The position numbers and the translations under genes are program-made. A DNA stretch of 64,000 nt, from contig OY970194.1 in assembly GCA_963708075.1 (NCBI GenBank), positions 1 through 64,000 on the forward strand, in the 5' to 3' direction. The notes beneath the pieces were generated by a model. The model saw only the letters and a list, made by a program, of their open reading frames with translations. It was not told the DNA's origin and did no database searches. This DNA is from Sedimentisphaerales bacterium. Its GTDB lineage: Bacteria; Planctomycetota; Phycisphaerae; Sedimentisphaerales; Anaerobacaceae. Of this stretch, positions 1 to 64,000 are shown piece by piece. The stretch's first letter is position 1; each line of letters begins with the position of its first letter.

Positions 1-46
1 TTCCTAAACCCTTGTCCCGCAAGGGCTAACGAATGCCCGCGAAAAA

Positions 47-204
47 TGTAGCCCAGCCGCCCCCGGCTGGAGGGCGCCGAGAACACAAAGTCCACGAAAC
101 CGCAGACAGCGTCCCTTCGATAGGATCAGGGCAGGCTCTGAGCGGAGCCGAAGGATGAACGGCGGCCTACGGGCGCTCGTAGGGTGGGTCCTTGACCCAC
201 GCGG
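47..204. repeat. Cluster of REP-like palindromes
   Basis: GTAG followed by a hairpin at 47-70 (TGTAGCCCAGCCGCCCCCGGCTGG) and at about 179-204 (GTAGGGTGGGTCCTTGACCCAC). A CCCTTCGA...CTGAGCGGAGCCGAAGG element lies at about 113-154. Confidence 0.65.
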
Positions 205-1187
205 TTACCCGAGCGGATCGTTCCTTGACTATGGTAGGCCCTCGCGACACCAACCAAAATCCAAAGCCTGACCCCTATTCCCCCTATTCCCCATCTCGCC
301 ACAAGTTGGCGGTTTACGAGGCAAACCGCCAAACGCTTTGTTACGAAGACGGATCAGAGCCCGCGTCGGTAGGCACGGAGGCCCGCGTCGCCGAAAATCG
401 CGGCCTTACATTCCCACTCGCCCACGTTACGCACAGAGGAGAAACCGATTACGTGGGCGGTGTACTCTCACCGGCCCGGATTGAAACTCCGTACAAGTGG
501 GCTGAAGGCGATGCCATTTCATTGTGCCCACTTGCCATTGAGCCGGGCACCCACAAGGTGATGCTGCTCGCACGGTGTTCGCGTTGCGGAAAAGATGTCC
601 GAGTAAGCACACAGCAGCAGACCTTCCTTTTGATCTCCAAAGAAGAACTGGCAATGCCCGGCAGTCGATACAGCGCAAAAAACATTTTCCGCAACTTGTT
701 GGCTCGGAGGGCTGGCGAGTTCTTCGGCGGCACCGGCCTGGCAGCATTGGTTGGCGGGTTCATCTTTTTGGGGGTTGCAGTTGGCTTGCACTGGCCGGCA
801 TTTCTTCGGTATCTAGGTTTCCCCTTAATTTTTGCTGCTTCTTGGGGAATGGTAGCGTTAGTGATATGGCATTATGTGACGAGAGGAAGGGACATCTTGC
901 TGTATATTCGTCCAGGGTGGCGTGGATACCAATCGGCGTCGGCCCTAGGCTACGATGACCCTCGGTCGTTCAACCTGCTGACGAACATTGTGCTTGAAGC
1001 AGACTTTGGACGATCCGAACCAACCCATTTCTTCACCTGGGAAGAATCGGGACCATACTCGGCTGGGCGGGTGACGGACCACGGCCTCGGTTCACTTTTG
1101 GAATCGTATGGCTTCCTGAACGAACACGTGTGGGTGGCTTATTCCCCGAAAGTGGCCCATGCGCCGGGCGGAACGTATGCACAATGA
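192..1187 (+). CDS. Hypothetical membrane protein (start uncertain)
   Basis: 331-aa ORF with two hydrophobic segments and a CxxC motif (CSRC). The TTG start overlaps a REP, so the true start may be downstream. Confidence 0.5.
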   Translation: MTHAVTRADRSLTMVGPRDTNQNPKPDPYSPYSPSRHKLAVYEANRQTLCYEDGSEPASVGTEARVAENRGLTFPLAHVTHRGETDYVGGVLSPARIETPYKWAEGDAISLCPLAIEPGTHKVMLLARCSRCGKDVRVSTQQQTFLLISKEELAMPGSRYSAKNIFRNLLARRAGEFFGGTGLAALVGGFIFLGVAVGLHWPAFLRYLGFPLIFAASWGMVALVIWHYVTRGRDILLYIRPGWRGYQSASALGYDDPRSFNLLTNIVLEADFGRSEPTHFFTWEESGPYSAGRVTDHGLGSLLESYGFLNEHVWVAYSPKVAHAPGGTYAQ

Positions 1188-1434
1188 GGCGTTCGATGCC
1201 CTGCTGGAGGGAAAGGGGTCATGCTTTGGATTTAGGTGTCGCGAAGGAGCACGAATAACTGGGCAGTCACCATGAGAGATGGATAACTCTCCTTACTGCT
1301 CGGCCGTGGTGCATTTCGCATGTCATCGGCAAGGCATATCCACCGCCACTTTGCTCTCGCTCGTTCTTCACGGCAGCTATATACTCATTTCAGCGTGCAA
1401 GCTGAGTTCTCAGGCATTTTGAGGCAGGTGTGAT

Positions 1435-3423
1435 ATGAGCAGGCTGGTTGTTTTCGTCCTCACGTCCCTTGCGATCTGTGGCGTTTGCGCGTCCAGCGAG
1501 CCGCCGTATCCGGCCAGTCCGGTGATTGCCGGGCTGACGTGGGAGGGTGAGGTGATCGTGTGCGGGCGCAGCGGGTCGGGGGACAACTGGCCGATCACGT
1601 GGGTGGAGGACGATCTGTGCATCACGGCGTGGGGCGATGGGCCGGGATTTGATGGGCCGGTGTCTCGCGATGCTCGGCTGACGCTTGGGTTTGCACGCAT
1701 TTACGGCAATCCGCCGGAGGTGCGAGGCGAGGATTTCGCGACGAGTGTGGACACGCTGGAAGGTGGCGGCTCGAGCGGTATCAAGGCCAGTGGCCTGCTG
1801 ATGGTCGATGGCGTGCTGTACATGTTCGCGCGGAATTATAAGCCGGCCGGCTCGGATGATTTCACGAACGCGATCCTGGCATGGTCCCGCGACCGCGGCA
1901 AGAACTGGCAATGGGCCAACTGGCATTTCGCCGACACATTCGGCTGCCCGGAGTTCATCCAGTTCGGCAAGGACTATGAGGGTGCACGGGATGGTTACGT
2001 GTACGTCGCGTCTCAGGCGAACGACAGCGCCTACGGGTATTCGCCGGACATTGTGATGGCGAGAGTGCCGAAGGAGCGTGTTGCCGAGCGCAGTGCGTAC
2101 GAGTTCTTCGCGGGTCTCGGACAGGCCGGCGAGCCCACGTGGTCGGCGGACATCGCCAAGCGTGCCCCCATCTTCACGGACCCGCACGGCACGCAGCGCA
2201 TCGCCATTACGTACAACGCACCGCTGCGCCGCTATATCCTGACCACATCACACCTGCCGCCGGGGACGAGTGCGACGCATACAGCGGCCTTGGGAATCTT
2301 CGACGCGCCCGAGCCGTGGGGACCCTGGACCACGGTGTATTACAGCGACGACTGGTCCTCGACGGGCGGGCTGAATTGCCGGACCTACCATCACAAATTC
2401 CCGACCAAGTGGATGAGCAAGGATGGGAAGGAGATGTGGCTGCTGTATTCGGGTCTGGACTGCGGCTTGTATGGCTTTTGCATGAAGAAGGTCCGGCTGG
2501 CGGTGCAGCGGACGGAAGAGAGCGGCGGCGGTCCCGGGTTGGCCCGGCACTATCCCGGCGACCAGGGGATTGAGAACGATCCGGCGGTGGTCTTTGCTGA
2601 GAATTTCGAGGAGCCGAACCTCGACGCCGTCTGGTCTCGATGGGAGGGCATACAGAACAACGGGACCATGTCCCTGTCGCCGGATGTCCCGCCGGGCGGC
2701 GCCGGCAGGCAATCGCTCCTGATGGCGCACGTGGGCGGGCGGAGCACCGGCGGGCACCTGTATCGACAACTGTTGCCGGGCTACGATAAGCTCCATGTCC
2801 GCTTCTATGTCAAGTTCGATCCGAACTGCTTCCCGATTCACCACTTTGTCCACGTGGGCGGGTACAATCCCCCGACGCCCTGGCCGCAAGGCGGCGCCGG
2901 GATTCGCCCCGATGGCAACGAGCGGTTCACAACGGGAGTCGAGCCCTATGGCAAATACTGGCGGTGGGATTTCTATTCCTACTGGATGGCGATGCGTTCG
3001 TCGCCCGATGGCAAGTCCTGGGGACACGATTTCATCAACGACCCGGCGCTGAGCGCCGAGCGCGGCCGGTGGATTTGCGTCGAGCTGATGATGAAGATGA
3101 ACGAGCCCGTGACACAGAGCAACGGCGAGCAGGCCCTGTGGATCGACGGGCGGCCCTGGATCAGGGACGGGCAGACCGTCAGCCATCTCGGGCAGGGTTT
3201 CCCGCGAGGCAAGTGGGTCTGGGACAGTTTCAATCCCGACCCGCAGGGCGAGCCATTCGAAGGTTTCCGCTGGCGCACGACAGAGGATCTGAAGCTGAAC
3301 TTCCTATGGCTGCTGCTCTACATCACCGACTCACCGCCCGGCCACATCAGCAAGGTGTGGTTCGACGACATCGTCGTGGCCCGGGAGTACATCGGCCCGA
3401 TAAACACTTCGGGCGATCGTTGA
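1435..3423 (+). CDS. Secreted two-domain protein: DUF4185-like propeller plus polysaccharide-lyase-like jelly-roll
   Basis: Signal peptide; GDNWPITW, Asp-box-like SRDRGKNW and APEPWGPW motifs; C-terminal domain with RFYVKF, GRWICVELMMK and VWFDDIVVA. Confidence 0.7.
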   Translation: MSRLVVFVLTSLAICGVCASSEPPYPASPVIAGLTWEGEVIVCGRSGSGDNWPITWVEDDLCITAWGDGPGFDGPVSRDARLTLGFARIYGNPPEVRGEDFATSVDTLEGGGSSGIKASGLLMVDGVLYMFARNYKPAGSDDFTNAILAWSRDRGKNWQWANWHFADTFGCPEFIQFGKDYEGARDGYVYVASQANDSAYGYSPDIVMARVPKERVAERSAYEFFAGLGQAGEPTWSADIAKRAPIFTDPHGTQRIAITYNAPLRRYILTTSHLPPGTSATHTAALGIFDAPEPWGPWTTVYYSDDWSSTGGLNCRTYHHKFPTKWMSKDGKEMWLLYSGLDCGLYGFCMKKVRLAVQRTEESGGGPGLARHYPGDQGIENDPAVVFAENFEEPNLDAVWSRWEGIQNNGTMSLSPDVPPGGAGRQSLLMAHVGGRSTGGHLYRQLLPGYDKLHVRFYVKFDPNCFPIHHFVHVGGYNPPTPWPQGGAGIRPDGNERFTTGVEPYGKYWRWDFYSYWMAMRSSPDGKSWGHDFINDPALSAERGRWICVELMMKMNEPVTQSNGEQALWIDGRPWIRDGQTVSHLGQGFPRGKWVWDSFNPDPQGEPFEGFRWRTTEDLKLNFLWLLLYITDSPPGHISKVWFDDIVVAREYIGPINTSGDR

Positions 3424-3664
3424 CGGCCCTCGCGCGGAATCCTCAACGGTAGCACTCATCCGCCGGCGCCGGCCCGATAGTCCGCACAAGAGGAGAAACA
3501 GCCCTTTTCTCCGGACCCACGCGGCTCGATATATGTGCCGCCCTTGCCATTTCACAACAGTCCCGGAAAGTCCGGCATATCTCAGGGCATCATAAAGTCG
3601 CTGCGCCAAATCGCCGATAGGCCTCTTATAAGACTCTCAGTAGGACTAAAGGAGAAGCGTCACG

Positions 3665-5968
3665 ATGGTAGGTAATCGTGCCGGCATTCAGTTGATTCCC
3701 CTGATCGCAGCGGTCCTGTTCGTCTTGCCCGGACGCGCCAACGAGGTGTCGTGGATACAAGGGCAGACCGGTCCGTCGGCGTGGTCGATCTCTCCCGCAC
3801 AACCGAGCGACACGGACAACATTCAGTTCTCCGGTCCGGTGCGCTTCTACATCAACCGGTGTGTGGCGGAGACCTCGCTGGGCGGAAAGCCGAAGCTGCT
3901 CATCGATCACGGCAGCAGGATCATCGAGCTGCGGTTCGAGCCGCCGGCCACCCTCGATTGCCTGGGGTTCTACAGCCCCGTCTGCGGGCTCAATGGCGCC
4001 TTGGGACCCCTGGAGGCCGGGCCGTGGCGATTCTTCAACTCTGCCAACGGCATCGGCTTTTTCATCGAGTTTGCCGTCGCGGGCGATGGCGCGATCCAAT
4101 CCTTCTGCTACGTGGACCCAAACGCCCCGGGGGCCCGGACCGGATCGAACTGGAAGGATGCGATGGGCTCCCTGCAGGATGCCCTGGCGGTCGCGGAGGA
4201 AGGCACGGAGATCCGTGTGGCTCGAGGCACCTATCGGCCTGACTTGGGCGCCGGCATCGAGAGAGGCGACCAGAACGCCACATTCCGGTTGAAGAAGGGT
4301 GTGGTCCTGAAAGGTGGCTACGCCGGCTGGCGCGGTGTCAATCCGAACGCTCGCAGTGTCTTTGCCTATGAGACGATTCTCAGCGGCGACCTGTTCCACG
4401 ACGATGAGCCCCTCTCCCGCCTTTCGGAGATCATTGGTGATTTCGACCGGGGGGACAACAGCCACCACGTGGTCACGATCAGCGGAACGGACTCCAACGC
4501 CGTGCTGGACGGCTTCACGGTCATGGGCGGTGTCGCGGTCGACTCCGAGTTGCCTGACAACCTGAACGGCGGGGGCGGTATCTACAATGATGGCGGCAGC
4601 GCGACCATTCGCAACTGCTTGATCATCGGCAACGGCGCCGTCTCTTATGGCGCCGGGTTCTACAGTCGCGGCAAGTGCACCCCTGTCCTGATCGACTGCA
4701 CGGTCGCGAACAACTGGTCCGGCTGGGCCGGCGGAGGCATCTACTATCACCAGGGCAGCGACCTGATCGTGAGCCGCTGCGTCGTCACGAGCAACGGCGC
4801 CGAGTTCCAGGGAGGCGGCATCTGCAGTTACGGTGGCGGACAATTGCTGCTCTCGAACAGCGTCATCAGCGGCAACTGGGCGAACGACTCGACGTGGAGC
4901 CGCGGCGGCGGCCTGTACGGCTCGGTGGCCGATGCCCATGTGAACCACTGCACATTCGTCGGCAATCAGGCCGCGGCCGGAAGCGCCATGGCGTGCGATT
5001 TGTTCGCCGAGTCGGACACCAGTGAGATGCACCTGAGCAACTGCGTTCTGTGGGGCGACGGAAAACTCATTGAGGCGGAGGGCCAGGCACGCGTGGAGAT
5101 CACGTACAGTGACGTTCGCGGCGGATGGCCGGGCGAGGGTAATATCGACATGGACCCGTGCTTTATTCAGATCGGATCCTGGAACGACGCCGGGACCACC
5201 TGGGACCCATGCGACGACGCCTGGACGGACGGGGATCACCGCCTGCAGTGGGCTTCGCCGTGCGTGGACACCGCCAGTCTCGAAGCCGTCTGGGAGCCCA
5301 ATGGGACGGACCTGGACGGACAGCCTCGCGTGTCCGGCATCACAGCCGATATGGGAGCATACGAGACACGAAACGATCCGCCTGTGGCCAACGCCGGGCC
5401 GGATGTCATGGGCTTTACCGTTGCCAATGACACGGCAGCAGCCGTGACCCTGGACGCCGGCGAATCCTACGATCCTGAAGGCTTGCCGCTGCAGTATCGC
5501 TGGTACTACGATGACGAGCTGGTCTGGGAGCAGGCCCGCTTCATCACTGTGCTTTTCCCCGGTGCGCGTACGTTCAAGCTGGAGGTCCGCGACCCTACGG
5601 GACTGACCGCCTTGGATGAGGCGACCGCCACGGTTACACTGGTAATCACCACGAAGGCATTTGTGTCGCCCCAGAAGATGCAGCGGAACAGCAGTCAGGA
5701 CGTCACCGCTCTGATTGTTCTGCCCAGGGGCAAGTTTGCCAAGGACTTCGATGCAGCCGAGCCGCTGCTGCTGTTTCCGGGCGGCATCGCGGCGGTCAAG
5801 CAGAGCACCTTCATGTGGCTGAGCGGCGATGCGATGGCCCTGGGCACGTTCAAGCGGGCCGATGTGATGGCCGCCGTACCTGCCAACGGACGAACGGAGT
5901 TGAGGGTCGTGGGCCGGCTCAAGGATGGCCAGCACTTCAGCGCCGTGGACCACGCCACCATTGAGTGA
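3665..5968 (+). CDS. Secreted right-handed beta-helix protein with choice-of-anchor-Q-like and PKD-like domains
   Basis: AAGGAG SD; signal peptide; repeated GGGIY/N..GN units; SPCVD...DLDG.PR...DMGAYE; PVANAGPD...LDAGESYDPEG. Confidence 0.75.
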   Translation: MVGNRAGIQLIPLIAAVLFVLPGRANEVSWIQGQTGPSAWSISPAQPSDTDNIQFSGPVRFYINRCVAETSLGGKPKLLIDHGSRIIELRFEPPATLDCLGFYSPVCGLNGALGPLEAGPWRFFNSANGIGFFIEFAVAGDGAIQSFCYVDPNAPGARTGSNWKDAMGSLQDALAVAEEGTEIRVARGTYRPDLGAGIERGDQNATFRLKKGVVLKGGYAGWRGVNPNARSVFAYETILSGDLFHDDEPLSRLSEIIGDFDRGDNSHHVVTISGTDSNAVLDGFTVMGGVAVDSELPDNLNGGGGIYNDGGSATIRNCLIIGNGAVSYGAGFYSRGKCTPVLIDCTVANNWSGWAGGGIYYHQGSDLIVSRCVVTSNGAEFQGGGICSYGGGQLLLSNSVISGNWANDSTWSRGGGLYGSVADAHVNHCTFVGNQAAAGSAMACDLFAESDTSEMHLSNCVLWGDGKLIEAEGQARVEITYSDVRGGWPGEGNIDMDPCFIQIGSWNDAGTTWDPCDDAWTDGDHRLQWASPCVDTASLEAVWEPNGTDLDGQPRVSGITADMGAYETRNDPPVANAGPDVMGFTVANDTAAAVTLDAGESYDPEGLPLQYRWYYDDELVWEQARFITVLFPGARTFKLEVRDPTGLTALDEATATVTLVITTKAFVSPQKMQRNSSQDVTALIVLPRGKFAKDFDAAEPLLLFPGGIAAVKQSTFMWLSGDAMALGTFKRADVMAAVPANGRTELRVVGRLKDGQHFSAVDHATIE

Positions 5969-6739
5969 TCACAGCTTGAATTCCGCGATGATGGGCGTGT
6001 GGTCGCTCGGCCGGTCGGCAGCCCGTGGTCCCTTGTCAATGTAGCATGCGACGGACCTCTGGGCGAGGGGGGCGGTGGCCATGATATGATCCAGACGCCA
6101 GCCGCGGTTGCGCTTGAAGGGATTGCCCGGCCGGTAATCCCAGTATGTATACTGGCCTGCTTCTCCACAGTGCATCCGAAATACGTCGATCAATCCCCAC
6201 TGCATGATCTGTTCGAGGGCGCGGCGAACCTCGGGACGGTAGCAGACATGACCCTCCAGTCGCACGGGATCGTACACGTCGATTGGCAGCGGCGCGACGT
6301 TCATATCGCCCACCCATACGGCGAGATCCGTCGGCCGCAGGATTGAGCGAAAGTAGTCCAGAAGCCGCCTGAACCACTCCAGTTTGTACTCGAAGCGGTC
6401 CGAGGTTGGCAGGTAGCCTTGCGGGATGTAGGTGTTGACGATGGTCACCTCGCCTATGCGTGCCTTGACCAGACGTGACTCGTCCCGGGGTTCGGTCGGC
6501 AATCCGAATTCAATGTCGGCCATTTCCTGCGTGGCGAGCAGGGCGACGCCGTTGTAGCCTTTCTGGCCGTGAAAGGCACAGCGATAGCCGATTTCCTCGA
6601 ATGCAGCCTTCGGGAACTCATCGTCCTGCACCTTCGTCTCCTGCGTGGCGAGGACATCCGGCCGGCTTTGTCTGAGCCATTCGAGCACGAGCGGCAGCCT
6701 CACGCGGATCGAGTTGACGTTGTAGCTGGCTACTTTCAT
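5969..6739 (-). CDS. xth: Exodeoxyribonuclease III
   Basis: Motifs SYNVNSIR, QETK, YNGVA, GDMNVA, GWRLDH and SDHTP. Confidence 0.95.
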   Translation of the reverse strand: MKVASYNVNSIRVRLPLVLEWLRQSRPDVLATQETKVQDDEFPKAAFEEIGYRCAFHGQKGYNGVALLATQEMADIEFGLPTEPRDESRLVKARIGEVTIVNTYIPQGYLPTSDRFEYKLEWFRRLLDYFRSILRPTDLAVWVGDMNVAPLPIDVYDPVRLEGHVCYRPEVRRALEQIMQWGLIDVFRMHCGEAGQYTYWDYRPGNPFKRNRGWRLDHIMATAPLAQRSVACYIDKGPRAADRPSDHTPIIAEFKL

Positions 6740-9123
6740 GCCTCGTCGACCCCGGTTTGTGCGGCGGCCTCGTCTTCCAGGGTCGTTTGGGCCTCCGCCG
6801 GAGTCTCGGCGATTGGCTCAGCGCGCAGACGTGCGTTCGGCCATGCGACGTTCTTCTCCGACTGAATGCTGTCGAGGATCGCGTAGCTCTCCAGGATGGT
6901 CAGCAGGCTCAGCAGGAAACTGACCATGCTCTCGGCGCCCTGATTACCGTTGACGCCGCCGGCCATGAGCCCGTCCGAGCAGCCCTTCGTTCGGAAATCA
7001 TAAAGCGGGATACGCAGGTCATTCGTGCCCAGGAACCAGTCGAACGCCGTCCGCTGCAGCGAGAGGAACTTGCTGTCCTTCGTTACGTCATAGGCGGCGC
7101 GGAGCATCATGACGGTGGCGGCGGCATCGACCGGCTGCTGGTCGAACACGGCCCGGGTCTTGCCCCGTGGATACCAGCCCTGGCTGCCGATGAAACTGAA
7201 GTGATCGCCGTCGAACGTGTTCTCCAGGAGGAAGTCGGCGGTCGTCGAAGCCACTTCGACATACCTGCTGCTGTCCAGCGTCAGCCCGGCCATAAACAGG
7301 GCGTGGGGCAGGACGGCGTTGTCGTACGTGAGGGCATCCTCGAACCAGTCCCAGTCCGGGTGACGGCCCTCGCGGTACTGGCTGACGAGACGGTCCGCCG
7401 CCAGCTCCAGCTTGCGTTTGATGTCGCTGGCTCCCGGGAACTGCCGGAGATAGTTGCACATGCCGAGGATGCAGTAGGCGGTGCCTCGGGCGGACTGCTC
7501 GTGCACGTGGCCGATGGACCTGTCGAAGTAATCCTTGACCACGGATAGATAGGCCGGGGAAGGCGGATTGGCCATGATGACCCCCAGCGCCCAGATGGTC
7601 CGTCCCAGACCGTCATGCTCGGGCTCCTCCTCACTCCATCGCCGGTCGAACGACATGAAGTTTCTGAACGTCCCGTCGGCATTCTGGGCGTACATCACGA
7701 AGGACAAATAGGTGTCGAGCAGTTTCAAGGCCTGCGGGTCCGGGTATTGCGCATAGTACTTGGCCATGGCGATGGCGCCGCGGGCATTGTCGTCGGTGCA
7801 GTAGCCGTGAGCGCGGTGGGCCACGGTGAATTTCCCGTGCTGAAGCAGGCCCGTATCATCGGTCAGGCGGATCAGGTGCTCGATGGCCGGCTCGGGGACT
7901 TCGATATGAGACAGGGTCTCCACGGCCGTCAGCATGCCGTTTCCGATGATGTGGATAGACGGCTGGGTCTCTTGGAACAGTTCCCCATAGAGCTGCCCGA
8001 CTCTGGGCCAGGTCCTTGACCGCCCGTAGTCATAGGCCTTTCGCCGCAGCGAGTAGTACAACGACTCGTCTTTGAGAATCCGTGCGATCTCGCTTGACAG
8101 CGCGTCCGGATCCCCGAACGGGACAAGCCTTCCACGGCCGTCGGCCAGCAGCTCTTCGGCCGCCCAGTAGGGGGTGGAAACCACCGCCTTGCCCGTGCCG
8201 ACCGCGAAGGCAAGGGTGCCGCTGGTCAATTGTTCCCGGCCGAGGTAGGGCGTGACGTAGATGTCCGCCGCGCACAGGAAGTTGTGCAGCTCTTCATCAT
8301 TCACGAACCGGTTGTGAAAGATCACGTGGTTCTGGAGATCGAGATCGCGGACGAGCTTCTGCAGGCTGAATCGGTAGGACTCCCCCTCGGACCTCAGGAC
8401 GGAAGGGTGGGTCATGCCCAGAACGATGTAAATGGCGGCCGGCTCGACCGCGATGATCCCGGGCATGGCGCGCAGCATGACTTCGATCCCCTTGTTCTTG
8501 CTGATCAGGCCGAACGTCAGGATCGTCTTTCGCCCTTCGAGCCCGAATTTGCTCTTGTAGTAGTTGCTGTCAACGAAAGGCAGGTCGGGAATGCCGTGGG
8601 GAATGAGGTGAATCCGCTTGGCGGGGATGCCGTACACGTCTTGCAGCATCGTGACCCCGCGCTCGTTCATCGTAATGATCTTGTGGGAGCAATCGCAGAT
8701 ATCGACCATGGCCCGGTAGTAGTCTTGCCTGGGCTCATTGATGACGGTGTGGACGGTGGTGATCACGGGAGCTTTGAGCCGTCGCAGGAGCAGGCTCAGG
8801 TAGGAGCCCGCCTCGCCTCCGAAAAGCCCGAACTCGTGCTGCACGGAAACCAGGTCGATGTGGCTGAAATTGATGTAATCGGCGGCGCAGATGTAGTCGC
8901 TTCGCACGTTCTGCCGGATCTCGAATTTCACCGGGTCGTTGTATCGCAGACTGTTGTCCGCCCGCATGGTCACCACCAGAGGCTCGAATTCGCCTTCCGC
9001 TGTCCCCGTGATGCTGCCGATGAGGTCCGACGTGAACGTCGCGATCCCACATCTTCGCGGGGGGAACGTGGAAATGAAGACGACCCGCTTCTTTGCGCCT
9101 TTGAACATCCGTGTCGTTCCCAA
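6736..9123 (-). CDS. Glycosyltransferase family 4 fused to a C-terminal (alpha/alpha)6-like domain
   Basis: PPRRCGIATFT, QHEFGLFGG, SGTLAFAVG; C-terminal YCTDDNAR, LTYDNA, FDQQP, NQGAES. Alternative ATG start at 9108; overlaps the xth start by 4 nt. Confidence 0.85.
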   Translation of the reverse strand: MGTTRMFKGAKKRVVFISTFPPRRCGIATFTSDLIGSITGTAEGEFEPLVVTMRADNSLRYNDPVKFEIRQNVRSDYICAADYINFSHIDLVSVQHEFGLFGGEAGSYLSLLLRRLKAPVITTVHTVINEPRQDYYRAMVDICDCSHKIITMNERGVTMLQDVYGIPAKRIHLIPHGIPDLPFVDSNYYKSKFGLEGRKTILTFGLISKNKGIEVMLRAMPGIIAVEPAAIYIVLGMTHPSVLRSEGESYRFSLQKLVRDLDLQNHVIFHNRFVNDEELHNFLCAADIYVTPYLGREQLTSGTLAFAVGTGKAVVSTPYWAAEELLADGRGRLVPFGDPDALSSEIARILKDESLYYSLRRKAYDYGRSRTWPRVGQLYGELFQETQPSIHIIGNGMLTAVETLSHIEVPEPAIEHLIRLTDDTGLLQHGKFTVAHRAHGYCTDDNARGAIAMAKYYAQYPDPQALKLLDTYLSFVMYAQNADGTFRNFMSFDRRWSEEEPEHDGLGRTIWALGVIMANPPSPAYLSVVKDYFDRSIGHVHEQSARGTAYCILGMCNYLRQFPGASDIKRKLELAADRLVSQYREGRHPDWDWFEDALTYDNAVLPHALFMAGLTLDSSRYVEVASTTADFLLENTFDGDHFSFIGSQGWYPRGKTRAVFDQQPVDAAATVMMLRAAYDVTKDSKFLSLQRTAFDWFLGTNDLRIPLYDFRTKGCSDGLMAGGVNGNQGAESMVSFLLSLLTILESYAILDSIQSEKNVAWPNARLRAEPIAETPAEAQTTLEDEAAAQTGVDEA

Positions 9124-9342
9124 CTCAGTCCATAAGGTCTTTCATCGCGATGATATAGGACCGACCTGCCTCTGTCAATCGACCCGGATGGGCGGAATTG
9201 CCGCAAGAATGCATCACATAATTCCTTAGAAACATTCTGGGAAGCCATCGCACGCCTGTGCTATAATACCTGCATCGATTCCCGCCTTGGCGGGCTTGGC
9301 AGACGATCGCCCCGAATCGCCCAGAATTTTTAGGGTTTTTCC

Positions 9343-9395
9343 TTGCACACACCCACGAACCCCGCGTATTGTACTATACCAATTTAGTAGGAATA
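9343..9395 (+). promoter_or_regulatory. Possible sigma70 promoter and Rrf2-type operator
   Basis: TTGCAC, about 18 nt, TATTGT, followed by the imperfect palindrome TACCAA-T-TTAGTA just upstream of the Rrf2 gene. Confidence 0.35.
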
Positions 9396-9411
9396 GTAGG
9401 AGACCGAATGA

Positions 9412-9843
9412 ATGAAGCTGTCAACACGTACACGGTATGGGATGAGGGCGATCATCGAGTTAGCCCAGTATGAAGGCACGCGGCCGCTGCAACTGAAAAC
9501 GATTGCAGAGCGTCAGGAAATCTCGATCAAGTATCTGGAGCAACTGATGGGTCTGCTTCGCTCCGCCGGGCTCGTGCGAAGCGTTCGGGGTTCCAAGGGG
9601 GGATATGCCCTTGGCCGGCCGCAGGACCAGATCAAAGTCAGCGATGTCTTCCGTTGTCTTGAGGGTACGGTAACCACAACGGAGTGCGTTGAGGATAAGG
9701 ATGTCTGTCACCGGTCGGCGGACTGCGTGGCCCGGGAACTGTGGATGGAGGTCGAAGTGGCGATTCACCAGGTCCTGGATTCCATCACGCTGGCAGATAT
9801 GGTCAAGAGGACCAAGGCACATGGAAGTGACTACCAGATCTGA
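9412..9843 (+). CDS. Rrf2 family regulator (IscR/CymR-like) with three Cys
   Basis: [27 protein letters not shown], and C-x6-C-x5-C. Confidence 0.92.
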
Positions 9844-9857
9844 ACTTGGAGGGGATT

Positions 9858-10802
9858 ATGAGCGCTATCTTTGAAGATATTGTAGCGGCGATCGGATATA
9901 CGCCGCTTGTTCGGATCAACAAACTGGGTTCGGGCAAGGCAGAAATTCTAGCGAAGCTGGAGTCGAAGAACCCCTGCAGCAGCGTCAAGGACCGCATTGC
10001 CAAGTACATGATTGAAGCGGCCGAAGAGCAGGGCCTGATCAAGCCGAATACCATCCTTGTTGAACCGACAAGCGGCAATACGGGGATCGGACTGGCGTTC
10101 ATTTGCGCTGCCAAGGGCATGCCACTGATCCTGACAATGCCCGAATCGATGAGCCTGGAGAGGCGAAAGCTCCTGCAGATCTTCGGGGCCAGAATCATTC
10201 TCACGCCGGCCGAGCGCGGCATGACCGGAGCCATACAGAAGGCCGAGGAGATTGTCGCCGAGAACCCCAACGCCATCATGCTCCAGCAATTCAAAAACCC
10301 GGCAAATCCGAAGGCGCATCGCGAGACGACCGCCCGGGAGATCTGGGTCGATACAGATGGGCGTATCGACATCCTGGTATCGGCCGTGGGGACCGGCGGC
10401 ACGCTCACCGGCTGCGGGCAGGCCCTGCGGGCCAAGAACCCTGAGCTCAAAATCGTGGCGGCCGAGCCGAAGGATTCGCCCGTGCTGTCCGGGGGCAAGC
10501 CGGGGCCTCACAGAATCCAGGGCATCGGCGCCGGCTTTGTGCCCGACGTGCTCGACATGAAGCTGATTGACGAGATTATCCAGGTTTCCAACGAAGACGC
10601 CCTGGACACCGCCCGGGCACTGGCCGTCCGGGAGGGCATTCTCGCCGGCATCAGCAGCGGCGCCAATATCTGGGCCGCCGTGCAACTGTCGCACCGGCCG
10701 GAGAACAAAGGTAAGACAATCGTGACCTTCATTTGCGATACGGGCGAACGTTATCTGTCCACGGACCTGTTCGCAAATCTGCGCGAGCCCGAGCGAGCGT
10801 AG
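9858..10802 (+). CDS. cysK: Cysteine synthase A
   Basis: [45 protein letters not shown]. Confidence 0.96.
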
Positions 10803-10892
10803 GCTTTCCATATCGCTCCATTCATGGTATGAAGGAGGGATTGCAGCGACGATCGCTGCACGTACAGCGATAGGGTAGTGGCAGAAGATAGC

Positions 10893-11828
10893 ATGGCAAA
10901 AAACAAGCTGACAAACAGGAATTTCGAAAAGCTGGTGGATGAGATCACGGAGACGTACAAGGGCGACTCCGGCATCAACTTCATCGATGTGGCGAATCTG
11001 CCGGTGCGAGGCGAGATTCTTCAGATCCTGGACTTGTTGTTCGAGGTGCTCTTTCCCGGGCACACGGGCAACAAGGTGGTGACGAAGTCCAATGTCAAGT
11101 ACATCGTGGGCGACCTGCTGAGCCAGATCTGCGTGGAGCTTGTCGAGCAACTGAACCGGGCCTATCAGTACCAGTGCCGGATCAAGAATTGCCGGCGGTG
11201 CGATTGCCAGACCATGGCGGAAACCGTGGCGACCGAGCTTCTCGGCGAGTTGCCCCGGGTTCGCAACCTGCTCAAGGGCGACGTCCGGGCCGCCTACGAC
11301 GGCGATCCGGCGGCGAAGTCCTACGAAGAGATCGTCATGAGCTACCCGTGCATCATTGCGATTGCGACCTACCGCATCGCGCACGAGTTGTTCGTTCGCC
11401 AGGTCCCGCTGATCCCGCGGATCATGTCCGAGTGCGCCCATGCGAGGACCGGCATCGACATCCATCCCGGCGCCCGGATCGGCAAGAGTTTCTTCATCGA
11501 TCATGGCACGGGCGTGGTGATCGGAGAGACCAGCATCATCGGCGATCACGTGATCATCTACCAGGGCACGACGCTGGGCGCGCTGAGCTTCCGGCGGGAT
11601 GCACGCGGCCGGATCATCAAGGGTGGAAAACGGCATCCGACCATCGAGGATAATGTTACGATCTACGCCGAGGCGACCATCCTCGGCGATGTCACTATCG
11701 GCAAGGGGGCCGTCATCGGCGGCAACACCTGGCTCAAGGAGTCCGTGCCGCCCGGCGTCACCGTTACAAACTCGAATCCCGATCTGGTGTACCGCAGGCA
11801 TGACGGCAGCCCTGGCCGGCCCATATAA
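10893..11828 (+). CDS. cysE: Serine O-acetyltransferase (long EpsC-like form)
   Basis: GDPAA, GIDIHPGARIG, FIDHGTGVVIGET, KRHPTI. Confidence 0.93.
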   Translation: MAKNKLTNRNFEKLVDEITETYKGDSGINFIDVANLPVRGEILQILDLLFEVLFPGHTGNKVVTKSNVKYIVGDLLSQICVELVEQLNRAYQYQCRIKNCRRCDCQTMAETVATELLGELPRVRNLLKGDVRAAYDGDPAAKSYEEIVMSYPCIIAIATYRIAHELFVRQVPLIPRIMSECAHARTGIDIHPGARIGKSFFIDHGTGVVIGETSIIGDHVIIYQGTTLGALSFRRDARGRIIKGGKRHPTIEDNVTIYAEATILGDVTIGKGAVIGGNTWLKESVPPGVTVTNSNPDLVYRRHDGSPGRPI

Positions 11829-11842
11829 GTGTCTTGGGGTGA

Positions 11843-12763
11843 GTGTTGGATCAGAAAATCGTCAACGAGATTCAGGAGCTGAAACAAAAGCGCAAGGCCG
11901 TCATCCTGGCGCATAACTATCAGCTTCCTGAGATTCAGGACCTGGCCGACTTCTGCGGCGACTCGCTTGGGCTGAGCATCGAGGCGTCGAAGACGGACGC
12001 CGAGGTGATCGTGTTCTGCGGCGTGCGGTTCATGGCCGAGACGGCGAAGATCCTCTCGCCCGACAAGAAGGTGGTCATGCCCGATCCCTGGGCGGGTTGC
12101 CCGATGGCTGACATGATTACCGCCGAGCAGTTGTGCGGCCTCAAGGGGAAATGCCGCGATGCCCTGGTCGTCTGTTATGTGAACAGTACGGCGGCCGTCA
12201 AGGCCGAGAGCGATTACTGCTGCACCAGCGCCAACGCCGTCGAGGTCGTCAACTCGCTGCCTCGCGACCGGCGGATCATCTTCGTGCCCGACCAGCATCT
12301 GGGCAAGTTCGTCGAGGAGAAGACGGGGCGCGAGCTGATCCTGTGGCCCGGGTACTGCCCGACGCACGCCCTCATCGGCGAGGACGACATCAGGGAGGCC
12401 CGGCAGGAGCATCCGGCGGCGGTCGTGATGGTGCATCCCGAGTGCTCGGAGCCGGTCAAACACATGGCCGATGCACTGCTGAGCACGGGACAGATGCTCA
12501 AGTTTGTCAAAGCCAGCCCCGCGAAGGAATTCATCGTCGCCACCGAAGTCGGGATGATCCACCCGCTGAAGAAGGTCCGGCCGGACGCCCAGTTCATACC
12601 CGCCGGCAGCAGGGCGGTATGCCCGAACATGAAGAAAACCACAATCGAGAAGGTTCTCGCCTCGCTGACGAACCTCGAATACGAAGTGACCGTACCCAAG
12701 GACATCCGCCTCATGGCAAAGAGATCGCTGGAGCGCATGGTGGAAATCCTGCCGGAGAAATGA
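11843..12763 (+). CDS. nadA: Quinolinate synthase
   Basis: ILAHNYQ, CGVRFMAETAKIL, AGCPMA, YVNS, CCTSANA, HPEC, CPNMK. Confidence 0.96.
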   Translation: MLDQKIVNEIQELKQKRKAVILAHNYQLPEIQDLADFCGDSLGLSIEASKTDAEVIVFCGVRFMAETAKILSPDKKVVMPDPWAGCPMADMITAEQLCGLKGKCRDALVVCYVNSTAAVKAESDYCCTSANAVEVVNSLPRDRRIIFVPDQHLGKFVEEKTGRELILWPGYCPTHALIGEDDIREARQEHPAAVVMVHPECSEPVKHMADALLSTGQMLKFVKASPAKEFIVATEVGMIHPLKKVRPDAQFIPAGSRAVCPNMKKTTIEKVLASLTNLEYEVTVPKDIRLMAKRSLERMVEILPEK

Positions 12764-12764
12764 T

Positions 12765-13646
12765 ATGTGGGAATACACGGACAAATTACGAGACCACTTC
12801 TTCAATCCGCGCAACGTCGGCGAGATTGAGGACGCGGACGGCGTTGGCGAAGTCGGCTCACTGGCATGCGGCGATGCCTTGCGGCTGACGTTCAAGCTGG
12901 ACAAAGACGGCCGGATTGTCGACGCCAGGTTCAAAACCTTCGGTTGCGCCAGCGCGATTGCGACCTCCTCCGTGCTCACCGAGCTGATCAAAGGCAAGAC
13001 GCTCGAAGAGGCGATGAAGGTGACCAACAGGGACATCGCCAACTACCTGGGCGGGCTGCCCGAGCAGAAGATGCACTGTTCCGTCATGGGCCGCGAGGCC
13101 CTGGAGGCCGCCATCGAGAATTATCGCGGGAGAGGCAGCAAGAAGCACGAGATTCAGGGCAACATCGTCTGTACCTGCTTTGGCGTCACCGATACGGAGA
13201 TCGAGCGGGTCATCCGCGAGAACAACCTGGTCACGGTCGAGCAGGTGACGAATTACTGCAAGGCCGGCGGCGGCTGCGGCGGCTGCAAGGGTGAGATCGA
13301 GAAAATCATCGAGCGCGTCCAGGGCGAGAAAGTCAAAGAGCAGGAGCTGCCTCCGCCCCGCAAGGACAAGCGGTTGACGAACATTCAGAAGATTCAGCTC
13401 ATTCAGCAGACGATCAACGAACAGATCCGGCCGGCCCTGCGGGCGCATGGCGGCAACATCGAGCTGATCGACGTCGCCGGCGACAAAGTGGTCATCGCCT
13501 TTCGCGGCATGTGTGCCCAGTGCAAGGTCAGCGACTTCACGATGAAGGACGTGGTCGAGGCCAAGCTGCGCGAGTTCGTCTCCGAGAGTCTGTACGTCGA
13601 GGAGGACACGGAATCGCAGGAGCAGGGGCACGAGCACGAGGGGTAA
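12765..13646 (+). CDS. nifU: Fe-S scaffold NifU (IscU, BFD-like [2Fe-2S] and Nfu domains)
   Basis: HFFNPRNVG, ACGD, FGCASA, KMHCS; CTC...GGCGGC; HGGNIEL...GMCAQC. Confidence 0.95.
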   Translation: MWEYTDKLRDHFFNPRNVGEIEDADGVGEVGSLACGDALRLTFKLDKDGRIVDARFKTFGCASAIATSSVLTELIKGKTLEEAMKVTNRDIANYLGGLPEQKMHCSVMGREALEAAIENYRGRGSKKHEIQGNIVCTCFGVTDTEIERVIRENNLVTVEQVTNYCKAGGGCGGCKGEIEKIIERVQGEKVKEQELPPPRKDKRLTNIQKIQLIQQTINEQIRPALRAHGGNIELIDVAGDKVVIAFRGMCAQCKVSDFTMKDVVEAKLREFVSESLYVEEDTESQEQGHEHEG

Positions 13647-13649
13647 ACG

Positions 13650-14816
13650 ATGAAGGTCATCTATTTCGATAACAACGCAACGACGAGAGTGGCGGACGAG
13701 GTATACGAGGAGATGCGGCCGTACTTCACGACCCTGTACGGCAATCCGTCGAGCATGCACACGTTCGGCGGCCACGTGGGAATCAAAGTCCGCGAGGCTC
13801 GCGATCGCGTGGCCGGCCTGCTCGGCTGCGACCCGGGCGAGATCATCTTCACCAGTTGCGGCACGGAAAGTGACAACGCCGCCATCCACGGGGCCCTGGC
13901 GGCCGCGCCGCAGAAGCGCAAGGTCATCACCAGCCGCGTCGAGCATCCCGCGGTACTGGCTGCCTGCCGGGACCTGGAGACCCACGGCTACACGGTAATC
14001 GAGCTGGGGGTGGACAAGGTCGGCCAACTCGACCTCGGCGAGCTGGAGCGCCAGCTCGACAATGACACCGCCCTGGTCACGATCATGTACGCGAACAACG
14101 AGACGGGCGTGATCTTCCCCATCGAAAAGATCGCCGAGATGGTGACGAGTCGGGGCATCGCCTTCCACACTGACGCCGTGCAGGTTGTCGGCAAGGTACC
14201 CCTGAATCTCGCCAGGAGTCCCATCAACCTGCTGAGTCTTTCCGGTCACAAGCTCCACGCCCCCAAAGGCGTCGGCGTGCTCTACGTCAGGAAGGGTACA
14301 CGAATTGCCCCGTTTCTGCTCGGGGGCCACCAGGAAGGCGGACAACGCGCCGGCACCGAGAACGTGCCCGGTATCATCGGCTTGGGCAAAGCCTGCGAGT
14401 TGGCCGCACGGCACATGGACGACGAGAACACGAGGGTCAAACGCCTGCGGGACAAGCTCGAAAGCGAGATCCTCAAGACCTGCCCGGACAGCCGGGTGAA
14501 TGGCGACGTCCGGAACCGCCTGCCCAATACCACCAACATCAGCTTCGAGTATGTCGAGGGCGAGGCGATCCTGTTACTGCTCGACCGCTACGGCATCTGC
14601 GCCAGCAGCGGCTCGGCCTGCACCAGCGGCTCACTCGAACCGTCGCACGTCTTGCGCGCGATGGGTGTGCCGTTCACCGCCGCCCACGGCTCCATCCGAT
14701 TCAGTCTCAGCCGGTACAACACCGAGGACGAAGTGGATTTCACGATCCAGAAGATGCCCGAGATCATCCATCGCCTCCGCGAGCTCTCCCCCTTCGTCCA
14801 AACCACCAGACGCTGA
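13650..14816 (+). CDS. nifS: Cysteine desulfurase
   Basis: YFDNNATT, GNPSSMH, HTDAVQ, SGHKLH, SSGSACTS. Confidence 0.95.
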   Translation: MKVIYFDNNATTRVADEVYEEMRPYFTTLYGNPSSMHTFGGHVGIKVREARDRVAGLLGCDPGEIIFTSCGTESDNAAIHGALAAAPQKRKVITSRVEHPAVLAACRDLETHGYTVIELGVDKVGQLDLGELERQLDNDTALVTIMYANNETGVIFPIEKIAEMVTSRGIAFHTDAVQVVGKVPLNLARSPINLLSLSGHKLHAPKGVGVLYVRKGTRIAPFLLGGHQEGGQRAGTENVPGIIGLGKACELAARHMDDENTRVKRLRDKLESEILKTCPDSRVNGDVRNRLPNTTNISFEYVEGEAILLLLDRYGICASSGSACTSGSLEPSHVLRAMGVPFTAAHGSIRFSLSRYNTEDEVDFTIQKMPEIIHRLRELSPFVQTTRR

Positions 14817-14837
14817 GAAGGACGGACCGTAAACCAT

Positions 14838-15269
14838 ATGTGCTATTCGCTGTATCTATCGACGAGCAGCCCGGAGGATTTGGCGAAGTACAACTCGGAA
14901 CGGCTCCGCTTCAGGCCGCCTGAGGCAGCGGATGAGAAATGGGTGGGTCTCTTGCGGCACGAGCACAAGTGGTTTGTCGGGTCGAAGTCCAAATGCAGTT
15001 GCACGTTTCGGCATCTCTCCACAACAGACCTGGGCTTCATTGAGCCGCAGGATTGGTGCCCGGAGGATGCAGACAACATCCAGGCCACCGCCGAACTGTA
15101 TCGAGTGATCCGCCGGCTCATTTCCGCAGGAGAGCAGGTGGATTGTTTGGACACGTGGTATGGCGCCAAGCCGGGCGAAATCAAGGATATGGTGGTGACA
15201 TTCAATGCCGTCTCTGAAAAGGAGTTCCTCCTTTTCGAAAACCATCATTTCGTGTTTGAAGGAGAATGA
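14838..15269 (+). CDS. Hypothetical protein with an N-terminal Cys and a CxC motif
   Basis: 143-aa ATG ORF directly after nifS; MCY... and GSKSKCSCTFRH. Confidence 0.65.
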   Translation: MCYSLYLSTSSPEDLAKYNSERLRFRPPEAADEKWVGLLRHEHKWFVGSKSKCSCTFRHLSTTDLGFIEPQDWCPEDADNIQATAELYRVIRRLISAGEQVDCLDTWYGAKPGEIKDMVVTFNAVSEKEFLLFENHHFVFEGE

Positions 15270-15276
15270 GTCGCCA

Positions 15277-16020
15277 TCACGCCTCCTTGGGCGTGAACTG
15301 GGCCAGGTCGTAGATGCCCAGTGTCTTCTCCATGGCGGCCACCTGGTTCACAGCGTTCTCAAAACCGTTGGCCCCGAATTTCTTGTGCTCGATCTCCTCG
15401 AATCGGTCGCCCATCTCCTCAAACTCCTTCGGCTCGACGACCGAGTGCAGATCGACGAACAGGACGCTTCCCTCGCGTGCGCTGTGCGGCAGGTACATGC
15501 GGATATACGCTCTCATGTTGCCGGTCAAGCGTTCCGCATCGGCGGATTCTTTGAGCTGGCCGGCCCCCTTGAGGATTGCCTGCGTCAATCGCGTGGCGGC
15601 ATCGTGCTGCTTGCGGAGCACGGCGACGAGGTCCGCGTGCCGGCGCGCCTTCTCGAACCTCGGAAACACGTAGTCCTCCTCGAGCTTCTGGTGATACTCC
15701 TCGATGAAGGTCTGCACCAGCCGGGCGGCTTCGGTGAGCGTCTTTACAGGCCATTCCCCCGGCGCGGCCTGCATCGCGATCATCCGCTCGTAGATGAGCA
15801 GAATGCGGTGGAGCACATCATGCTCACGCATCAGATCCTCAGGGGCAGAGACGTGTGCCTCCTCCTCTTCCGCCGGTTTCGCCGACTCTTCTTTCCTCTC
15901 CCGTTCCGCTTTCTCGATGGCAGCCACAGGCCGCCCAAGGGTCAACAGATAACTCGCGGACAGCCCCGCCGTGGCAAGCACATCCCGCCGGGTCGGATCG
16001 AAGTCTCCCATTGCAGTCAT
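15277..16020 (-). CDS. Tat-exported hemerythrin (HHE) domain protein
   Basis: TRRDVL twin-arginine signal; LMREH, YHQKLEEDYVFP, LRKQH, PHSARE. Confidence 0.85.
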   Translation of the reverse strand: MTAMGDFDPTRRDVLATAGLSASYLLTLGRPVAAIEKAERERKEESAKPAEEEEAHVSAPEDLMREHDVLHRILLIYERMIAMQAAPGEWPVKTLTEAARLVQTFIEEYHQKLEEDYVFPRFEKARRHADLVAVLRKQHDAATRLTQAILKGAGQLKESADAERLTGNMRAYIRMYLPHSAREGSVLFVDLHSVVEPKEFEEMGDRFEEIEHKKFGANGFENAVNQVAAMEKTLGIYDLAQFTPKEA

Positions 16021-16159
16021 CTCCCTATCCTTTCATCTGCACTGTATAATTGCGATAGGGCACATACTCCTCCGAATCTGTACTTCCGGCCAATAGGCAA
16101 ATCCCCTGATATGCACTCAGAGAAATTCCTTTGCGGCATAGATGCAAGACCGTGTGTTT

Positions 16160-17509
16160 CTACGGTTCTTTGTCGGCTGCCTTGCGAGTGCCTGCTTCCA
16201 TCAGTCCGGATGGCGTCTGTGGTGTGGACAGCAGCGTGTGGAACACTTGCCAGCGGCGGGTGGGGTCATTGCCGGGGCCGCTGTGCCGCTCGATGTAGTT
16301 TCGCACGAGCTGCCGGCCCACTGTGTAGGTGACCACGTAGCTGCGATACTTCTCGATGAATGTGATCATGTTCTCCACGCCCCCATAGGCGGCGAGGTAA
16401 TATTTTCGGAGCCACTCTCGCATCTCGTCCATGGTCATGCGGCCGTCCAGGTAGCGCCGGGCCGCCTCCACCAGGGCGCCTTCCTGCTCATCCTTCAGCT
16501 CCATGGTTCGCTGGTAGCTCTCAATCTCGGCCGCGTCCAATCCCATGAGCGGAAGGAGAATTCTTCGGTCGAACTCGACCCGCTCCGCGGTTGTCATGAT
16601 GAGGTCTTTGCAGCCATACTCCGCGAGCCCTTCTGCGATCAGTGCCAGGGGGCTGTAGAGCGGCAGGACGCTGTACTCCATCCACTTCCTGTCCTGCACG
16701 AGGTTCTTATCGAGCAGGGTCAGGTAAAGGTGATGCCCCGGATAGATTTCGTGGCCGGCGAGCTTCTCGATGTCCGCCACGCCGAACGGCATTTGGAAAT
16801 TGACCTCGATCAGGCTGAGCCCGTTGCCCTTGTATGTGGCAGCGGCGCCCCAGGGTTTGGCGATCACGAATTGCAGGTCGTAACGCTCGCCCTCCGGCAG
16901 CGGCATGTGTTCCCGCGTACGCTTGCGGTACTCGGCGATCAGGGCCCGCAGAGCCTCCTCGAGCTTGTCCCGCGGAACGGTGAACTGGTTCCTGCAACTG
17001 TTGAATCGCCAGTAGAGGTCGTCGTCGCCCGGCAGCACCTGGCCGAGCCTGTCCAGAAGGCTTTGAAAATACGCATCGTCACGGGCGGGCGCGACGACGT
17101 CGTACAACGCCTTCGACTCCTCGTCAAAGGACATCTTCCTGCCGGCCAGCAACTCGATCTTGGCGTTCGCGGAGGACAGTTGCTTCTCCAGATAGGCCTG
17201 CCGCTGCTTCTCCAGAGGGGTGAATCCGCGAGCATCGATCTTCGCCAATCGCGCGATCAACTCGCGGGCTCTGCCGCCCAGCCGCTCGGCGGGAAACGGG
17301 TCCTGTCTGGCGCTCTCCGGAGGCTTCCACTCGCTCGGCCCAAAGTATGCATCCACGTACACGTCGTCGTACAACCCGATCTCAAGCACGAGTCTGACAT
17401 ACGACTCGGCAATATCGTTTGCATCGGCCCGACCGCCGGCCACGGCTGTAGCGCAGGCCAACAGGCCCGGCGCCATCGCAACGAATACCCAGTACAAGGC
17501 CTTGCCCAT
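16160..17509 (-). CDS. Exported DUF885-like putative metallopeptidase
   Basis: Signal peptide; VDAYFGP, HEIYPGHH and IAEGLAEY motifs. Confidence 0.7.
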   Translation of the reverse strand: MGKALYWVFVAMAPGLLACATAVAGGRADANDIAESYVRLVLEIGLYDDVYVDAYFGPSEWKPPESARQDPFPAERLGGRARELIARLAKIDARGFTPLEKQRQAYLEKQLSSANAKIELLAGRKMSFDEESKALYDVVAPARDDAYFQSLLDRLGQVLPGDDDLYWRFNSCRNQFTVPRDKLEEALRALIAEYRKRTREHMPLPEGERYDLQFVIAKPWGAAATYKGNGLSLIEVNFQMPFGVADIEKLAGHEIYPGHHLYLTLLDKNLVQDRKWMEYSVLPLYSPLALIAEGLAEYGCKDLIMTTAERVEFDRRILLPLMGLDAAEIESYQRTMELKDEQEGALVEAARRYLDGRMTMDEMREWLRKYYLAAYGGVENMITFIEKYRSYVVTYTVGRQLVRNYIERHSGPGNDPTRRWQVFHTLLSTPQTPSGLMEAGTRKAADKEP

Positions 17510-17685
17510 CTCATGCCTCCAGAAAGGATCACCAGTAGCAGGCTATTTCTACAACAGCATCGCTCATCGTGCAAGTCCATCGTGCAGGCTTCGCTCGTCG
17601 GGCGCGAGGGTCTTCCTTATTGGAGGGGCGGGCCCGTCTGCTATGGTGCAGAAGGATGGACGTGGGCAATCATGAGGGTACCCCA

Positions 17686-17916
17686 ATGAAGATAACCCAT
17701 ATACAAGGTCAGGAGTTGCTGGACTGCCGCGGCAACCCGACGGTGGTCGAGGCTGTTCGCTGGTCGGCGGAGATCTTCCACACACTTGGCGGGATCATCG
17801 AATCGCGGGGCTGGCCCGGTGTGATTCGGATGCAAAGAAGTGCACAAGAGTCGAACGGACGGGGTCGCAGATGCGAGCCTTCCCGCCGCTCGGTCTCTTG
17901 TGCACTTCTCATGTAA
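17686..17916 (+). pseudogene. eno: Internally deleted enolase remnant
   Basis: GAGG SD, then MKITHIQGQELLDCRGNPTV (enolase N-terminus) joined directly to EAVRWSAEIFHTL (mid-enolase EALRxGAExFH). No recognisable similarity after that. Confidence 0.7.
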
Positions 17917-17950
17917 CGCGTTGCCCATCACCGCCGGGCCGGCGCAGCCG

Positions 17951-19777
17951 TCACTTGCCTGCTACGGTCAGTTGGCCCGACTCGATGACGACCATGTTGT
18001 TCTTCTCATCCTCCTCGATCACCTGATTCTCGGAATCGATGAGCCACCCAACATAGTAGGTGCCGGCCGGGATAGTTGCCGGAACCGGGTTGAGCCAGGA
18101 AAGCTCGATCGATCCGCCGGAGTCGATATCCAGGGCGGTATGCGAGAGCTGGTAGTCATCGGGGGTGATCTGGGTGTCTGTGGACAGGTAAATATCGACG
18201 AAGAACGGTCCTGAATCCCCGCCGCCGCGGTTATAGATCATGCCGTTGATGCTGAGATGCTTATCCGCTCCCACCATCTGCGGCAGAAAACTGCGGAATT
18301 CCGGCTTGTCGCACAGGTCGGCAAGCACCACCCGCTGGATCTCGGTGCAGGCCATCCACAGTCCGGCGTTCTCGCGAAGCCACGTGGGTGTCTGGCACAT
18401 CCTGTCGTCATCACCGGTGCCGGTCCAGTCGTCCCATGCGACGAGGATCGGCGTGATCGGGTCATCCGGGTCACAGCACAGAACCGTGCCGCCGGCCCCG
18501 ACCGCCAAGCCTTGTGCCCCGCCGGGCTGGTTCACCAGCAGCCTGACTCTGTCGCCGGGGACATAGGGCGGTTCACAGCAGCTCGGTATATGGCAGGGCG
18601 TGACAATCGACTCGAAGATGATCCCGCCGATGTCTCGCTTCGCCGGGTCGGCGGGGGTCTGTCTGCCGATCAGTTCCTCGTAAGGCGTGTACAGGCCCGT
18701 CGCTTTGCACAGGCCCCTGAGCAGAGGTTTTCCCGTCGCAATGTCCGGCAGGCAGTACACCTCTCCCAGCGGCACGAACAACCCGACCATCGGGACATTC
18801 GGCGAGTTGCCCCGGCAGCAGATCACCGTCTCCTCCAGAGTCCCGCAGTCGCTCTCATAGAACTTGGCAAGGTCCTGCGCCGACACCCACCAGGTGGATC
18901 CGGGCGGGAACATGCCGCCGAATCGCTGCGTGCAATCGAGGTATTCCTCCGGATCGCCGCCTTTGTCCCACAGATCCCAACTGACGAGGAACGGATGCTC
19001 CTTCTCGAACGTGTTGCGGCAGATGATGGTTCCGGTGGCCCCACGCGGAAGTCCCACGGCGCCATTTGGATTACTCTCGCCGACCAGGACGACGCGCTCG
19101 CTATTGAAGAAGGGCCCTGTGGCCCAACTGCCGGGGGTCAGGTCCCAATCAGAAGGCGTCAGAATCGGGTGGTAGATGTCGCCATTTTCCTGGGGACACG
19201 TCTGGCCCGCCGCGGCCTTACTCGTGTTCAACAGCCCGCGCACCCGAACGAAGGCCCCTGGAAGGACAGCCCACCACTGCTCCCGGAATTCCGGATTGAT
19301 AACCAGGCGATAGAGGCCGCCTTCATAGGTCGAAATGTACAGGCAGCCTTCGGGCCCTCCCTGCAGCACGCCGATTCCCTCGAAGGGAAGGCCCAGCCGG
19401 ACCTTGGACGGGTCCACCCACATCGCCGAGCCTTCAGGGTACATGCCGATCACCGCGTTGGTGCAGGAGGCTTCCTCATTCTTGCCGCCGCGCCACAGGT
19501 TCCAGCTCACGAGAATGCGACTGGAACAATCGGACTTGTCACAGCAGAGGATCGTGCCGGACATGCCGGCCTTGAGGCCCGGTCCCCCGGCCGGCTCGTT
19601 GTCGAGCAGCACGACCCGTGTCCCCGGAATGAAATCCGTGGCGTACATCACGCGAGGCGTGCCTTCATTCGGTAGCCCGCCTTGGCCTGCCAGGGCGACG
19701 GGGCCACCACCCGCCGCAAGACAGACCAACAGCAGGACTGTCACAGTGACTGGATGACAGATGATGTGCCGTTCCAT
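17951..19777 (-). CDS. Secreted Cys-rich protein with three internal repeats and a C-terminal CARDB-like domain
   Basis: Signal peptide; three copies of RVxL...GL..G..GT..C....LVxWxxW; YLSTD..I...GTYYVG...E.DE.NN. Confidence 0.75.
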   Translation of the reverse strand: MERHIICHPVTVTVLLLVCLAAGGGPVALAGQGGLPNEGTPRVMYATDFIPGTRVVLLDNEPAGGPGLKAGMSGTILCCDKSDCSSRILVSWNLWRGGKNEEASCTNAVIGMYPEGSAMWVDPSKVRLGLPFEGIGVLQGGPEGCLYISTYEGGLYRLVINPEFREQWWAVLPGAFVRVRGLLNTSKAAAGQTCPQENGDIYHPILTPSDWDLTPGSWATGPFFNSERVVLVGESNPNGAVGLPRGATGTIICRNTFEKEHPFLVSWDLWDKGGDPEEYLDCTQRFGGMFPPGSTWWVSAQDLAKFYESDCGTLEETVICCRGNSPNVPMVGLFVPLGEVYCLPDIATGKPLLRGLCKATGLYTPYEELIGRQTPADPAKRDIGGIIFESIVTPCHIPSCCEPPYVPGDRVRLLVNQPGGAQGLAVGAGGTVLCCDPDDPITPILVAWDDWTGTGDDDRMCQTPTWLRENAGLWMACTEIQRVVLADLCDKPEFRSFLPQMVGADKHLSINGMIYNRGGGDSGPFFVDIYLSTDTQITPDDYQLSHTALDIDSGGSIELSWLNPVPATIPAGTYYVGWLIDSENQVIEEDEKNNMVVIESGQLTVAGK

Positions 19778-20254
19778 TTCCGTTCCTCCTCAATAAGATG
19801 TGATGTTCAGGGCCCTTGGAACCATGATTCCCGCATACAAACCGGCCCTTACCGACCGGCCTGCCACACGGCAGACCCACATACCTCCCGACAAGAGACA
19901 GCGTAACACAATCTCTGGTGTTTTCAAGTACTTTTTTGCAAATATTATAGGTCCATGGCGAGGGCAGGCCTGTGACAACTGACGCTCCAAGGGAGGCCGG
20001 AATTTCGCTGAAAAGCTTGCGGGCCCCCGTCCATCCATAACGGTGGCCCGCTTTGCGCCTGCTTGGCACTATCAGATTCAGGCGGCAGTCACACGAATGC
20101 GACCATCCGACCCCGGCGCACCCAGTTCACCGGAGCCATCGATCACGAACACTGCATTCATCCCTCCAAGAGGGGAATGCGGACCGCCGCGTCGTCCGAA
20201 CACGGCGGCCCGCGCAGGTCCAATACCCATCCATGGAGTGACATTCACATTGGA

Positions 20255-20941
20255 TCAGACCATTCGACGCCGACGTATCCAGCCAACCAGGCTTATGCCA
20301 ATGCCCCCGAGCAGGATTGCACCGGGAGCAGGAACAGATGGAGCTGGCTCATCGATGTAGAAATTGTCCATCCCGAAACAATCCACAAGATTCGACGCTG
20401 TAAACGAAAACCAGGCGATATTGTCGAAGTTGGCGCCCAGGAATATCTGTGGATTAGCACCGGCAAACCCCCAATCGTCCGTGGGTAGTAGCTGGGAGAA
20501 ACCATTTGAAGCGTTGATCCAGACCTGCTCATTGCCGGAGGCCGGCCCTCCACCAAAATCCGTGTTGGAGGTGAGTATGAAGTAGTTCAGATCGAACGGT
20601 GTGCCATCTATCTTGGTGACTAAGATACTCGTCAAAGCGCCATAACTGCCCGTTGCCCAATGTGCGTGTATGACAGCATTGCCGACGTGATAGTAGTCTC
20701 CGATGATCCCGTGGTCACCGACGAAATCCAGTCGAAATCCGTTTTCGTCGTAATAGTCCACCCCCAGTGTGCCTGGATCTCCCCAGCCGGGCGGCCCATA
20801 AACTGCACTGTTGTCAGTAACGACGGTCGTGCCATCGCTCAGTGTTGCCGTACCTCCAGTGAAGTCGACGATGGCTGCCTGTGCGGTCCCCGCAAGGCAC
20901 AGCATGCCACATAGAACGATTGTCAAATATCTCGTCTTCAT
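20255..20941 (-). CDS. PEP-CTERM-type (VPAPG) exosortase substrate
   Basis: AQA signal peptide; C-terminus VPAPGAILLGGIGISLVGWIRRRR. Confidence 0.85.
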   Translation of the reverse strand: MKTRYLTIVLCGMLCLAGTAQAAIVDFTGGTATLSDGTTVVTDNSAVYGPPGWGDPGTLGVDYYDENGFRLDFVGDHGIIGDYYHVGNAVIHAHWATGSYGALTSILVTKIDGTPFDLNYFILTSNTDFGGGPASGNEQVWINASNGFSQLLPTDDWGFAGANPQIFLGANFDNIAWFSFTASNLVDCFGMDNFYIDEPAPSVPAPGAILLGGIGISLVGWIRRRRMV

Positions 20942-21167
20942 CTCTCTACTCCTTCTTTGAACCCTCAAACCATTAACTTCTCACTCTACACCCGGTAACC
21001 CAGTGACCTGATCTGCTCAGTACAAACGAAAGGTGCGAAACCCAGGTATTCAGCAGCTTGAGAAGGATGGCTGCCTTCCTTGGGTCGGTTCAATTGTCGA
21101 GGATGAATGGACCGCACGTCGAGCACGGCCCGCTCCTGTGTTCTCGGCTCGAGTCCCTTCGAGTTCG

Positions 21168-21971
21168 TCAGACGGCTCTGCGTCTGCGGAGCCAGCCGAT
21201 CAGGCCAACGCCGATTCCACCAAGCAGCAGGGCCCCCGGCGCGGGAACGGGATGGGCCGCATAATAGAACTCATTCTCTCTGAAGATATGCCTCGATCCT
21301 GCTTCTGCTCCGAGATTCCATTCCAGGGTCATCATGGTTGTTCTCACCTGGCCAAGGCCCCAATCATACTCCATATAGCAGGGCCTTACATCGCCACCTC
21401 CGATGTCAACCCCGATTACCATCTCAGTTCCGGGTACCAGATCGGTGAAGTATCCATGGGTGGACCAGTTCCAGTTCTGCAAGCTGGTCTCCGTAACCAC
21501 CCCATAGGGCCCATCGATTACCGGATGAGTAGGGTCGAGTAACTGGACTGCATTGGAGTACGTTGGCCCCACATATCCAACACCACCAGGCAGAAGCTGG
21601 CCATCCTGCCAGACGCCATCCCCGTCCCAACCATGGACGGTCGCGTGGGCGACAAGAATCCCTCCATTCTGGACGTACGTGTCCAGCGCCCCCAGACCGG
21701 CGGCTACGTTGTTGTAGAAAGACTGGGGCTGAACAGAAGCCAGGACGACGAATTGGTACTGGCTCAGGTCTGTGCTCCCCAGGTTGGCTGAGGGAATCCA
21801 GTCGTAGGCAATGCCTAGATCGGTCAGTGTCTGACTGTTGCTGATTCCGGAGCCATCCCACGGCCGCACATCCTCAAGTAATAGAGCTTTCGTTTGCGCA
21901 TGAGCGGCGCCTGGAATCAGCGGCACCATCATGAACAGCATTACTGTCAACAAGACTCTTTGGTCTCTCAT
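21168..21971 (-). CDS. PEP-CTERM-type (VPAPG) protein with a GATase-like fold region
   Basis: AHA signal peptide; C-terminus VPAPGALLLGGIGVGLIGWLRRRR; YVQNGGILV motif. Confidence 0.85.
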   Translation of the reverse strand: MRDQRVLLTVMLFMMVPLIPGAAHAQTKALLLEDVRPWDGSGISNSQTLTDLGIAYDWIPSANLGSTDLSQYQFVVLASVQPQSFYNNVAAGLGALDTYVQNGGILVAHATVHGWDGDGVWQDGQLLPGGVGYVGPTYSNAVQLLDPTHPVIDGPYGVVTETSLQNWNWSTHGYFTDLVPGTEMVIGVDIGGGDVRPCYMEYDWGLGQVRTTMMTLEWNLGAEAGSRHIFRENEFYYAAHPVPAPGALLLGGIGVGLIGWLRRRRAV

Positions 21972-22529
21972 TCTGCGTCTTTCCTTTCTTCGGAATCAGC
22001 GTATTGTTGTCTTCGCTGATTCAATAGTGATCGTGACGGTTTATGCGATTACACTCCTCTTTGTGATCCACCCGACATTGCCCGCGCGTGGCCGCCAACG
22101 GAACGTGCCGGGTGGCCCAGAACGCGGCGGTTGCCCCTGTCGGGACGACAGTTCAATGGGCACGAATATTCTGCTTGTGATTCCTCCGGATAGTCCCCAA
22201 CCACCTGTCCGAAGGCGCATACCATCCACGGGGTGCTTGACTTTTATGCACGGATTTGCGAAGATCGGTGTTCGGCGGTCATGGACTGGGATCCAGGCGC
22301 CCTGTTGCATCTGCAATGGGGCGCCCCGGCCGCCTCAACCAGATATCATCCATCCGGATTCTATCGCTTCCTTCGCCGTCTTTTCATCTATCACCCATCC
22401 CGTCAGTTGATGGCATGTTCCATGTGTGCTGCGGGAAACGATCGGCGGTGGTCGGGCGCGGTTGCGCCGGTTCCGTTGTGGATGAGTATGGAGGGGTATT
22501 GAGTGCGCAGAGAGTGTGCCGTAGTCCGC

Positions 22530-22785
22530 GTAATGAGCTGTCCATGCCGCCCCTCCGTGACTTCCTGCCTTCACCATCTCTCCTGACCTGCCTCTCTCCG
22601 TTACCCTCTATCGCTCTGCGGGCGAGCCTCGCCCGCCGCGAACCATAAAGGCGCTCTACGCCACTCTCCTGGTAGCATTCATCCGTGAGGCTCTGAGAAG
22701 TATCATCTTTGCTCGCCCTCGGCAACGCTTCCAAGCCAAAGGCGCCAAAGACATCCGTGGAGTGCATCCCTTCCGTGAAATGACG
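22530..22785 (-). ncRNA. Candidate CsrA/RsmA-binding RNA (CsrB/RsmZ-like sRNA or leader)
   Basis: About 10 ANGGA/AGGA motifs in about 240 nt immediately downstream of a strong promoter, several in hairpin loops. The 3' end is not defined. Confidence 0.45.
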
Positions 22786-22790
22786 CGGTA

Positions 22791-22820
22791 ATTCTACGAG
22801 GGCTCTCCCGCCATTGTCAA
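22791..22820 (-). promoter_or_regulatory. Sigma70 promoter
   Basis: TTGACA-N18-TAGAAT on the minus strand with an AT-rich upstream tract. Confidence 0.7.
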
Positions 22821-23008
22821 GTAAAAAAGCGAAATAATCTATTTCTGTCGGCGACAATCGGGAGGGACCCCAGACTCGATGCGCTCGCATGAGTCGTGGC
22901 TCGCGCAAGCGACAATGCCGCCGCTACAGCCACGGCGGGAGAGTCGTGCCCGCGGTAATTCGCGGGACGGAACTGGATTAGAGGCATCGCATACCCGGAG
23001 TGGCGCCT

Positions 23009-24073
23009 CTATTGCGAGGAGAATGCCTGACGGACCACGGCTCGCGGGGCGCGGAAGATCGTGCCGTGGTGTGCCTCGGGCGGCATCTTCACTTCGCTGG
23101 TCCTGTCCGTCCAGTGGACGAGGTCTTTCGATGTCGCCAGGCCGAACCGGTTTGTTGGCAGACGGAATCGGTCGAAATAGAGCCACCACTCGGCGCCGAC
23201 GCGCAGCAGCGTCGGTCCTTCCACCCACTGGTTCGACTGTACGTCCGAGTCTGGGCCCGCCACCGGGGCGGACCACGGCTTGTTCGGATCGGTGAGCGAG
23301 CGGAACTTAGGCGGGAAGGGATTCGTCAGATCGGCCGGTGCGGCGGTCAGCCGGATGTTCTTGCCGCCGAGTTCCTGCATCTGCTCATCCTTGGCCGCCA
23401 TGACCCAGCGTCCGTCCGCTGGGTCCGCGGTGCCCGCGTCGAACGCCATGCACGCATCGATCTCGCTGAAGCCCGGCGAGAAGAACACCGTCGCGTCTGT
23501 GAAATCCTTGAAGTCCGTCGTCCGGGAGATGAAGGTGCGGTGGTGGCGCAGGTCCGGCTTGACCTTGCGGCTCGGGTCCTTCTCCAGCCCACCGGAGTTG
23601 TGGCCCCCATCGCCTTCAACGCCGGCGGTCGCGGAGGACCAGAGGATCGCATAATTCTTCTGCACCGGGTCCCAGTGGACCTCCGGGGCCCAGGTGTTGT
23701 GCGGCTGGTCGTCAGCGGGCCAACTGCGGAACGGCCGTACGCACACCGGCTCCGACCACCGCTTCAGATCGGGCGAGGTCGCGGCCCCGAAGCATGTCCC
23801 GACCCAACTGGAGGTCCAAACCATGTGGAACAGGCCGTCGTAAAAGACGATCGACGGGTCCCGCGTGAGGTTCTGCCCCTCCCACGCCGGCGGCATGAAC
23901 ACAGCTCGGCCCTCGTTGAGGTCCCTGAATGTCAAGCCGTCCTCGCTGCAGGCCAGGAACACGCCCGTTTCCCCGTTGCCCTTGAAGTAGCTCAGCAGAA
24001 AGACATCCTCTGCCGCCTCGACACCACAGGAACAGATCAAAACGACAATGCAACTCCAGATATAGCTCTTCAT
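23009..24073 (-). CDS. Secreted glycoside hydrolase family 43-like protein
   Basis: Signal peptide; RDPSI, FHMVWT, WAPE, IDA, EGPT, HGT. Confidence 0.85.
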   Translation of the reverse strand: MKSYIWSCIVVLICSCGVEAAEDVFLLSYFKGNGETGVFLACSEDGLTFRDLNEGRAVFMPPAWEGQNLTRDPSIVFYDGLFHMVWTSSWVGTCFGAATSPDLKRWSEPVCVRPFRSWPADDQPHNTWAPEVHWDPVQKNYAILWSSATAGVEGDGGHNSGGLEKDPSRKVKPDLRHHRTFISRTTDFKDFTDATVFFSPGFSEIDACMAFDAGTADPADGRWVMAAKDEQMQELGGKNIRLTAAPADLTNPFPPKFRSLTDPNKPWSAPVAGPDSDVQSNQWVEGPTLLRVGAEWWLYFDRFRLPTNRFGLATSKDLVHWTDRTSEVKMPPEAHHGTIFRAPRAVVRQAFSSQ

Positions 24074-24320
24074 GCAGTTCCCCTCTTCGAAAGAGCAGAT
24101 GCCCAAGCTCGAACTCTACCAAACGACACCCCCGAATTATACGTGCGTAACGGCGGCTTCGCAAGTTCTCGACACCGATCCGAACCAGGCCGCCATGTGC
24201 CAGTCGCCGCATTTCTGCGTGGACGAAAGCGCCTTAGTCCGCGGTGTTTGCTCGCTCGCCCGCTTGACGGTCGCCTGCATGGAAAGGCAGCGGCAGGAAC
24301 GTTGACTACGTTCGTTGCCC

Positions 24321-24347
24321 AGATGCTTCACTTCGTTCAGCATGACA
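24321..24347. repeat. Solo REP-like palindrome
   Basis: AGATGCTTCACTTCGTTCAGCATGACA, an imperfect hairpin in an intergenic region. Confidence 0.4.
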
Positions 24348-24627
24348 AAGGGGCCCTGTTCCCTACGAAATGGCGTCACACACACACTCTGGCGTTCCCG
24401 ACACTTTTTCCTTGCCTTGGCGGGCCCGTTCAGCCATAATGTCATATAGCGAAGCCGTGGTTGAATGGTTGGAGCCTTGAGAATATGAAACCGGCACGGC
24501 GGGCCGGGGGATTTCGAAAGGTCGAGCGCGGTGGTGATGTACTTGGAATCCCACGAGATATGACACAATAGCACGAAACTGAGGGAAAATCGGTCATTAT
24601 TCCTGTTTTTCGAAGGAGGGGACATCA

Positions 24628-27195
24628 GTGATGCGGATGCAAGCCACACCCAATCGCAGGGCAAGATGGGGAATATGGATCGCTTATCGAAGATGTTTCT
24701 GGTCTCTAATCATATGCCTGCTGACGTTGGCCTTCGTTGTTGCGCCGGCTGTTGCCGCATCGTCCGGTGGCGGCCCCGCGCCTGACCCCAATGCCGGGGC
24801 AGACGACAAGGCCCTCGTCGAATTCCATCTGCCGAACCGGGAGGCCATCGATCTGCTGGTGGCCGCCGGCGCGGATCTCGCCGAATATCAGCGGGAGAAT
24901 GCCGACGGCAGCGTGACAGTCAATGCCATCGTCACGCCGAGCCTGCGCGCGTACTATGAGTCATTAGGGTTCCAGGCTGGGGCCACAATCGAGGACCGCT
25001 CCACCTGGGAGGCTGCGAAAGCGGATCGCGAGGCTGCGATCTCGGCCGAGAAGCGATCGCGGAGCACCGCCGAGTTGGGCCGACGCCCGGGCGACTTGAG
25101 CGCCGCGGGATTTGACGCCGGAGGCAAGGTCACGATCATGCGCGCCGACTATTTCACAAATTACGCCGGCAGATTTCTATCGGTTGCCGCAAGGACCTCG
25201 CTCGGTACGAGTACGGGTGGGCCGGTCCTTTCCATGGCCGTGAAGGAGCAAGGCGGGAACTACGGCGTGGCCATCACGATGTCAAGGTACGTCGACGCCG
25301 GCCAGTATATGTACCACCGCCTGCTCGTGGGGCTCAGTGGGCCCGGCACGGCGGCGCCCGCCATGGTCCGGATCGGGTCGAGCACAGGTGTAGCTGCTGA
25401 GGGGCTGGTGAACACATGGGTCGGGGGTGGCCTGCCGCCGGTGGCCGACGGCTACCTGAAGGGGTTCGTCACGCACTACATGGATCCCGTGGAGGTCAGG
25501 GAGCGCACCAACGCTCTTGCGATGGAATTCCCGGACTTGGCCGAGATCATTGACCTGCCTTACGCGACGAATGGGTACCAGCGCAGGGCCATGGCCACCA
25601 TGGCCGGGACAACTGCAATCGGCAGCGCACCGCGTGCCGAGTACCAGCCGCAGGCGGTGGTGTTGTTCACCAAGGCCTGGGGTCACGAGGGTGGCAACGA
25701 TGTCCAGGCCGAGTTCCTCGACCCCTGGGCGGCCAACTCCCCGCTCACCGTCTCGGTTGCCGGCACCCGGATCACGGTCCGGCTGGCTACTGATTCGAGA
25801 TACGCCCTGGTCAGCACGGCCGCACAGGTCAGAGATGCGATCAACAACGACTCAGCCGCCAGCGCTCTTGTGACCGCATATACGTGGGCCGGCGACGCCG
25901 GAGCCGGTATCGTGCAGCCGAGGTATCTGGTGACCCTCTCCGATTTCCTGCGCGCACCATCGAGCGTCCCGCGCGGACCGTCCCGGACGCAGGTACTTCG
26001 AATCGGCAAGCATCGTGACGGCTCCAAGGTTGGCGTATTCATCTTCGGCCAGCAACACGCGCGCGAGTGGACGACCCCGCTCGTGTGTATCGAGACCGCC
26101 GAGCGGTTGCTGCGCAACTATCCGATTGACCCGACGACCAGGTCTTTTGTAGACAATCTTGACATCTTTATCCTCCCGTCGTCGAACCCGGATGGCTCCC
26201 TCTATTCGTTTCATGACGACAACATGCAGCGCAAGAACATGACCGACTACTGTCCGCCGACCACGGTGGACGGAATGCCGGCGAACCGCAACTCGTGGGG
26301 CGTCGATCTCAACCGCAACAACACGGTCGGTTCCGTCTATGACGGTTACGATGGCGCATCGACCGACCCTGCAACCGCAGTCTACGCCGGGCCATCCGAG
26401 GCGTCCGAACCGGAGATCAAGAATGAATTGTGGGTTGTCGACACGTATGCCAACATCAAGTTCGCCGTCAACGTCCATAGTTACGGCGGGTATTTCATGT
26501 GGTCCCCGGGTTCCTATATCCGGCAGGGCCGCGTGACGCTCCCGGCGCCGAACATCGGCGTAGAGGCCTACTTCTTCGCCGGGGCGGACCTGATTCTCAA
26601 CCGGATCAAGGAGGAGCGATCGACGGTCGTGTTCCCGGAGCGCACCGGCCCGATCACTGATGTGATGTACTCGGCGGCGGGAAGCAGCGCGGACGATCAG
26701 TGGTACCGTCGGGGGATCATCTCCTATGCCTTCGAGACGGGCGCCGACCGGTTTGTCTCAACGCCGTGGGGCATACAACTGATGGAGGTCGGCTTCCAGC
26801 CCCAGTTCGCGACGGAAGGTTTGTACGAAGCACTGGAGTTCGCGTCCGGCAACTACGGCCTGCTGGAAACGGCTCTGGAGTACACCTTTGATGATGAGCC
26901 GCCGGTGGCGAATATCGTGCCGGACGGCGCGGTCTCGCAGACGCCTATCCGGGCGACCTTCCAGTACGTCAATGAGCCTTCGGTGATCTATTACACGCTC
27001 GACGGCTCGACGCCCATGACATCTTCAGCGACGTGGGAGGCGACCGGACCGCGACAGCCGGGCCAGGTGTTCCTGTTCGACCAGACGGCCACGATCAAGT
27101 GGATTGCCAAGGACATCAAGGGCAACATATCGGAGGTTCGCTCGGCCAGCTTCGTCATCGAGCCCGTCCCGCCGGCGTCCTCGAACTCTTGGTGA
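24628..27195 (+). CDS. Secreted M14 zinc carboxypeptidase with a C-terminal Fn3/chitobiase-like domain
   Basis: QHAREW, NPDG, RKN, GVDLNRN, SEPE, VHSYG; IYYTLDGSTP. Confidence 0.9.
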   Translation: MMRMQATPNRRARWGIWIAYRRCFWSLIICLLTLAFVVAPAVAASSGGGPAPDPNAGADDKALVEFHLPNREAIDLLVAAGADLAEYQRENADGSVTVNAIVTPSLRAYYESLGFQAGATIEDRSTWEAAKADREAAISAEKRSRSTAELGRRPGDLSAAGFDAGGKVTIMRADYFTNYAGRFLSVAARTSLGTSTGGPVLSMAVKEQGGNYGVAITMSRYVDAGQYMYHRLLVGLSGPGTAAPAMVRIGSSTGVAAEGLVNTWVGGGLPPVADGYLKGFVTHYMDPVEVRERTNALAMEFPDLAEIIDLPYATNGYQRRAMATMAGTTAIGSAPRAEYQPQAVVLFTKAWGHEGGNDVQAEFLDPWAANSPLTVSVAGTRITVRLATDSRYALVSTAAQVRDAINNDSAASALVTAYTWAGDAGAGIVQPRYLVTLSDFLRAPSSVPRGPSRTQVLRIGKHRDGSKVGVFIFGQQHAREWTTPLVCIETAERLLRNYPIDPTTRSFVDNLDIFILPSSNPDGSLYSFHDDNMQRKNMTDYCPPTTVDGMPANRNSWGVDLNRNNTVGSVYDGYDGASTDPATAVYAGPSEASEPEIKNELWVVDTYANIKFAVNVHSYGGYFMWSPGSYIRQGRVTLPAPNIGVEAYFFAGADLILNRIKEERSTVVFPERTGPITDVMYSAAGSSADDQWYRRGIISYAFETGADRFVSTPWGIQLMEVGFQPQFATEGLYEALEFASGNYGLLETALEYTFDDEPPVANIVPDGAVSQTPIRATFQYVNEPSVIYYTLDGSTPMTSSATWEATGPRQPGQVFLFDQTATIKWIAKDIKGNISEVRSASFVIEPVPPASSNSW

Positions 27196-27283
27196 GAAGA
27201 CTGCAAAAGGAGTTGTCAGGAATCCGCGTGGGCCCAAGCTCATCCTACGCATGCTGCGCTTCGCTCCTATCGATCTGTGAATC

Positions 27284-27462
27284 GTTGAATGAAATGGCCG
27301 TTAGCCGCCGAGCTCGTTCTTCGGACTTGAGTTCTGAGCCATTTCATTTATCCATTCAACAGTCACTAAGAGACTGACCGGGTGGGTGCCATGTCTGCGC
27401 TTGCGCAGGCATGTTTCGTTCGATGGACAAAGCATGCTTACGCGAGCGTAAGCATGGCGCCC
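27284..27462. repeat. Inverted repeat plus a REP-like doublet
   Basis: GTTGAATGAAATGGC pairs with GCCATTTCAT..ATTCAAC (27284-27360). GGGTGCCATGTCTGCGCTTGCGCAGGCATG pairs with CATGCTTACGCGAGCGTAAGCATGGCGCCC (27384-27462). Confidence 0.7.
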
Positions 27463-27662
27463 AAACCCTATCACATCCCGTTTCTTCCCGACACCAGCGG
27501 CGCAGCGACTCGACCTGAGAAATGGAGTGGGCGCCGCAAGATGTAGTCGCACATGATAGGTCCGTCCGCAATTCTGAGCCTTGCCAGCGGCCATGCAAAT
27601 CTGCATAATGCATGGAGATGGACCTGCAATGACAATTGGCTGAACACGGAAAGGTCTTATAG

Positions 27663-29783
27663 ATGAGAGTACATGTTTCGACTGGCTTGGTGGTCTTCGT
27701 TCTGAGTGTATCGGTGGCTGTGGCGGCGGACGAGGGGGAGATTGTCATTGCCGATTTTGAGGAAGCCACCTATGGGCAGTGGGTGGCGACCGGGCAGGCG
27801 TTTGGGAGGGGGCCGGCGAAGGGAAGGCTGCGGGACCAGATGGAGGTCACGGGGTATCTGGGCCAGGGACTGGTGAACAGCTTCTTCGATGGGGACCGCG
27901 CAACAGGGACGCTCACTTCGCCGGAGTTCAAGATCGAGCGTAAGTACATCAGCTTTCTGATCGGCGGGGGGCGGTATCCGGGACAAACGTGCATGAATCT
28001 GCTCATCGGCAGGAGGATTGCGCGGACAGCGACGGGGACGAACGACCAGCCGGGCGGCCTGGAGCGGCTGGAGTGGCAAGTCTGGGACGTCTCCGACCTG
28101 ATGGGACAGATGGCGCGGATCGAGATTGTGGACCAGCGCACTATAGGGTGGGGACATATCACCGTCGACCATATCGTGCAGACCAACGAGCGGAACGTGG
28201 CCAACAAGAGCAGAGAAATCGTCGTGAGCAAGCGGTATCTCAATCTCCCTGTCAAGACTGGGGCGGCGAAGCGGCGCATGCGGATGATTGTCTCAGACAA
28301 GACCGTGCGCGAGTTCGAGATCGAGCTGGCGGACACGGAGCCGGACTTCTGGGCCTTTCTGGACCTGACGCCGTTTGCCGGCAAGAAGGCGACGATACAG
28401 GTTGACAGTCTGCCGCGGTCCTCGCACGGGCTGGACCTGGTCGAGCAAAGCGATGAGATTCGCGGAGCGGAGAATCTGTACAAGGAGAAGCACCGGCCGC
28501 AGTTTCATTTCTCGTCCCGGCGGGGCTGGAACAACGACTCCAACGGGCTGGTGTTCTATAAGGGCGAGTGGCACCTGTACTACCAGCACAACCCGTATGG
28601 CGTGCAGTGGGGCAACATGCACTGGGGGCATGCGGTCAGCGAGGACCTGGTGCACTGGCAGGAGCTGCCGATTGCGCTGTACCCGCAGCAGTTCGGGGAC
28701 TGGTGCTTCTCGGGCAGTGCCGTGGTCGATGTGAACAACACATCGCGATTCAAGAGGGGCGGGGAGGACGCGATCGTGGCGGCGTACACGAGCACGGGGC
28801 GGGGCGAATGCATCGCGTATAGCAACGACCGGGGGCGGACGTTTGCCGAGTTCAGAGGTAATCCGGTGATCCGGCACGAGGGGCGGGACCCGAAGGTGAT
28901 CTGGTACGAGCCTAGGAGACACTGGGTGATGGCGTTGTATCACGAAGTCGAAGGGAAGCGGACCGTGGCGTTCTATACGTCGCCGGACTTGAAGAAATGG
29001 GAGTACGCGAGCCTGATTGACGGGTTCTATGAGTGCCCGGAGATTTTTGAGCTGGCGGTGGATGGGGATGCAGCCAGGCGGAAGTGGGTACTGCACGCCG
29101 CCGATGGCGACTACATGATCGGGACGTTCGACGGCAAGACGTTCGCGCAGGAGTCGGGCAAGCACAAGTACAGTCACGGCAACTGCTTCTACGCGTCACA
29201 GACGTTCAATAACGTGCCGGCGGAAGACGGACGGCGGATTCAGATCGCCTGGGGGCGGATTGAGATGCCGGGGATGCCCTTCAACCAGATGATGCTGTTC
29301 CCGGTGGAGCTCACCCTGCGGACAACGGAGGAAGGCGTGCGGATGTTCGCCCGGCCGGCGCGGGAAATCGAGCGGTTGTATGAGGGCGGGCGGCAATGGA
29401 AGGACCTGAGCCTGCCGGTAGGCAAGAACCCGGTACCGGGCATCGAGGGCGAGCTGTTTCACATCCGTGCGGCGTTCAGGCTTGGCGAGGCGAAGAAGGT
29501 GGGTTTCGCAATCCGAGGTGTCGACGTGACGTATGATGTGAAGGAGCAGCGGCTAACGTGCCTGGACAAGACAGCCCCGCTGGCGCCGGTCGAAGGTGTA
29601 GTGCGGCTGGAGCTACTCGTAGATCGCACATCCATTGAAGTCTTCGGCAACGACGGCCGGGTATACATGCCGATGGGCGTGATCCCGCCGGACGCGGACA
29701 AATCCCTGCACATCTTTGCCGAGGGGGCTCCGCTTCGCATCGACACTCTCAACGTGCACACCCTGCGCTCCGCCTGGCAATAG
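27663..29783 (+). CDS. Secreted GH32 beta-fructosidase/levanase with N-terminal accessory domains
   Basis: HRPQFHF, WNNDSNG, MHWGHAVS, FSGSAV, RDPKV, ECP, VDRTSIEVF. Confidence 0.92.
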   Translation: MRVHVSTGLVVFVLSVSVAVAADEGEIVIADFEEATYGQWVATGQAFGRGPAKGRLRDQMEVTGYLGQGLVNSFFDGDRATGTLTSPEFKIERKYISFLIGGGRYPGQTCMNLLIGRRIARTATGTNDQPGGLERLEWQVWDVSDLMGQMARIEIVDQRTIGWGHITVDHIVQTNERNVANKSREIVVSKRYLNLPVKTGAAKRRMRMIVSDKTVREFEIELADTEPDFWAFLDLTPFAGKKATIQVDSLPRSSHGLDLVEQSDEIRGAENLYKEKHRPQFHFSSRRGWNNDSNGLVFYKGEWHLYYQHNPYGVQWGNMHWGHAVSEDLVHWQELPIALYPQQFGDWCFSGSAVVDVNNTSRFKRGGEDAIVAAYTSTGRGECIAYSNDRGRTFAEFRGNPVIRHEGRDPKVIWYEPRRHWVMALYHEVEGKRTVAFYTSPDLKKWEYASLIDGFYECPEIFELAVDGDAARRKWVLHAADGDYMIGTFDGKTFAQESGKHKYSHGNCFYASQTFNNVPAEDGRRIQIAWGRIEMPGMPFNQMMLFPVELTLRTTEEGVRMFARPAREIERLYEGGRQWKDLSLPVGKNPVPGIEGELFHIRAAFRLGEAKKVGFAIRGVDVTYDVKEQRLTCLDKTAPLAPVEGVVRLELLVDRTSIEVFGNDGRVYMPMGVIPPDADKSLHIFAEGAPLRIDTLNVHTLRSAWQ

Positions 29784-29838
29784 AACCGCGGTCGCCCTGA
29801 TCATCTCCGGCGTTACCGCTCATGGAGTAAGGATACCG

Positions 29839-30718
29839 ATGATAGATCGAGGAGCGAGCGGTCGTTACGGCTTCTCCAGGGTTTCATTTGTGTATTGGGC
29901 TGTTGTCACGCTGCTGATGATCTTGCTCCCCGCGGCGTCCGGCGTCGAGTTGCCGAACGACGGGCGTGTCGTCCAGGTGCGGCGCGTCCAGAAAGCAGAT
30001 TATATCAGTGTTGTAGTGAAGAACCGCAAGGCCCATGAAGTGACCGTGGCTCTGACGATTGTGGCCGAGAACGTGTCCGTCACGCGAATCACCCCTGAGA
30101 ACCGCCACGTATCCCGGCAACTCGCAAACCGAGGCGGCCAGGATATACGCGGCGGACCCCAGCACGATGTGGAACTGGCGCTGCAATTTCCACTGGATGA
30201 AGGGCAGGGTGGGCGCCAAGCATGACAGCAAGATCCTCTACCTGCTTCCCTTCAAGAAAGGCGAGTCATGCCGCGTAATCCAGGGCTACCACGGCCGGCT
30301 GACGCATCGCGACTCGGATCGCTACGCCGTTGATTTTGCCATGCCGGAAGGGACGACGGTCTGTGCGGCCCGAGAAGGGATCGTTGTCGATCTTAAGGAA
30401 TCCTCGACGGTCGGCGGGCCGGAGAAGAAATTCAAGGATCAATCCAATTTCGTTTCCATCGCTCACTCCGACGGCACTATCGGGGAGTACCACCATCTCA
30501 AACACGACGGGGTGCTCGTTGAGATCGGGCAGCAGGTCACGGCTGGTCAGCCCATCGCCTTGTCAGGCAGCAGCGGGTACTCAACCTCCCCGCACCTGCA
30601 TTTCGGCGTCTATTCCGCCGCCAACGCCGAGCGCGTCCAATCCCATCCCGTCACCTTCAGCACCCATCAGGGAATTGTCGGCAGACCTCTCGAAGGAAGA
30701 ACTTACACCGCCAAGTGA
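29839..30718 (+). CDS. M23 family metallopeptidase (one +1 frameshift near 30100)
   Basis: N-terminal part is in the frame of ORF 29716 and C-terminal part in the frame of ORF 30059. Motifs H..SDRYAVDF, YHHL and PHLHF. Confidence 0.8.
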
Positions 30719-30730
30719 TACAGGTCAGCA

Positions 30731-31729
30731 TCATGCCTGCCAAGGCCGCGGGCGGGTCAGGTCTTTCAGGACGGTCTTCGTGGTGACGGCGTTTTCACGG
30801 ACTTGGAAGTCCAACATGCCGACGCAGGCGAAGTCGGCGCCGTTCTGGAAAGCGTACTTGAAGCCTTCCGCCGGATGGATTGCGCCGGCGGCCAGGACCT
30901 TGTAGGCGATCCAAGGCTTGGAGCAGGTCTTCATGAACTCGATGGTCCGGTCCGGATCCATGCACCACATGTTGTCGTGCGGGGGCAGGTCGAACGGACC
31001 TTTCTTCTCCTCCGGCGTGGCCGACCAGTATTTGTCGCTGTGCAGCGTCTTCATGTAGAAATCAACGGGGATGCCCGCCTTCTCACAGGCGATCGGCACC
31101 TCGATGGAGTGGCAGGCGACGCCGGCGATCAGGCCATTGGTCTTTGTGTGCTCGACCACCTTGGCGACCACGTCCAGTTGGTTCTGCCGGGTCAGCCGGT
31201 CGCCCATCTCGCCCTGGATGAACGCCCCGTGAGCGCCGGCGTCGATGGCCATCCGGAGCTTGGCAAACGGGTCGTCGGGCTTGGGAAAGTATTGGGCGAG
31301 CCACTGGATCCGGCCGCCTCGCTCGTCCCAGTATTTCTTGATCGTGCGGCCGGTGGGGTCGTTGCCGCCGGCGTACGGGTCGTCGATCGTGGAGATCAGC
31401 GTGTTGATGCCGCATTGCTCGCACAACTCCCACGTCTCCATGATCTTCTCATCCGTGAAGTAGTGCTTCAAGAGCGAGGAAACGTAGATCATGTCGCGGG
31501 CGTGGGCGTAACCGTTGATGAGGTTGCCACCGCAGATGAGCCGGCTGATTCTCAGCTTGCCAATAGTGCCCACGGGCATGTCGGTAGCGGGCTGGGGTGC
31601 TTTCACCTCCCCGGTTTTGGCTGTATTCTGGGCTATAAGAGCCTTCTCTTCAAGGCTCAGGCCCAGCACGCCCGTGCCGAAAGCACACGTCTTCAGGAAG
31701 TTGCGGCGGTTCACGCTGTTTGCATCCAT
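30731..31729 (-). CDS. Tat-signal aldo/keto-reductase-like protein
   Basis: NRRNFLK signal; ISRLICGGN; IAYKVLAAGAI; GADF..VGM. Confidence 0.75.
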   Translation of the reverse strand: MDANSVNRRNFLKTCAFGTGVLGLSLEEKALIAQNTAKTGEVKAPQPATDMPVGTIGKLRISRLICGGNLINGYAHARDMIYVSSLLKHYFTDEKIMETWELCEQCGINTLISTIDDPYAGGNDPTGRTIKKYWDERGGRIQWLAQYFPKPDDPFAKLRMAIDAGAHGAFIQGEMGDRLTRQNQLDVVAKVVEHTKTNGLIAGVACHSIEVPIACEKAGIPVDFYMKTLHSDKYWSATPEEKKGPFDLPPHDNMWCMDPDRTIEFMKTCSKPWIAYKVLAAGAIHPAEGFKYAFQNGADFACVGMLDFQVRENAVTTKTVLKDLTRPRPWQA

Positions 31730-31959
31730 GTCCATCTCCGGGGCACCGTCATTAGCACTCATTGCCTTCGAGCTTGCCATCATACACAATCGCCTGCTTC
31801 GATTCGAGGGCCAGATCCGTCATTTTGCCCGGTATTATGGGCCCTGCGGTCTGATGCCTCTCCAGAACCGTACCACAAATCAGCCAGAAGAGGGCTTGAC
31901 GGCGAGGGGATTTTGCCTATGCTGGAGTCTTTCACCTGCAAGCTATAGGAGTATTGATC

Positions 31960-33258
31960 GTGCACGGAAGTACAAGGACAGGGGAGTTCGTATTTGAGCC
32001 GGGCGCCATCGAGCCGGGGCCGAGCGTGTTGTATGACGAGCACGTGAAGCGGACGAGCAAATCGCATATCAGCGCCTTCGCCGGCTACCTGATGCCGCTG
32101 TGGTATTCTTCCATCGCCGAGGAGCATCGGGCGGTCCGCGAGAGGGCGGGTTTGTTCGATTGCACGCACATGGGGGTGCTGGAGGTGTCGGGAGACGATG
32201 CCGCCGCTTTCCTCGACATTGTGACGACAAACCACATCAGCAGCATGAGCATCGGTCGAGCCCGCTATGGCTACATTCTCGATGCGGCCGGCAACGTGCT
32301 TGACGACATCATCGTCTATCGCCGGGGCGAGGACAACTTCATGGTCGTCGTCAATGCGGCGAACGAGCCGAAGATCAAATTCTACCTGCATGAGTTGATC
32401 GAAGGCAACGCCGTCGTCGATACCGAAGGGTCCGCATGGACCACCAAGCTGCCCGTCTTGCGCGTGGACGTATGGGACATGCGCGATCCAAACCGGCCGG
32501 AGGATCGGCGGGCGGACCTCGCACTGCAGGGACCGGCGTCGATAGATACACTTGCGAAGCTGACTGACGATCAATCGGTCGTAGATCGTATCGCCGGCCT
32601 GAAGAGCTTTGCATTTGTCGAGGAACAACTGGCCGGAATCGATTGCCTGATCTGCCGGACCGGCTACGCAGGGTCCAACGTCGGATTCGAGCTATTTATC
32701 GATCCGGAGGAGGCACCGCGCCTGTGGAACCTGATCCTCGATGCCGGCGGGCCGCTGGGGGTTCTGCCGTGTGGGCTCGGGGCTCGCGACAGCCTTCGAA
32801 TAGAGGCGGGCCTGCCACTATACGGGCACGAGCTCGACGGCAAGTTCAACATCTCGCCGTTCGAGGCCGGATACGGCTGGGCCGTCAAGCTGGACAAGGA
32901 TTTCTTCATCGGCAAGAAGGCCATGCAGCGCGTCGCCGCAACGTACAGCATGGAAGTGGTGCGGATCGAGTGGCCGGGCACGAAAGGAATCCGCCCCGTT
33001 CGGCAGGATGATGCCGTGCTGAATGAGCGGGGCGAGTGCGTCGGCTGTGTGGTCAGCAGCGCAAAGGTCGAAGACAGGCAGTATTCGCTGGCTTACGTAA
33101 ATCGCAACCTGGCCCGAGAGGGAACGAGGCTGGGTGTTTATTACTTGGCCAGAAGCCCGGCCCAGGTGCAGCAGGGCAGAAGAGAACGTGCGGAGAAGGG
33201 CGAAATACTGGAAGCGGATCTTACCGGCACGGTCTCCGTGCGGTCCCCGAAGTTTTGA
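31960..33258 (+). CDS. gcvT: Glycine cleavage T protein
   Basis: FAGYLMPLWY, EHRAVRE.AGLFD..HMG, VNAAN, RTGY, GLGARDSLRIEAGLPLYGHE. GTG start chosen from AGGAG spacing. Confidence 0.92.
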   Translation: MHGSTRTGEFVFEPGAIEPGPSVLYDEHVKRTSKSHISAFAGYLMPLWYSSIAEEHRAVRERAGLFDCTHMGVLEVSGDDAAAFLDIVTTNHISSMSIGRARYGYILDAAGNVLDDIIVYRRGEDNFMVVVNAANEPKIKFYLHELIEGNAVVDTEGSAWTTKLPVLRVDVWDMRDPNRPEDRRADLALQGPASIDTLAKLTDDQSVVDRIAGLKSFAFVEEQLAGIDCLICRTGYAGSNVGFELFIDPEEAPRLWNLILDAGGPLGVLPCGLGARDSLRIEAGLPLYGHELDGKFNISPFEAGYGWAVKLDKDFFIGKKAMQRVAATYSMEVVRIEWPGTKGIRPVRQDDAVLNERGECVGCVVSSAKVEDRQYSLAYVNRNLAREGTRLGVYYLARSPAQVQQGRRERAEKGEILEADLTGTVSVRSPKF

Positions 33259-33270
33259 TTGGAGATGATG

Positions 33271-33654
33271 ATGGCGGTCAAGGAAGGATTGCGTTACACG
33301 AAGGACCATGAGTGGATCAAGGTCAGTGGCGATACCGGGACGATCGGGATCACGGACTATGCCCAGGAGCAGTTGGGCGAGATCGTGTTCGTCGAGCTGC
33401 CCCAGGTGGGCAAGGAATTCGCCGCGCATAAAGAGATCAGCGTTGTGGAGAGCTCCAAGGCGGCCGGCGACGTGTACTGCCCCGTCGCGGGCAAAGTGAC
33501 GGAGGTGAACTTGCAGCTTGAGAGCAAGCCGGAATTGGTCAATGAGGACTGCTACGGCGCCGGCTGGATCTGCAAACTCAAGATCACCGATAAGAAGACG
33601 CTCGAAAATTTGATGGATCCGAAGCAATACGAGGAGTACCTCCAAACGCTGTGA
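33271..33654 (+). CDS. gcvH: Glycine cleavage H protein
   Basis: YTKDHEW, GITDYAQ, lipoyl motif VESSKAA, N.DCYG.GW. Confidence 0.96.
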   Translation: MAVKEGLRYTKDHEWIKVSGDTGTIGITDYAQEQLGEIVFVELPQVGKEFAAHKEISVVESSKAAGDVYCPVAGKVTEVNLQLESKPELVNEDCYGAGWICKLKITDKKTLENLMDPKQYEEYLQTL

Positions 33655-33666
33655 GGGCATTGCACA

Positions 33667-34998
33667 ATGGAATTCATACCCCATACCGCCGAGCAGCGAA
33701 GTCAGATGCTCGACACGATCGGCTTGACGATGGCGGATCTGTTCGGCGACATTCCTCCGAAGCTGATGGCCCGGTCCTTCAACCTGCCGCAGGGCTTGAG
33801 CGAGCAGGAGGTCCGCAACCGGCTGGCCGAGCTGGCGGGGAAGAACTCGACTGACCTGGTCCTGTTCCTGGGCGGCGGATTTTACGATCACTTCATTCCG
33901 GCGGCCGTGTATTCGATCATCTCGCGCAGCGAGTTCTATACGGCCTATACGCCGTATCAGCCGGAGCTGTCCCAGGGGACGCTCCAGGCCATCTACGAGT
34001 TCCAGTCGGCGATGTGCCGGCTCACGGATATGGAGGTGTCGAACGCATCGCTCTACGACGGCGGCACGGCCATGTATGAAGCCATGATGATGGCGCTGCG
34101 AATCACCGGCCGCAACAAGGTCATCATCGACGACAGCGTCAACCCGATCTATCGCGTCATGATTCATTCCTACACGCAGAACCTGCAGATTGACCTGGAG
34201 GAGACACATTGTGCCGACGGCCTGGCGAATCGCGCCGAAATCCTCCAGAAGCTCGATGAAGAGACTGCCGCCGTGATCGTGCAGAATCCGAATTTCTTCG
34301 GCTGCATCGACGACTTCGGTGATATCGCGGAGGCGGCTCACGAAAAGGGCGCACTGCTGCTCGTCTCGTGCTATCCGATCTCGCTGGGGATTCTCAAAAC
34401 GCCCGGCGCCATGGGGGCGGATATCGTCACCGGCGAGGGACAGAGCCTGGGCATCCCGATGTCGTTCGGCGGCCCGTACCTCGGTTTCATGACCGCCCGC
34501 CTGCAGCACGTTCGCAAAATGCCCGGCCGGATCGCGGGGGAAACGAAGGATCGCGAGGGCCGACGGGCCTTCGTCCTGACGCTTCAGGCCCGCGAGCAGC
34601 ATATCCGCCGCGAGAAGGCCACGTCCAACATCTGCTCCAACGAGGCCCTGTGCGCCCTGACGGCGCTGGTGTACCTGTCGCTGCTGGGCAAGGAGGGCCT
34701 GAAGGAGACGGCCCAACGCTGTGCCGATAAGGCGAGCTATGCCTACCACCGGCTGACCGCCATCCCCGGCGTGACGCCGCACTTCCGGGCCAAGTGGTTC
34801 TTCAATGAATTTGTCCTGGACCTGCCGTGCGAGGCGGCCGACGTGATCGCGCGGCTGATCGAAAGGGGGTTCGCCGCGGGCTTTCCGCTCAGCCGTTACT
34901 ACAAGGGCATGGAAAACTCCATACTCATCTGTGTGACCGAGAAGCGAACGAAGCAGGAGATCGGAATGCTGGCGGAGGCCCTGGAGAGTATTCTATGA
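33667..34998 (+). CDS. gcvPA: Glycine dehydrogenase subunit 1
   Basis: FYTAYTPYQPELSQG, NASLYDG, REQHIRREKATSNICSN. Confidence 0.96.
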   Translation: MEFIPHTAEQRSQMLDTIGLTMADLFGDIPPKLMARSFNLPQGLSEQEVRNRLAELAGKNSTDLVLFLGGGFYDHFIPAAVYSIISRSEFYTAYTPYQPELSQGTLQAIYEFQSAMCRLTDMEVSNASLYDGGTAMYEAMMMALRITGRNKVIIDDSVNPIYRVMIHSYTQNLQIDLEETHCADGLANRAEILQKLDEETAAVIVQNPNFFGCIDDFGDIAEAAHEKGALLLVSCYPISLGILKTPGAMGADIVTGEGQSLGIPMSFGGPYLGFMTARLQHVRKMPGRIAGETKDREGRRAFVLTLQAREQHIRREKATSNICSNEALCALTALVYLSLLGKEGLKETAQRCADKASYAYHRLTAIPGVTPHFRAKWFFNEFVLDLPCEAADVIARLIERGFAAGFPLSRYYKGMENSILICVTEKRTKQEIGMLAEALESIL

Positions 34999-36452
34999 AG
35001 CTTGTGTTTGAGAAGAGTGTTCCCGGCCGGCGGGGCGTGCTGCCCGCGCCGAGCGACGTGCCAATCGGCATCAACATCCGGGCGGACCTGCTGCGAGAGC
35101 ACAGCGCGGAGCTGCCCGAACTGAGCGAGCTCGATGTCGTGCGGCACTTCACGGAGCTGTCCCGCCGGAACTTCGGCGTTGACACAAATTTCTATCCGCT
35201 TGGCTCGTGCACGATGAAGTACAATCCCAAGGTGAACGAGCGAGTCGCCACGTATCCTGGATTTGCGCATCTGCATCCGCTGCTGCCGCAATTGCGCATG
35301 GGCGGCATGCTCACGCAGGGAGCCCTGGCCATTCTGTACGAGATGGACTTGCTGCTGCGCGAGATCACGGGGATGGATGGGTTCACGATGCAGCCGCTGG
35401 CCGGAGCGCACGGCGAGCTGACGGGCATGATGATCATGGCCGCCTACCACCGGGACAAGGGCAACAAGAAAAGCATCGTGCTTGCCCCGGACAGTGCCCA
35501 CGGCACGAATCCCGCCAGTGCTGCCATTGCAGGCTACCGCGTGGTCTCCATTCCAAGCACCGAAAACGGCGACATGGACATCGACGCCCTCAAAGCCGCG
35601 TTGAACGACGACGTCGCCGGCATCATGCTGACGTGCCCCAGCACTCTGGGCCTGTTCGATCCTCGAATCAAGGAAATTTGCGACCTGGTCCACAGCGTGG
35701 ACGGGCTGACCTACTATGATGGCGCGAATCTGAACGCGATTGTGGGCCTGGCCAGGCCGGGCGACTTCGGCTTCGATATCGTGCACCTGAACCTGCACAA
35801 GACCTTCTCGACACCGCACGGCGGAGGCGGTCCCGGGGCTGGGCCGGTCGGCGTGAAGGAGAAACTCCTGCCGTATCTGCCAATCTCCGTCGTAGTCAAA
35901 CGCGGTGATGGGACCTATGCTCTCGAATACGACCGCCCGAAATCTATCGGTTACATCGCGCCCTTCTACGGCAATTTCGGCATCATCGTGCGCGCGTACA
36001 CCTACATCCTGATGCTCGGCGGCGAAGGCCTGCGGCACGTCGCTGAGACAGCCGTTCTCAACGCCAACTACGTGCGTGCCAGCCTGCGTGAGCACTACAC
36101 GCCCGCCGTGGATCGGGTCTGCAAGCACGAGTGCGTCTTTACGATCAACGGCAAGATGGCCGAGAACGGTGTCCACGCCCTCGACGTCGCCAAGGCCCTG
36201 ATCGACCGAGGCTTCCACCCGCCAACAGTCTACTTCCCGATCACGGTAAAAGAAGCGATCATGATCGAGCCGACCGAGACCGAGAGCAAAGAAACCCTCG
36301 ACGCCTTCGTCGACGCGATGATCGAAATCGCCCAAATAGCAGAAACCGACCCTGAAAAGCTGAAAGCTGCCCCAACAACCACCCCGGTGTCCCGCCCCGA
36401 CGATGTCGCCGCCGTCAAGAGCCTCAACATTGCATCCCTGTGTTTTGACTGA
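34995..36452 (+). CDS. gcvPB: Glycine dehydrogenase subunit 2
   Basis: YPLGSCTMKYNP, SAHGTNPASA, HLNLHKTFSTPHGGGGPG, IEPTETES. Confidence 0.96.
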   Translation: MKLVFEKSVPGRRGVLPAPSDVPIGINIRADLLREHSAELPELSELDVVRHFTELSRRNFGVDTNFYPLGSCTMKYNPKVNERVATYPGFAHLHPLLPQLRMGGMLTQGALAILYEMDLLLREITGMDGFTMQPLAGAHGELTGMMIMAAYHRDKGNKKSIVLAPDSAHGTNPASAAIAGYRVVSIPSTENGDMDIDALKAALNDDVAGIMLTCPSTLGLFDPRIKEICDLVHSVDGLTYYDGANLNAIVGLARPGDFGFDIVHLNLHKTFSTPHGGGGPGAGPVGVKEKLLPYLPISVVVKRGDGTYALEYDRPKSIGYIAPFYGNFGIIVRAYTYILMLGGEGLRHVAETAVLNANYVRASLREHYTPAVDRVCKHECVFTINGKMAENGVHALDVAKALIDRGFHPPTVYFPITVKEAIMIEPTETESKETLDAFVDAMIEIAQIAETDPEKLKAAPTTTPVSRPDDVAAVKSLNIASLCFD

Positions 36453-36563
36453 GAAAGCTCCTCTCGCGGCCCCAGCGGTCATCTGGCAGTCTTTTCATGG
36501 CATGAACGACACGCGAGCACAGTGTTGAGCCTGAACCCAAGATGGATTCAGGCTGGACGCCCA

Positions 36564-36842
36564 CTATGTGCCTCGCATGGATTTCACTAGCTTGCTGCAT
36601 TCGGAATGAGGACCAACCCAAAACCAGATGATCTCGTCACCTTGCAGGATCCCAAGACTTCGGTAGTTCTTGGATACTCTGGCGGAGAATATCGGCCGGG
36701 TGGAGTGGATTCGCTTGAAGTGCAAACCCGGATGATAGGGATCTTGTTCAAATAAGTGATATGCCTCTCTTACCTGTCTCTTCAGCTCGGCAGGCAGTTG
36801 GTCATAGCTCTTCCAGAACCTGTCTGTGGTTCGCGATTTCAC
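36564..36842 (-). CDS. RelE/ParE-superfamily toxin
   Basis: 92 aa, basic; FWKSY..LP, PYHPGLHFK, YR.LG, WFWVGPH. Overlaps the antitoxin stop. Confidence 0.8.
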   Translation of the reverse strand: MKSRTTDRFWKSYDQLPAELKRQVREAYHLFEQDPYHPGLHFKRIHSTRPIFSARVSKNYRSLGILQGDEIIWFWVGPHSECSKLVKSMRGT

Positions 36843-37057
36843 AGGCGACCGAAATCCATTGGTTTGGTCTTCCCGTTCCTGTGTTCCTTAACGGCCTCGT
36901 CAGCAAGTTGATCAAGGGCATCCTCCGACTCCGAGAACTCCTTCTCCCATTTCCTCTCATCCTCAAGCTCTTCAAGCAGCCATTTTGCAAGCGCATTCTG
37001 TTCCACTTCTGGGAGCTTCGATGCCTTCTTGAAGGCTTCCTCTAATAGCTTGGTCAT
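36839..37057 (-). CDS. Cognate antitoxin
   Basis: 72-aa acidic protein MTKLLEEAFKKASKLPEVEQNALA upstream of the toxin. Confidence 0.75.
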   Translation of the reverse strand: MTKLLEEAFKKASKLPEVEQNALAKWLLEELEDERKWEKEFSESEDALDQLADEAVKEHRNGKTKPMDFGRL

Positions 37058-37099
37058 ATCTGAGTACCTTACACAAAGGGTCGTCCTTTCGTGAATGTG

Positions 37100-37128
37100 A
37101 GGATAACACGATCTGCCCGCCGAGTCAA
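37100..37128 (-). promoter_or_regulatory. Sigma70 promoter of the TA pair
   Basis: TTGACT-N17-TATCCT with an extended TG. Confidence 0.5.
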
Positions 37129-37244
37129 TGTCTCGGCGCAGGGTCCGCCCGCTCAGAGGCTCTCCTTCGCACCAGCATCCTCTTCGGCAGGGTTGCTTGC
37201 TCGGCAGTCCTTCGCGATGAGATTCGTGTGTTTGTACTTGGCCT

Positions 37245-38438
37245 TCATTTCTCCCAGGCCCCCTTGCCCGGCCGCAACCACCCGTATTCTTCTGCAATGG
37301 CCTTTACAATCGGGTTGAAGCGGTCCTTCTCGGCATTGGTCATGATGACCCAGCCGCGGTCGTTCGAGACGGCGGCGCCGAAACGGGCGACATAGCCGAG
37401 GTTCCCGCCGCCGTGCCAGAAGCCGCGATTGTTGGGGTCACCGTCCAGGAGTATCCCCATTCCCATCCAGCCGTCGAACTGCGGCTTGAGGAATTCCTCG
37501 GCGATGGCAGGGGAGATCGGGCCGGACGTCTGGCCCGCCTTGGCTTTCTGGACCGCGATAATCAACTTTGCCAGGTCCTGGGGCGTGGTCCACAAACCCG
37601 CAGCGGCTTTTTGAGGATAGACGCCCCAGCGTCCGCCGTAGGCGACGGTCTTTATCAAGCCGTATCCTCTGGCCGTGTTGTCAGTCTCCTGCTCCAGCGG
37701 CGGTTGGTGGAAGTGCGATCGGTTCATCTGGAGCGGCTCCAGCAGCGTCCTGCTCATCGCCATGTCGAAGGGTTCGCCTGTGACATCTTCTACCACCTTC
37801 TGGACGACGCAGTAGCCGCCGCCGGAGTATCGAAACTCCGAGCCGGGAGGATGCGCCACTTTGATCGATCCGAGATAGTTGCCGGTAAGCCAATCCGCCA
37901 GAGTATTTCGCTTGTTCAAGACTTCCAGCAGAGTTCGAGGGGCCTTGGAGTCGCTGTATCCCAGAAATCCATGCGGGACCATACCGGCCCGATGACACAG
38001 CAGCAGCCGAAGCGTGATCGGCTTGTCCGGCCACTTGGAATCCAGGCGCCAGTCCTTGAAATATCCGTTCACGTCCTTGTCGAGGTCGAGTTGGCCGGAC
38101 TCCTTGAGTTTCAGGACGGCCAGTGCCGTCACAGGCTTGCTGATCGAGGCGACTTGGAATTGTGTGTCGGTGTCCACGGGCAGCCGCATGCCGACGTCAC
38201 GCCAGCCGAAGCCTTGGGCCCATACGATTTCGCCGCCGTCGATCACGGCGACCGAGACGCCCGGAATGCCTTCCTTGCGCATCGTGTCTTGTATGACCTG
38301 GCTGATTCGCTGCGTCCGCTCGTCCTGGGTGCCCAAGGCGGCGGAGGCGGGGATAGGTTGCTTCAACGCCCGGCTGACTTGGCAACCGGCGCTCAGAACG
38401 ACAAGAACGGCCAGGAAGGCCGCAAGATGGCTTCTCAT
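37245..38438 (-). CDS. Serine hydrolase, beta-lactamase/AmpC family lipoprotein
   Basis: LSAGC lipobox; SISK; YSGGGY; HGG. Confidence 0.88.
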   Translation of the reverse strand: MRSHLAAFLAVLVVLSAGCQVSRALKQPIPASAALGTQDERTQRISQVIQDTMRKEGIPGVSVAVIDGGEIVWAQGFGWRDVGMRLPVDTDTQFQVASISKPVTALAVLKLKESGQLDLDKDVNGYFKDWRLDSKWPDKPITLRLLLCHRAGMVPHGFLGYSDSKAPRTLLEVLNKRNTLADWLTGNYLGSIKVAHPPGSEFRYSGGGYCVVQKVVEDVTGEPFDMAMSRTLLEPLQMNRSHFHQPPLEQETDNTARGYGLIKTVAYGGRWGVYPQKAAAGLWTTPQDLAKLIIAVQKAKAGQTSGPISPAIAEEFLKPQFDGWMGMGILLDGDPNNRGFWHGGGNLGYVARFGAAVSNDRGWVIMTNAEKDRFNPIVKAIAEEYGWLRPGKGAWEK

Positions 38439-38923
38439 GCTTTCACCAGTGCTTTCGATTTGGCGAGGATTTCGCCGGACCACTGACGGGCTTGTTCGAT
38501 CTCCCCCTCGAGCAGAAGATCGACCTCACCGGATTGCTGTGTTTTGCTTGTCTTGACGAAGAAGGTCCGGGGCCCTGCGATCGGATTGCCGCCCAGCTTT
38601 TGCAGTTGGCGAAGCAGCTTGGGCGAAGCCCTCATCAGCCTCAGCGGCCAGGGCTTGATGGTGGTGTCGAAGGCCGCCACAGATTTGCCCGCCAGAATTC
38701 CCGCCGGCTGAGCGTCGAGAATGGAGCGCACGGCTGGCGGCACATTGAAGCCGTGCGTCGGGCTGCCCACGACCACTATGTCGGCTCCCTCGAAATCCGA
38801 GGCGACAAGCCGGTCGATGCTCACGACACGGGCCTCTCCCGCCTGCCGCATCACGTCAGCAACGGCCTCAGCGATTCTTTTCGTGTTCCCGAACTTGGAA
38901 AAGTAAACGATCAACGTCTTCAT
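38435..38923 (-). CDS. Flavodoxin family protein
   Basis: YFSKFGNT, VGSPTHG, AAFDT. Confidence 0.88.
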   Translation of the reverse strand: MKTLIVYFSKFGNTKRIAEAVADVMRQAGEARVVSIDRLVASDFEGADIVVVGSPTHGFNVPPAVRSILDAQPAGILAGKSVAAFDTTIKPWPLRLMRASPKLLRQLQKLGGNPIAGPRTFFVKTSKTQQSGEVDLLLEGEIEQARQWSGEILAKSKALVKA

Positions 38924-38965
38924 CGTCCGCACCTTCAATTCTCGCTCGCCAACCCCACGCCGCGG

Positions 38966-40051
38966 TTATTTGGTGGCCATCACCTCCGGGTAGCGGGCGA
39001 AGGCTTCGATCAGTGCATCAGGCAGGTCTTTCGTTTCCGGCGTGTGTCGGATGCTGTAGTAGATCATCCACCTGTTCACGTCTGCGTCATAATCAGAGAA
39101 ATACGGGTTGAGCACGCCGAGATGCGACACATTGATGCTGATCATTCGGACGGGCGTCTTCGTGCTGAAATCGAGCCCGGCTAGTTGAACCGACCTGATT
39201 TCCGTAGTTCGGTCGGTCTTGTAATGGATCTCCAGCTTCTGGAGATCGTAAACGATGGTCCATTTCGTGGCGTCTCCCTGGCGGACAGCCGCCAGCGTGT
39301 CGAAAGCGTACTGGATTGGCGATTGCTTCGAGTCCTGGGGCTTGTAGGTCTTGAGTCGCTCAGCAGCGATAGCGAACCGGTCCAGCGAATCCCAGGAACC
39401 CTGCTTGATCGGCTTGGACCCGCCGAAACCTTCGTGTTGCTTCAGGTAGGCGAGTGATTCCTCGCAGGTATTGTTCGTGATGAGTTTGTGCGGCAGCGTG
39501 TCACCCGTGTGGCAGACGAGCCTGCCATCGAGGAACTCGACCACGGCCGCATGGCCCTCGCGGTCGCAGACAAAGTAGTGCAGCGGCATCGGCATCGTCG
39601 GCGAGATGCGTATTTGCTTGTCGGTGGCGAGGACCTCGGCCACCGTACGGCAGTTGTCAAGCTGGTACTGTGGCCAGGAGACCAGGCCGGACCGCTCGTC
39701 CGGTTGTGGATGCCGGGTACTATCCAGCCAGAGGGTTTCGACGACCAGCCCTACCTCATTCATGCCGCCGCTCGGCATTTCGCGGCCATACTGATTGAAG
39801 GTGACGCTGCCGTACTTGGAGACCCACTGGGCGGTCTTCTCTGTGGGGTCGAGGACCATCGCCCGCTTGGGCACGCCCTTCTTATTGACGATCAGGAGGC
39901 CTTGGTCGTTGTTCCAGTCGAGGTTCCTGCCCATCAGCAGGGTGCCATCCTGCAAAAAAGCCGTACACGCCCGTGCACTCGGTATCGCCGCCGGAACGGC
40001 GATAACGCACATAATCCCGACAAACCGCTGTAGACCCTTCCACGTTTTCAT
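38966..40051 (-). CDS. Linear amide C-N hydrolase (choloylglycine hydrolase/penicillin V acylase family), secreted
   Basis: Signal peptide ending ARA, then nucleophile Cys (CTAF); GRNLDW; W.SKYGS; GMNE.GL. Confidence 0.88.
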   Translation of the reverse strand: MKTWKGLQRFVGIMCVIAVPAAIPSARACTAFLQDGTLLMGRNLDWNNDQGLLIVNKKGVPKRAMVLDPTEKTAQWVSKYGSVTFNQYGREMPSGGMNEVGLVVETLWLDSTRHPQPDERSGLVSWPQYQLDNCRTVAEVLATDKQIRISPTMPMPLHYFVCDREGHAAVVEFLDGRLVCHTGDTLPHKLITNNTCEESLAYLKQHEGFGGSKPIKQGSWDSLDRFAIAAERLKTYKPQDSKQSPIQYAFDTLAAVRQGDATKWTIVYDLQKLEIHYKTDRTTEIRSVQLAGLDFSTKTPVRMISINVSHLGVLNPYFSDYDADVNRWMIYYSIRHTPETKDLPDALIEAFARYPEVMATK

Positions 40052-40185
40052 TACTTGTCACTCCTTAATCGCCCATACACTCATACTCAGGATAGAGTAT
40101 CCACTCTAACCAGTGCAATACTATACACTGATGGTCGTGTGTTGAGGAGCTTCATTGCAGGAGGAGCCCGCAGCGAGAGCGAGCC

Positions 40186-40980
40186 CTATCCCTTAACGAT
40201 CTCGATGGCGGCCTGGACGCTGGCGCCTTCGTGCACCATTTTGCTCAGCGCCTGGACCATCATGTCGGGCTTGTCATGCTGGAAGGCGTTTCGGCCGATG
40301 GACAGGCCCGCGGCTCCGGCCTTGAGGGCGCCTTCGGCCATCCGGAAGATGTCCTCGTCGCTGCCCATCTTGGGCCCGCCGGCGATGACCACCGGGACGG
40401 GACAGCCTTGGACGACCTCGGCGAATGTCTCGACACTGCCGGTGTAGGGGACTTTGACGATGTCGGCGCCGAGCTCGGCTCCCGCCCGGGCGGCGAGCTT
40501 GACATTCTTGACGTTGAACTCGTCCTGGATCTTTGTGCCCCGCGTGTACATCATCGCGATCAGCGGCATCTGCCATTCGGAGCACCGCTCGCTGACCAAG
40601 CCGAACTGCCGGAGCATTTCCTTGTCGGTCTCGGCCCCGAGATTGATGTGGATGGAGACGGCGTCGGCCCCGAGCTTGATCGCCTCTTCCACGGTGCAGA
40701 CGAGCTCCTTGGCATTGGGGTCAGGACTCAGCGATGTCCCGGCGGACAGGTGAACGATCAGACCGACGTCTTTGCCGGTGCCCCGATGGCCCGCGCGGAC
40801 CATGCCCTTGTGCATGAGGATGGCGTTGGCCCCGCCGGCGACGACCTTGCTGATCGCCGTGCGCATGTCGGCCAGCCCCGCGATCGGCCCGACCGTGACC
40901 CCGTGGTCCATCGGGATGATGACGGTCCTCTGCGAGTTGCGATCAATGATTCGTTCCAGTCGTATCGCCTTGCCGATCAT
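40186..40980 (-). CDS. DhnA-family class I aldolase, likely 2-amino-3,7-dideoxy-D-threo-hept-6-ulosonate (ADH) synthase
   Basis: [54 protein letters not shown]. Confidence 0.85.
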
Positions 40981-41074
40981 GGCAAAACCTCCAACGATTA
41001 GTTCCCAAGCTTCAAAGTCAAATCTGCTTTGTATCCGAGGCCGTATCATGTCCGTTTGTTGTGACGGAAGCAAG

Positions 41075-41103
41075 AAAAAAAACGCCCTCGCGGCGCCTCA
41101 GGG
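41075..41103 (-). terminator. Intrinsic terminator-like hairpin in the ADH synthase leader
   Basis: CCCTGAGGCGCCGCGAGGGCG followed by T8, about 95 nt upstream of the start codon with no same-strand gene upstream. The stem is imperfect. Confidence 0.55.
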
Positions 41104-41251
41104 TTCCTTGTTCACCTTCTTGACCGCCTTCGTGTCTCGAGCTACACTCAATACTCCTGGAGAAGAGCTGCCGGACGTAGGATAGGCCCCAGGTCATGAT
41201 TAGATGAGCGTGCCTGCGGTTGCCATGTTGAATGCAGGCGGAGATGTGCCC

Positions 41252-43026
41252 ATGCGATTACGGACCACACTTGCGACACTGGCTTGCTTGTTCCTCTGCG
41301 AGACCCTTTGCCTTGGACAGGCTAAACTCGCGGATATCCCACGCCTCATCGAGGAGTCCGCGCGTCCGGGGCTGCGCATAACCGAGACGGGAGAAGAGGT
41401 TGCCAAAAGCATCCAAAGACTTGGGCCCGAGGCCATCCCGTACCTGTTGCCTCTGTTGAAACATGAGAACTGGTGTGTTCGCAGACTGACAGCTTACACT
41501 CTTGGCGGCGTGGACGGACTGCGCGATGAGCATCTGGACGCGCTGATAGAATTGAGACTCACGGGGGACGAGTGGATACTTCCTGCTATCGCCAGGGTCG
41601 GGACACCCAGAGCAATCAGGTTCCTTGTCGATGAGTTGAAAAAGGAAGAACGCAGGAATTCACACGTCTTTGCGCCAGTAGAGAGACACAGGTCGCATCT
41701 GTCTTCATACGGCAACTTGGTGAAAGAGGAGTCCCCTATCTCGTCGAGTTGATCAAGAGCGGGGCCGTCGACGGGTGGCTTTTCACCTCGATCGTCTCTG
41801 TCTTCGACCAATTGGGAGATAAGGCGGAATCCGCGATTGATCCTCTCATCGAATTCGCGGCCGACAGACGAGGGGATGTGAATGCCAGGGGGTGGGCTGT
41901 ACTGGTCCTCGGTGCGATTGACAAGAAGACGCATCGCTCCCTGCCTACTCTGTTGGCGTTGGAGAGGGACGAGCCCGAGAATTTTGGGATAGCCGTGAAT
42001 GAGGCGCTCTTGGACATGTGTGTGCCTGAGGCCGTTCCGGGCCTGCTGAAGCGTCTGGAAGCCAAGCCGGACCGATTCACCTTCTCTGCCTTTGAGAGAC
42101 TCGGAGAAAACGGCAAGACAGCGGGGCCTGCGCTTGTTCCTTATCTGTCCTCCAACGACTGGGACATAAGGATCAATGCTGCGAAGGCGATGGGTCGCAT
42201 CGGGTATAGCGAAGGGATTCCCCATCTCATCAAGCTCCTCAAGACAGAGGACGATTGGAGGCTGGTTTACGTCTCGGCGGAATCGCTGGGTCGCCTGCAC
42301 GCGGTGGAAGCCATCCAGGCGCTGACCGATGTCTCGAAAGGGCACTGGTATCGGCACGTTCGACTGGCCGCCGAAAGAGCCATTCTCGTGATCCAGGGCC
42401 AGATCACCTATGCGCCACAAGACCGAGAGGCCAAGGCCGTGCTCGTGCCCGCTGACTTTGTGGGCATCGAGATGTTTGATGAGGCCTCGCGTGAACCGAA
42501 TCTGTGGAGGAATCATCCGCCTTATGTCGATCAGCCGGATCATCTGGACAAAGAACAATTGAGGAGACTCGCGTACAAGGCACAGATAGGCTACCTTGAT
42601 CCGAACGCAGAAGGAGGGATCATGAAACCGTCTTTCAGGACAGTCGAACAGGTCCCGGAAGTCGGTATCCAGGTGGCCGACGGCTACCTGCTTGGTTCCG
42701 ACAGGGGTGAGTTCGGCGGGGAACTGGTCTTTGTCGACTCTTCCGGGAGACAGACAACTCTGTTGAGTGAGAACGTCCACGAGATTTGCGCAATGCCGTT
42801 CGGCATCGTCGCGGTCACCGGCCTATCGCACCTCGGGATGGGCGGGGGAAACCTGTTCAAAGTCTGGAAGGGGGATGATGGTGCCTGGCGGACCAGTAGG
42901 TGGAGAATCCTCCCGGACGCTCCATCGACCGCGGGTATGCTCGCCAGCGGGAATCTGTACGTCGGGTGCTACCGAGGGAGCGTGGAGGTCTCTCCATCGG
43001 GGGACATCAAAATGGCCAGAGAATAA
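41252..43026 (+). CDS. Secreted HEAT-repeat protein (one frameshift near 41640)
   Basis: Signal peptide; repeats of IP.L..LL....VR..AA..LG. One extra A in the A5 run at 41639 joins ORFs 41204 and 41749. Confidence 0.75.
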
Positions 43027-43120
43027 GCAAGAGCGGTGAAGCTACCAGAACGCCAAAGCGCATTGACGGACACATCTCATAGTAGCAGTACTGCTCGTCC
43101 GCATGTCACGATGCCCTGGA

Positions 43121-44071
43121 TCACTCGTCGATCACGCCTTCCAGCAATCGCTCGTAGAATTCGGCGTATTTGTCCTTATCGGGCGTTTCGCGATAAGCAA
43201 TCGCGGCTCGCGGGTGCTCGTTGAGAATTCCCGTCAGCATGTAGGGGATGATATAGCCCCATTCGATCTGCTCGCGCAGGGGGAGCATGTAGTCCTGGAT
43301 GAACTTCAGAATCGGGCTGAGGTTGAACTTTGGATTCTTCAGGAAGCCCATGAGCAGCTCAAGGCAGCAGTTGCCCGGCCCGCGGCCGATGCCGAAGAGC
43401 GACGCGTCGAGGTAATTCGCGTTGTGGATGATGGCCTCGATCGTGTTGGAGAACGCAAGCTGTTGGTTGTTGTGCGCGTGGATGCCGATCTCCTTGCCCG
43501 GCACGTGCTCCTTGTACAGCTTCACGAGGTACTCGATCTGCTCACAGTAGAGGGCGCCGTAGCTGTCCACGACGTATACGCAATCGACGTTCGTCCTGGC
43601 GAGCTGGTCCAGCGCCTCGATCATCGCGAACTCGCTCTCTTTCGAGATGGCCATGATATTGACGCAGGTTTCGTAGCCAAGGTCTTTGGTTCGCTTCGCC
43701 AGATCAATCGCCTTGTCGATGTCCTTCACGTAGGTGGCGACCCGGATCATATCGACCGGGCTTTCATCGGCCGGGGCGAAGGCCTGCTCGCGGACACGAT
43801 GGGCGTCCACCATGATGCTGATCTTCATGTTGGATTCGATGCCGTCGGTGATCTCGCGGATCTTCTCGTCATCGCAGTACTTCCAGGCGCCGAACTCCTT
43901 CGTCGGGCAGAGTTCCTTGCTGCTGCGATAGCCCAGCTCCATGTAGTCGATGCCGCTCCTGGAAAGCGCCCGGTAGGCCTCGCGGACGAATTCGTCGCTG
44001 AAGCAGTGGTTGTTGATGAGGCCACCATCCCTGATCGTACAATCGAGCACCTTGATTTGCGGTCTGTACAT
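43121..44071 (-). CDS. DRE-TIM/HMGL-like aldolase (4-hydroxy-2-oxovalerate aldolase-like catalytic domain)
   Basis: LDCTIRDGG, VDSYG, HAHNN, GIGRGPGN. Confidence 0.85.
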   Translation of the reverse strand: MYRPQIKVLDCTIRDGGLINNHCFSDEFVREAYRALSRSGIDYMELGYRSSKELCPTKEFGAWKYCDDEKIREITDGIESNMKISIMVDAHRVREQAFAPADESPVDMIRVATYVKDIDKAIDLAKRTKDLGYETCVNIMAISKESEFAMIEALDQLARTNVDCVYVVDSYGALYCEQIEYLVKLYKEHVPGKEIGIHAHNNQQLAFSNTIEAIIHNANYLDASLFGIGRGPGNCCLELLMGFLKNPKFNLSPILKFIQDYMLPLREQIEWGYIIPYMLTGILNEHPRAAIAYRETPDKDKYAEFYERLLEGVIDE

Positions 44072-44094
44072 GGATCACCTTAACATTGATTAGG

Positions 44095-44190
44095 GATTAT
44101 TGATGATTGATGATTTGCCGTCATGGATTCCGGCAAGCACACTTGCCCCGTTGACACAAATCACCCATCATCCATTATCAATCATCAATC
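44095..44190. repeat. Inverted array of short ATTGATG/CATCAAT repeats
   Basis: GATTATTGATGATTGATGATTTG faces CAAATCA...TTATCAATCATCAATC and includes the aroB stop. Confidence 0.55.
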
Positions 44191-45274
44191 CGAGAATCTT
44201 CTCCACAACATCGCGGCTGACTTGGACGGCATACTGGCCGTCCTCGCAGTGTACCTGCCCGATCTTATCGATCAGGACGAATCGCGGCCACTGGTCCACC
44301 GCCTTCTTGTCGTGCTTCATTACGTCAAGCAACTTGTTATCGGCCAAATTCCGAGGCAGTTTCACTGGGACCTGGAGTTTCTCAAGCATCATCCGCACCC
44401 GGTCGAGCCGGCCGGGGTCGGAGAGCCCCAGCTCGATTTCAATCAGGCCGGCGGCCACGATCCCTATGGCGACGGCCTCGCCGTGAAGAAGGGCGTAGTC
44501 GCTCGCCGCTTCTACGGCGTGCCCAATCGTATGGCCGTAGTTGAGGATTCTTCGCTTGTTCTTCTCATACGGATCTTCCTCTACGACCCGGCCTTTGATC
44601 GTGCAGTTATATCGCGCCACCTCCTCAAGGACATCGGTCTGTCGTGCGAGGATCGCATCGAGATGGCCTTCGAGGAACTCGAAATACTCGTGGCTGGCGA
44701 TCAGGCCGTGCTTGACCGATTCGACTAATCCGGCCCGATATTGCCGCTCATCCAATGTCTTGAGCACCGCCACGTCAACATAAACGGCGGCAGGGTGCCA
44801 GAACGTCCCGAACGCGTTCTTGCTGATGCTGGAATCCACGCCGGTCTTGCCGCCGATGGCGGAATCGGCCTGTGCGACGGTGGTCGTCGGCACGTGCACG
44901 ACCGGGATGCCGCGCTTGAAGATCGCGGCGGCAAAGCCGGCAATGTCACCCACCGTCCCGCCGCCCAGGGCGACCATCAGGGTATCACGGCCCAGAAAGA
45001 GTTTCTCCATCGCCTCGACGATGGCGACGGCCGTGTCGATCTTCTTGGAAACCTCGCCCGCCGGTTGGATGACGAAGTGCGGAATCCGTCTGCCGCCGAT
45101 CAATGCGGCCAGATGCCCCGCGGCGACAACGTTCTCGTCCGTGACGATGAACTTGTTCTGCTTGGCATGCGCAGCTTTGATCTGCGGCCAGACCGAAGGC
45201 AGTATGCCTGAGCCGATAACGATCCGGTACCGCCTATCGGCAGTCCCCGGAACTCTGATTTCAATTTCCTGCAT
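44168..45274 (-). CDS. aroB: 3-dehydroquinate synthase
   Basis: GE..K, ALGGGTVGD, PTT..AQ.DS.IGGKTG, E.VKHG, LNYGHTIGHA.E, HGEAV, DKK. Confidence 0.93.
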   Translation of the reverse strand: MQEIEIRVPGTADRRYRIVIGSGILPSVWPQIKAAHAKQNKFIVTDENVVAAGHLAALIGGRRIPHFVIQPAGEVSKKIDTAVAIVEAMEKLFLGRDTLMVALGGGTVGDIAGFAAAIFKRGIPVVHVPTTTVAQADSAIGGKTGVDSSISKNAFGTFWHPAAVYVDVAVLKTLDERQYRAGLVESVKHGLIASHEYFEFLEGHLDAILARQTDVLEEVARYNCTIKGRVVEEDPYEKNKRRILNYGHTIGHAVEAASDYALLHGEAVAIGIVAAGLIEIELGLSDPGRLDRVRMMLEKLQVPVKLPRNLADNKLLDVMKHDKKAVDQWPRFVLIDKIGQVHCEDGQYAVQVSRDVVEKILGLMIDNG

Positions 45275-45394
45275 AGCCCGATTTCACAGTGTGATCTGCA
45301 GCCTGAATATGCGAACACGCCTACCCTGCAAGAGCAGAAACTATGAATGGTAGCTGATTTGCCCGAAAAATGCAATACCGAACCGGGGGCTTCA

Positions 45395-46617
45395 TAGGGC
45401 TATCGCATCTAAATTGAGCCTTTGTAGGTGTGGTTTCGTATTCTTCTCAGAAGCAAGACACTCAGATTAGAGAGGAATACGTTCTTGATGAGCAAGTCGA
45501 TTTGGGATCATTTTGCCGCGGTTCCTGATCCTCGCGTGGAGCGGACGAAACGGCATGAATTACAGGATATTCTGGTCATTGGCGTCTGTGCCGTGATCTG
45601 CGGGGCTGAGCACTGGACGGACGTAGAGATGTTCGGCAACGTCAACGAGGAATGGTTTGGCACGTTTCTGGACCTGCCCAATGGCATTCCATCGCATGAT
45701 ACCTTTGGTCGGGTCTTTGCCGCCCTGGACCCGGATGCGTTTGAAGCGGTCATGCAGGCGTTTGTGGCGGATCTGGCCGGCAGCAGCCGGGGCAAGCACA
45801 TCGCCATCGACGGCAAGACCCTGCGAAACAGCTTTGATCGGGTCCGTGCCAAAGGCCCGTTGCACATGGTCAGTGCCTGGGTCCACGAGAACTGCGTGGC
45901 TTTCGGCCAACGGGCGGTCGATGCCAAGAGCAATGAGATCACCGCGATCCCGGAGTTGCTCAAGCTGCTCGACGTGGAGGAGGCAACCATCACGATTGAC
46001 GCCATGGGTTGTCAAAAGGAGATCGCCGAGCAGATCGTCGATCAGGGCGGCGACTATGTGCTGGCCCTCAAGGCTAACCAAGGGACTCTGTACGAGGATG
46101 CCCGGATGTACATGGAGGACGGCATCGCCCACGGGTTTGCCGGCGAGCAGGACTTCTGGGAAACCGTGGAAAAAGGCCATGGACGACTGGAAACCCGCCG
46201 GGTGTGGACTACCAGCGATGTGGGATGGCTGCAAGGGCGTCACGACTGGCCGGGTCTGGGCAGCCTCACGGCCATCGAGCGAGAGCGTCAGGTCAACGGC
46301 CAGTGCGAACGAAAGCGACACTACTTCATCAGCTCCCATCCGGGACACTGTGCCCAGCGTCTGGGGACATTGATTCGCCATCACTGGTCCGTGGAGGTCC
46401 AGTTGCACTGGTCGCTGGACGTGAGTTTCCATGAGGACGCCAGTCGAGTCCGAGTGGCCAACGCCGCCGAGAACTTCTCGCGATTGCGTCGAATCGCCCT
46501 GATGCTGCTCAAGCAGGAGAAGACGGCCAAGGGCGGCATCGCCGCCAAACGCCTCCGAGCCGGCTGGGACCGAGACTACCTGCTTAAGGTCCTTGGCATT
46601 TAGATGCGATAGCCCTG
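45395..46617 (+). mobile_element. Complete ISAs1-family insertion sequence (1223 bp)
   Basis: 20-bp TIRs (T/C)AGGGCTATCGCATCTAAAT matching 19/20; 10-bp TSD GGGGGCTTCA at 45385-45394 and 46618-46627. Confidence 0.95.
45488..46603 (+). CDS. ISAs1 family transposase
   Basis: [55 protein letters not shown]. Confidence 0.95.
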
Positions 46618-46675
46618 GGGGGCTTCACGTTCCCGTGGGTGCGGTCGATATTCGATGGCGGGTTTCGGCGGCGCT

Positions 46676-46777
46676 GTAGGACGAGCGTCCTCGCTCGTCC
46701 CTGCTCGGCATATCCTTGGACCGCATCCTCGGCAACCGCCGGTGTTCACAACGGGCGAGCGGGGACGCTCGTCCTAC
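46676..46777. repeat. GTAG-type REP doublet (REPIN-like)
   Basis: GTAGGACGAGCGTCCTCGCTCGTCC at 46676-46700 and an inverted copy at 46753-46777 (23/25 identical). Confidence 0.85.
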
Positions 46778-46798
46778 GAGGAGAAGCACTGGCTGCCA

Positions 46799-48316
46799 CG
46801 AATGGCATGAAGATAAGCGATAAGTCTTTGTGGAGCAAGGGGTTGACAAGAAGGCCTCCTGTATCTTGTTTGGGTTGGTAGTAGACAAGACAACTCAAGC
46901 AGAAAGGAGGCCATCAATGGCAAGGATAGTCTACTGGCGGGACCTTCTCAAGAACGATTTGTGGGGCCGTGTTGCTCTGTTAGGCGATGCGCTATCTACG
47001 GGTATCGTCGTGGTGCCGGAGGATTACCACTGGCGAGATCGCATCTGGAATCCCATGACGACATTCTGGACGTTTCTGATTCAGGTTCTGCACCCTGGGT
47101 CCGCGTGCCGGGAGGCGGTCGCTTTGATGCTGGCTGAGCAGGCCGATACATCCGAACGGCGTATTTCCCCCGACGCCAGCGCCTATTGTCAAGCTCGCCA
47201 GCGTGTGCCGCTGTCGGTCTTCGTAGCGGCTCTACGGAACGTCGGCCGCTGCTTTGAGGACAAGGTCCTGCCGGAGTTGCTCTGGCATGGTCGGCGGGTT
47301 CGAGTCGTTGATGGCTCCAGTTGTTCGATGCCGGATACGCCGGAACTGCAAACCGAGTTTGGCCAACCCGACGCCCAGAAGCAGGGCTGCGGGTTTCCAG
47401 TGGCCCGAATGGTGGTGCTGTTCTGCTGGGCCATGGGGGCCATCCTGGACGTTGCGATCGGGGCGTATCGCAGTTCGGAATTAACGCTTGTGGGCCAACT
47501 CTGGGGACGGCTAAAGGAACGCGACATTGTCTTGGCGGATCGGTTCTACTGTACGTACGTGGTCGTGGCCGAGTTGCTCAGGCGTGGCTGCGATGCGGTG
47601 TTTCGCCTGCACGGGGCGCGTTCCCGTACGATGGACTTTCGCAAGGGCAAATGCCTGGGTCGTCAGGATCGGCTGATGACGTGGGATCGGCCCATGATTC
47701 GACCGCGGGGTCTGTCTCGCAAGCAATGGATGTCTCTGCCGGAGCACATCACTGTTCGGGTGATTCGCTTTTGTCCCCAGATTCCCGGATTTCGAAGCCG
47801 GACGATCATGGTCGCCACGACGCTGGTGGATGCTGTGGCCTATCCGTTGGAGGAGATCGCCCGTTTGTACGGGGATCGCTGGACCGTCGAGTTGCGGTTG
47901 AGGGACGTTCAGACGACCTTGCAGATGCATATCCTTCGCGGCAAGAGTGCGGATATCATCCGCAAGGAAATCCTCATGCATCTGGTGGCGTACAATCTGA
48001 TTCGAGCTTTGATGTGGCAAGCCGCCCGGCAGCATGGACAGTTTCTGCACCGGCTGAGTTTTGCCGGCACCGTTGCACGGGTGAACGCCATAGCTCCCTA
48101 TCTCTGGTTCCACGCGAGAACACGCCGGGCCCGTGTTGTCTACTCGCTGCTGCTGGAATGGATCGCTCGTGACAAACTGCCGGACCGTCCCCACCGCATC
48201 GAACCTCGGGCCGTCAAACGCAGACCCAAGAAATACACCCGACTAAACAGACCCAGACATGAACTGCAACAGATTCTCTTGAAGGCCACCGGATGACCTT
48301 ATCTTCATGCCATTCG
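46799..48316 (+). mobile_element. Complete IS4-family insertion sequence (1518 bp)
   Basis: Perfect 19-bp TIR CGAATGGCATGAAGATAAG; 9-bp TSD TGGCTGCCA at 46790-46798 and 48317-48325. Confidence 0.95.
46917..48296 (+). CDS. IS4 family transposase
   Basis: AAGGAGG SD; SAYCQAR.R, VDGS, LADR.Y, YGDRWTVE signature, EPRAVKRRPK. Confidence 0.93.
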   Translation: MARIVYWRDLLKNDLWGRVALLGDALSTGIVVVPEDYHWRDRIWNPMTTFWTFLIQVLHPGSACREAVALMLAEQADTSERRISPDASAYCQARQRVPLSVFVAALRNVGRCFEDKVLPELLWHGRRVRVVDGSSCSMPDTPELQTEFGQPDAQKQGCGFPVARMVVLFCWAMGAILDVAIGAYRSSELTLVGQLWGRLKERDIVLADRFYCTYVVVAELLRRGCDAVFRLHGARSRTMDFRKGKCLGRQDRLMTWDRPMIRPRGLSRKQWMSLPEHITVRVIRFCPQIPGFRSRTIMVATTLVDAVAYPLEEIARLYGDRWTVELRLRDVQTTLQMHILRGKSADIIRKEILMHLVAYNLIRALMWQAARQHGQFLHRLSFAGTVARVNAIAPYLWFHARTRRARVVYSLLLEWIARDKLPDRPHRIEPRAVKRRPKKYTRLNRPRHELQQILLKATG

Positions 48317-48391
48317 TGGCTGCCACCGTATGCCGACCGCACTCGTTCCCGTTGCCGCTGGACGATGTGAACGCGCCGGCAGAAATCCCTG

Positions 48392-50713
48392 CTATTTACC
48401 GGGGGATGGGGGTGCTGCCTGCCAGTTGTTCGGGTCGTTGCCGTAGCGGGTCGGGTAGATACGGGTCAAGGCGAGCGCCTCACCATCGGCAGCCGTGGGC
48501 CAGGAATTGAGGCCGAACCAGTCGTACCGATAGGATACTGTATCGAAAATGACAAGTCCTTGTTCCAGTGATAGAGCAATGCCGTAGCCGAGCGATGCGA
48601 GATTGGTGTCGACCCGGAAGATTTCCACGCCGGGCGGAATGATGGAACCAAAGGCCGATTGCATTAGGTCCGGCCTGTCCGTGATCAACGCCCAGCCTTT
48701 GGCGGGTACGGTGATCGGGCCCTGCGCAGGATGCAAACTGGTGACAGAGCCGAGGCGTATTCCCGACGCTTGGACAGGGGAACTGCTGCTATTGTACAAT
48801 TCGAGGTATGCCCAGATGCGGCCGAGGGTGTCCTGGTAACGCAGGATCTCGCTGATGACGACAGGGCCAATCCACGGATATGCGTTGTCTGCGCCGGGGG
48901 TGGGGACGCTCAGGCGGATGAAATCCATCGTTCCGTCGCTCGTGATGTGCCGACCGAGCGTCTCGGTGTCATCGGCCTCTGGGAAATAGTCGAGGCACTG
49001 CTCCTGCCGCAGGCCGGTCAGCATGCCGCAATAGGCCGAGCGGAGGTACAAAGTCTCGCCCCCGCGGCTCAGCGCAAAGCGACTAAGGCATCCGGGGTCG
49101 GCAGAGTTGTCGAAATGCTTGTCCTGATAGAGCACAAGATAGCCATGCGGCTCGATGAAGGTGCCCGAGGCGATCTCATAGAGACCCGTGCCCCCAGCAT
49201 CGCTGAGACGCCAACCGCCAACATGGATTTGCCGATCCGTCATATTGTGCAGCTCGACCCAGTCATTGTTCGCGTGCGGTGACCAGGTTCGAGCCTCGTT
49301 GATGACGATAACGTCCTCGTCCAGGCGAGGCTGCGTTGGCGTTTCTATGGCAACAACGTCAGGGGGAACGATATACTCGTAGGCCCCCATGTCGATGACT
49401 CTACCCATGATCCTTGGGTAGCCGTCAAAGTCCGTCCGGAACGGGTCGGACAACATTTCCGACAGCCCGGCGTTGTAACAAGGGGAGGTCCCCATGAGTC
49501 GCAAGTTGTCATCGGCTGTTCCCGCGATGTTGTCGGGTCCATCCGCATCGATAAACTGCGGATCCCGGCCGTGGTTGGCCGCGTCGCCCCATTGTCCGGT
49601 CCAGTTCTGAACGCAGCAGTGGCGAAGGATCGGGGCGGCTGCGAACATCTGGCAGGTTCTCGCTGTCTCCTGCCTCGTCGCGATTGGCCCAGAGGATGCA
49701 GTTGAGCAGGTTGGGACCGTCCCGATCGTCACAGTAGATGGCGCCGCCCTCAAGCTCGGCGCTGTTTCCAACGAGCGTGCAGTTGAGCAGCGAGGGGAGC
49801 TCGTCCGTCCGTGTGCTGTAGATCGCGCCGCCGTTGTCATGGGCGGAGTTGCCTGTGAAGACGCAATTCACAATGGCGGCGGCATTCTCGCGGTGATAAA
49901 TCGCGCCACCGTTGGAGCGGGCGGTGTTGCCTGCAAAGAGGCAGGATACGATCCTCGGACAGCTCCCCGACCGGCTGAAGATGGCGCCGCCATTGTCGTT
50001 CGTTCGGTTCCGCTCGAATGTGCAGGCGATGATGATGGGGTGGCTCCCCTCATAGTTGGCGATAGCCCCGCCGTCATCCTTGCAGGAGTTGTTCACGAAG
50101 CGGCATTCGGTGATCACGGGACTGCTTCCCGCGAGGTTCAGGATGGCGCCGGCGTCCAGGCTGGCGGAGTTGTTCTCAAAGGTGCACCCTCGAATCGTGG
50201 GACTTGCGCCCGGCAAGCCATGACTCCGCCATCATCTCCCGAGAGGTCTCTGAAAGTGCAGTTCGCGAGGGTGGGCCGGCAGTGATAGATCTCCAGCAAG
50301 GGCTGGTTGTATTGCCCGGAGCCTTTGAAGACGCAGTCTTCGAGTGTGAAATCGTCCGTGTAAATGGTTATCTGCTCGCTATTGACGACCGTAATGCCCT
50401 TGATGGTCCCCGTTGGGCCGTCCACAAGGCGCGTGCCCCCGCAGTCCACGGTGCAGTTGGTGGGCCCATTCACGCTGCGCAGGGTGATGGTCTTGGCGCC
50501 AAGGTTGAGACTCACGTTTCCCGCTCCGGCATACGTGCCGTCGACGAGCTGGATGGTGTCGCCGGTGCCGGCGGCGTCGAGGGCCTGTTGGATCGTCGTG
50601 AAACCGCTGCCCTGGGGATCCACCGTAAGAATGGCCGTTTTCGCCGGGACCGCCCAGCCTAACGAACACACCAGAAACGCACCCACCATCAGTCTGCTAT
50701 CGCTCGCTCGCAT
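48392..50713 (-). CDS. Secreted beta-helix protein with two lamin-tail-like domains (two frameshifts, near 50210 and 49658)
   Basis: ORFs 50138-50713, 49509-50216 and 48392-49840 join into signal peptide, TIQQALDAA, GGAI repeats, IDMGAYE, then VIVINE..DWVELHN and VVISEI..YLELYN. Confidence 0.75.
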
Positions 50714-50945
50714 GTCTATTCCTCCTCAAGTCTGGACAGACTCTCAGCGGAAGCGGGAGCGATGCATCGGTGTGAATCCAGGTGGCGTGGGGTTCTCCCA
50801 CTTCCTACTACGTGCCATGATACGAAACATCACACTATACTGTCTTCGAGAAGAAGACGACAAATCCGTGCAAATGTTACAAAAAACAGGGGCATCTTTT
50901 GTCTCTTGCCTCGGAATCGTCCGGCGGCTATATGTGTGGGTTACC

Positions 50946-52600
50946 ATGACTTATCTGGCGGTACCTATCTCGGCAGAGGGTGTAGAGGCGGCCGGGCGGC
51001 AGATTGAAGCCGCTCTGTCGGCCGGGGCCCAGATGCTTGAACTTCGCATGGATTATCTCCAGCATCTTAGTGGGGATTCCGCGAAGAGACTGATTGCGCA
51101 GGTCAGAGAATCGAGCGGGGCCCGCGTGCCGGTGATTGCGACCTGCCGGGACCCGCGCGAGGGTGGAGCCAGACCCTATCCTGAAGAAACGCGGCTGGAA
51201 GTTCTGCTCGCGGCCCTTGAGGCGGGAGCGGATCTTGTCGATTTCGAGTTTGCCAACTTCACTCGCAAGGGAAATGCAGAGAAGGTCCGGGCAGCTCTTT
51301 CCGCCCACCCGAAGAGCCGGCTTATCCTGTCGGCACATGACTTCAAAGGCCCGTTCAGGAATATCCGCCGGCTCCACGGGGACATCGTGAAGGCCTGTCC
51401 CGAGGCCATACCCAAGCTCGTCTACATGGCCAACCACATCAACGAGTGTTTCGATGCATTCGACCTGCTCCACGAGACCAGCGGGGATCGCATCGTGCTG
51501 TGCATGGGCGCCCCGGCCTGATCAGCCGGATTCTCGCGAAGAAGTTCGACGCCTTTGTGACGTTTGCCAGCCTCGACGAGCAGGCCGCGACGGCGCCGGG
51601 ACAGTTGACCATCGCCACCCTCAAAGGGCTCTATCGGTACGACATTATCGATGCCGACACCGAGCTTTTCGGCGTGATCGGCGACCCGGTGGGCCATTCG
51701 CTCAGCCCGGCAATCCACAACGCGTGCTTTGCCAACCTGAACATGAACAAACTCTACCTGCCGCTGCACGTGCAGGGCGGGGGGGAACAACTTAATGCGT
51801 TTCTCGACGCGATCGTGGCTCGCCCGTGGCTCCATTTCCGTGGCTTCAGTGTGACGATCCCGCACAAGCACAGCCTGCTGGAATACGTGCACGAAAAGGG
51901 AGGCTTCATCGAGTCGCTCGCCGACCAGATCGGCGCTGCCAACACGCTGGTATGTGTAGCACCCCCGCCCTCGGGGGTGACGGGGATTCCCCAGCCGGGG
52001 GCGGCTGGGCTACATGGTCTTGCGGCGTACAACACCGACTACGCCGGTGCCCTGGACGCGATCACCGCCGGCATGGGCATCGAGCGCAAAAACCTGCGGG
52101 ATGTGCCCGTTGCGGTGGTCGGAGCAGGCGGCGTCTCCCGGGCCATCGTCGCAGGCCTGACCGACGCCGGGGCCAGAGTAACGATCTACAATCGCACCGT
52201 GGAACGCGCCAAGGAACTCGCCGCCGATTTCGGCTGCAAAGCCGCCGGTTTGGATGACCTGCCCCGACTTGACGCCAAGCTTCTGGTCAACTGCACAAGC
52301 ATCGGCATGCACCCCAACGTGAACGCAACGCCCGTCCCCGCCGAATCCATCAAGCCGGGCATGGTCGTCTTCGACACCATCTACAACCCTGCCGAGACCC
52401 TGCTCCTGAAACAGGCCAAAGCCAGAGGCGCCAAAACCATCGACGGCATCACCATGTTCGTCAACCAGGCCGCCGCCCAATTCAAGCTCTTCACAGGCCG
52501 TTCAGCGAGTGCGGGTCTTATGCGCAATACGATAGCGAAAGCCATGGTACTATCGGAGATAGGGAGAGAAGGTCGTTTCCCGAGGAGAGAGACATCATGA
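50946..52600 (+). CDS. aroE: Bifunctional type I 3-dehydroquinate dehydratase / shikimate dehydrogenase (one frameshift near 51512)
   Basis: ELRMD, TCR..EGG, SAHDF, APGQ; GDPVGHSLSP, SVTIPHK, GAANT, NTD, GAGG, NRT. One extra C in the C4 run restores the frame. Confidence 0.9.
51955..52014. repeat. GTAG REP doublet inserted in frame in aroE
   Basis: TGTAGC...GCTACA, 60 bp, two 8-bp hairpins. The right arm is the exact reverse complement of 47-70. Confidence 0.85.
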
Positions 52601-53123
52601 CAGAAGAGATGCTTCGCGAGTATGCAAGAAGGTATGATAGAGACTATCCTGAACAGGATCGGGACATTGAGGTGGAAATGAAACGACTGCTCAGGAGACA
52701 GCGATATCTCAAGCGTGACAGCCTCATCAAGATTGGGAGGTGGAAGTCTCGCCGGCCGACACATCATTACGAGAGCCCGAGGAACGATGAGATGACAGTC
52801 CGGGATGTCACGGAGTTTTCCTTTTCGACGAGGAGCGAACGTGCTAGGATAGAATCTTTGCTTGTGCTAAAAGGCGTACATTGGCGCGTAGCCTCGGCAA
52901 TCCTGCACTTTGCCTTTCCCAACAAGTACCCCATAATGGACGTTAGAGTAGTGGGGTCGTTGGTGCACTTCGGGATCATGGAGGATGGGTGCGCCGATTG
53001 ATAGACACGTTCGATTTCTGGGAGCGGTACTGTGCGACGATACGAGGGATTGCGGCCAGGTATGAGCTATCGATCAGAATGGTTGAAAAAGCTCTCTGGA
53101 AATATGACAAAGACAACTTGTAG
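52597..53123 (+). CDS. Hypothetical HhH-glycosylase-like protein (one frameshift near 52988)
   Basis: WKS.R, LKGV...VASAILH, YPIMDVRV. It continues in the -1 frame as FWERYC...RMVEKALWKYDK with a stop at 53123. Confidence 0.65.
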
Positions 53124-53318
53124 AAGGAAGCGTGTCAGAGGCTCTTGAGTCACAGTATCGGTTGAGTGATCTGTCGAGACTCAAGGCAAGGAGTGGTATC
53201 GTATCGGTTCGCCCGGACGAATCGTGAATCGCTGAACGGCGGCATCGCCTATTGCCTTTTCCATCTGGTCGTGCGTATACTGGAGAACAGTGGATCACGA
53301 GTGGGCAGGCGTGCGCGT

Positions 53319-53696
53319 ATGGACGTTGACAAACAAATCGAATACTGGACGACAGGTTCTGCGGAAGACCTCGCGGCGGCTGAATCGCTCATAGAGAAGG
53401 GGCACCTGAGGCACGGTCTCTTCTTCGCTCATTTGGCACTGGAGAAGATGCTCAAGGCCCACGTAACGCGGCAGACGAAGAACATGCCGCCACGAATTCA
53501 TGGTTTGGCTCGTCTTGCTGCAATGGCGGGACTGAAACTTGATGACGAGCAGATGAATGTACTTCGCGAGTTTGGGGCCTATCAGATCGAGGGTCGGTAT
53601 CCTGATGCGGAGCAACTTGAGGTCAATACCGACCTTGCTCGTGATGAGTTGTGCAAGGCCAAGGAGATGCTGGCATGGTTGAGCAGACAATTGTAG
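53319..53696 (+). CDS. HEPN domain protein
   Basis: A.EDL..A..L, LF..H...EK.LKA, PRIH.L..L, RYPD. Confidence 0.88.
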   Translation: MDVDKQIEYWTTGSAEDLAAAESLIEKGHLRHGLFFAHLALEKMLKAHVTRQTKNMPPRIHGLARLAAMAGLKLDDEQMNVLREFGAYQIEGRYPDAEQLEVNTDLARDELCKAKEMLAWLSRQL

Positions 53697-54001
53697 CGAG
53701 TGTGCAGCGCTATCTGGCTTCTCTGCCGGCATTGGGCATCCGCGCCAACCGTGCGGTGCTGTTCGGTTCTTTTGCACGTGGCGAGGGCAGCGCAGAGAGT
53801 GATATAGATCTCGTTGTGATTGCGCCTGAATTCGATGGCAGGCGCGATGCCTCGCTTGTGAAAGCCCTTTGGAGAGCAACAATAGCGGACGACCGTATTG
53901 AGCCGATTCCGTGCGGGGAGCGGGAGTGGGAGAGCGGGGACGGACGGCCGATCCTGGAGATTGCGCGGCGGGAGGGCGTGGTGATCGAGGCCGGGCACTG
54001 A
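53675..54001 (+). CDS. Minimal nucleotidyltransferase (MNT)
   Basis: LFGSFARGEGSAESDIDL (GS-x10-DxD); overlaps the HEPN gene. Confidence 0.88.
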   Translation: MVEQTIVASVQRYLASLPALGIRANRAVLFGSFARGEGSAESDIDLVVIAPEFDGRRDASLVKALWRATIADDRIEPIPCGEREWESGDGRPILEIARREGVVIEAGH

Positions 54002-54058
54002 AAAGGCCGGTCGGTTATAGGGGACGGGTTTCGGCTTCCACGGGTTCAGATTCCTCTG

Positions 54059-54087
54059 TTGCAAGAAGCGGGGGACAACCCTATAAT
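54059..54087 (+). promoter_or_regulatory. Sigma70 promoter
   Basis: TTGCAA-N17-TATAAT, 50 nt upstream of the 54137 start. Confidence 0.65.
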
Positions 54088-54136
54088 GACATGTCACGAG
54101 GGCGCGTTCGCCCGTTTTCTTTGAAGGGAGACTACG

Positions 54137-56443
54137 ATGGTTCGATCATACCGGGTTGGTTGTGCGTGTGTCGCTCTGTTGCTTGTTGTGGGCTTTGCGC
54201 GGGTGCCGACCGCTGTGGGCGGGCCGGCTATCGAAGACCTGACGAAGCGACTGCCGGACAATGTCATTGGCCTCGTGGCCACCAGCGGCGGCGATGCTCT
54301 GAAAGAAGACTTTGGAAAGACCGCCCCGGGCAGGATCTGGAACGATCAGGGTGTGCAGAGCTTCTATCGCTCGATCAAGACCGAGCTACTCGGCCAGCTC
54401 AAGCAGAAGGCCGAGGACCCGAATATCTCGCAGAAGGTGGACATGGCGATTCGCTACGCCCGATTGGTTCTGAGCCGGCCGCTTATCCTTGGCGTCTCGC
54501 AGGTGGAGGTGAAGGAGGGACCTCCTGTCTGTGGTTTTGCCATTGTGAACGCGGGGCCTCGCAAGGCGGAATTGACTGCCGCTCTGACCAAACTAGAGGC
54601 GATGGCGGGTGAGGGTGAGATTGTTGATACCCAGGTCGGCTCGCTCAAGATGCGCGGTTCCAAAGAGCAGGGGGATATGCCTCTGTATTGGGGCTGGGTG
54701 GAAGACTATCTGGTGATTGTCGCCAACGATGCACAGGGCACGGTGGCCAGGTACCTGGTCTCGCCGAGAGCGGCAGCGAGTGCCGCGTTCGGCAAGGTGC
54801 CAGGGGGCAATGATGCCCTGGTAGCGTACTGCAACTACACCAAAGCTGGGGCACTGATCAGCACGCTGGTTCAGGAGGAAGGCGGCGCCGAGGAAGCGGG
54901 CATACTTACAGCCGTCACGAAATCACTCGGTTTTAACGGGATCAGGGCGCTGGCGGTGCGAGTCGGTTTTGTCGGGCCCGATGTGGTGGGCGATGCGTTG
55001 GTGGAGATGGCCACGCCGCCCACGGGGGTGTTCGCGATCTACAAGCCGGTGGATCCATCGTGGCTTGCCGCCGTGGATACGCGGGCCGTGGCCGTCACCG
55101 CAGTCAACACCGATATCGCGGGCTTGTACGACATGCTCATCAATACCGTGAAAACGGCTTCTCCCGACGAGGGCTATCCTGAGATCCAGAAAGGCATTGC
55201 GGCCTTCGAGTCCACGGCCAAGGTCCAGATTCGCGACGGTCTTCTGAACTCGCTGGCCGGGCCGGCAGTGTTCTATACGCTTCCCGCCGGCGCGATGCCC
55301 GAGGCGCCGAGGGGAGGATTCGTAGTTGTCGCCAAGCTGAAGGAGGCCCAGCAATTCGAGAAGGCAATGACAGCCCTTGGTGACTTCGCGGGCGCGAAGA
55401 GCCAGGGCATGCTGCAGATCAGCTCGCAGACCCGCGACGATGGGCGGGTCGTGCATGCTTGGACGGTGGCGCCGCTTGCCATGATGAGCATCATGCCGAC
55501 CTGGTCGGTCGCGAACGATCACGTTGTCATCGGCTCCAACAGGGAACTGTGTGACATGGGCGTCAAGCAGCTTGTATCGAAGGGTCCGGACACAAAATCG
55601 CTCTTGGACACCGACGGCTACAAGAAAGCCGCGGCGGGGCTGCCCAAGGGCCTCGTGAGCCTGGTCTACACGGATTCGCGGGTCCAATTGGACCAGACGA
55701 TGATGCAGCTTCAGCAGGTCTGGCCCATGCTGACCATGGCCGCCATGCAGGAGGGCGTCAAGCTGCCCGTCATGCTGCCATCGATAACGGAGATTTCCAA
55801 GGATTTGAGTCCATCCTGCGGCTACTGGTACGTCAGTCCCGAGGGGCTTCGCTGGCATTACCGCGGATCGGGCATCGAACCCAGCCAGATGTCGGTGGGC
55901 GGTGCTGCCCTGGGCGTGGGAATCCTGATGCCGGCGCTGGCGCGGGTCCGGCAATTGTCCTATCGCATGACCTCCGGGACGAATCTCTCAAGCATTGGCA
56001 AGGCATGTCTGATCTATGCCAATGACTACGACGATAAGCTGCCGCCGGACCTGCAAACGCTTGTCGATAAGGCGGAACTGCCCTCAGAGTGTCTGGAGTC
56101 AAAACGTAAGCCGAAAGGCTTCGATGGGCCCAGTTACATCTACATTCCCGGTCAAACCATCGCGATGTACCCCGGCAGCATCGTCGCATATGAAAACCCT
56201 GCCTTTTGTCAGGACGGCATAAATGTCCTGTTCCTGGACTCGCACGTCGAGTTCATGAAGCCGGAGGCCTTCCGGCGCGAGTTGGAGGAAACCTGCAAAA
56301 GACTCGGCAGACCGATGCCCGAGGTCAGATTCAAAGACGAGGTGAAGGTCAAGCCGCCGGCGCCGAAGCCCGTGGAACCGTCACACGTGCAGGGGAGTCA
56401 ACCGACCCCGATGACTGGGGGCGCGACTTCGTGTCTGAGTTGA
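54137..56443 (+). CDS. Secreted DUF3352-like protein with a C-terminal pseudopilin-like (DUF1559/H-X9-DG-type) module
   Basis: Signal peptide; GILMPALARVR...NL..IG.A...YAND....LP; G.NVLFLDSHVEF. Confidence 0.75.
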   Translation: MVRSYRVGCACVALLLVVGFARVPTAVGGPAIEDLTKRLPDNVIGLVATSGGDALKEDFGKTAPGRIWNDQGVQSFYRSIKTELLGQLKQKAEDPNISQKVDMAIRYARLVLSRPLILGVSQVEVKEGPPVCGFAIVNAGPRKAELTAALTKLEAMAGEGEIVDTQVGSLKMRGSKEQGDMPLYWGWVEDYLVIVANDAQGTVARYLVSPRAAASAAFGKVPGGNDALVAYCNYTKAGALISTLVQEEGGAEEAGILTAVTKSLGFNGIRALAVRVGFVGPDVVGDALVEMATPPTGVFAIYKPVDPSWLAAVDTRAVAVTAVNTDIAGLYDMLINTVKTASPDEGYPEIQKGIAAFESTAKVQIRDGLLNSLAGPAVFYTLPAGAMPEAPRGGFVVVAKLKEAQQFEKAMTALGDFAGAKSQGMLQISSQTRDDGRVVHAWTVAPLAMMSIMPTWSVANDHVVIGSNRELCDMGVKQLVSKGPDTKSLLDTDGYKKAAAGLPKGLVSLVYTDSRVQLDQTMMQLQQVWPMLTMAAMQEGVKLPVMLPSITEISKDLSPSCGYWYVSPEGLRWHYRGSGIEPSQMSVGGAALGVGILMPALARVRQLSYRMTSGTNLSSIGKACLIYANDYDDKLPPDLQTLVDKAELPSECLESKRKPKGFDGPSYIYIPGQTIAMYPGSIVAYENPAFCQDGINVLFLDSHVEFMKPEAFRRELEETCKRLGRPMPEVRFKDEVKVKPPAPKPVEPSHVQGSQPTPMTGGATSCLS

Positions 56444-56723
56444 AGCCCAACAGCGGCAAGCTGTTTGTGGTCAGGGGCCTTGGCCGGGATGGAAGACGGG
56501 GCGGATCAGGCTATGATGCGGACGTTCCTCCCACCGACCCACCCATTCGTCCAATGGATTGGCCGACCGAATAGACTGCCTCGATATGATGGCTTCCACA
56601 CAGCGGAGCACCATCGGCAAGCTCCGCAGGCTACGCTTACCGCTGCCACCCGCACAGTCTTGTCGTACACCCCCGTGGGGATGCGGTCGGAATACAGTGG
56701 CGGCGTGCAGCGCGGACCACGCC

Positions 56724-56937
56724 TCTTTCGTCCCTCACGGGACTGGCTTCTATCCTTGGCCCAGGTTCCCCAGCGATAAATCGCTGGGCTATTCTCTATC
56801 GCCCCGCGGGCTTGGACGGCGCCCCAGTCCTCTTGCGTCGGCCCATCCGCCCCACAGGGGCGATCGACAATAGCCCACCGTTTCAACGGTGGGTACCGGT
56901 AGCCCATCACATCCCAAAGCCCCGCAGGGGCGAAAGA
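56724..56937. repeat. Inverted pair of multi-hairpin units (REP/MITE-like)
   Basis: TCTTTCGTCCC..GGGACT and CCCAGCGATAAATCGCTGGGCTATT are mirrored by AATAGCCCACCGTTTCAACGGTGGG and AGCCCCGCAGGGGCGAAAGA. Confidence 0.75.
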
Positions 56938-57026
56938 AGACTGCGGTGCGCTCTTCTGTCGGGCGGAATCCGAACCCGCCACCGAATGCCGGCCGCATCC
57001 CCCGTGGAGGATCGGTCGAAAAGACG

Positions 57027-57055
57027 TTGAAAACTGACAGCGGGTTTGGTATGCT
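57027..57055 (+). promoter_or_regulatory. Sigma70 promoter upstream of rpmH
   Basis: TTGAAA-N17-TATGCT with an extended TG. Confidence 0.6.
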
Positions 57056-57156
57056 CTGGAGCTTTGTCGTGCATAGGGTGCAATAGGTGTTGCGTGGTGC
57101 CGGATGCGTCGTGCATGAGGCGCGACGCGGTGTATGAGAGAAGACGAAAGGAAAGT

Positions 57157-57312
57157 ATGGTAGAGAACTATCGCAATAGCAATCGGAAGAAGAAAAGAAG
57201 CCAGGGATTTCGCAGTCGCAGGCAGACCAAGGGCGGGCGCCAGGTGATAAACCGGCAGCGTGCCCTGAAATCGGGCCACAAGAAGCGTAAGCCGGGGACT
57301 CATAAAGCCTGA
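57157..57312 (+). CDS. rpmH: 50S ribosomal protein L34
   Basis: 51 aa, very basic; SNRKKKRSQGFRSR..TKGGR.VINR.R matches the L34 pattern; AAGGA SD. Confidence 0.85.
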   Translation: MVENYRNSNRKKKRSQGFRSRRQTKGGRQVINRQRALKSGHKKRKPGTHKA

Positions 57313-57360
57313 TCCGCTGTGATAGACCATCATCAAAATCCATTGGAGGAGCGATTGCCC

Positions 57361-58590
57361 ATGCAGCCTTCAAAAAGAGCCCTGGTCATCCTTTCCACTG
57401 TTCTGGCCGGGGTTTCCGCCGTACAAGCAGCGGTTTGGCCGCAGTTCCGGGCGCCCGGCCGCGATGGAACGTCGGCCGAAACGGGGCTGATGAAGCAGTG
57501 GCCGGATGGCGGGCCGGCGGAGCTATGGTCCTGCGGGGGGCTGGGGACGGGGTACTCCTCGGTCGCCGCCGCGGATGGCGTGGTTTACACATGCGGGATG
57601 ATCGAGGGCCAAGGCTATTTATTTGCCGTCGATCCTCAGGGCAAGGTCAAATACAAGGTCAATTATGGCCCGGAATGGGATAAGGCGGGAAACTCCCCGG
57701 GCACCCGTACGACCCCGACAATCGACGGCGACCGCCTGTTCATCATGAGCGGGCAAGGTCGCATCGCCTGCTACAACGCCGCCGACGGCAAGCGGATCTG
57801 GTACGTGGATACCTTGGAGAAGTTCGGCGGCCGGAATATCCGCTGGGGGATCGCCGAATCCGTGCTGATCGACGGCGAGAAGGCTATTTGCACGCCGGGC
57901 GGCAAGGATGCGACGGTGGTCGCCCTCAACAAGACGACCGGCGAGACCCTCTGGACCTCCAAGGGGCTCAGCCAACTTTCCGCTTACTGCTCGCCCATGC
58001 TCGTGGAGCGAGGAGGAAAACGCCTCATTCTCACCCTGGTGGAGAAGGCCTTCACCGGCATCGACGCAAACACGGGGCAGGTGTACTGGACGATTCCTCA
58101 CCAGGTCAGCTATGACATCCAGGCCGTCAGTCCGCTCCACAAGGACGGCATGGTATTCGTCAGCAACGGCTATCGGCATGGCAGCGTCGGCTTTGCTCTC
58201 TCGGCTGACGGGACGCGTGCGGAACAGAAGTGGACGGAGAAGTCCCTGGACATCCATCACGGCGGGGCGGTTCTCGTGGATGGGAAAGTTCATGGGTCCA
58301 GCACGAAGGGGGAGTGGATCTGCCTCGATCTGGCGACCGGCAAAGTGGCGTTCTCAGACAAGCTCGTCGGCAAGGGCTCGGTGATCTACGTGGATGGGAT
58401 GCTCTACGGCTACGGCGAGAACGGCAAGGTCGGGCTGATCAAGATCAAGCCGGACGGCTATGAGCTGGCCGGCTCGTTCCAGATCAAAAAGGGAGGCGGC
58501 GAGCACTGGGCCCATCCCGCGATCAGCGACGGACGCCTCTACATCCGCCACGGTGATGTCCTGATGTGTTACGACATCGAGGCCAAGTAG
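57361..58590 (+). CDS. Secreted PQQ-binding-like beta-propeller protein
   Basis: Signal peptide; WPQFR..GRDG.S.ETGL...WP; W-containing blades; WAHP.I..GRLYIR. Confidence 0.88.
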   Translation: MQPSKRALVILSTVLAGVSAVQAAVWPQFRAPGRDGTSAETGLMKQWPDGGPAELWSCGGLGTGYSSVAAADGVVYTCGMIEGQGYLFAVDPQGKVKYKVNYGPEWDKAGNSPGTRTTPTIDGDRLFIMSGQGRIACYNAADGKRIWYVDTLEKFGGRNIRWGIAESVLIDGEKAICTPGGKDATVVALNKTTGETLWTSKGLSQLSAYCSPMLVERGGKRLILTLVEKAFTGIDANTGQVYWTIPHQVSYDIQAVSPLHKDGMVFVSNGYRHGSVGFALSADGTRAEQKWTEKSLDIHHGGAVLVDGKVHGSSTKGEWICLDLATGKVAFSDKLVGKGSVIYVDGMLYGYGENGKVGLIKIKPDGYELAGSFQIKKGGGEHWAHPAISDGRLYIRHGDVLMCYDIEAK

Positions 58591-58607
58591 GCCACACGAT
58601 GCCGTAA

Positions 58608-60876
58608 TCAACTTTTCCTCTCGCCGGCCGTCGTCTGCGTTTGCAGAAGGGCGACGATATCGCTGATGCGGCTTTGCGCGAGCACAGATCGGGCGAGGGA
58701 TTGCGCGTAGCCCAGCGATGTTGTCGTGATCACCTGCTGAGTCCGCAGCAGGTAGATCGGGTCCACGCTGAAAGCCCGCACGCCAATGCCGAGCAGGAAG
58801 GGGATATACTCCGGCTGATGGGCCATATCGCCACAGATGGAGACCTCTCGGCCGTGCTCGACAACACCATGTACGATTCTGTTCAGGGCGCGGAGCACGG
58901 CAGGATGGTGCGGCAGGTAGAAATCCGCCACGCTCTCATTGGTCCGGTCCACGCCCAGCATGAACTGAATGAAATCGTTTGTGCCAATCGAGAAGAACTC
59001 CACCTCACGCGCAAAGTCACTGATGAGATCAATCACGGATGGCAGCTCCACCATCATCCCGAGCCTCGGCTTCTCGTGATGCTCGATGCCCTGTTTTTCG
59101 AGTTGTTCGATGGCCTCAGAAACGGCCTCACGGGCCTGCTGGAACTCGTCCACGGATGAGATCATCGGGAACATGATGCGCAGGTCGGCGCCGACGCCGG
59201 CTCGCAGAATGGCCCGGAGCTGCTCAAGGAAGATCGTCTTATTGCGGAGCGAGAAGCGGATGGATCGCATGCCCAGCGCCGGGTTCTGTTCCTGGATGTC
59301 GTGATAGTAGGACAGGATCTTGTCGCCGCCGGCGTCAAGCGTGCGGAAGGTCACGGGCTTGTCCTGCATGGCCTCGACGAGCTTGCGATAAATGATGTAC
59401 TGCTCCGCTTCCGTGGGGAACGTCGTTCGGATGAGGAACGGGAATTCGGTGCGGTAGAGGCCCACGCCGTCGCAGTTGAGCTCGCAGGCCACTCTCAGAT
59501 CGGACAGCAAGTTGATGTTGGCCATAAGCTGCACGCGGTAGCCATCGGTGGTCGCCGAGAAGGGCTTCATCATGCGTTTCTGCTCGTCCAACGTCAAGCG
59601 GGCCCTCTGCTGGGCCCCGAATCGCTCCAGGATGCTGTCGTCCGGGTCGATGAAGACGTTGCCCACCTCCGCATCGACCAGGACCGGCGTACCGTCGGGC
59701 AGGTCGAGCAGCTCATGGGTGTTCACAATGACCATGGGTACATCGAGCGAGCGGGCCAGGATCGAGATGTGCGCGGTGACGCCGCCGCCGACGAGGACGA
59801 TCGCTTTGGCGCCTTCGGAGGAGAGCTTGAGCAGGTCGGAAGGGAACAGCCCCTGGGTGATAATGATATGGTCCTTATAGACGCTCACCTCCTCGCCCTC
59901 CCTGACGAGATTGTTGATGAGCCGCACGGCCAGGTCCTCGATGTCGTTGATCTTCTCCCGCATGTACGCGTTGTTGCTGGCGAGGAAGCCTCTCATGTAG
60001 TCTGCTGCCACGCCGGCGACCGCCGCCGGAGCATTCACGCCGCTTTCGATCCGCTCCGTAATTTTACCAATGAACTCCTTGTCTTTGAGGATCATCAGAT
60101 GGGCGGCAAAAATCAGCGAGGCGGCGTCGGAGAGCTTGTGCTCCACCTGCTCCTGCAGCTCTTCAAGCTGGCTCTCTGTGGCGGCCACGGCATGGCGGAA
60201 ATCCTCCAGCGTGCAGGTCTTGCCAGTGTCATGGTGCAGGAAGAGCGTCAGGGTGTTCTCCCTGGCGAGGATCATGCTCGGGGCGTAGGCGAACCCCTCG
60301 GAGGCTGCTTTGCCTTTGATGAACCGGAGCTCGTCCGGCACGCTTTTGACGATTTCCCGATGCGGCTCGTGCATGCCGAGGAGAAACTGAGCATTCTCGA
60401 TGATGTTGGCCAACTGGGAAGCGACCGTCTCGAGGGCGGTGATGTCCTCGGCGCAGAAGCTCTGCCCGGTACTGCGCTGGAGGACGAGGACGCCCAACCT
60501 GGAGACGCCCCGCGTGATGGGCACGGCCAGAAAGGCGTCGTAGCGCTCTTCAAAGATCCCTGGAAAATACTTGTAGTTGGGGTTGTGGCTGGCATCGGTT
60601 CCGCAGACCGGGCGCATCTCCTTCAGTGCCAGCCCGGTAAGCCCCTGGCCCAGTTTCAGCCGTACCCGGCCGACAGATTCCGGGTTCAGGCCCTTGGTGG
60701 CCCGGAGAACCAGTTCCTGCTCCTGCGGGTCGTAGAGGTAAATCGAGCAGACGGCCGACCCCGTGCGCTGGGCCACCATCTCGACCGCCTTGTCCAGAAG
60801 GGTTCTCAATGCTGGCGCTATCCCGGAAGAGATGGTTCAACTCACTGATATCGTATTGCAGTTGCTCACTATCCAC
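58608..60876 (-). CDS. ptsP: GAF-containing PEP-protein phosphotransferase, EI(Ntr)-type (one +1 frameshift near 60804)
   Basis: N-terminal GAF domain; TAHISILAR, GLYRTE, RTLDAGGDK, NPALG.R, SIGTND, ICGDMA. The N-terminus lies in the frame of ORF 60550-60909; start uncertain. Confidence 0.9.
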
Positions 60877-61056
60877 GAATTCACCGCCGTTCTTACGGAA
60901 TCCATGCAATCACACCACACCATCTACCAATGTCTACTCGGTGCCGGCAGGGTCTGTTCATGACGGAGCATGGCAGTGACTGTCGCCGTCTGGCATTCCT
61001 GCCGACCCGATGCAGACAGAGTAAGAAGAGGCCGCATTCGGTGCAAGGACAATCAC

Positions 61057-61550
61057 TCAATTCGCATCGGGTCGCTGCTCTCGCTCCACAATGAACGTGA
61101 TATCGTAGTCCGGCTCCGGCCGGCCTCCCGGGCTCCGGGCTCGTTCCTGACCGTTGTTATCTCTCAGGTCTCTGCCGATGCTGTAGACGACGTAGCCTTT
61201 CTTAAGTCTTCTGTATCGAATCGCCTGGCCGTCGAATGGGTCCTGCGGCACCTGCACCAGGTATCTCGGCACGAGATCCGTGAGTTGGGTGGGCAGTCCG
61301 CGGTTCGTATCCGGCAAGCCAGCCAGAATGTGCCCGTCTTGTCCCGGGCTACGGAGGGGGCCCCGGCCCACCATTCCGGCTTGTCCCGATCAGGTTCCAG
61401 GATGACCTCGCACTCGCGGAATCCGGCTGGAATGCGGCCAAAATCGCCTTCCAAGCTCCGTGGGGCACCTTGGATGCCCCAGCCGTAAGTGCTGCACAGA
61501 GAGCAACATACGAGCAACAGCACGAGGGTGGCAGTGCAATTTGGGTGCAT
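61057..61550 (-). pseudogene. Out-of-frame chimera of two gene fragments
   Basis: 5' part: signal peptide plus WWAGAPSV...FWLACR.RT. 3' part in another frame: LP..L..LVP.YL...P.DPF.G...Y......YSIG....D.NG. Confidence 0.6.
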
Positions 61551-61866
61551 GTCCACGTTATCTCTCCTCAACAGACCGAAATACGTGATTGCGGCCAGGG
61601 AGGATTATACCGCACATTGGCCGTCTGTGAACCGGCAGGTGCCTGAAGCGGGGCAGATCAGTGTCAGGGATCAGTGACTTCCTCCGGCCGGTGCAATAGA
61701 ATAGGCCGCCAATGCGTCCATCTATTGCATCCACGGGACGATGGCGGGAGAGCGGAAATGTTATGGCTTTTTCTCCGGAAGGTGGGACAATAAAGGAGTG
61801 TGTGGAGAGCGGGTGTGGCCGCTCCAGGATAGGGGTAAAGCGTCGTTTTTCTTGAGAGGGTTGTCT

Positions 61867-63489
61867 ATGCGAAGGAGAGTGTTGGTCGTCTGTGCAGTCG
61901 CGGTCGTCACGGCTCTTGTCTCGCCTGTCTGGTCGGCCGCCGAACATCCGCGCAACGTGATTCTCATCGGCTGGGACGGGGCCCAGAGGGAGCACGTGGA
62001 TCAGTGCCTCGGTCGAAACGAGCTGCCCAACCTCAAAAAGCTGATCGATCAGGGCAAGTACGTCAAGATCGACGTGGAAGGGACTACGGATACGAAGGCC
62101 GGCTGGTCTCAGATCCTCACTGGGTACTACCCCGAAGTCACGGGCGTGTACAGCAACGGCAGGTACCAGCCTGTCCCGAAGGGACTGAGCGTCTTTGAAC
62201 GCCTGGAGAAGCAGTTCGGGACGGACGACTTCGTCACCGTGGCGGTCATCGGCAAGAAACAGCACTGCGGCGAGATCGATCCTCCCAAGAAGATCCGGCT
62301 GGATGAGGAGCAGAAACAACAGGCCAACAACGGAGAAAATCAAAATCAAAAGAAGAAGGCCGCCAAGAAGAAGAACCAGCAGCCGGGCGCCGGCAAGAAA
62401 CCCGCAGGCAAGATTGTTGAAGAGAACGGCGTGAAGTATCGCGTCACCCCCGGCTCACCGTACTATGAGATGCACAACGCGCTGGAAGTCTGGGAATTCG
62501 GACTGATGGAGGACCAGAAGGTCGGCACGCGAGCGATCGAGCTCCTGGACAAGTACAAGGACAAGCCCTTCGTTTTCTTCGTGCACTTTGCAGAAGTGGA
62601 CCATGCCGGCCACAAGAACGGCGAGAACTCCAGGGAATACAACGACGCCTTGATCTCCAACGATCTTTGGACCGGCAAGATCATGGACAAGATCAGAGAG
62701 CTGGGGCTGGCCGACAAGACTCAGGTCTATGTGACGGCCGATCATGGCTTCGATGAGGATGGGAAGACCCACAAATTTGCGCCATATGTGTTCCTGGCTA
62801 CGAACAACAAGGCTGTTGCCCGCGATGGGCGACGGCAGGACGTTACCCCGACGATTCTTGAAGCGTTTGGGGCGGACTTTGCTGCCATGCAGCCTCGCCT
62901 GGATGGTATTTCGCTGACGAAAGCGGACAGCCGCGCCGCCGCGAAACTCGGTCCGGCCAAACCTGCGCAGGCAGCGCCGAAACCGCAAGAGCCCCCGAAG
63001 AGGCCGGACGTCGTATATGTCCCCACGCCCCAGGAAGTCGTCGATAAGATGCTGGAGATGGCCCAGGTGACCAAAGACGACCTGGTGTATGATCTGGGTT
63101 GCGGGGACGGCCGGATCGTAGTCACTGCGGCCAAGAATTATGGCTGCAAGGCATTTGGTTTCGACGTGGACCCGCGACGCATCAAGGACTCCAACGAGAA
63201 CGTCCAGAAGAGTGGCGTCGGCGACCTGGTCACCATCGTGCAGAAGGACATCTTTACACTGGACCTGAGCAAGGTGAACGTCGTCACGCTGTACCTGCTG
63301 CCGAGCCTGAACGTGAAGCTGATCCCGCAGTTGGAGAGACTCAAACCCGGCTCCAGGATCGTCTCGCACGACTTTGATATGCGGGGCGTCAAGCCCGATC
63401 AGGTCGTCGAGGTGACCTCCGCGAACGGCGCCGAGCACACGGTCTACCTCTGGACCACCCCCCTGAAGAAAGAGCTGCAAACAGAGTGA
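61867..63489 (+). CDS. Secreted alkaline-phosphatase-superfamily domain fused to a class I SAM methyltransferase
   Basis: Signal peptide; ILIGWDG, DTKAGW, VDHAGH, TADHG; then PDV.YVPTP, YDLGCGDGRI, VSHDF. Confidence 0.85.
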   Translation: MRRRVLVVCAVAVVTALVSPVWSAAEHPRNVILIGWDGAQREHVDQCLGRNELPNLKKLIDQGKYVKIDVEGTTDTKAGWSQILTGYYPEVTGVYSNGRYQPVPKGLSVFERLEKQFGTDDFVTVAVIGKKQHCGEIDPPKKIRLDEEQKQQANNGENQNQKKKAAKKKNQQPGAGKKPAGKIVEENGVKYRVTPGSPYYEMHNALEVWEFGLMEDQKVGTRAIELLDKYKDKPFVFFVHFAEVDHAGHKNGENSREYNDALISNDLWTGKIMDKIRELGLADKTQVYVTADHGFDEDGKTHKFAPYVFLATNNKAVARDGRRQDVTPTILEAFGADFAAMQPRLDGISLTKADSRAAAKLGPAKPAQAAPKPQEPPKRPDVVYVPTPQEVVDKMLEMAQVTKDDLVYDLGCGDGRIVVTAAKNYGCKAFGFDVDPRRIKDSNENVQKSGVGDLVTIVQKDIFTLDLSKVNVVTLYLLPSLNVKLIPQLERLKPGSRIVSHDFDMRGVKPDQVVEVTSANGAEHTVYLWTTPLKKELQTE

Positions 63490-63560
63490 TTAAACTGTCG
63501 CCGGTCTGCATTGTGGCGACTGAGCGATACATAGGGATTTCGGAAAGGATTGGGATTGCT

Positions 63561-64000
63561 ATGAGTATCAAGGATGTGAAGTGCATTTTGGCTGTGGTCT
63601 GCCTCATTATTGCGGGGTGTGCTCCGGACAAAGCACCATCGGAGAAGGCGGCGAGCCAGAGTTCGCCATCCGCCGCGCCGGCGAACAGCGCTACCGGCAG
63701 CGCCGCTAGTCAACCAGTGTCATCACCGGTCAGCAAGGAGACGCCGGCGACCACCTCGCCCGCACCTCAGACTGTGGCGACCGAGGCCACCGCTGAACCA
63801 GTGGCAGAGACAAAGCATCCGGACGTGATCTTCGTCCCCACGCCCCACGAAGTGGTTGCAAAGATGCTGGAACTGGCTCAGGTGACCAAGGACGACGTGG
63901 TCTATGACCTCGGCTGCGGGGACGGCCGAATCGTGGTGGCGGCCGCGAAGCTGGGCTGCAAGGCCTACGGCTTCGACGTCGATCCCCAGCGAATCCAGGA
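63561..64000 (+). CDS. Lipoprotein with a Ser/Pro/Ala-rich linker and a SAM methyltransferase domain (runs off the window)
   Basis: Not in the ORF track because it has no stop in the window. MSIKDVKCILAVVCLIIAGC lipobox; in-frame PDVIFVPTP and YDLGCGDGRI. Confidence 0.85.
   Translation, partial: MSIKDVKCILAVVCLIIAGCAPDKAPSEKAASQSSPSAAPANSATGSAASQPVSSPVSKETPATTSPAPQTVATEATAEPVAETKHPDVIFVPTPHEVVAKMLELAQVTKDDVVYDLGCGDGRIVVAAAKLGCKAYGFDVDPQRIQ

Follow-up and report, generated by a model that had tools for sequence, protein, structure and literature searches.

A promoter-proximal A(N)GGA cluster in a Sedimentisphaerales bacterium as a candidate CsrA-binding RNA, with two conserved elements of similar design

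Locus layout, motif cluster and predicted folding

The analyzed window (64,000 nucleotides, positions 1 to 64,000 of contig OY970194.1) of a Sedimentisphaerales bacterium contains a gap of about 1 kb (21972-23008) without any called gene. The gap is flanked by three minus-strand genes: (i) an upstream gene for a GH43-like glycosidase (23009..24073; PF04616 below cut-off), (ii) a first downstream gene for a PEP-CTERM-type exported protein (21168..21971; weak match to NF038129 below cut-off, Atlas neighbours PF07589 with a score of 0.97), and (iii) a second downstream gene of PEP-CTERM type (20255..20968) with an uncertain start. Elsewhere in the window, a facing pair of Acido-Lenti-1 Rfam matches above the gathering score is located at 56769-56812 (plus strand) and 56848-56893 (minus strand).

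The minus-strand promoter TTGACA-N18-TAGAAT reported in the initial annotation was located within the gap (22791..22820). This predicted sigma70-type promoter agrees with the consensus in 11 of 12 positions and is one of 121 sites in the genome with at least 11 matches. Its putative start site near 22785 lies about 815 nt from the next gene start at 21971, in agreement with the distance of about 820 nt estimated before. Just 5' of the -35 box, a perfect 6-3-6 inverted repeat (22831..22845) might represent a regulator site, albeit a weakly indicated one; it is the sole perfect copy in the genome, with eight one-mismatch copies. A weaker promoter-like site (22358..22387, minus strand; 9 of 12 matches, within chance level) could separately serve the PEP-CTERM genes, and a weak promoter-like sequence on the plus strand (TTGACT-17-GAAGAT, 22237-22265) points antisense toward the element.

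The CsrA/RsmA protein binds ANGGA motifs in loops and is titrated by RNAs carrying them in Gammaproteobacteria; GGA is also the core of ribosome-binding sites, which counts against a reading in terms of CsrA. The candidate RNA core (22530..22785, minus strand) contains ten A(N)GGA motifs, all of which were recovered where previously listed, the earlier coordinates denoting the lower end of each motif. Their 5' starts are 22776, 22758, 22686, 22601 and 22558 (ACGGA), 22771 (AGGGA), 22670, 22584 and 22566 (AGGA) and 22545 (ATGGA), amounting to seven ANGGA and three AGGA on the minus strand within 22541-22776, with five of the ten in the form CANGGA. Dinucleotide shuffles of the element seldom reach these values (p = 0.004 for ten sites, 0.002 for seven ANGGA, 0.043 for four loop sites). 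Genome-wide, at least ten sites are present in 0.20 % of non-coding 260-nt windows, corresponding to 57 loci in the 7.5-Mb genome or about 0.5 per 64 kb; since 57 intergenic loci reach this number, the motif count by itself is unremarkable. No second copy of the element was found in the own genome, and the four other loci with at least five ACGGA all look repeat-derived (judged by eye). Intergenic tandem simple repeats rich in CACGGA (e.g., at 1187874 on the plus and at 6223617 and 5210733 on the minus strand of the own genome, G000:C1, to which all coordinates outside the window refer) yield many ACGGA and inflate background counts; if transcribed, these repeats could also bind CsrA.

Among promoter-anchored segments, the element ranks first by site count behind the 434 promoters with at least 10 of 12 consensus matches (10 versus 8 in the next). 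In a second set of 331 TTGAC promoters, each with non-coding DNA behind, its ten sites are tied with one repeat-derived locus and expected about once; by unpaired sites it is the first of 331 (nine versus five in the runner-up, fitted expectation 0.08), and by CANGGA count it leads with five, followed by two loci termed c1 and c2 with four each. The threshold of 0.6 unpaired, the 60-nt span and the 255-nt length behind these ranks were all set after the element was seen. Upon re-scoring of 49 of the 331 segments, the element was still first in unpaired sites at spans of 40 and 100 with 255 nt, and dropped to 4th or below the top six with 200 nt counted. The motif density, recommended earlier for a check against background, is therefore above local shuffles and top among promoter-anchored segments, but not rare genome-wide; what makes the element stand out is the placement of the motifs right behind the promoter together with the accessibility of the sites.

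Local folding predicts nine of the ten sites to be at least 0.6 unpaired, which 0 of 250 shuffles reach, compared with 49 % predicted-open sites in shuffles (binomial p = 0.009). In case of the four GGA-loop hairpins proposed initially, the first two are stable alone, but the two 3-bp ones are marginal (+0.6 kcal/mol, and -0.5 kcal/mol via a different stem). The stable ones are a 5' hairpin with the six-base loop ACGGAA (22762..22784, minus strand; -2.6 kcal/mol, z -1.8) and a 7-bp hairpin with the loop CAGGAGA directly after a CACGGAUG site (22658..22678, minus strand; -6.0 kcal/mol, z -2.2). Two long minus-strand stems, the bounds of which were picked after folding, complete the predicted structure. 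The first (22705..22752; -25.2 kcal/mol, z -3.7), also present in the centroid structure, exposes in its apical loop a GGA absent from the earlier list, and the second (22600..22656; -31.5 kcal/mol, z -4.1) is GGA-free and capped by the previously noted GC hairpin, which is indeed present at 22618-22636. The purine-rich 3' cluster with five A(N)GGA sites (22541..22601, minus strand) is weakly folded in local folding. The folding energy of the whole region is ordinary (z -0.63 and -0.47), arguing against a sponge RNA.

A protein-coding explanation of the segment was rejected on hexamer scores, Pfam and homology: all overlapping ORFs are negative in a hexamer model trained on the own genome (5816 genes from a crude gene caller), the two longest ORFs of the gap have no Pfam match, and no homolog was found for three short ORFs. 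A 53-codon ORF behind GGAGG (22384..22545, minus strand), the start codon of which lies within the last AUGGA, is probably not a gene, considering its non-coding score (-0.40 per codon versus +0.13 for the lowest 1 % of called genes) and the lack of a homolog. As described before, no U-tract follows the cluster, one weak 5-bp terminator-like site being located within it at 22662. A C-rich, G-poor tract (22448..22525, minus strand; 36 C and 12 G in 78 nt) is a candidate Rho loading site, its C-richness being modest (top 3.6 % of 3792 non-coding windows). The own genome harbours rho, and the tract may act as a Rho terminator, which would explain the missing U-tract.

Relatives, look-alikes and the CsrA background

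The earlier proposal to look for conserved GGA loops in relatives yielded a negative outcome, with no homolog of the element found in about 100 relatives and by pattern scans. BLAST retrieved none with a 711-nt query in 40 relatives, with a 331-nt query in 60 family genomes, or, accepting E values up to 1, in the 23 other genomes of the genus (29 weak-match loci inspected in each of the latter two). A single-sequence covariance model reached at best E 0.998 in 45 relatives and stayed above E 5 in five genomes, and promoter-plus-motif patterns in 24 and 5 genomes returned just ordinary leaders with at most 8 sites. Pattern scans gave 0 matches in metagenomes, and 0 matches as well as 3 unrelated ones in genome collections, in searched collections that may omit records very close to the window's genome. 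Rfam provided no match at E up to 1 for the window locus, c1 or c2; at the gathering score, the distant Acido-Lenti-1 pair gave the only matches in the whole window.

The flanking genes failed as synteny anchors, with differing neighbours and no full-length PEP-CTERM ortholog in the genus. None of 14 loci with GH43-like orthologs or fragments has the element downstream, other DNA following in all of them, and the first PEP-CTERM protein yielded tail matches only in the genus, together with two 30 % matches in metagenomes. Since the neighbour genes are not conserved in place, the locus may be lineage-specific as a whole. Low-depth contigs from two of the four DNA runs examined (14 runs in all) contain three substitutions in the core, i.e., one changing AGGA to ANGGA, one adding a GGA and one beside a motif. 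No motif is destroyed, a weak indication given that these variants may be errors, since all contigs over the element have a depth below 5; a 225-nt contig over 22548-22772 may be chance coverage.

From genome-wide lists, five other GGA-rich candidates were picked and two of them tested (c1 and c2); both turned out to be conserved. Element c1 (plus strand, about 3193470-3193680, promoter at 3193470) combines a promoter with a GGA-hairpin and has 6-8 sites. It is present in 6 of 24 genomes, i.e., the own genome and clear homologs in 5 of 23 relatives, two more weak matches in relatives having been dismissed as coding noise. The same dehydrogenase-like gene precedes all six copies. In the own genome, as well as in at least two relatives, a convergent gene comes next; therefore, c1 cannot be a leader there. 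Element c1 is the best candidate for a free-standing sponge and indicates that free-standing RNAs of promoter-plus-GGA-hairpin design exist. At varying distances behind c1 (250-530 nt downstream), a CU-rich motif of roughly 20 nt and additional blocks show conservation; they possibly stem from a second RNA, or from the 3' portion of a longer one.

Element c2 (minus strand, about 947037-946800, promoter at 947037) is a predicted GGA-hairpin RNA with covarying stems. At E below 1e-15 it was detected in 16 of the 24 genus genomes, of which ten constitute the training set. In the alignment of 14 of the 16 copies (omitting a copy truncated at a contig end and a partial one), two sites keep A-N-GGA throughout, with N varying between A, C and U. 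In a five-helix model, 88 % of the cells are paired, two-sided changes number 21 and the covariation score is 0.216 (0 of 500 shuffles as high), but the changed-pair count is not significant (45 of 500 shuffles) and helix 5 is poor; the structure was hand-drawn from the same sequences, which biases these values in its favour. Between 380 and 830 nt downstream of c2, another GGA hairpin is preceded by a conserved block of about 30 nt. In 10 of 14 loci this block can be read as the end of a Cys-rich peptide, but some copies have stops upstream of it, which favours a non-coding motif.

Common to the window element, c1 and c2 are a TTGAC promoter, a first GGA hairpin located about 10-20 nt from the RNA start, CANGGA sites, stems free of GGA and the lack of a U-tract, and the order site, hairpin, long stem, site in c2 resembles window positions 22690-22590. 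In contrast to c1 and c2 (conserved in 6 and 16 of 24 genomes), the window element has no detected homolog. It did not match the c1 and c2 models, and the reverse test reached at best 7.7-7.9 bits (E 0.8-0.9); thus, the window element shares the design, not detectable ancestry. Paralogy is not supported by the models, which fail to cross-match; a MAFFT co-alignment looks suggestive but is not evidence. The stronger evidence lies outside the window, with c1 and c2. Segments directly behind TTGAC promoters that precede PEP-CTERM clusters share a first hairpin with a GGAGG loop (1674834 on the minus strand, 2881874 and 6418430 on the plus strand, and four further loci); such segments might form a class of CsrA-controlled leaders.

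The initial annotation had asked for csrA and fliW. A single copy of csrA exceeding the NCBIfam cut-offs is present in the host genome, and csrA was found in 23 of the 24 genus genomes (second, divergent copies in 3 of 23 relatives). The nearest named homolog is from a Sedimentisphaerales bacterium (88 % identity), on which grounds the host is regarded as a planctomycete of the Phycisphaerae; the host CsrA aligns gap-free to that of E. coli and retains the important residues H43 and R44. In 16 of 23 csrA leaders (by eye), a second A(N)GGA is found 20-35 nt ahead of the ribosome-binding site, which suggests CsrA autoregulation; the conserved csrA leader forms a predicted stem around this second A(N)GGA, ending at the ribosome-binding site. 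The fliW gene was found neither in the own genome nor in any other of the 24 genus genomes (completeness 74-99 %). With csrA in 23 of 24 genomes and fliW in none, the CsrA of this genus is left without known antagonist. The own genome contains a flagellin gene even though fliW was not found, csrA is not located beside flagellin genes, and the flagellin leader has one A(N)GGA site only, at the ribosome-binding site, which argues against a sponge.

Possible functions of the element

The window element is predicted to be a CsrA-binding RNA, with a probability of about 0.65. This reading is supported by the motifs, the promoter match, the non-coding character of the segment, the presence of csrA, the failure to find fliW and the two look-alikes. 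The element had initially been interpreted as CsrA sponge or multi-site leader; the csrA/fliW background and the conserved RNAs of the same design speak for this notion, but the lack of a homolog of the element itself does not, so that it is supported in part. Of the outcomes named at the outset as refuting it, a missing csrA, a motif density at background level and an ORF accounting for the segment were checked, and none overturns it outright.

Within this reading, a sponge RNA ended by Rho is tentatively preferred over a leader of the PEP-CTERM genes. We infer that transcription from the promoter would yield a structured non-coding RNA of about 260-340 nt, in which the two long stems would serve as scaffold displaying about nine single-stranded A(N)GGA. 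Several CsrA dimers would bind, each contacting two sites, and in place of a U-tract terminator, Rho loaded onto the C-rich tract that follows the last motif would terminate most transcripts. Such an RNA would titrate CsrA off ribosome-binding sites in mRNAs, like CsrB and RsmZ, and thereby replace the missing FliW. The element would then represent a third RNA, young or fast-evolving, of the design that the two conserved elements of the genus already exhibit.

It is unlikely, by comparison, that the element is the 5' portion of an 815-nt multi-site leader with which CsrA would regulate the two PEP-CTERM genes in cis, either through gated Rho termination at the C-rich tract, on the model of the E. 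coli pgaA leader, or through a block of the 53-codon ORF. The element is located on the strand of the PEP-CTERM genes and has no intrinsic terminator, and PEP-CTERM upstream regions are mildly richer in sense-strand sites (2.56 versus 2.00 per 260 nt, p = 0.004; 35 versus 2955 regions). Of 14 inspected weak matches to the c2 model, five combine a promoter with a GGA hairpin 220-1160 nt upstream of PEP-CTERM-type genes, and c2 itself precedes a conserved exported-protein gene of unknown family by about 470-1070 nt, with more GGA hairpins between. A CsrA-gated Rho mechanism is already known from pgaA (PMC4052769). A pgaA-type sequestering hairpin is, however, unsupported: the duplex of GGA cluster and C-rich tract is weaker than most shuffles (87-92 % pair at least as well), and the accessibility of the tract increases only from 0.44-0.58 to 0.60-0.63 when the motifs are forced open. 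Further points against a leader are the non-coding score of the 53-codon ORF, which also lacks a homolog, the weaker promoter nearer to the PEP-CTERM gene, and the position of ten sites 570-800 nt from the start codon, which would seem to exceed the needs of translational control.

Comparably improbable is a chance cluster, i.e., a PEP-CTERM promoter followed by a purine-rich, fast-evolving spacer in which the GGA motifs have no function. The 57 intergenic loci with at least ten sites, the expectation of about one such count in 331 segments, the lack of conservation in any search, the ordinary overall folding energy, and the window length and thresholds set around the finding would agree with it. 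Chance accounts less well for the unpaired state of nine out of ten sites (49 % in shuffles, binomial p = 0.009), for two stems at z -3.7 and -4.1, and for the conservation of both other candidates tested under the same criteria (of five picked); moreover, the flanking genes likewise fail to keep their place, so that relatives may have lost the whole locus.

A structured RNA with GGA loops that bind another protein or act by base pairing is very unlikely, since A-N-GGA with free N in c2 fits the CsrA SELEX consensus (PMC7652899) and 16 of 23 csrA leaders (by eye) have a further A(N)GGA ahead of the ribosome-binding site, even though about half of the tested CsrA homologs failed on a standard GGA target (PMC13443453) and several c1/c2 loops read GGAGG, resembling ribosome-binding sites. 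Taken jointly, chance or another explanation of the element is doubtful.

On a broader scale, it is plausible, although less likely than not, that the Sedimentisphaerales evolved their own CsrA-titrating RNAs independently of the Gammaproteobacteria, with at least three unrelated GGA-display RNAs per genome (the window element, c1 and c2) which would be ended by Rho, be tied to the loci of PEP-CTERM and other exported proteins, and possibly combine sponge and leader in one transcript.

Comparison with known Csr systems

CsrB/CsrC of enterobacteria and RsmX/RsmY/RsmZ of Pseudomonas resemble the element in having their own promoter, no ORF and many A(N)GGA in single strands or loops (predicted in the present case), and their hosts likewise possess csrA but not fliW. 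Differences are the missing Rfam match and U-tract terminator, the two long scaffold stems, the other phylum, and the number of sites (about 10 versus 22 GGA in CsrB; PMC7652899); furthermore, conserved motifs and stems as in CsrB/RsmZ were not detected for the window copy. A GacA/UvrY-type box has 0 matches in the genome, a different palindrome being located at 22831-22845. The element would thus work like CsrB/RsmZ, yet it would not be a member of this family by family match and terminator.

In the E. coli pgaA leader, too, a C-rich tract comes after several CsrA motifs, upstream of genes for a cell-surface product, but this leader is considerably shorter (about 234 nt versus a putative 815 nt here; PMC4052769). 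Rho, which terminates the pgaA leader, is encoded in the present host too, whereas a sequestering hairpin has no support beyond base composition.

With the CsrA-FliW-flagellin circuit of B. subtilis and Campylobacter, the host shares a CsrA with a long C-terminal tail and a flagellin gene, but fliW was not found in 24 of 24 genus genomes and csrA lies apart from the flagellin genes. It was proposed that Planctomycetes may use FliW (PMC4682653), to which the failure to find fliW in any of the 24 genomes of the present genus runs counter. CsrA-antagonist RNAs are described as a feature of Gammaproteobacteria, with FliW as the alternative (PMC7652899). A report of Csr RNAs in Planctomycetota was not found in the full-text literature searched, which includes a minority of the subscription journals.

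The window element is a real motif cluster in a fitting genetic background, with a candidate function for this copy; the transferable finding consists of the missing fliW and of c1 and c2 as a conserved pair. If the proposed reading is true, CsrA sponges made of RNA arose in a second phylum, and a link exists between CsrA and PEP-CTERM surface proteins, with the window element, c1 and c2 providing concrete antagonist candidates for a CsrA without known antagonist.
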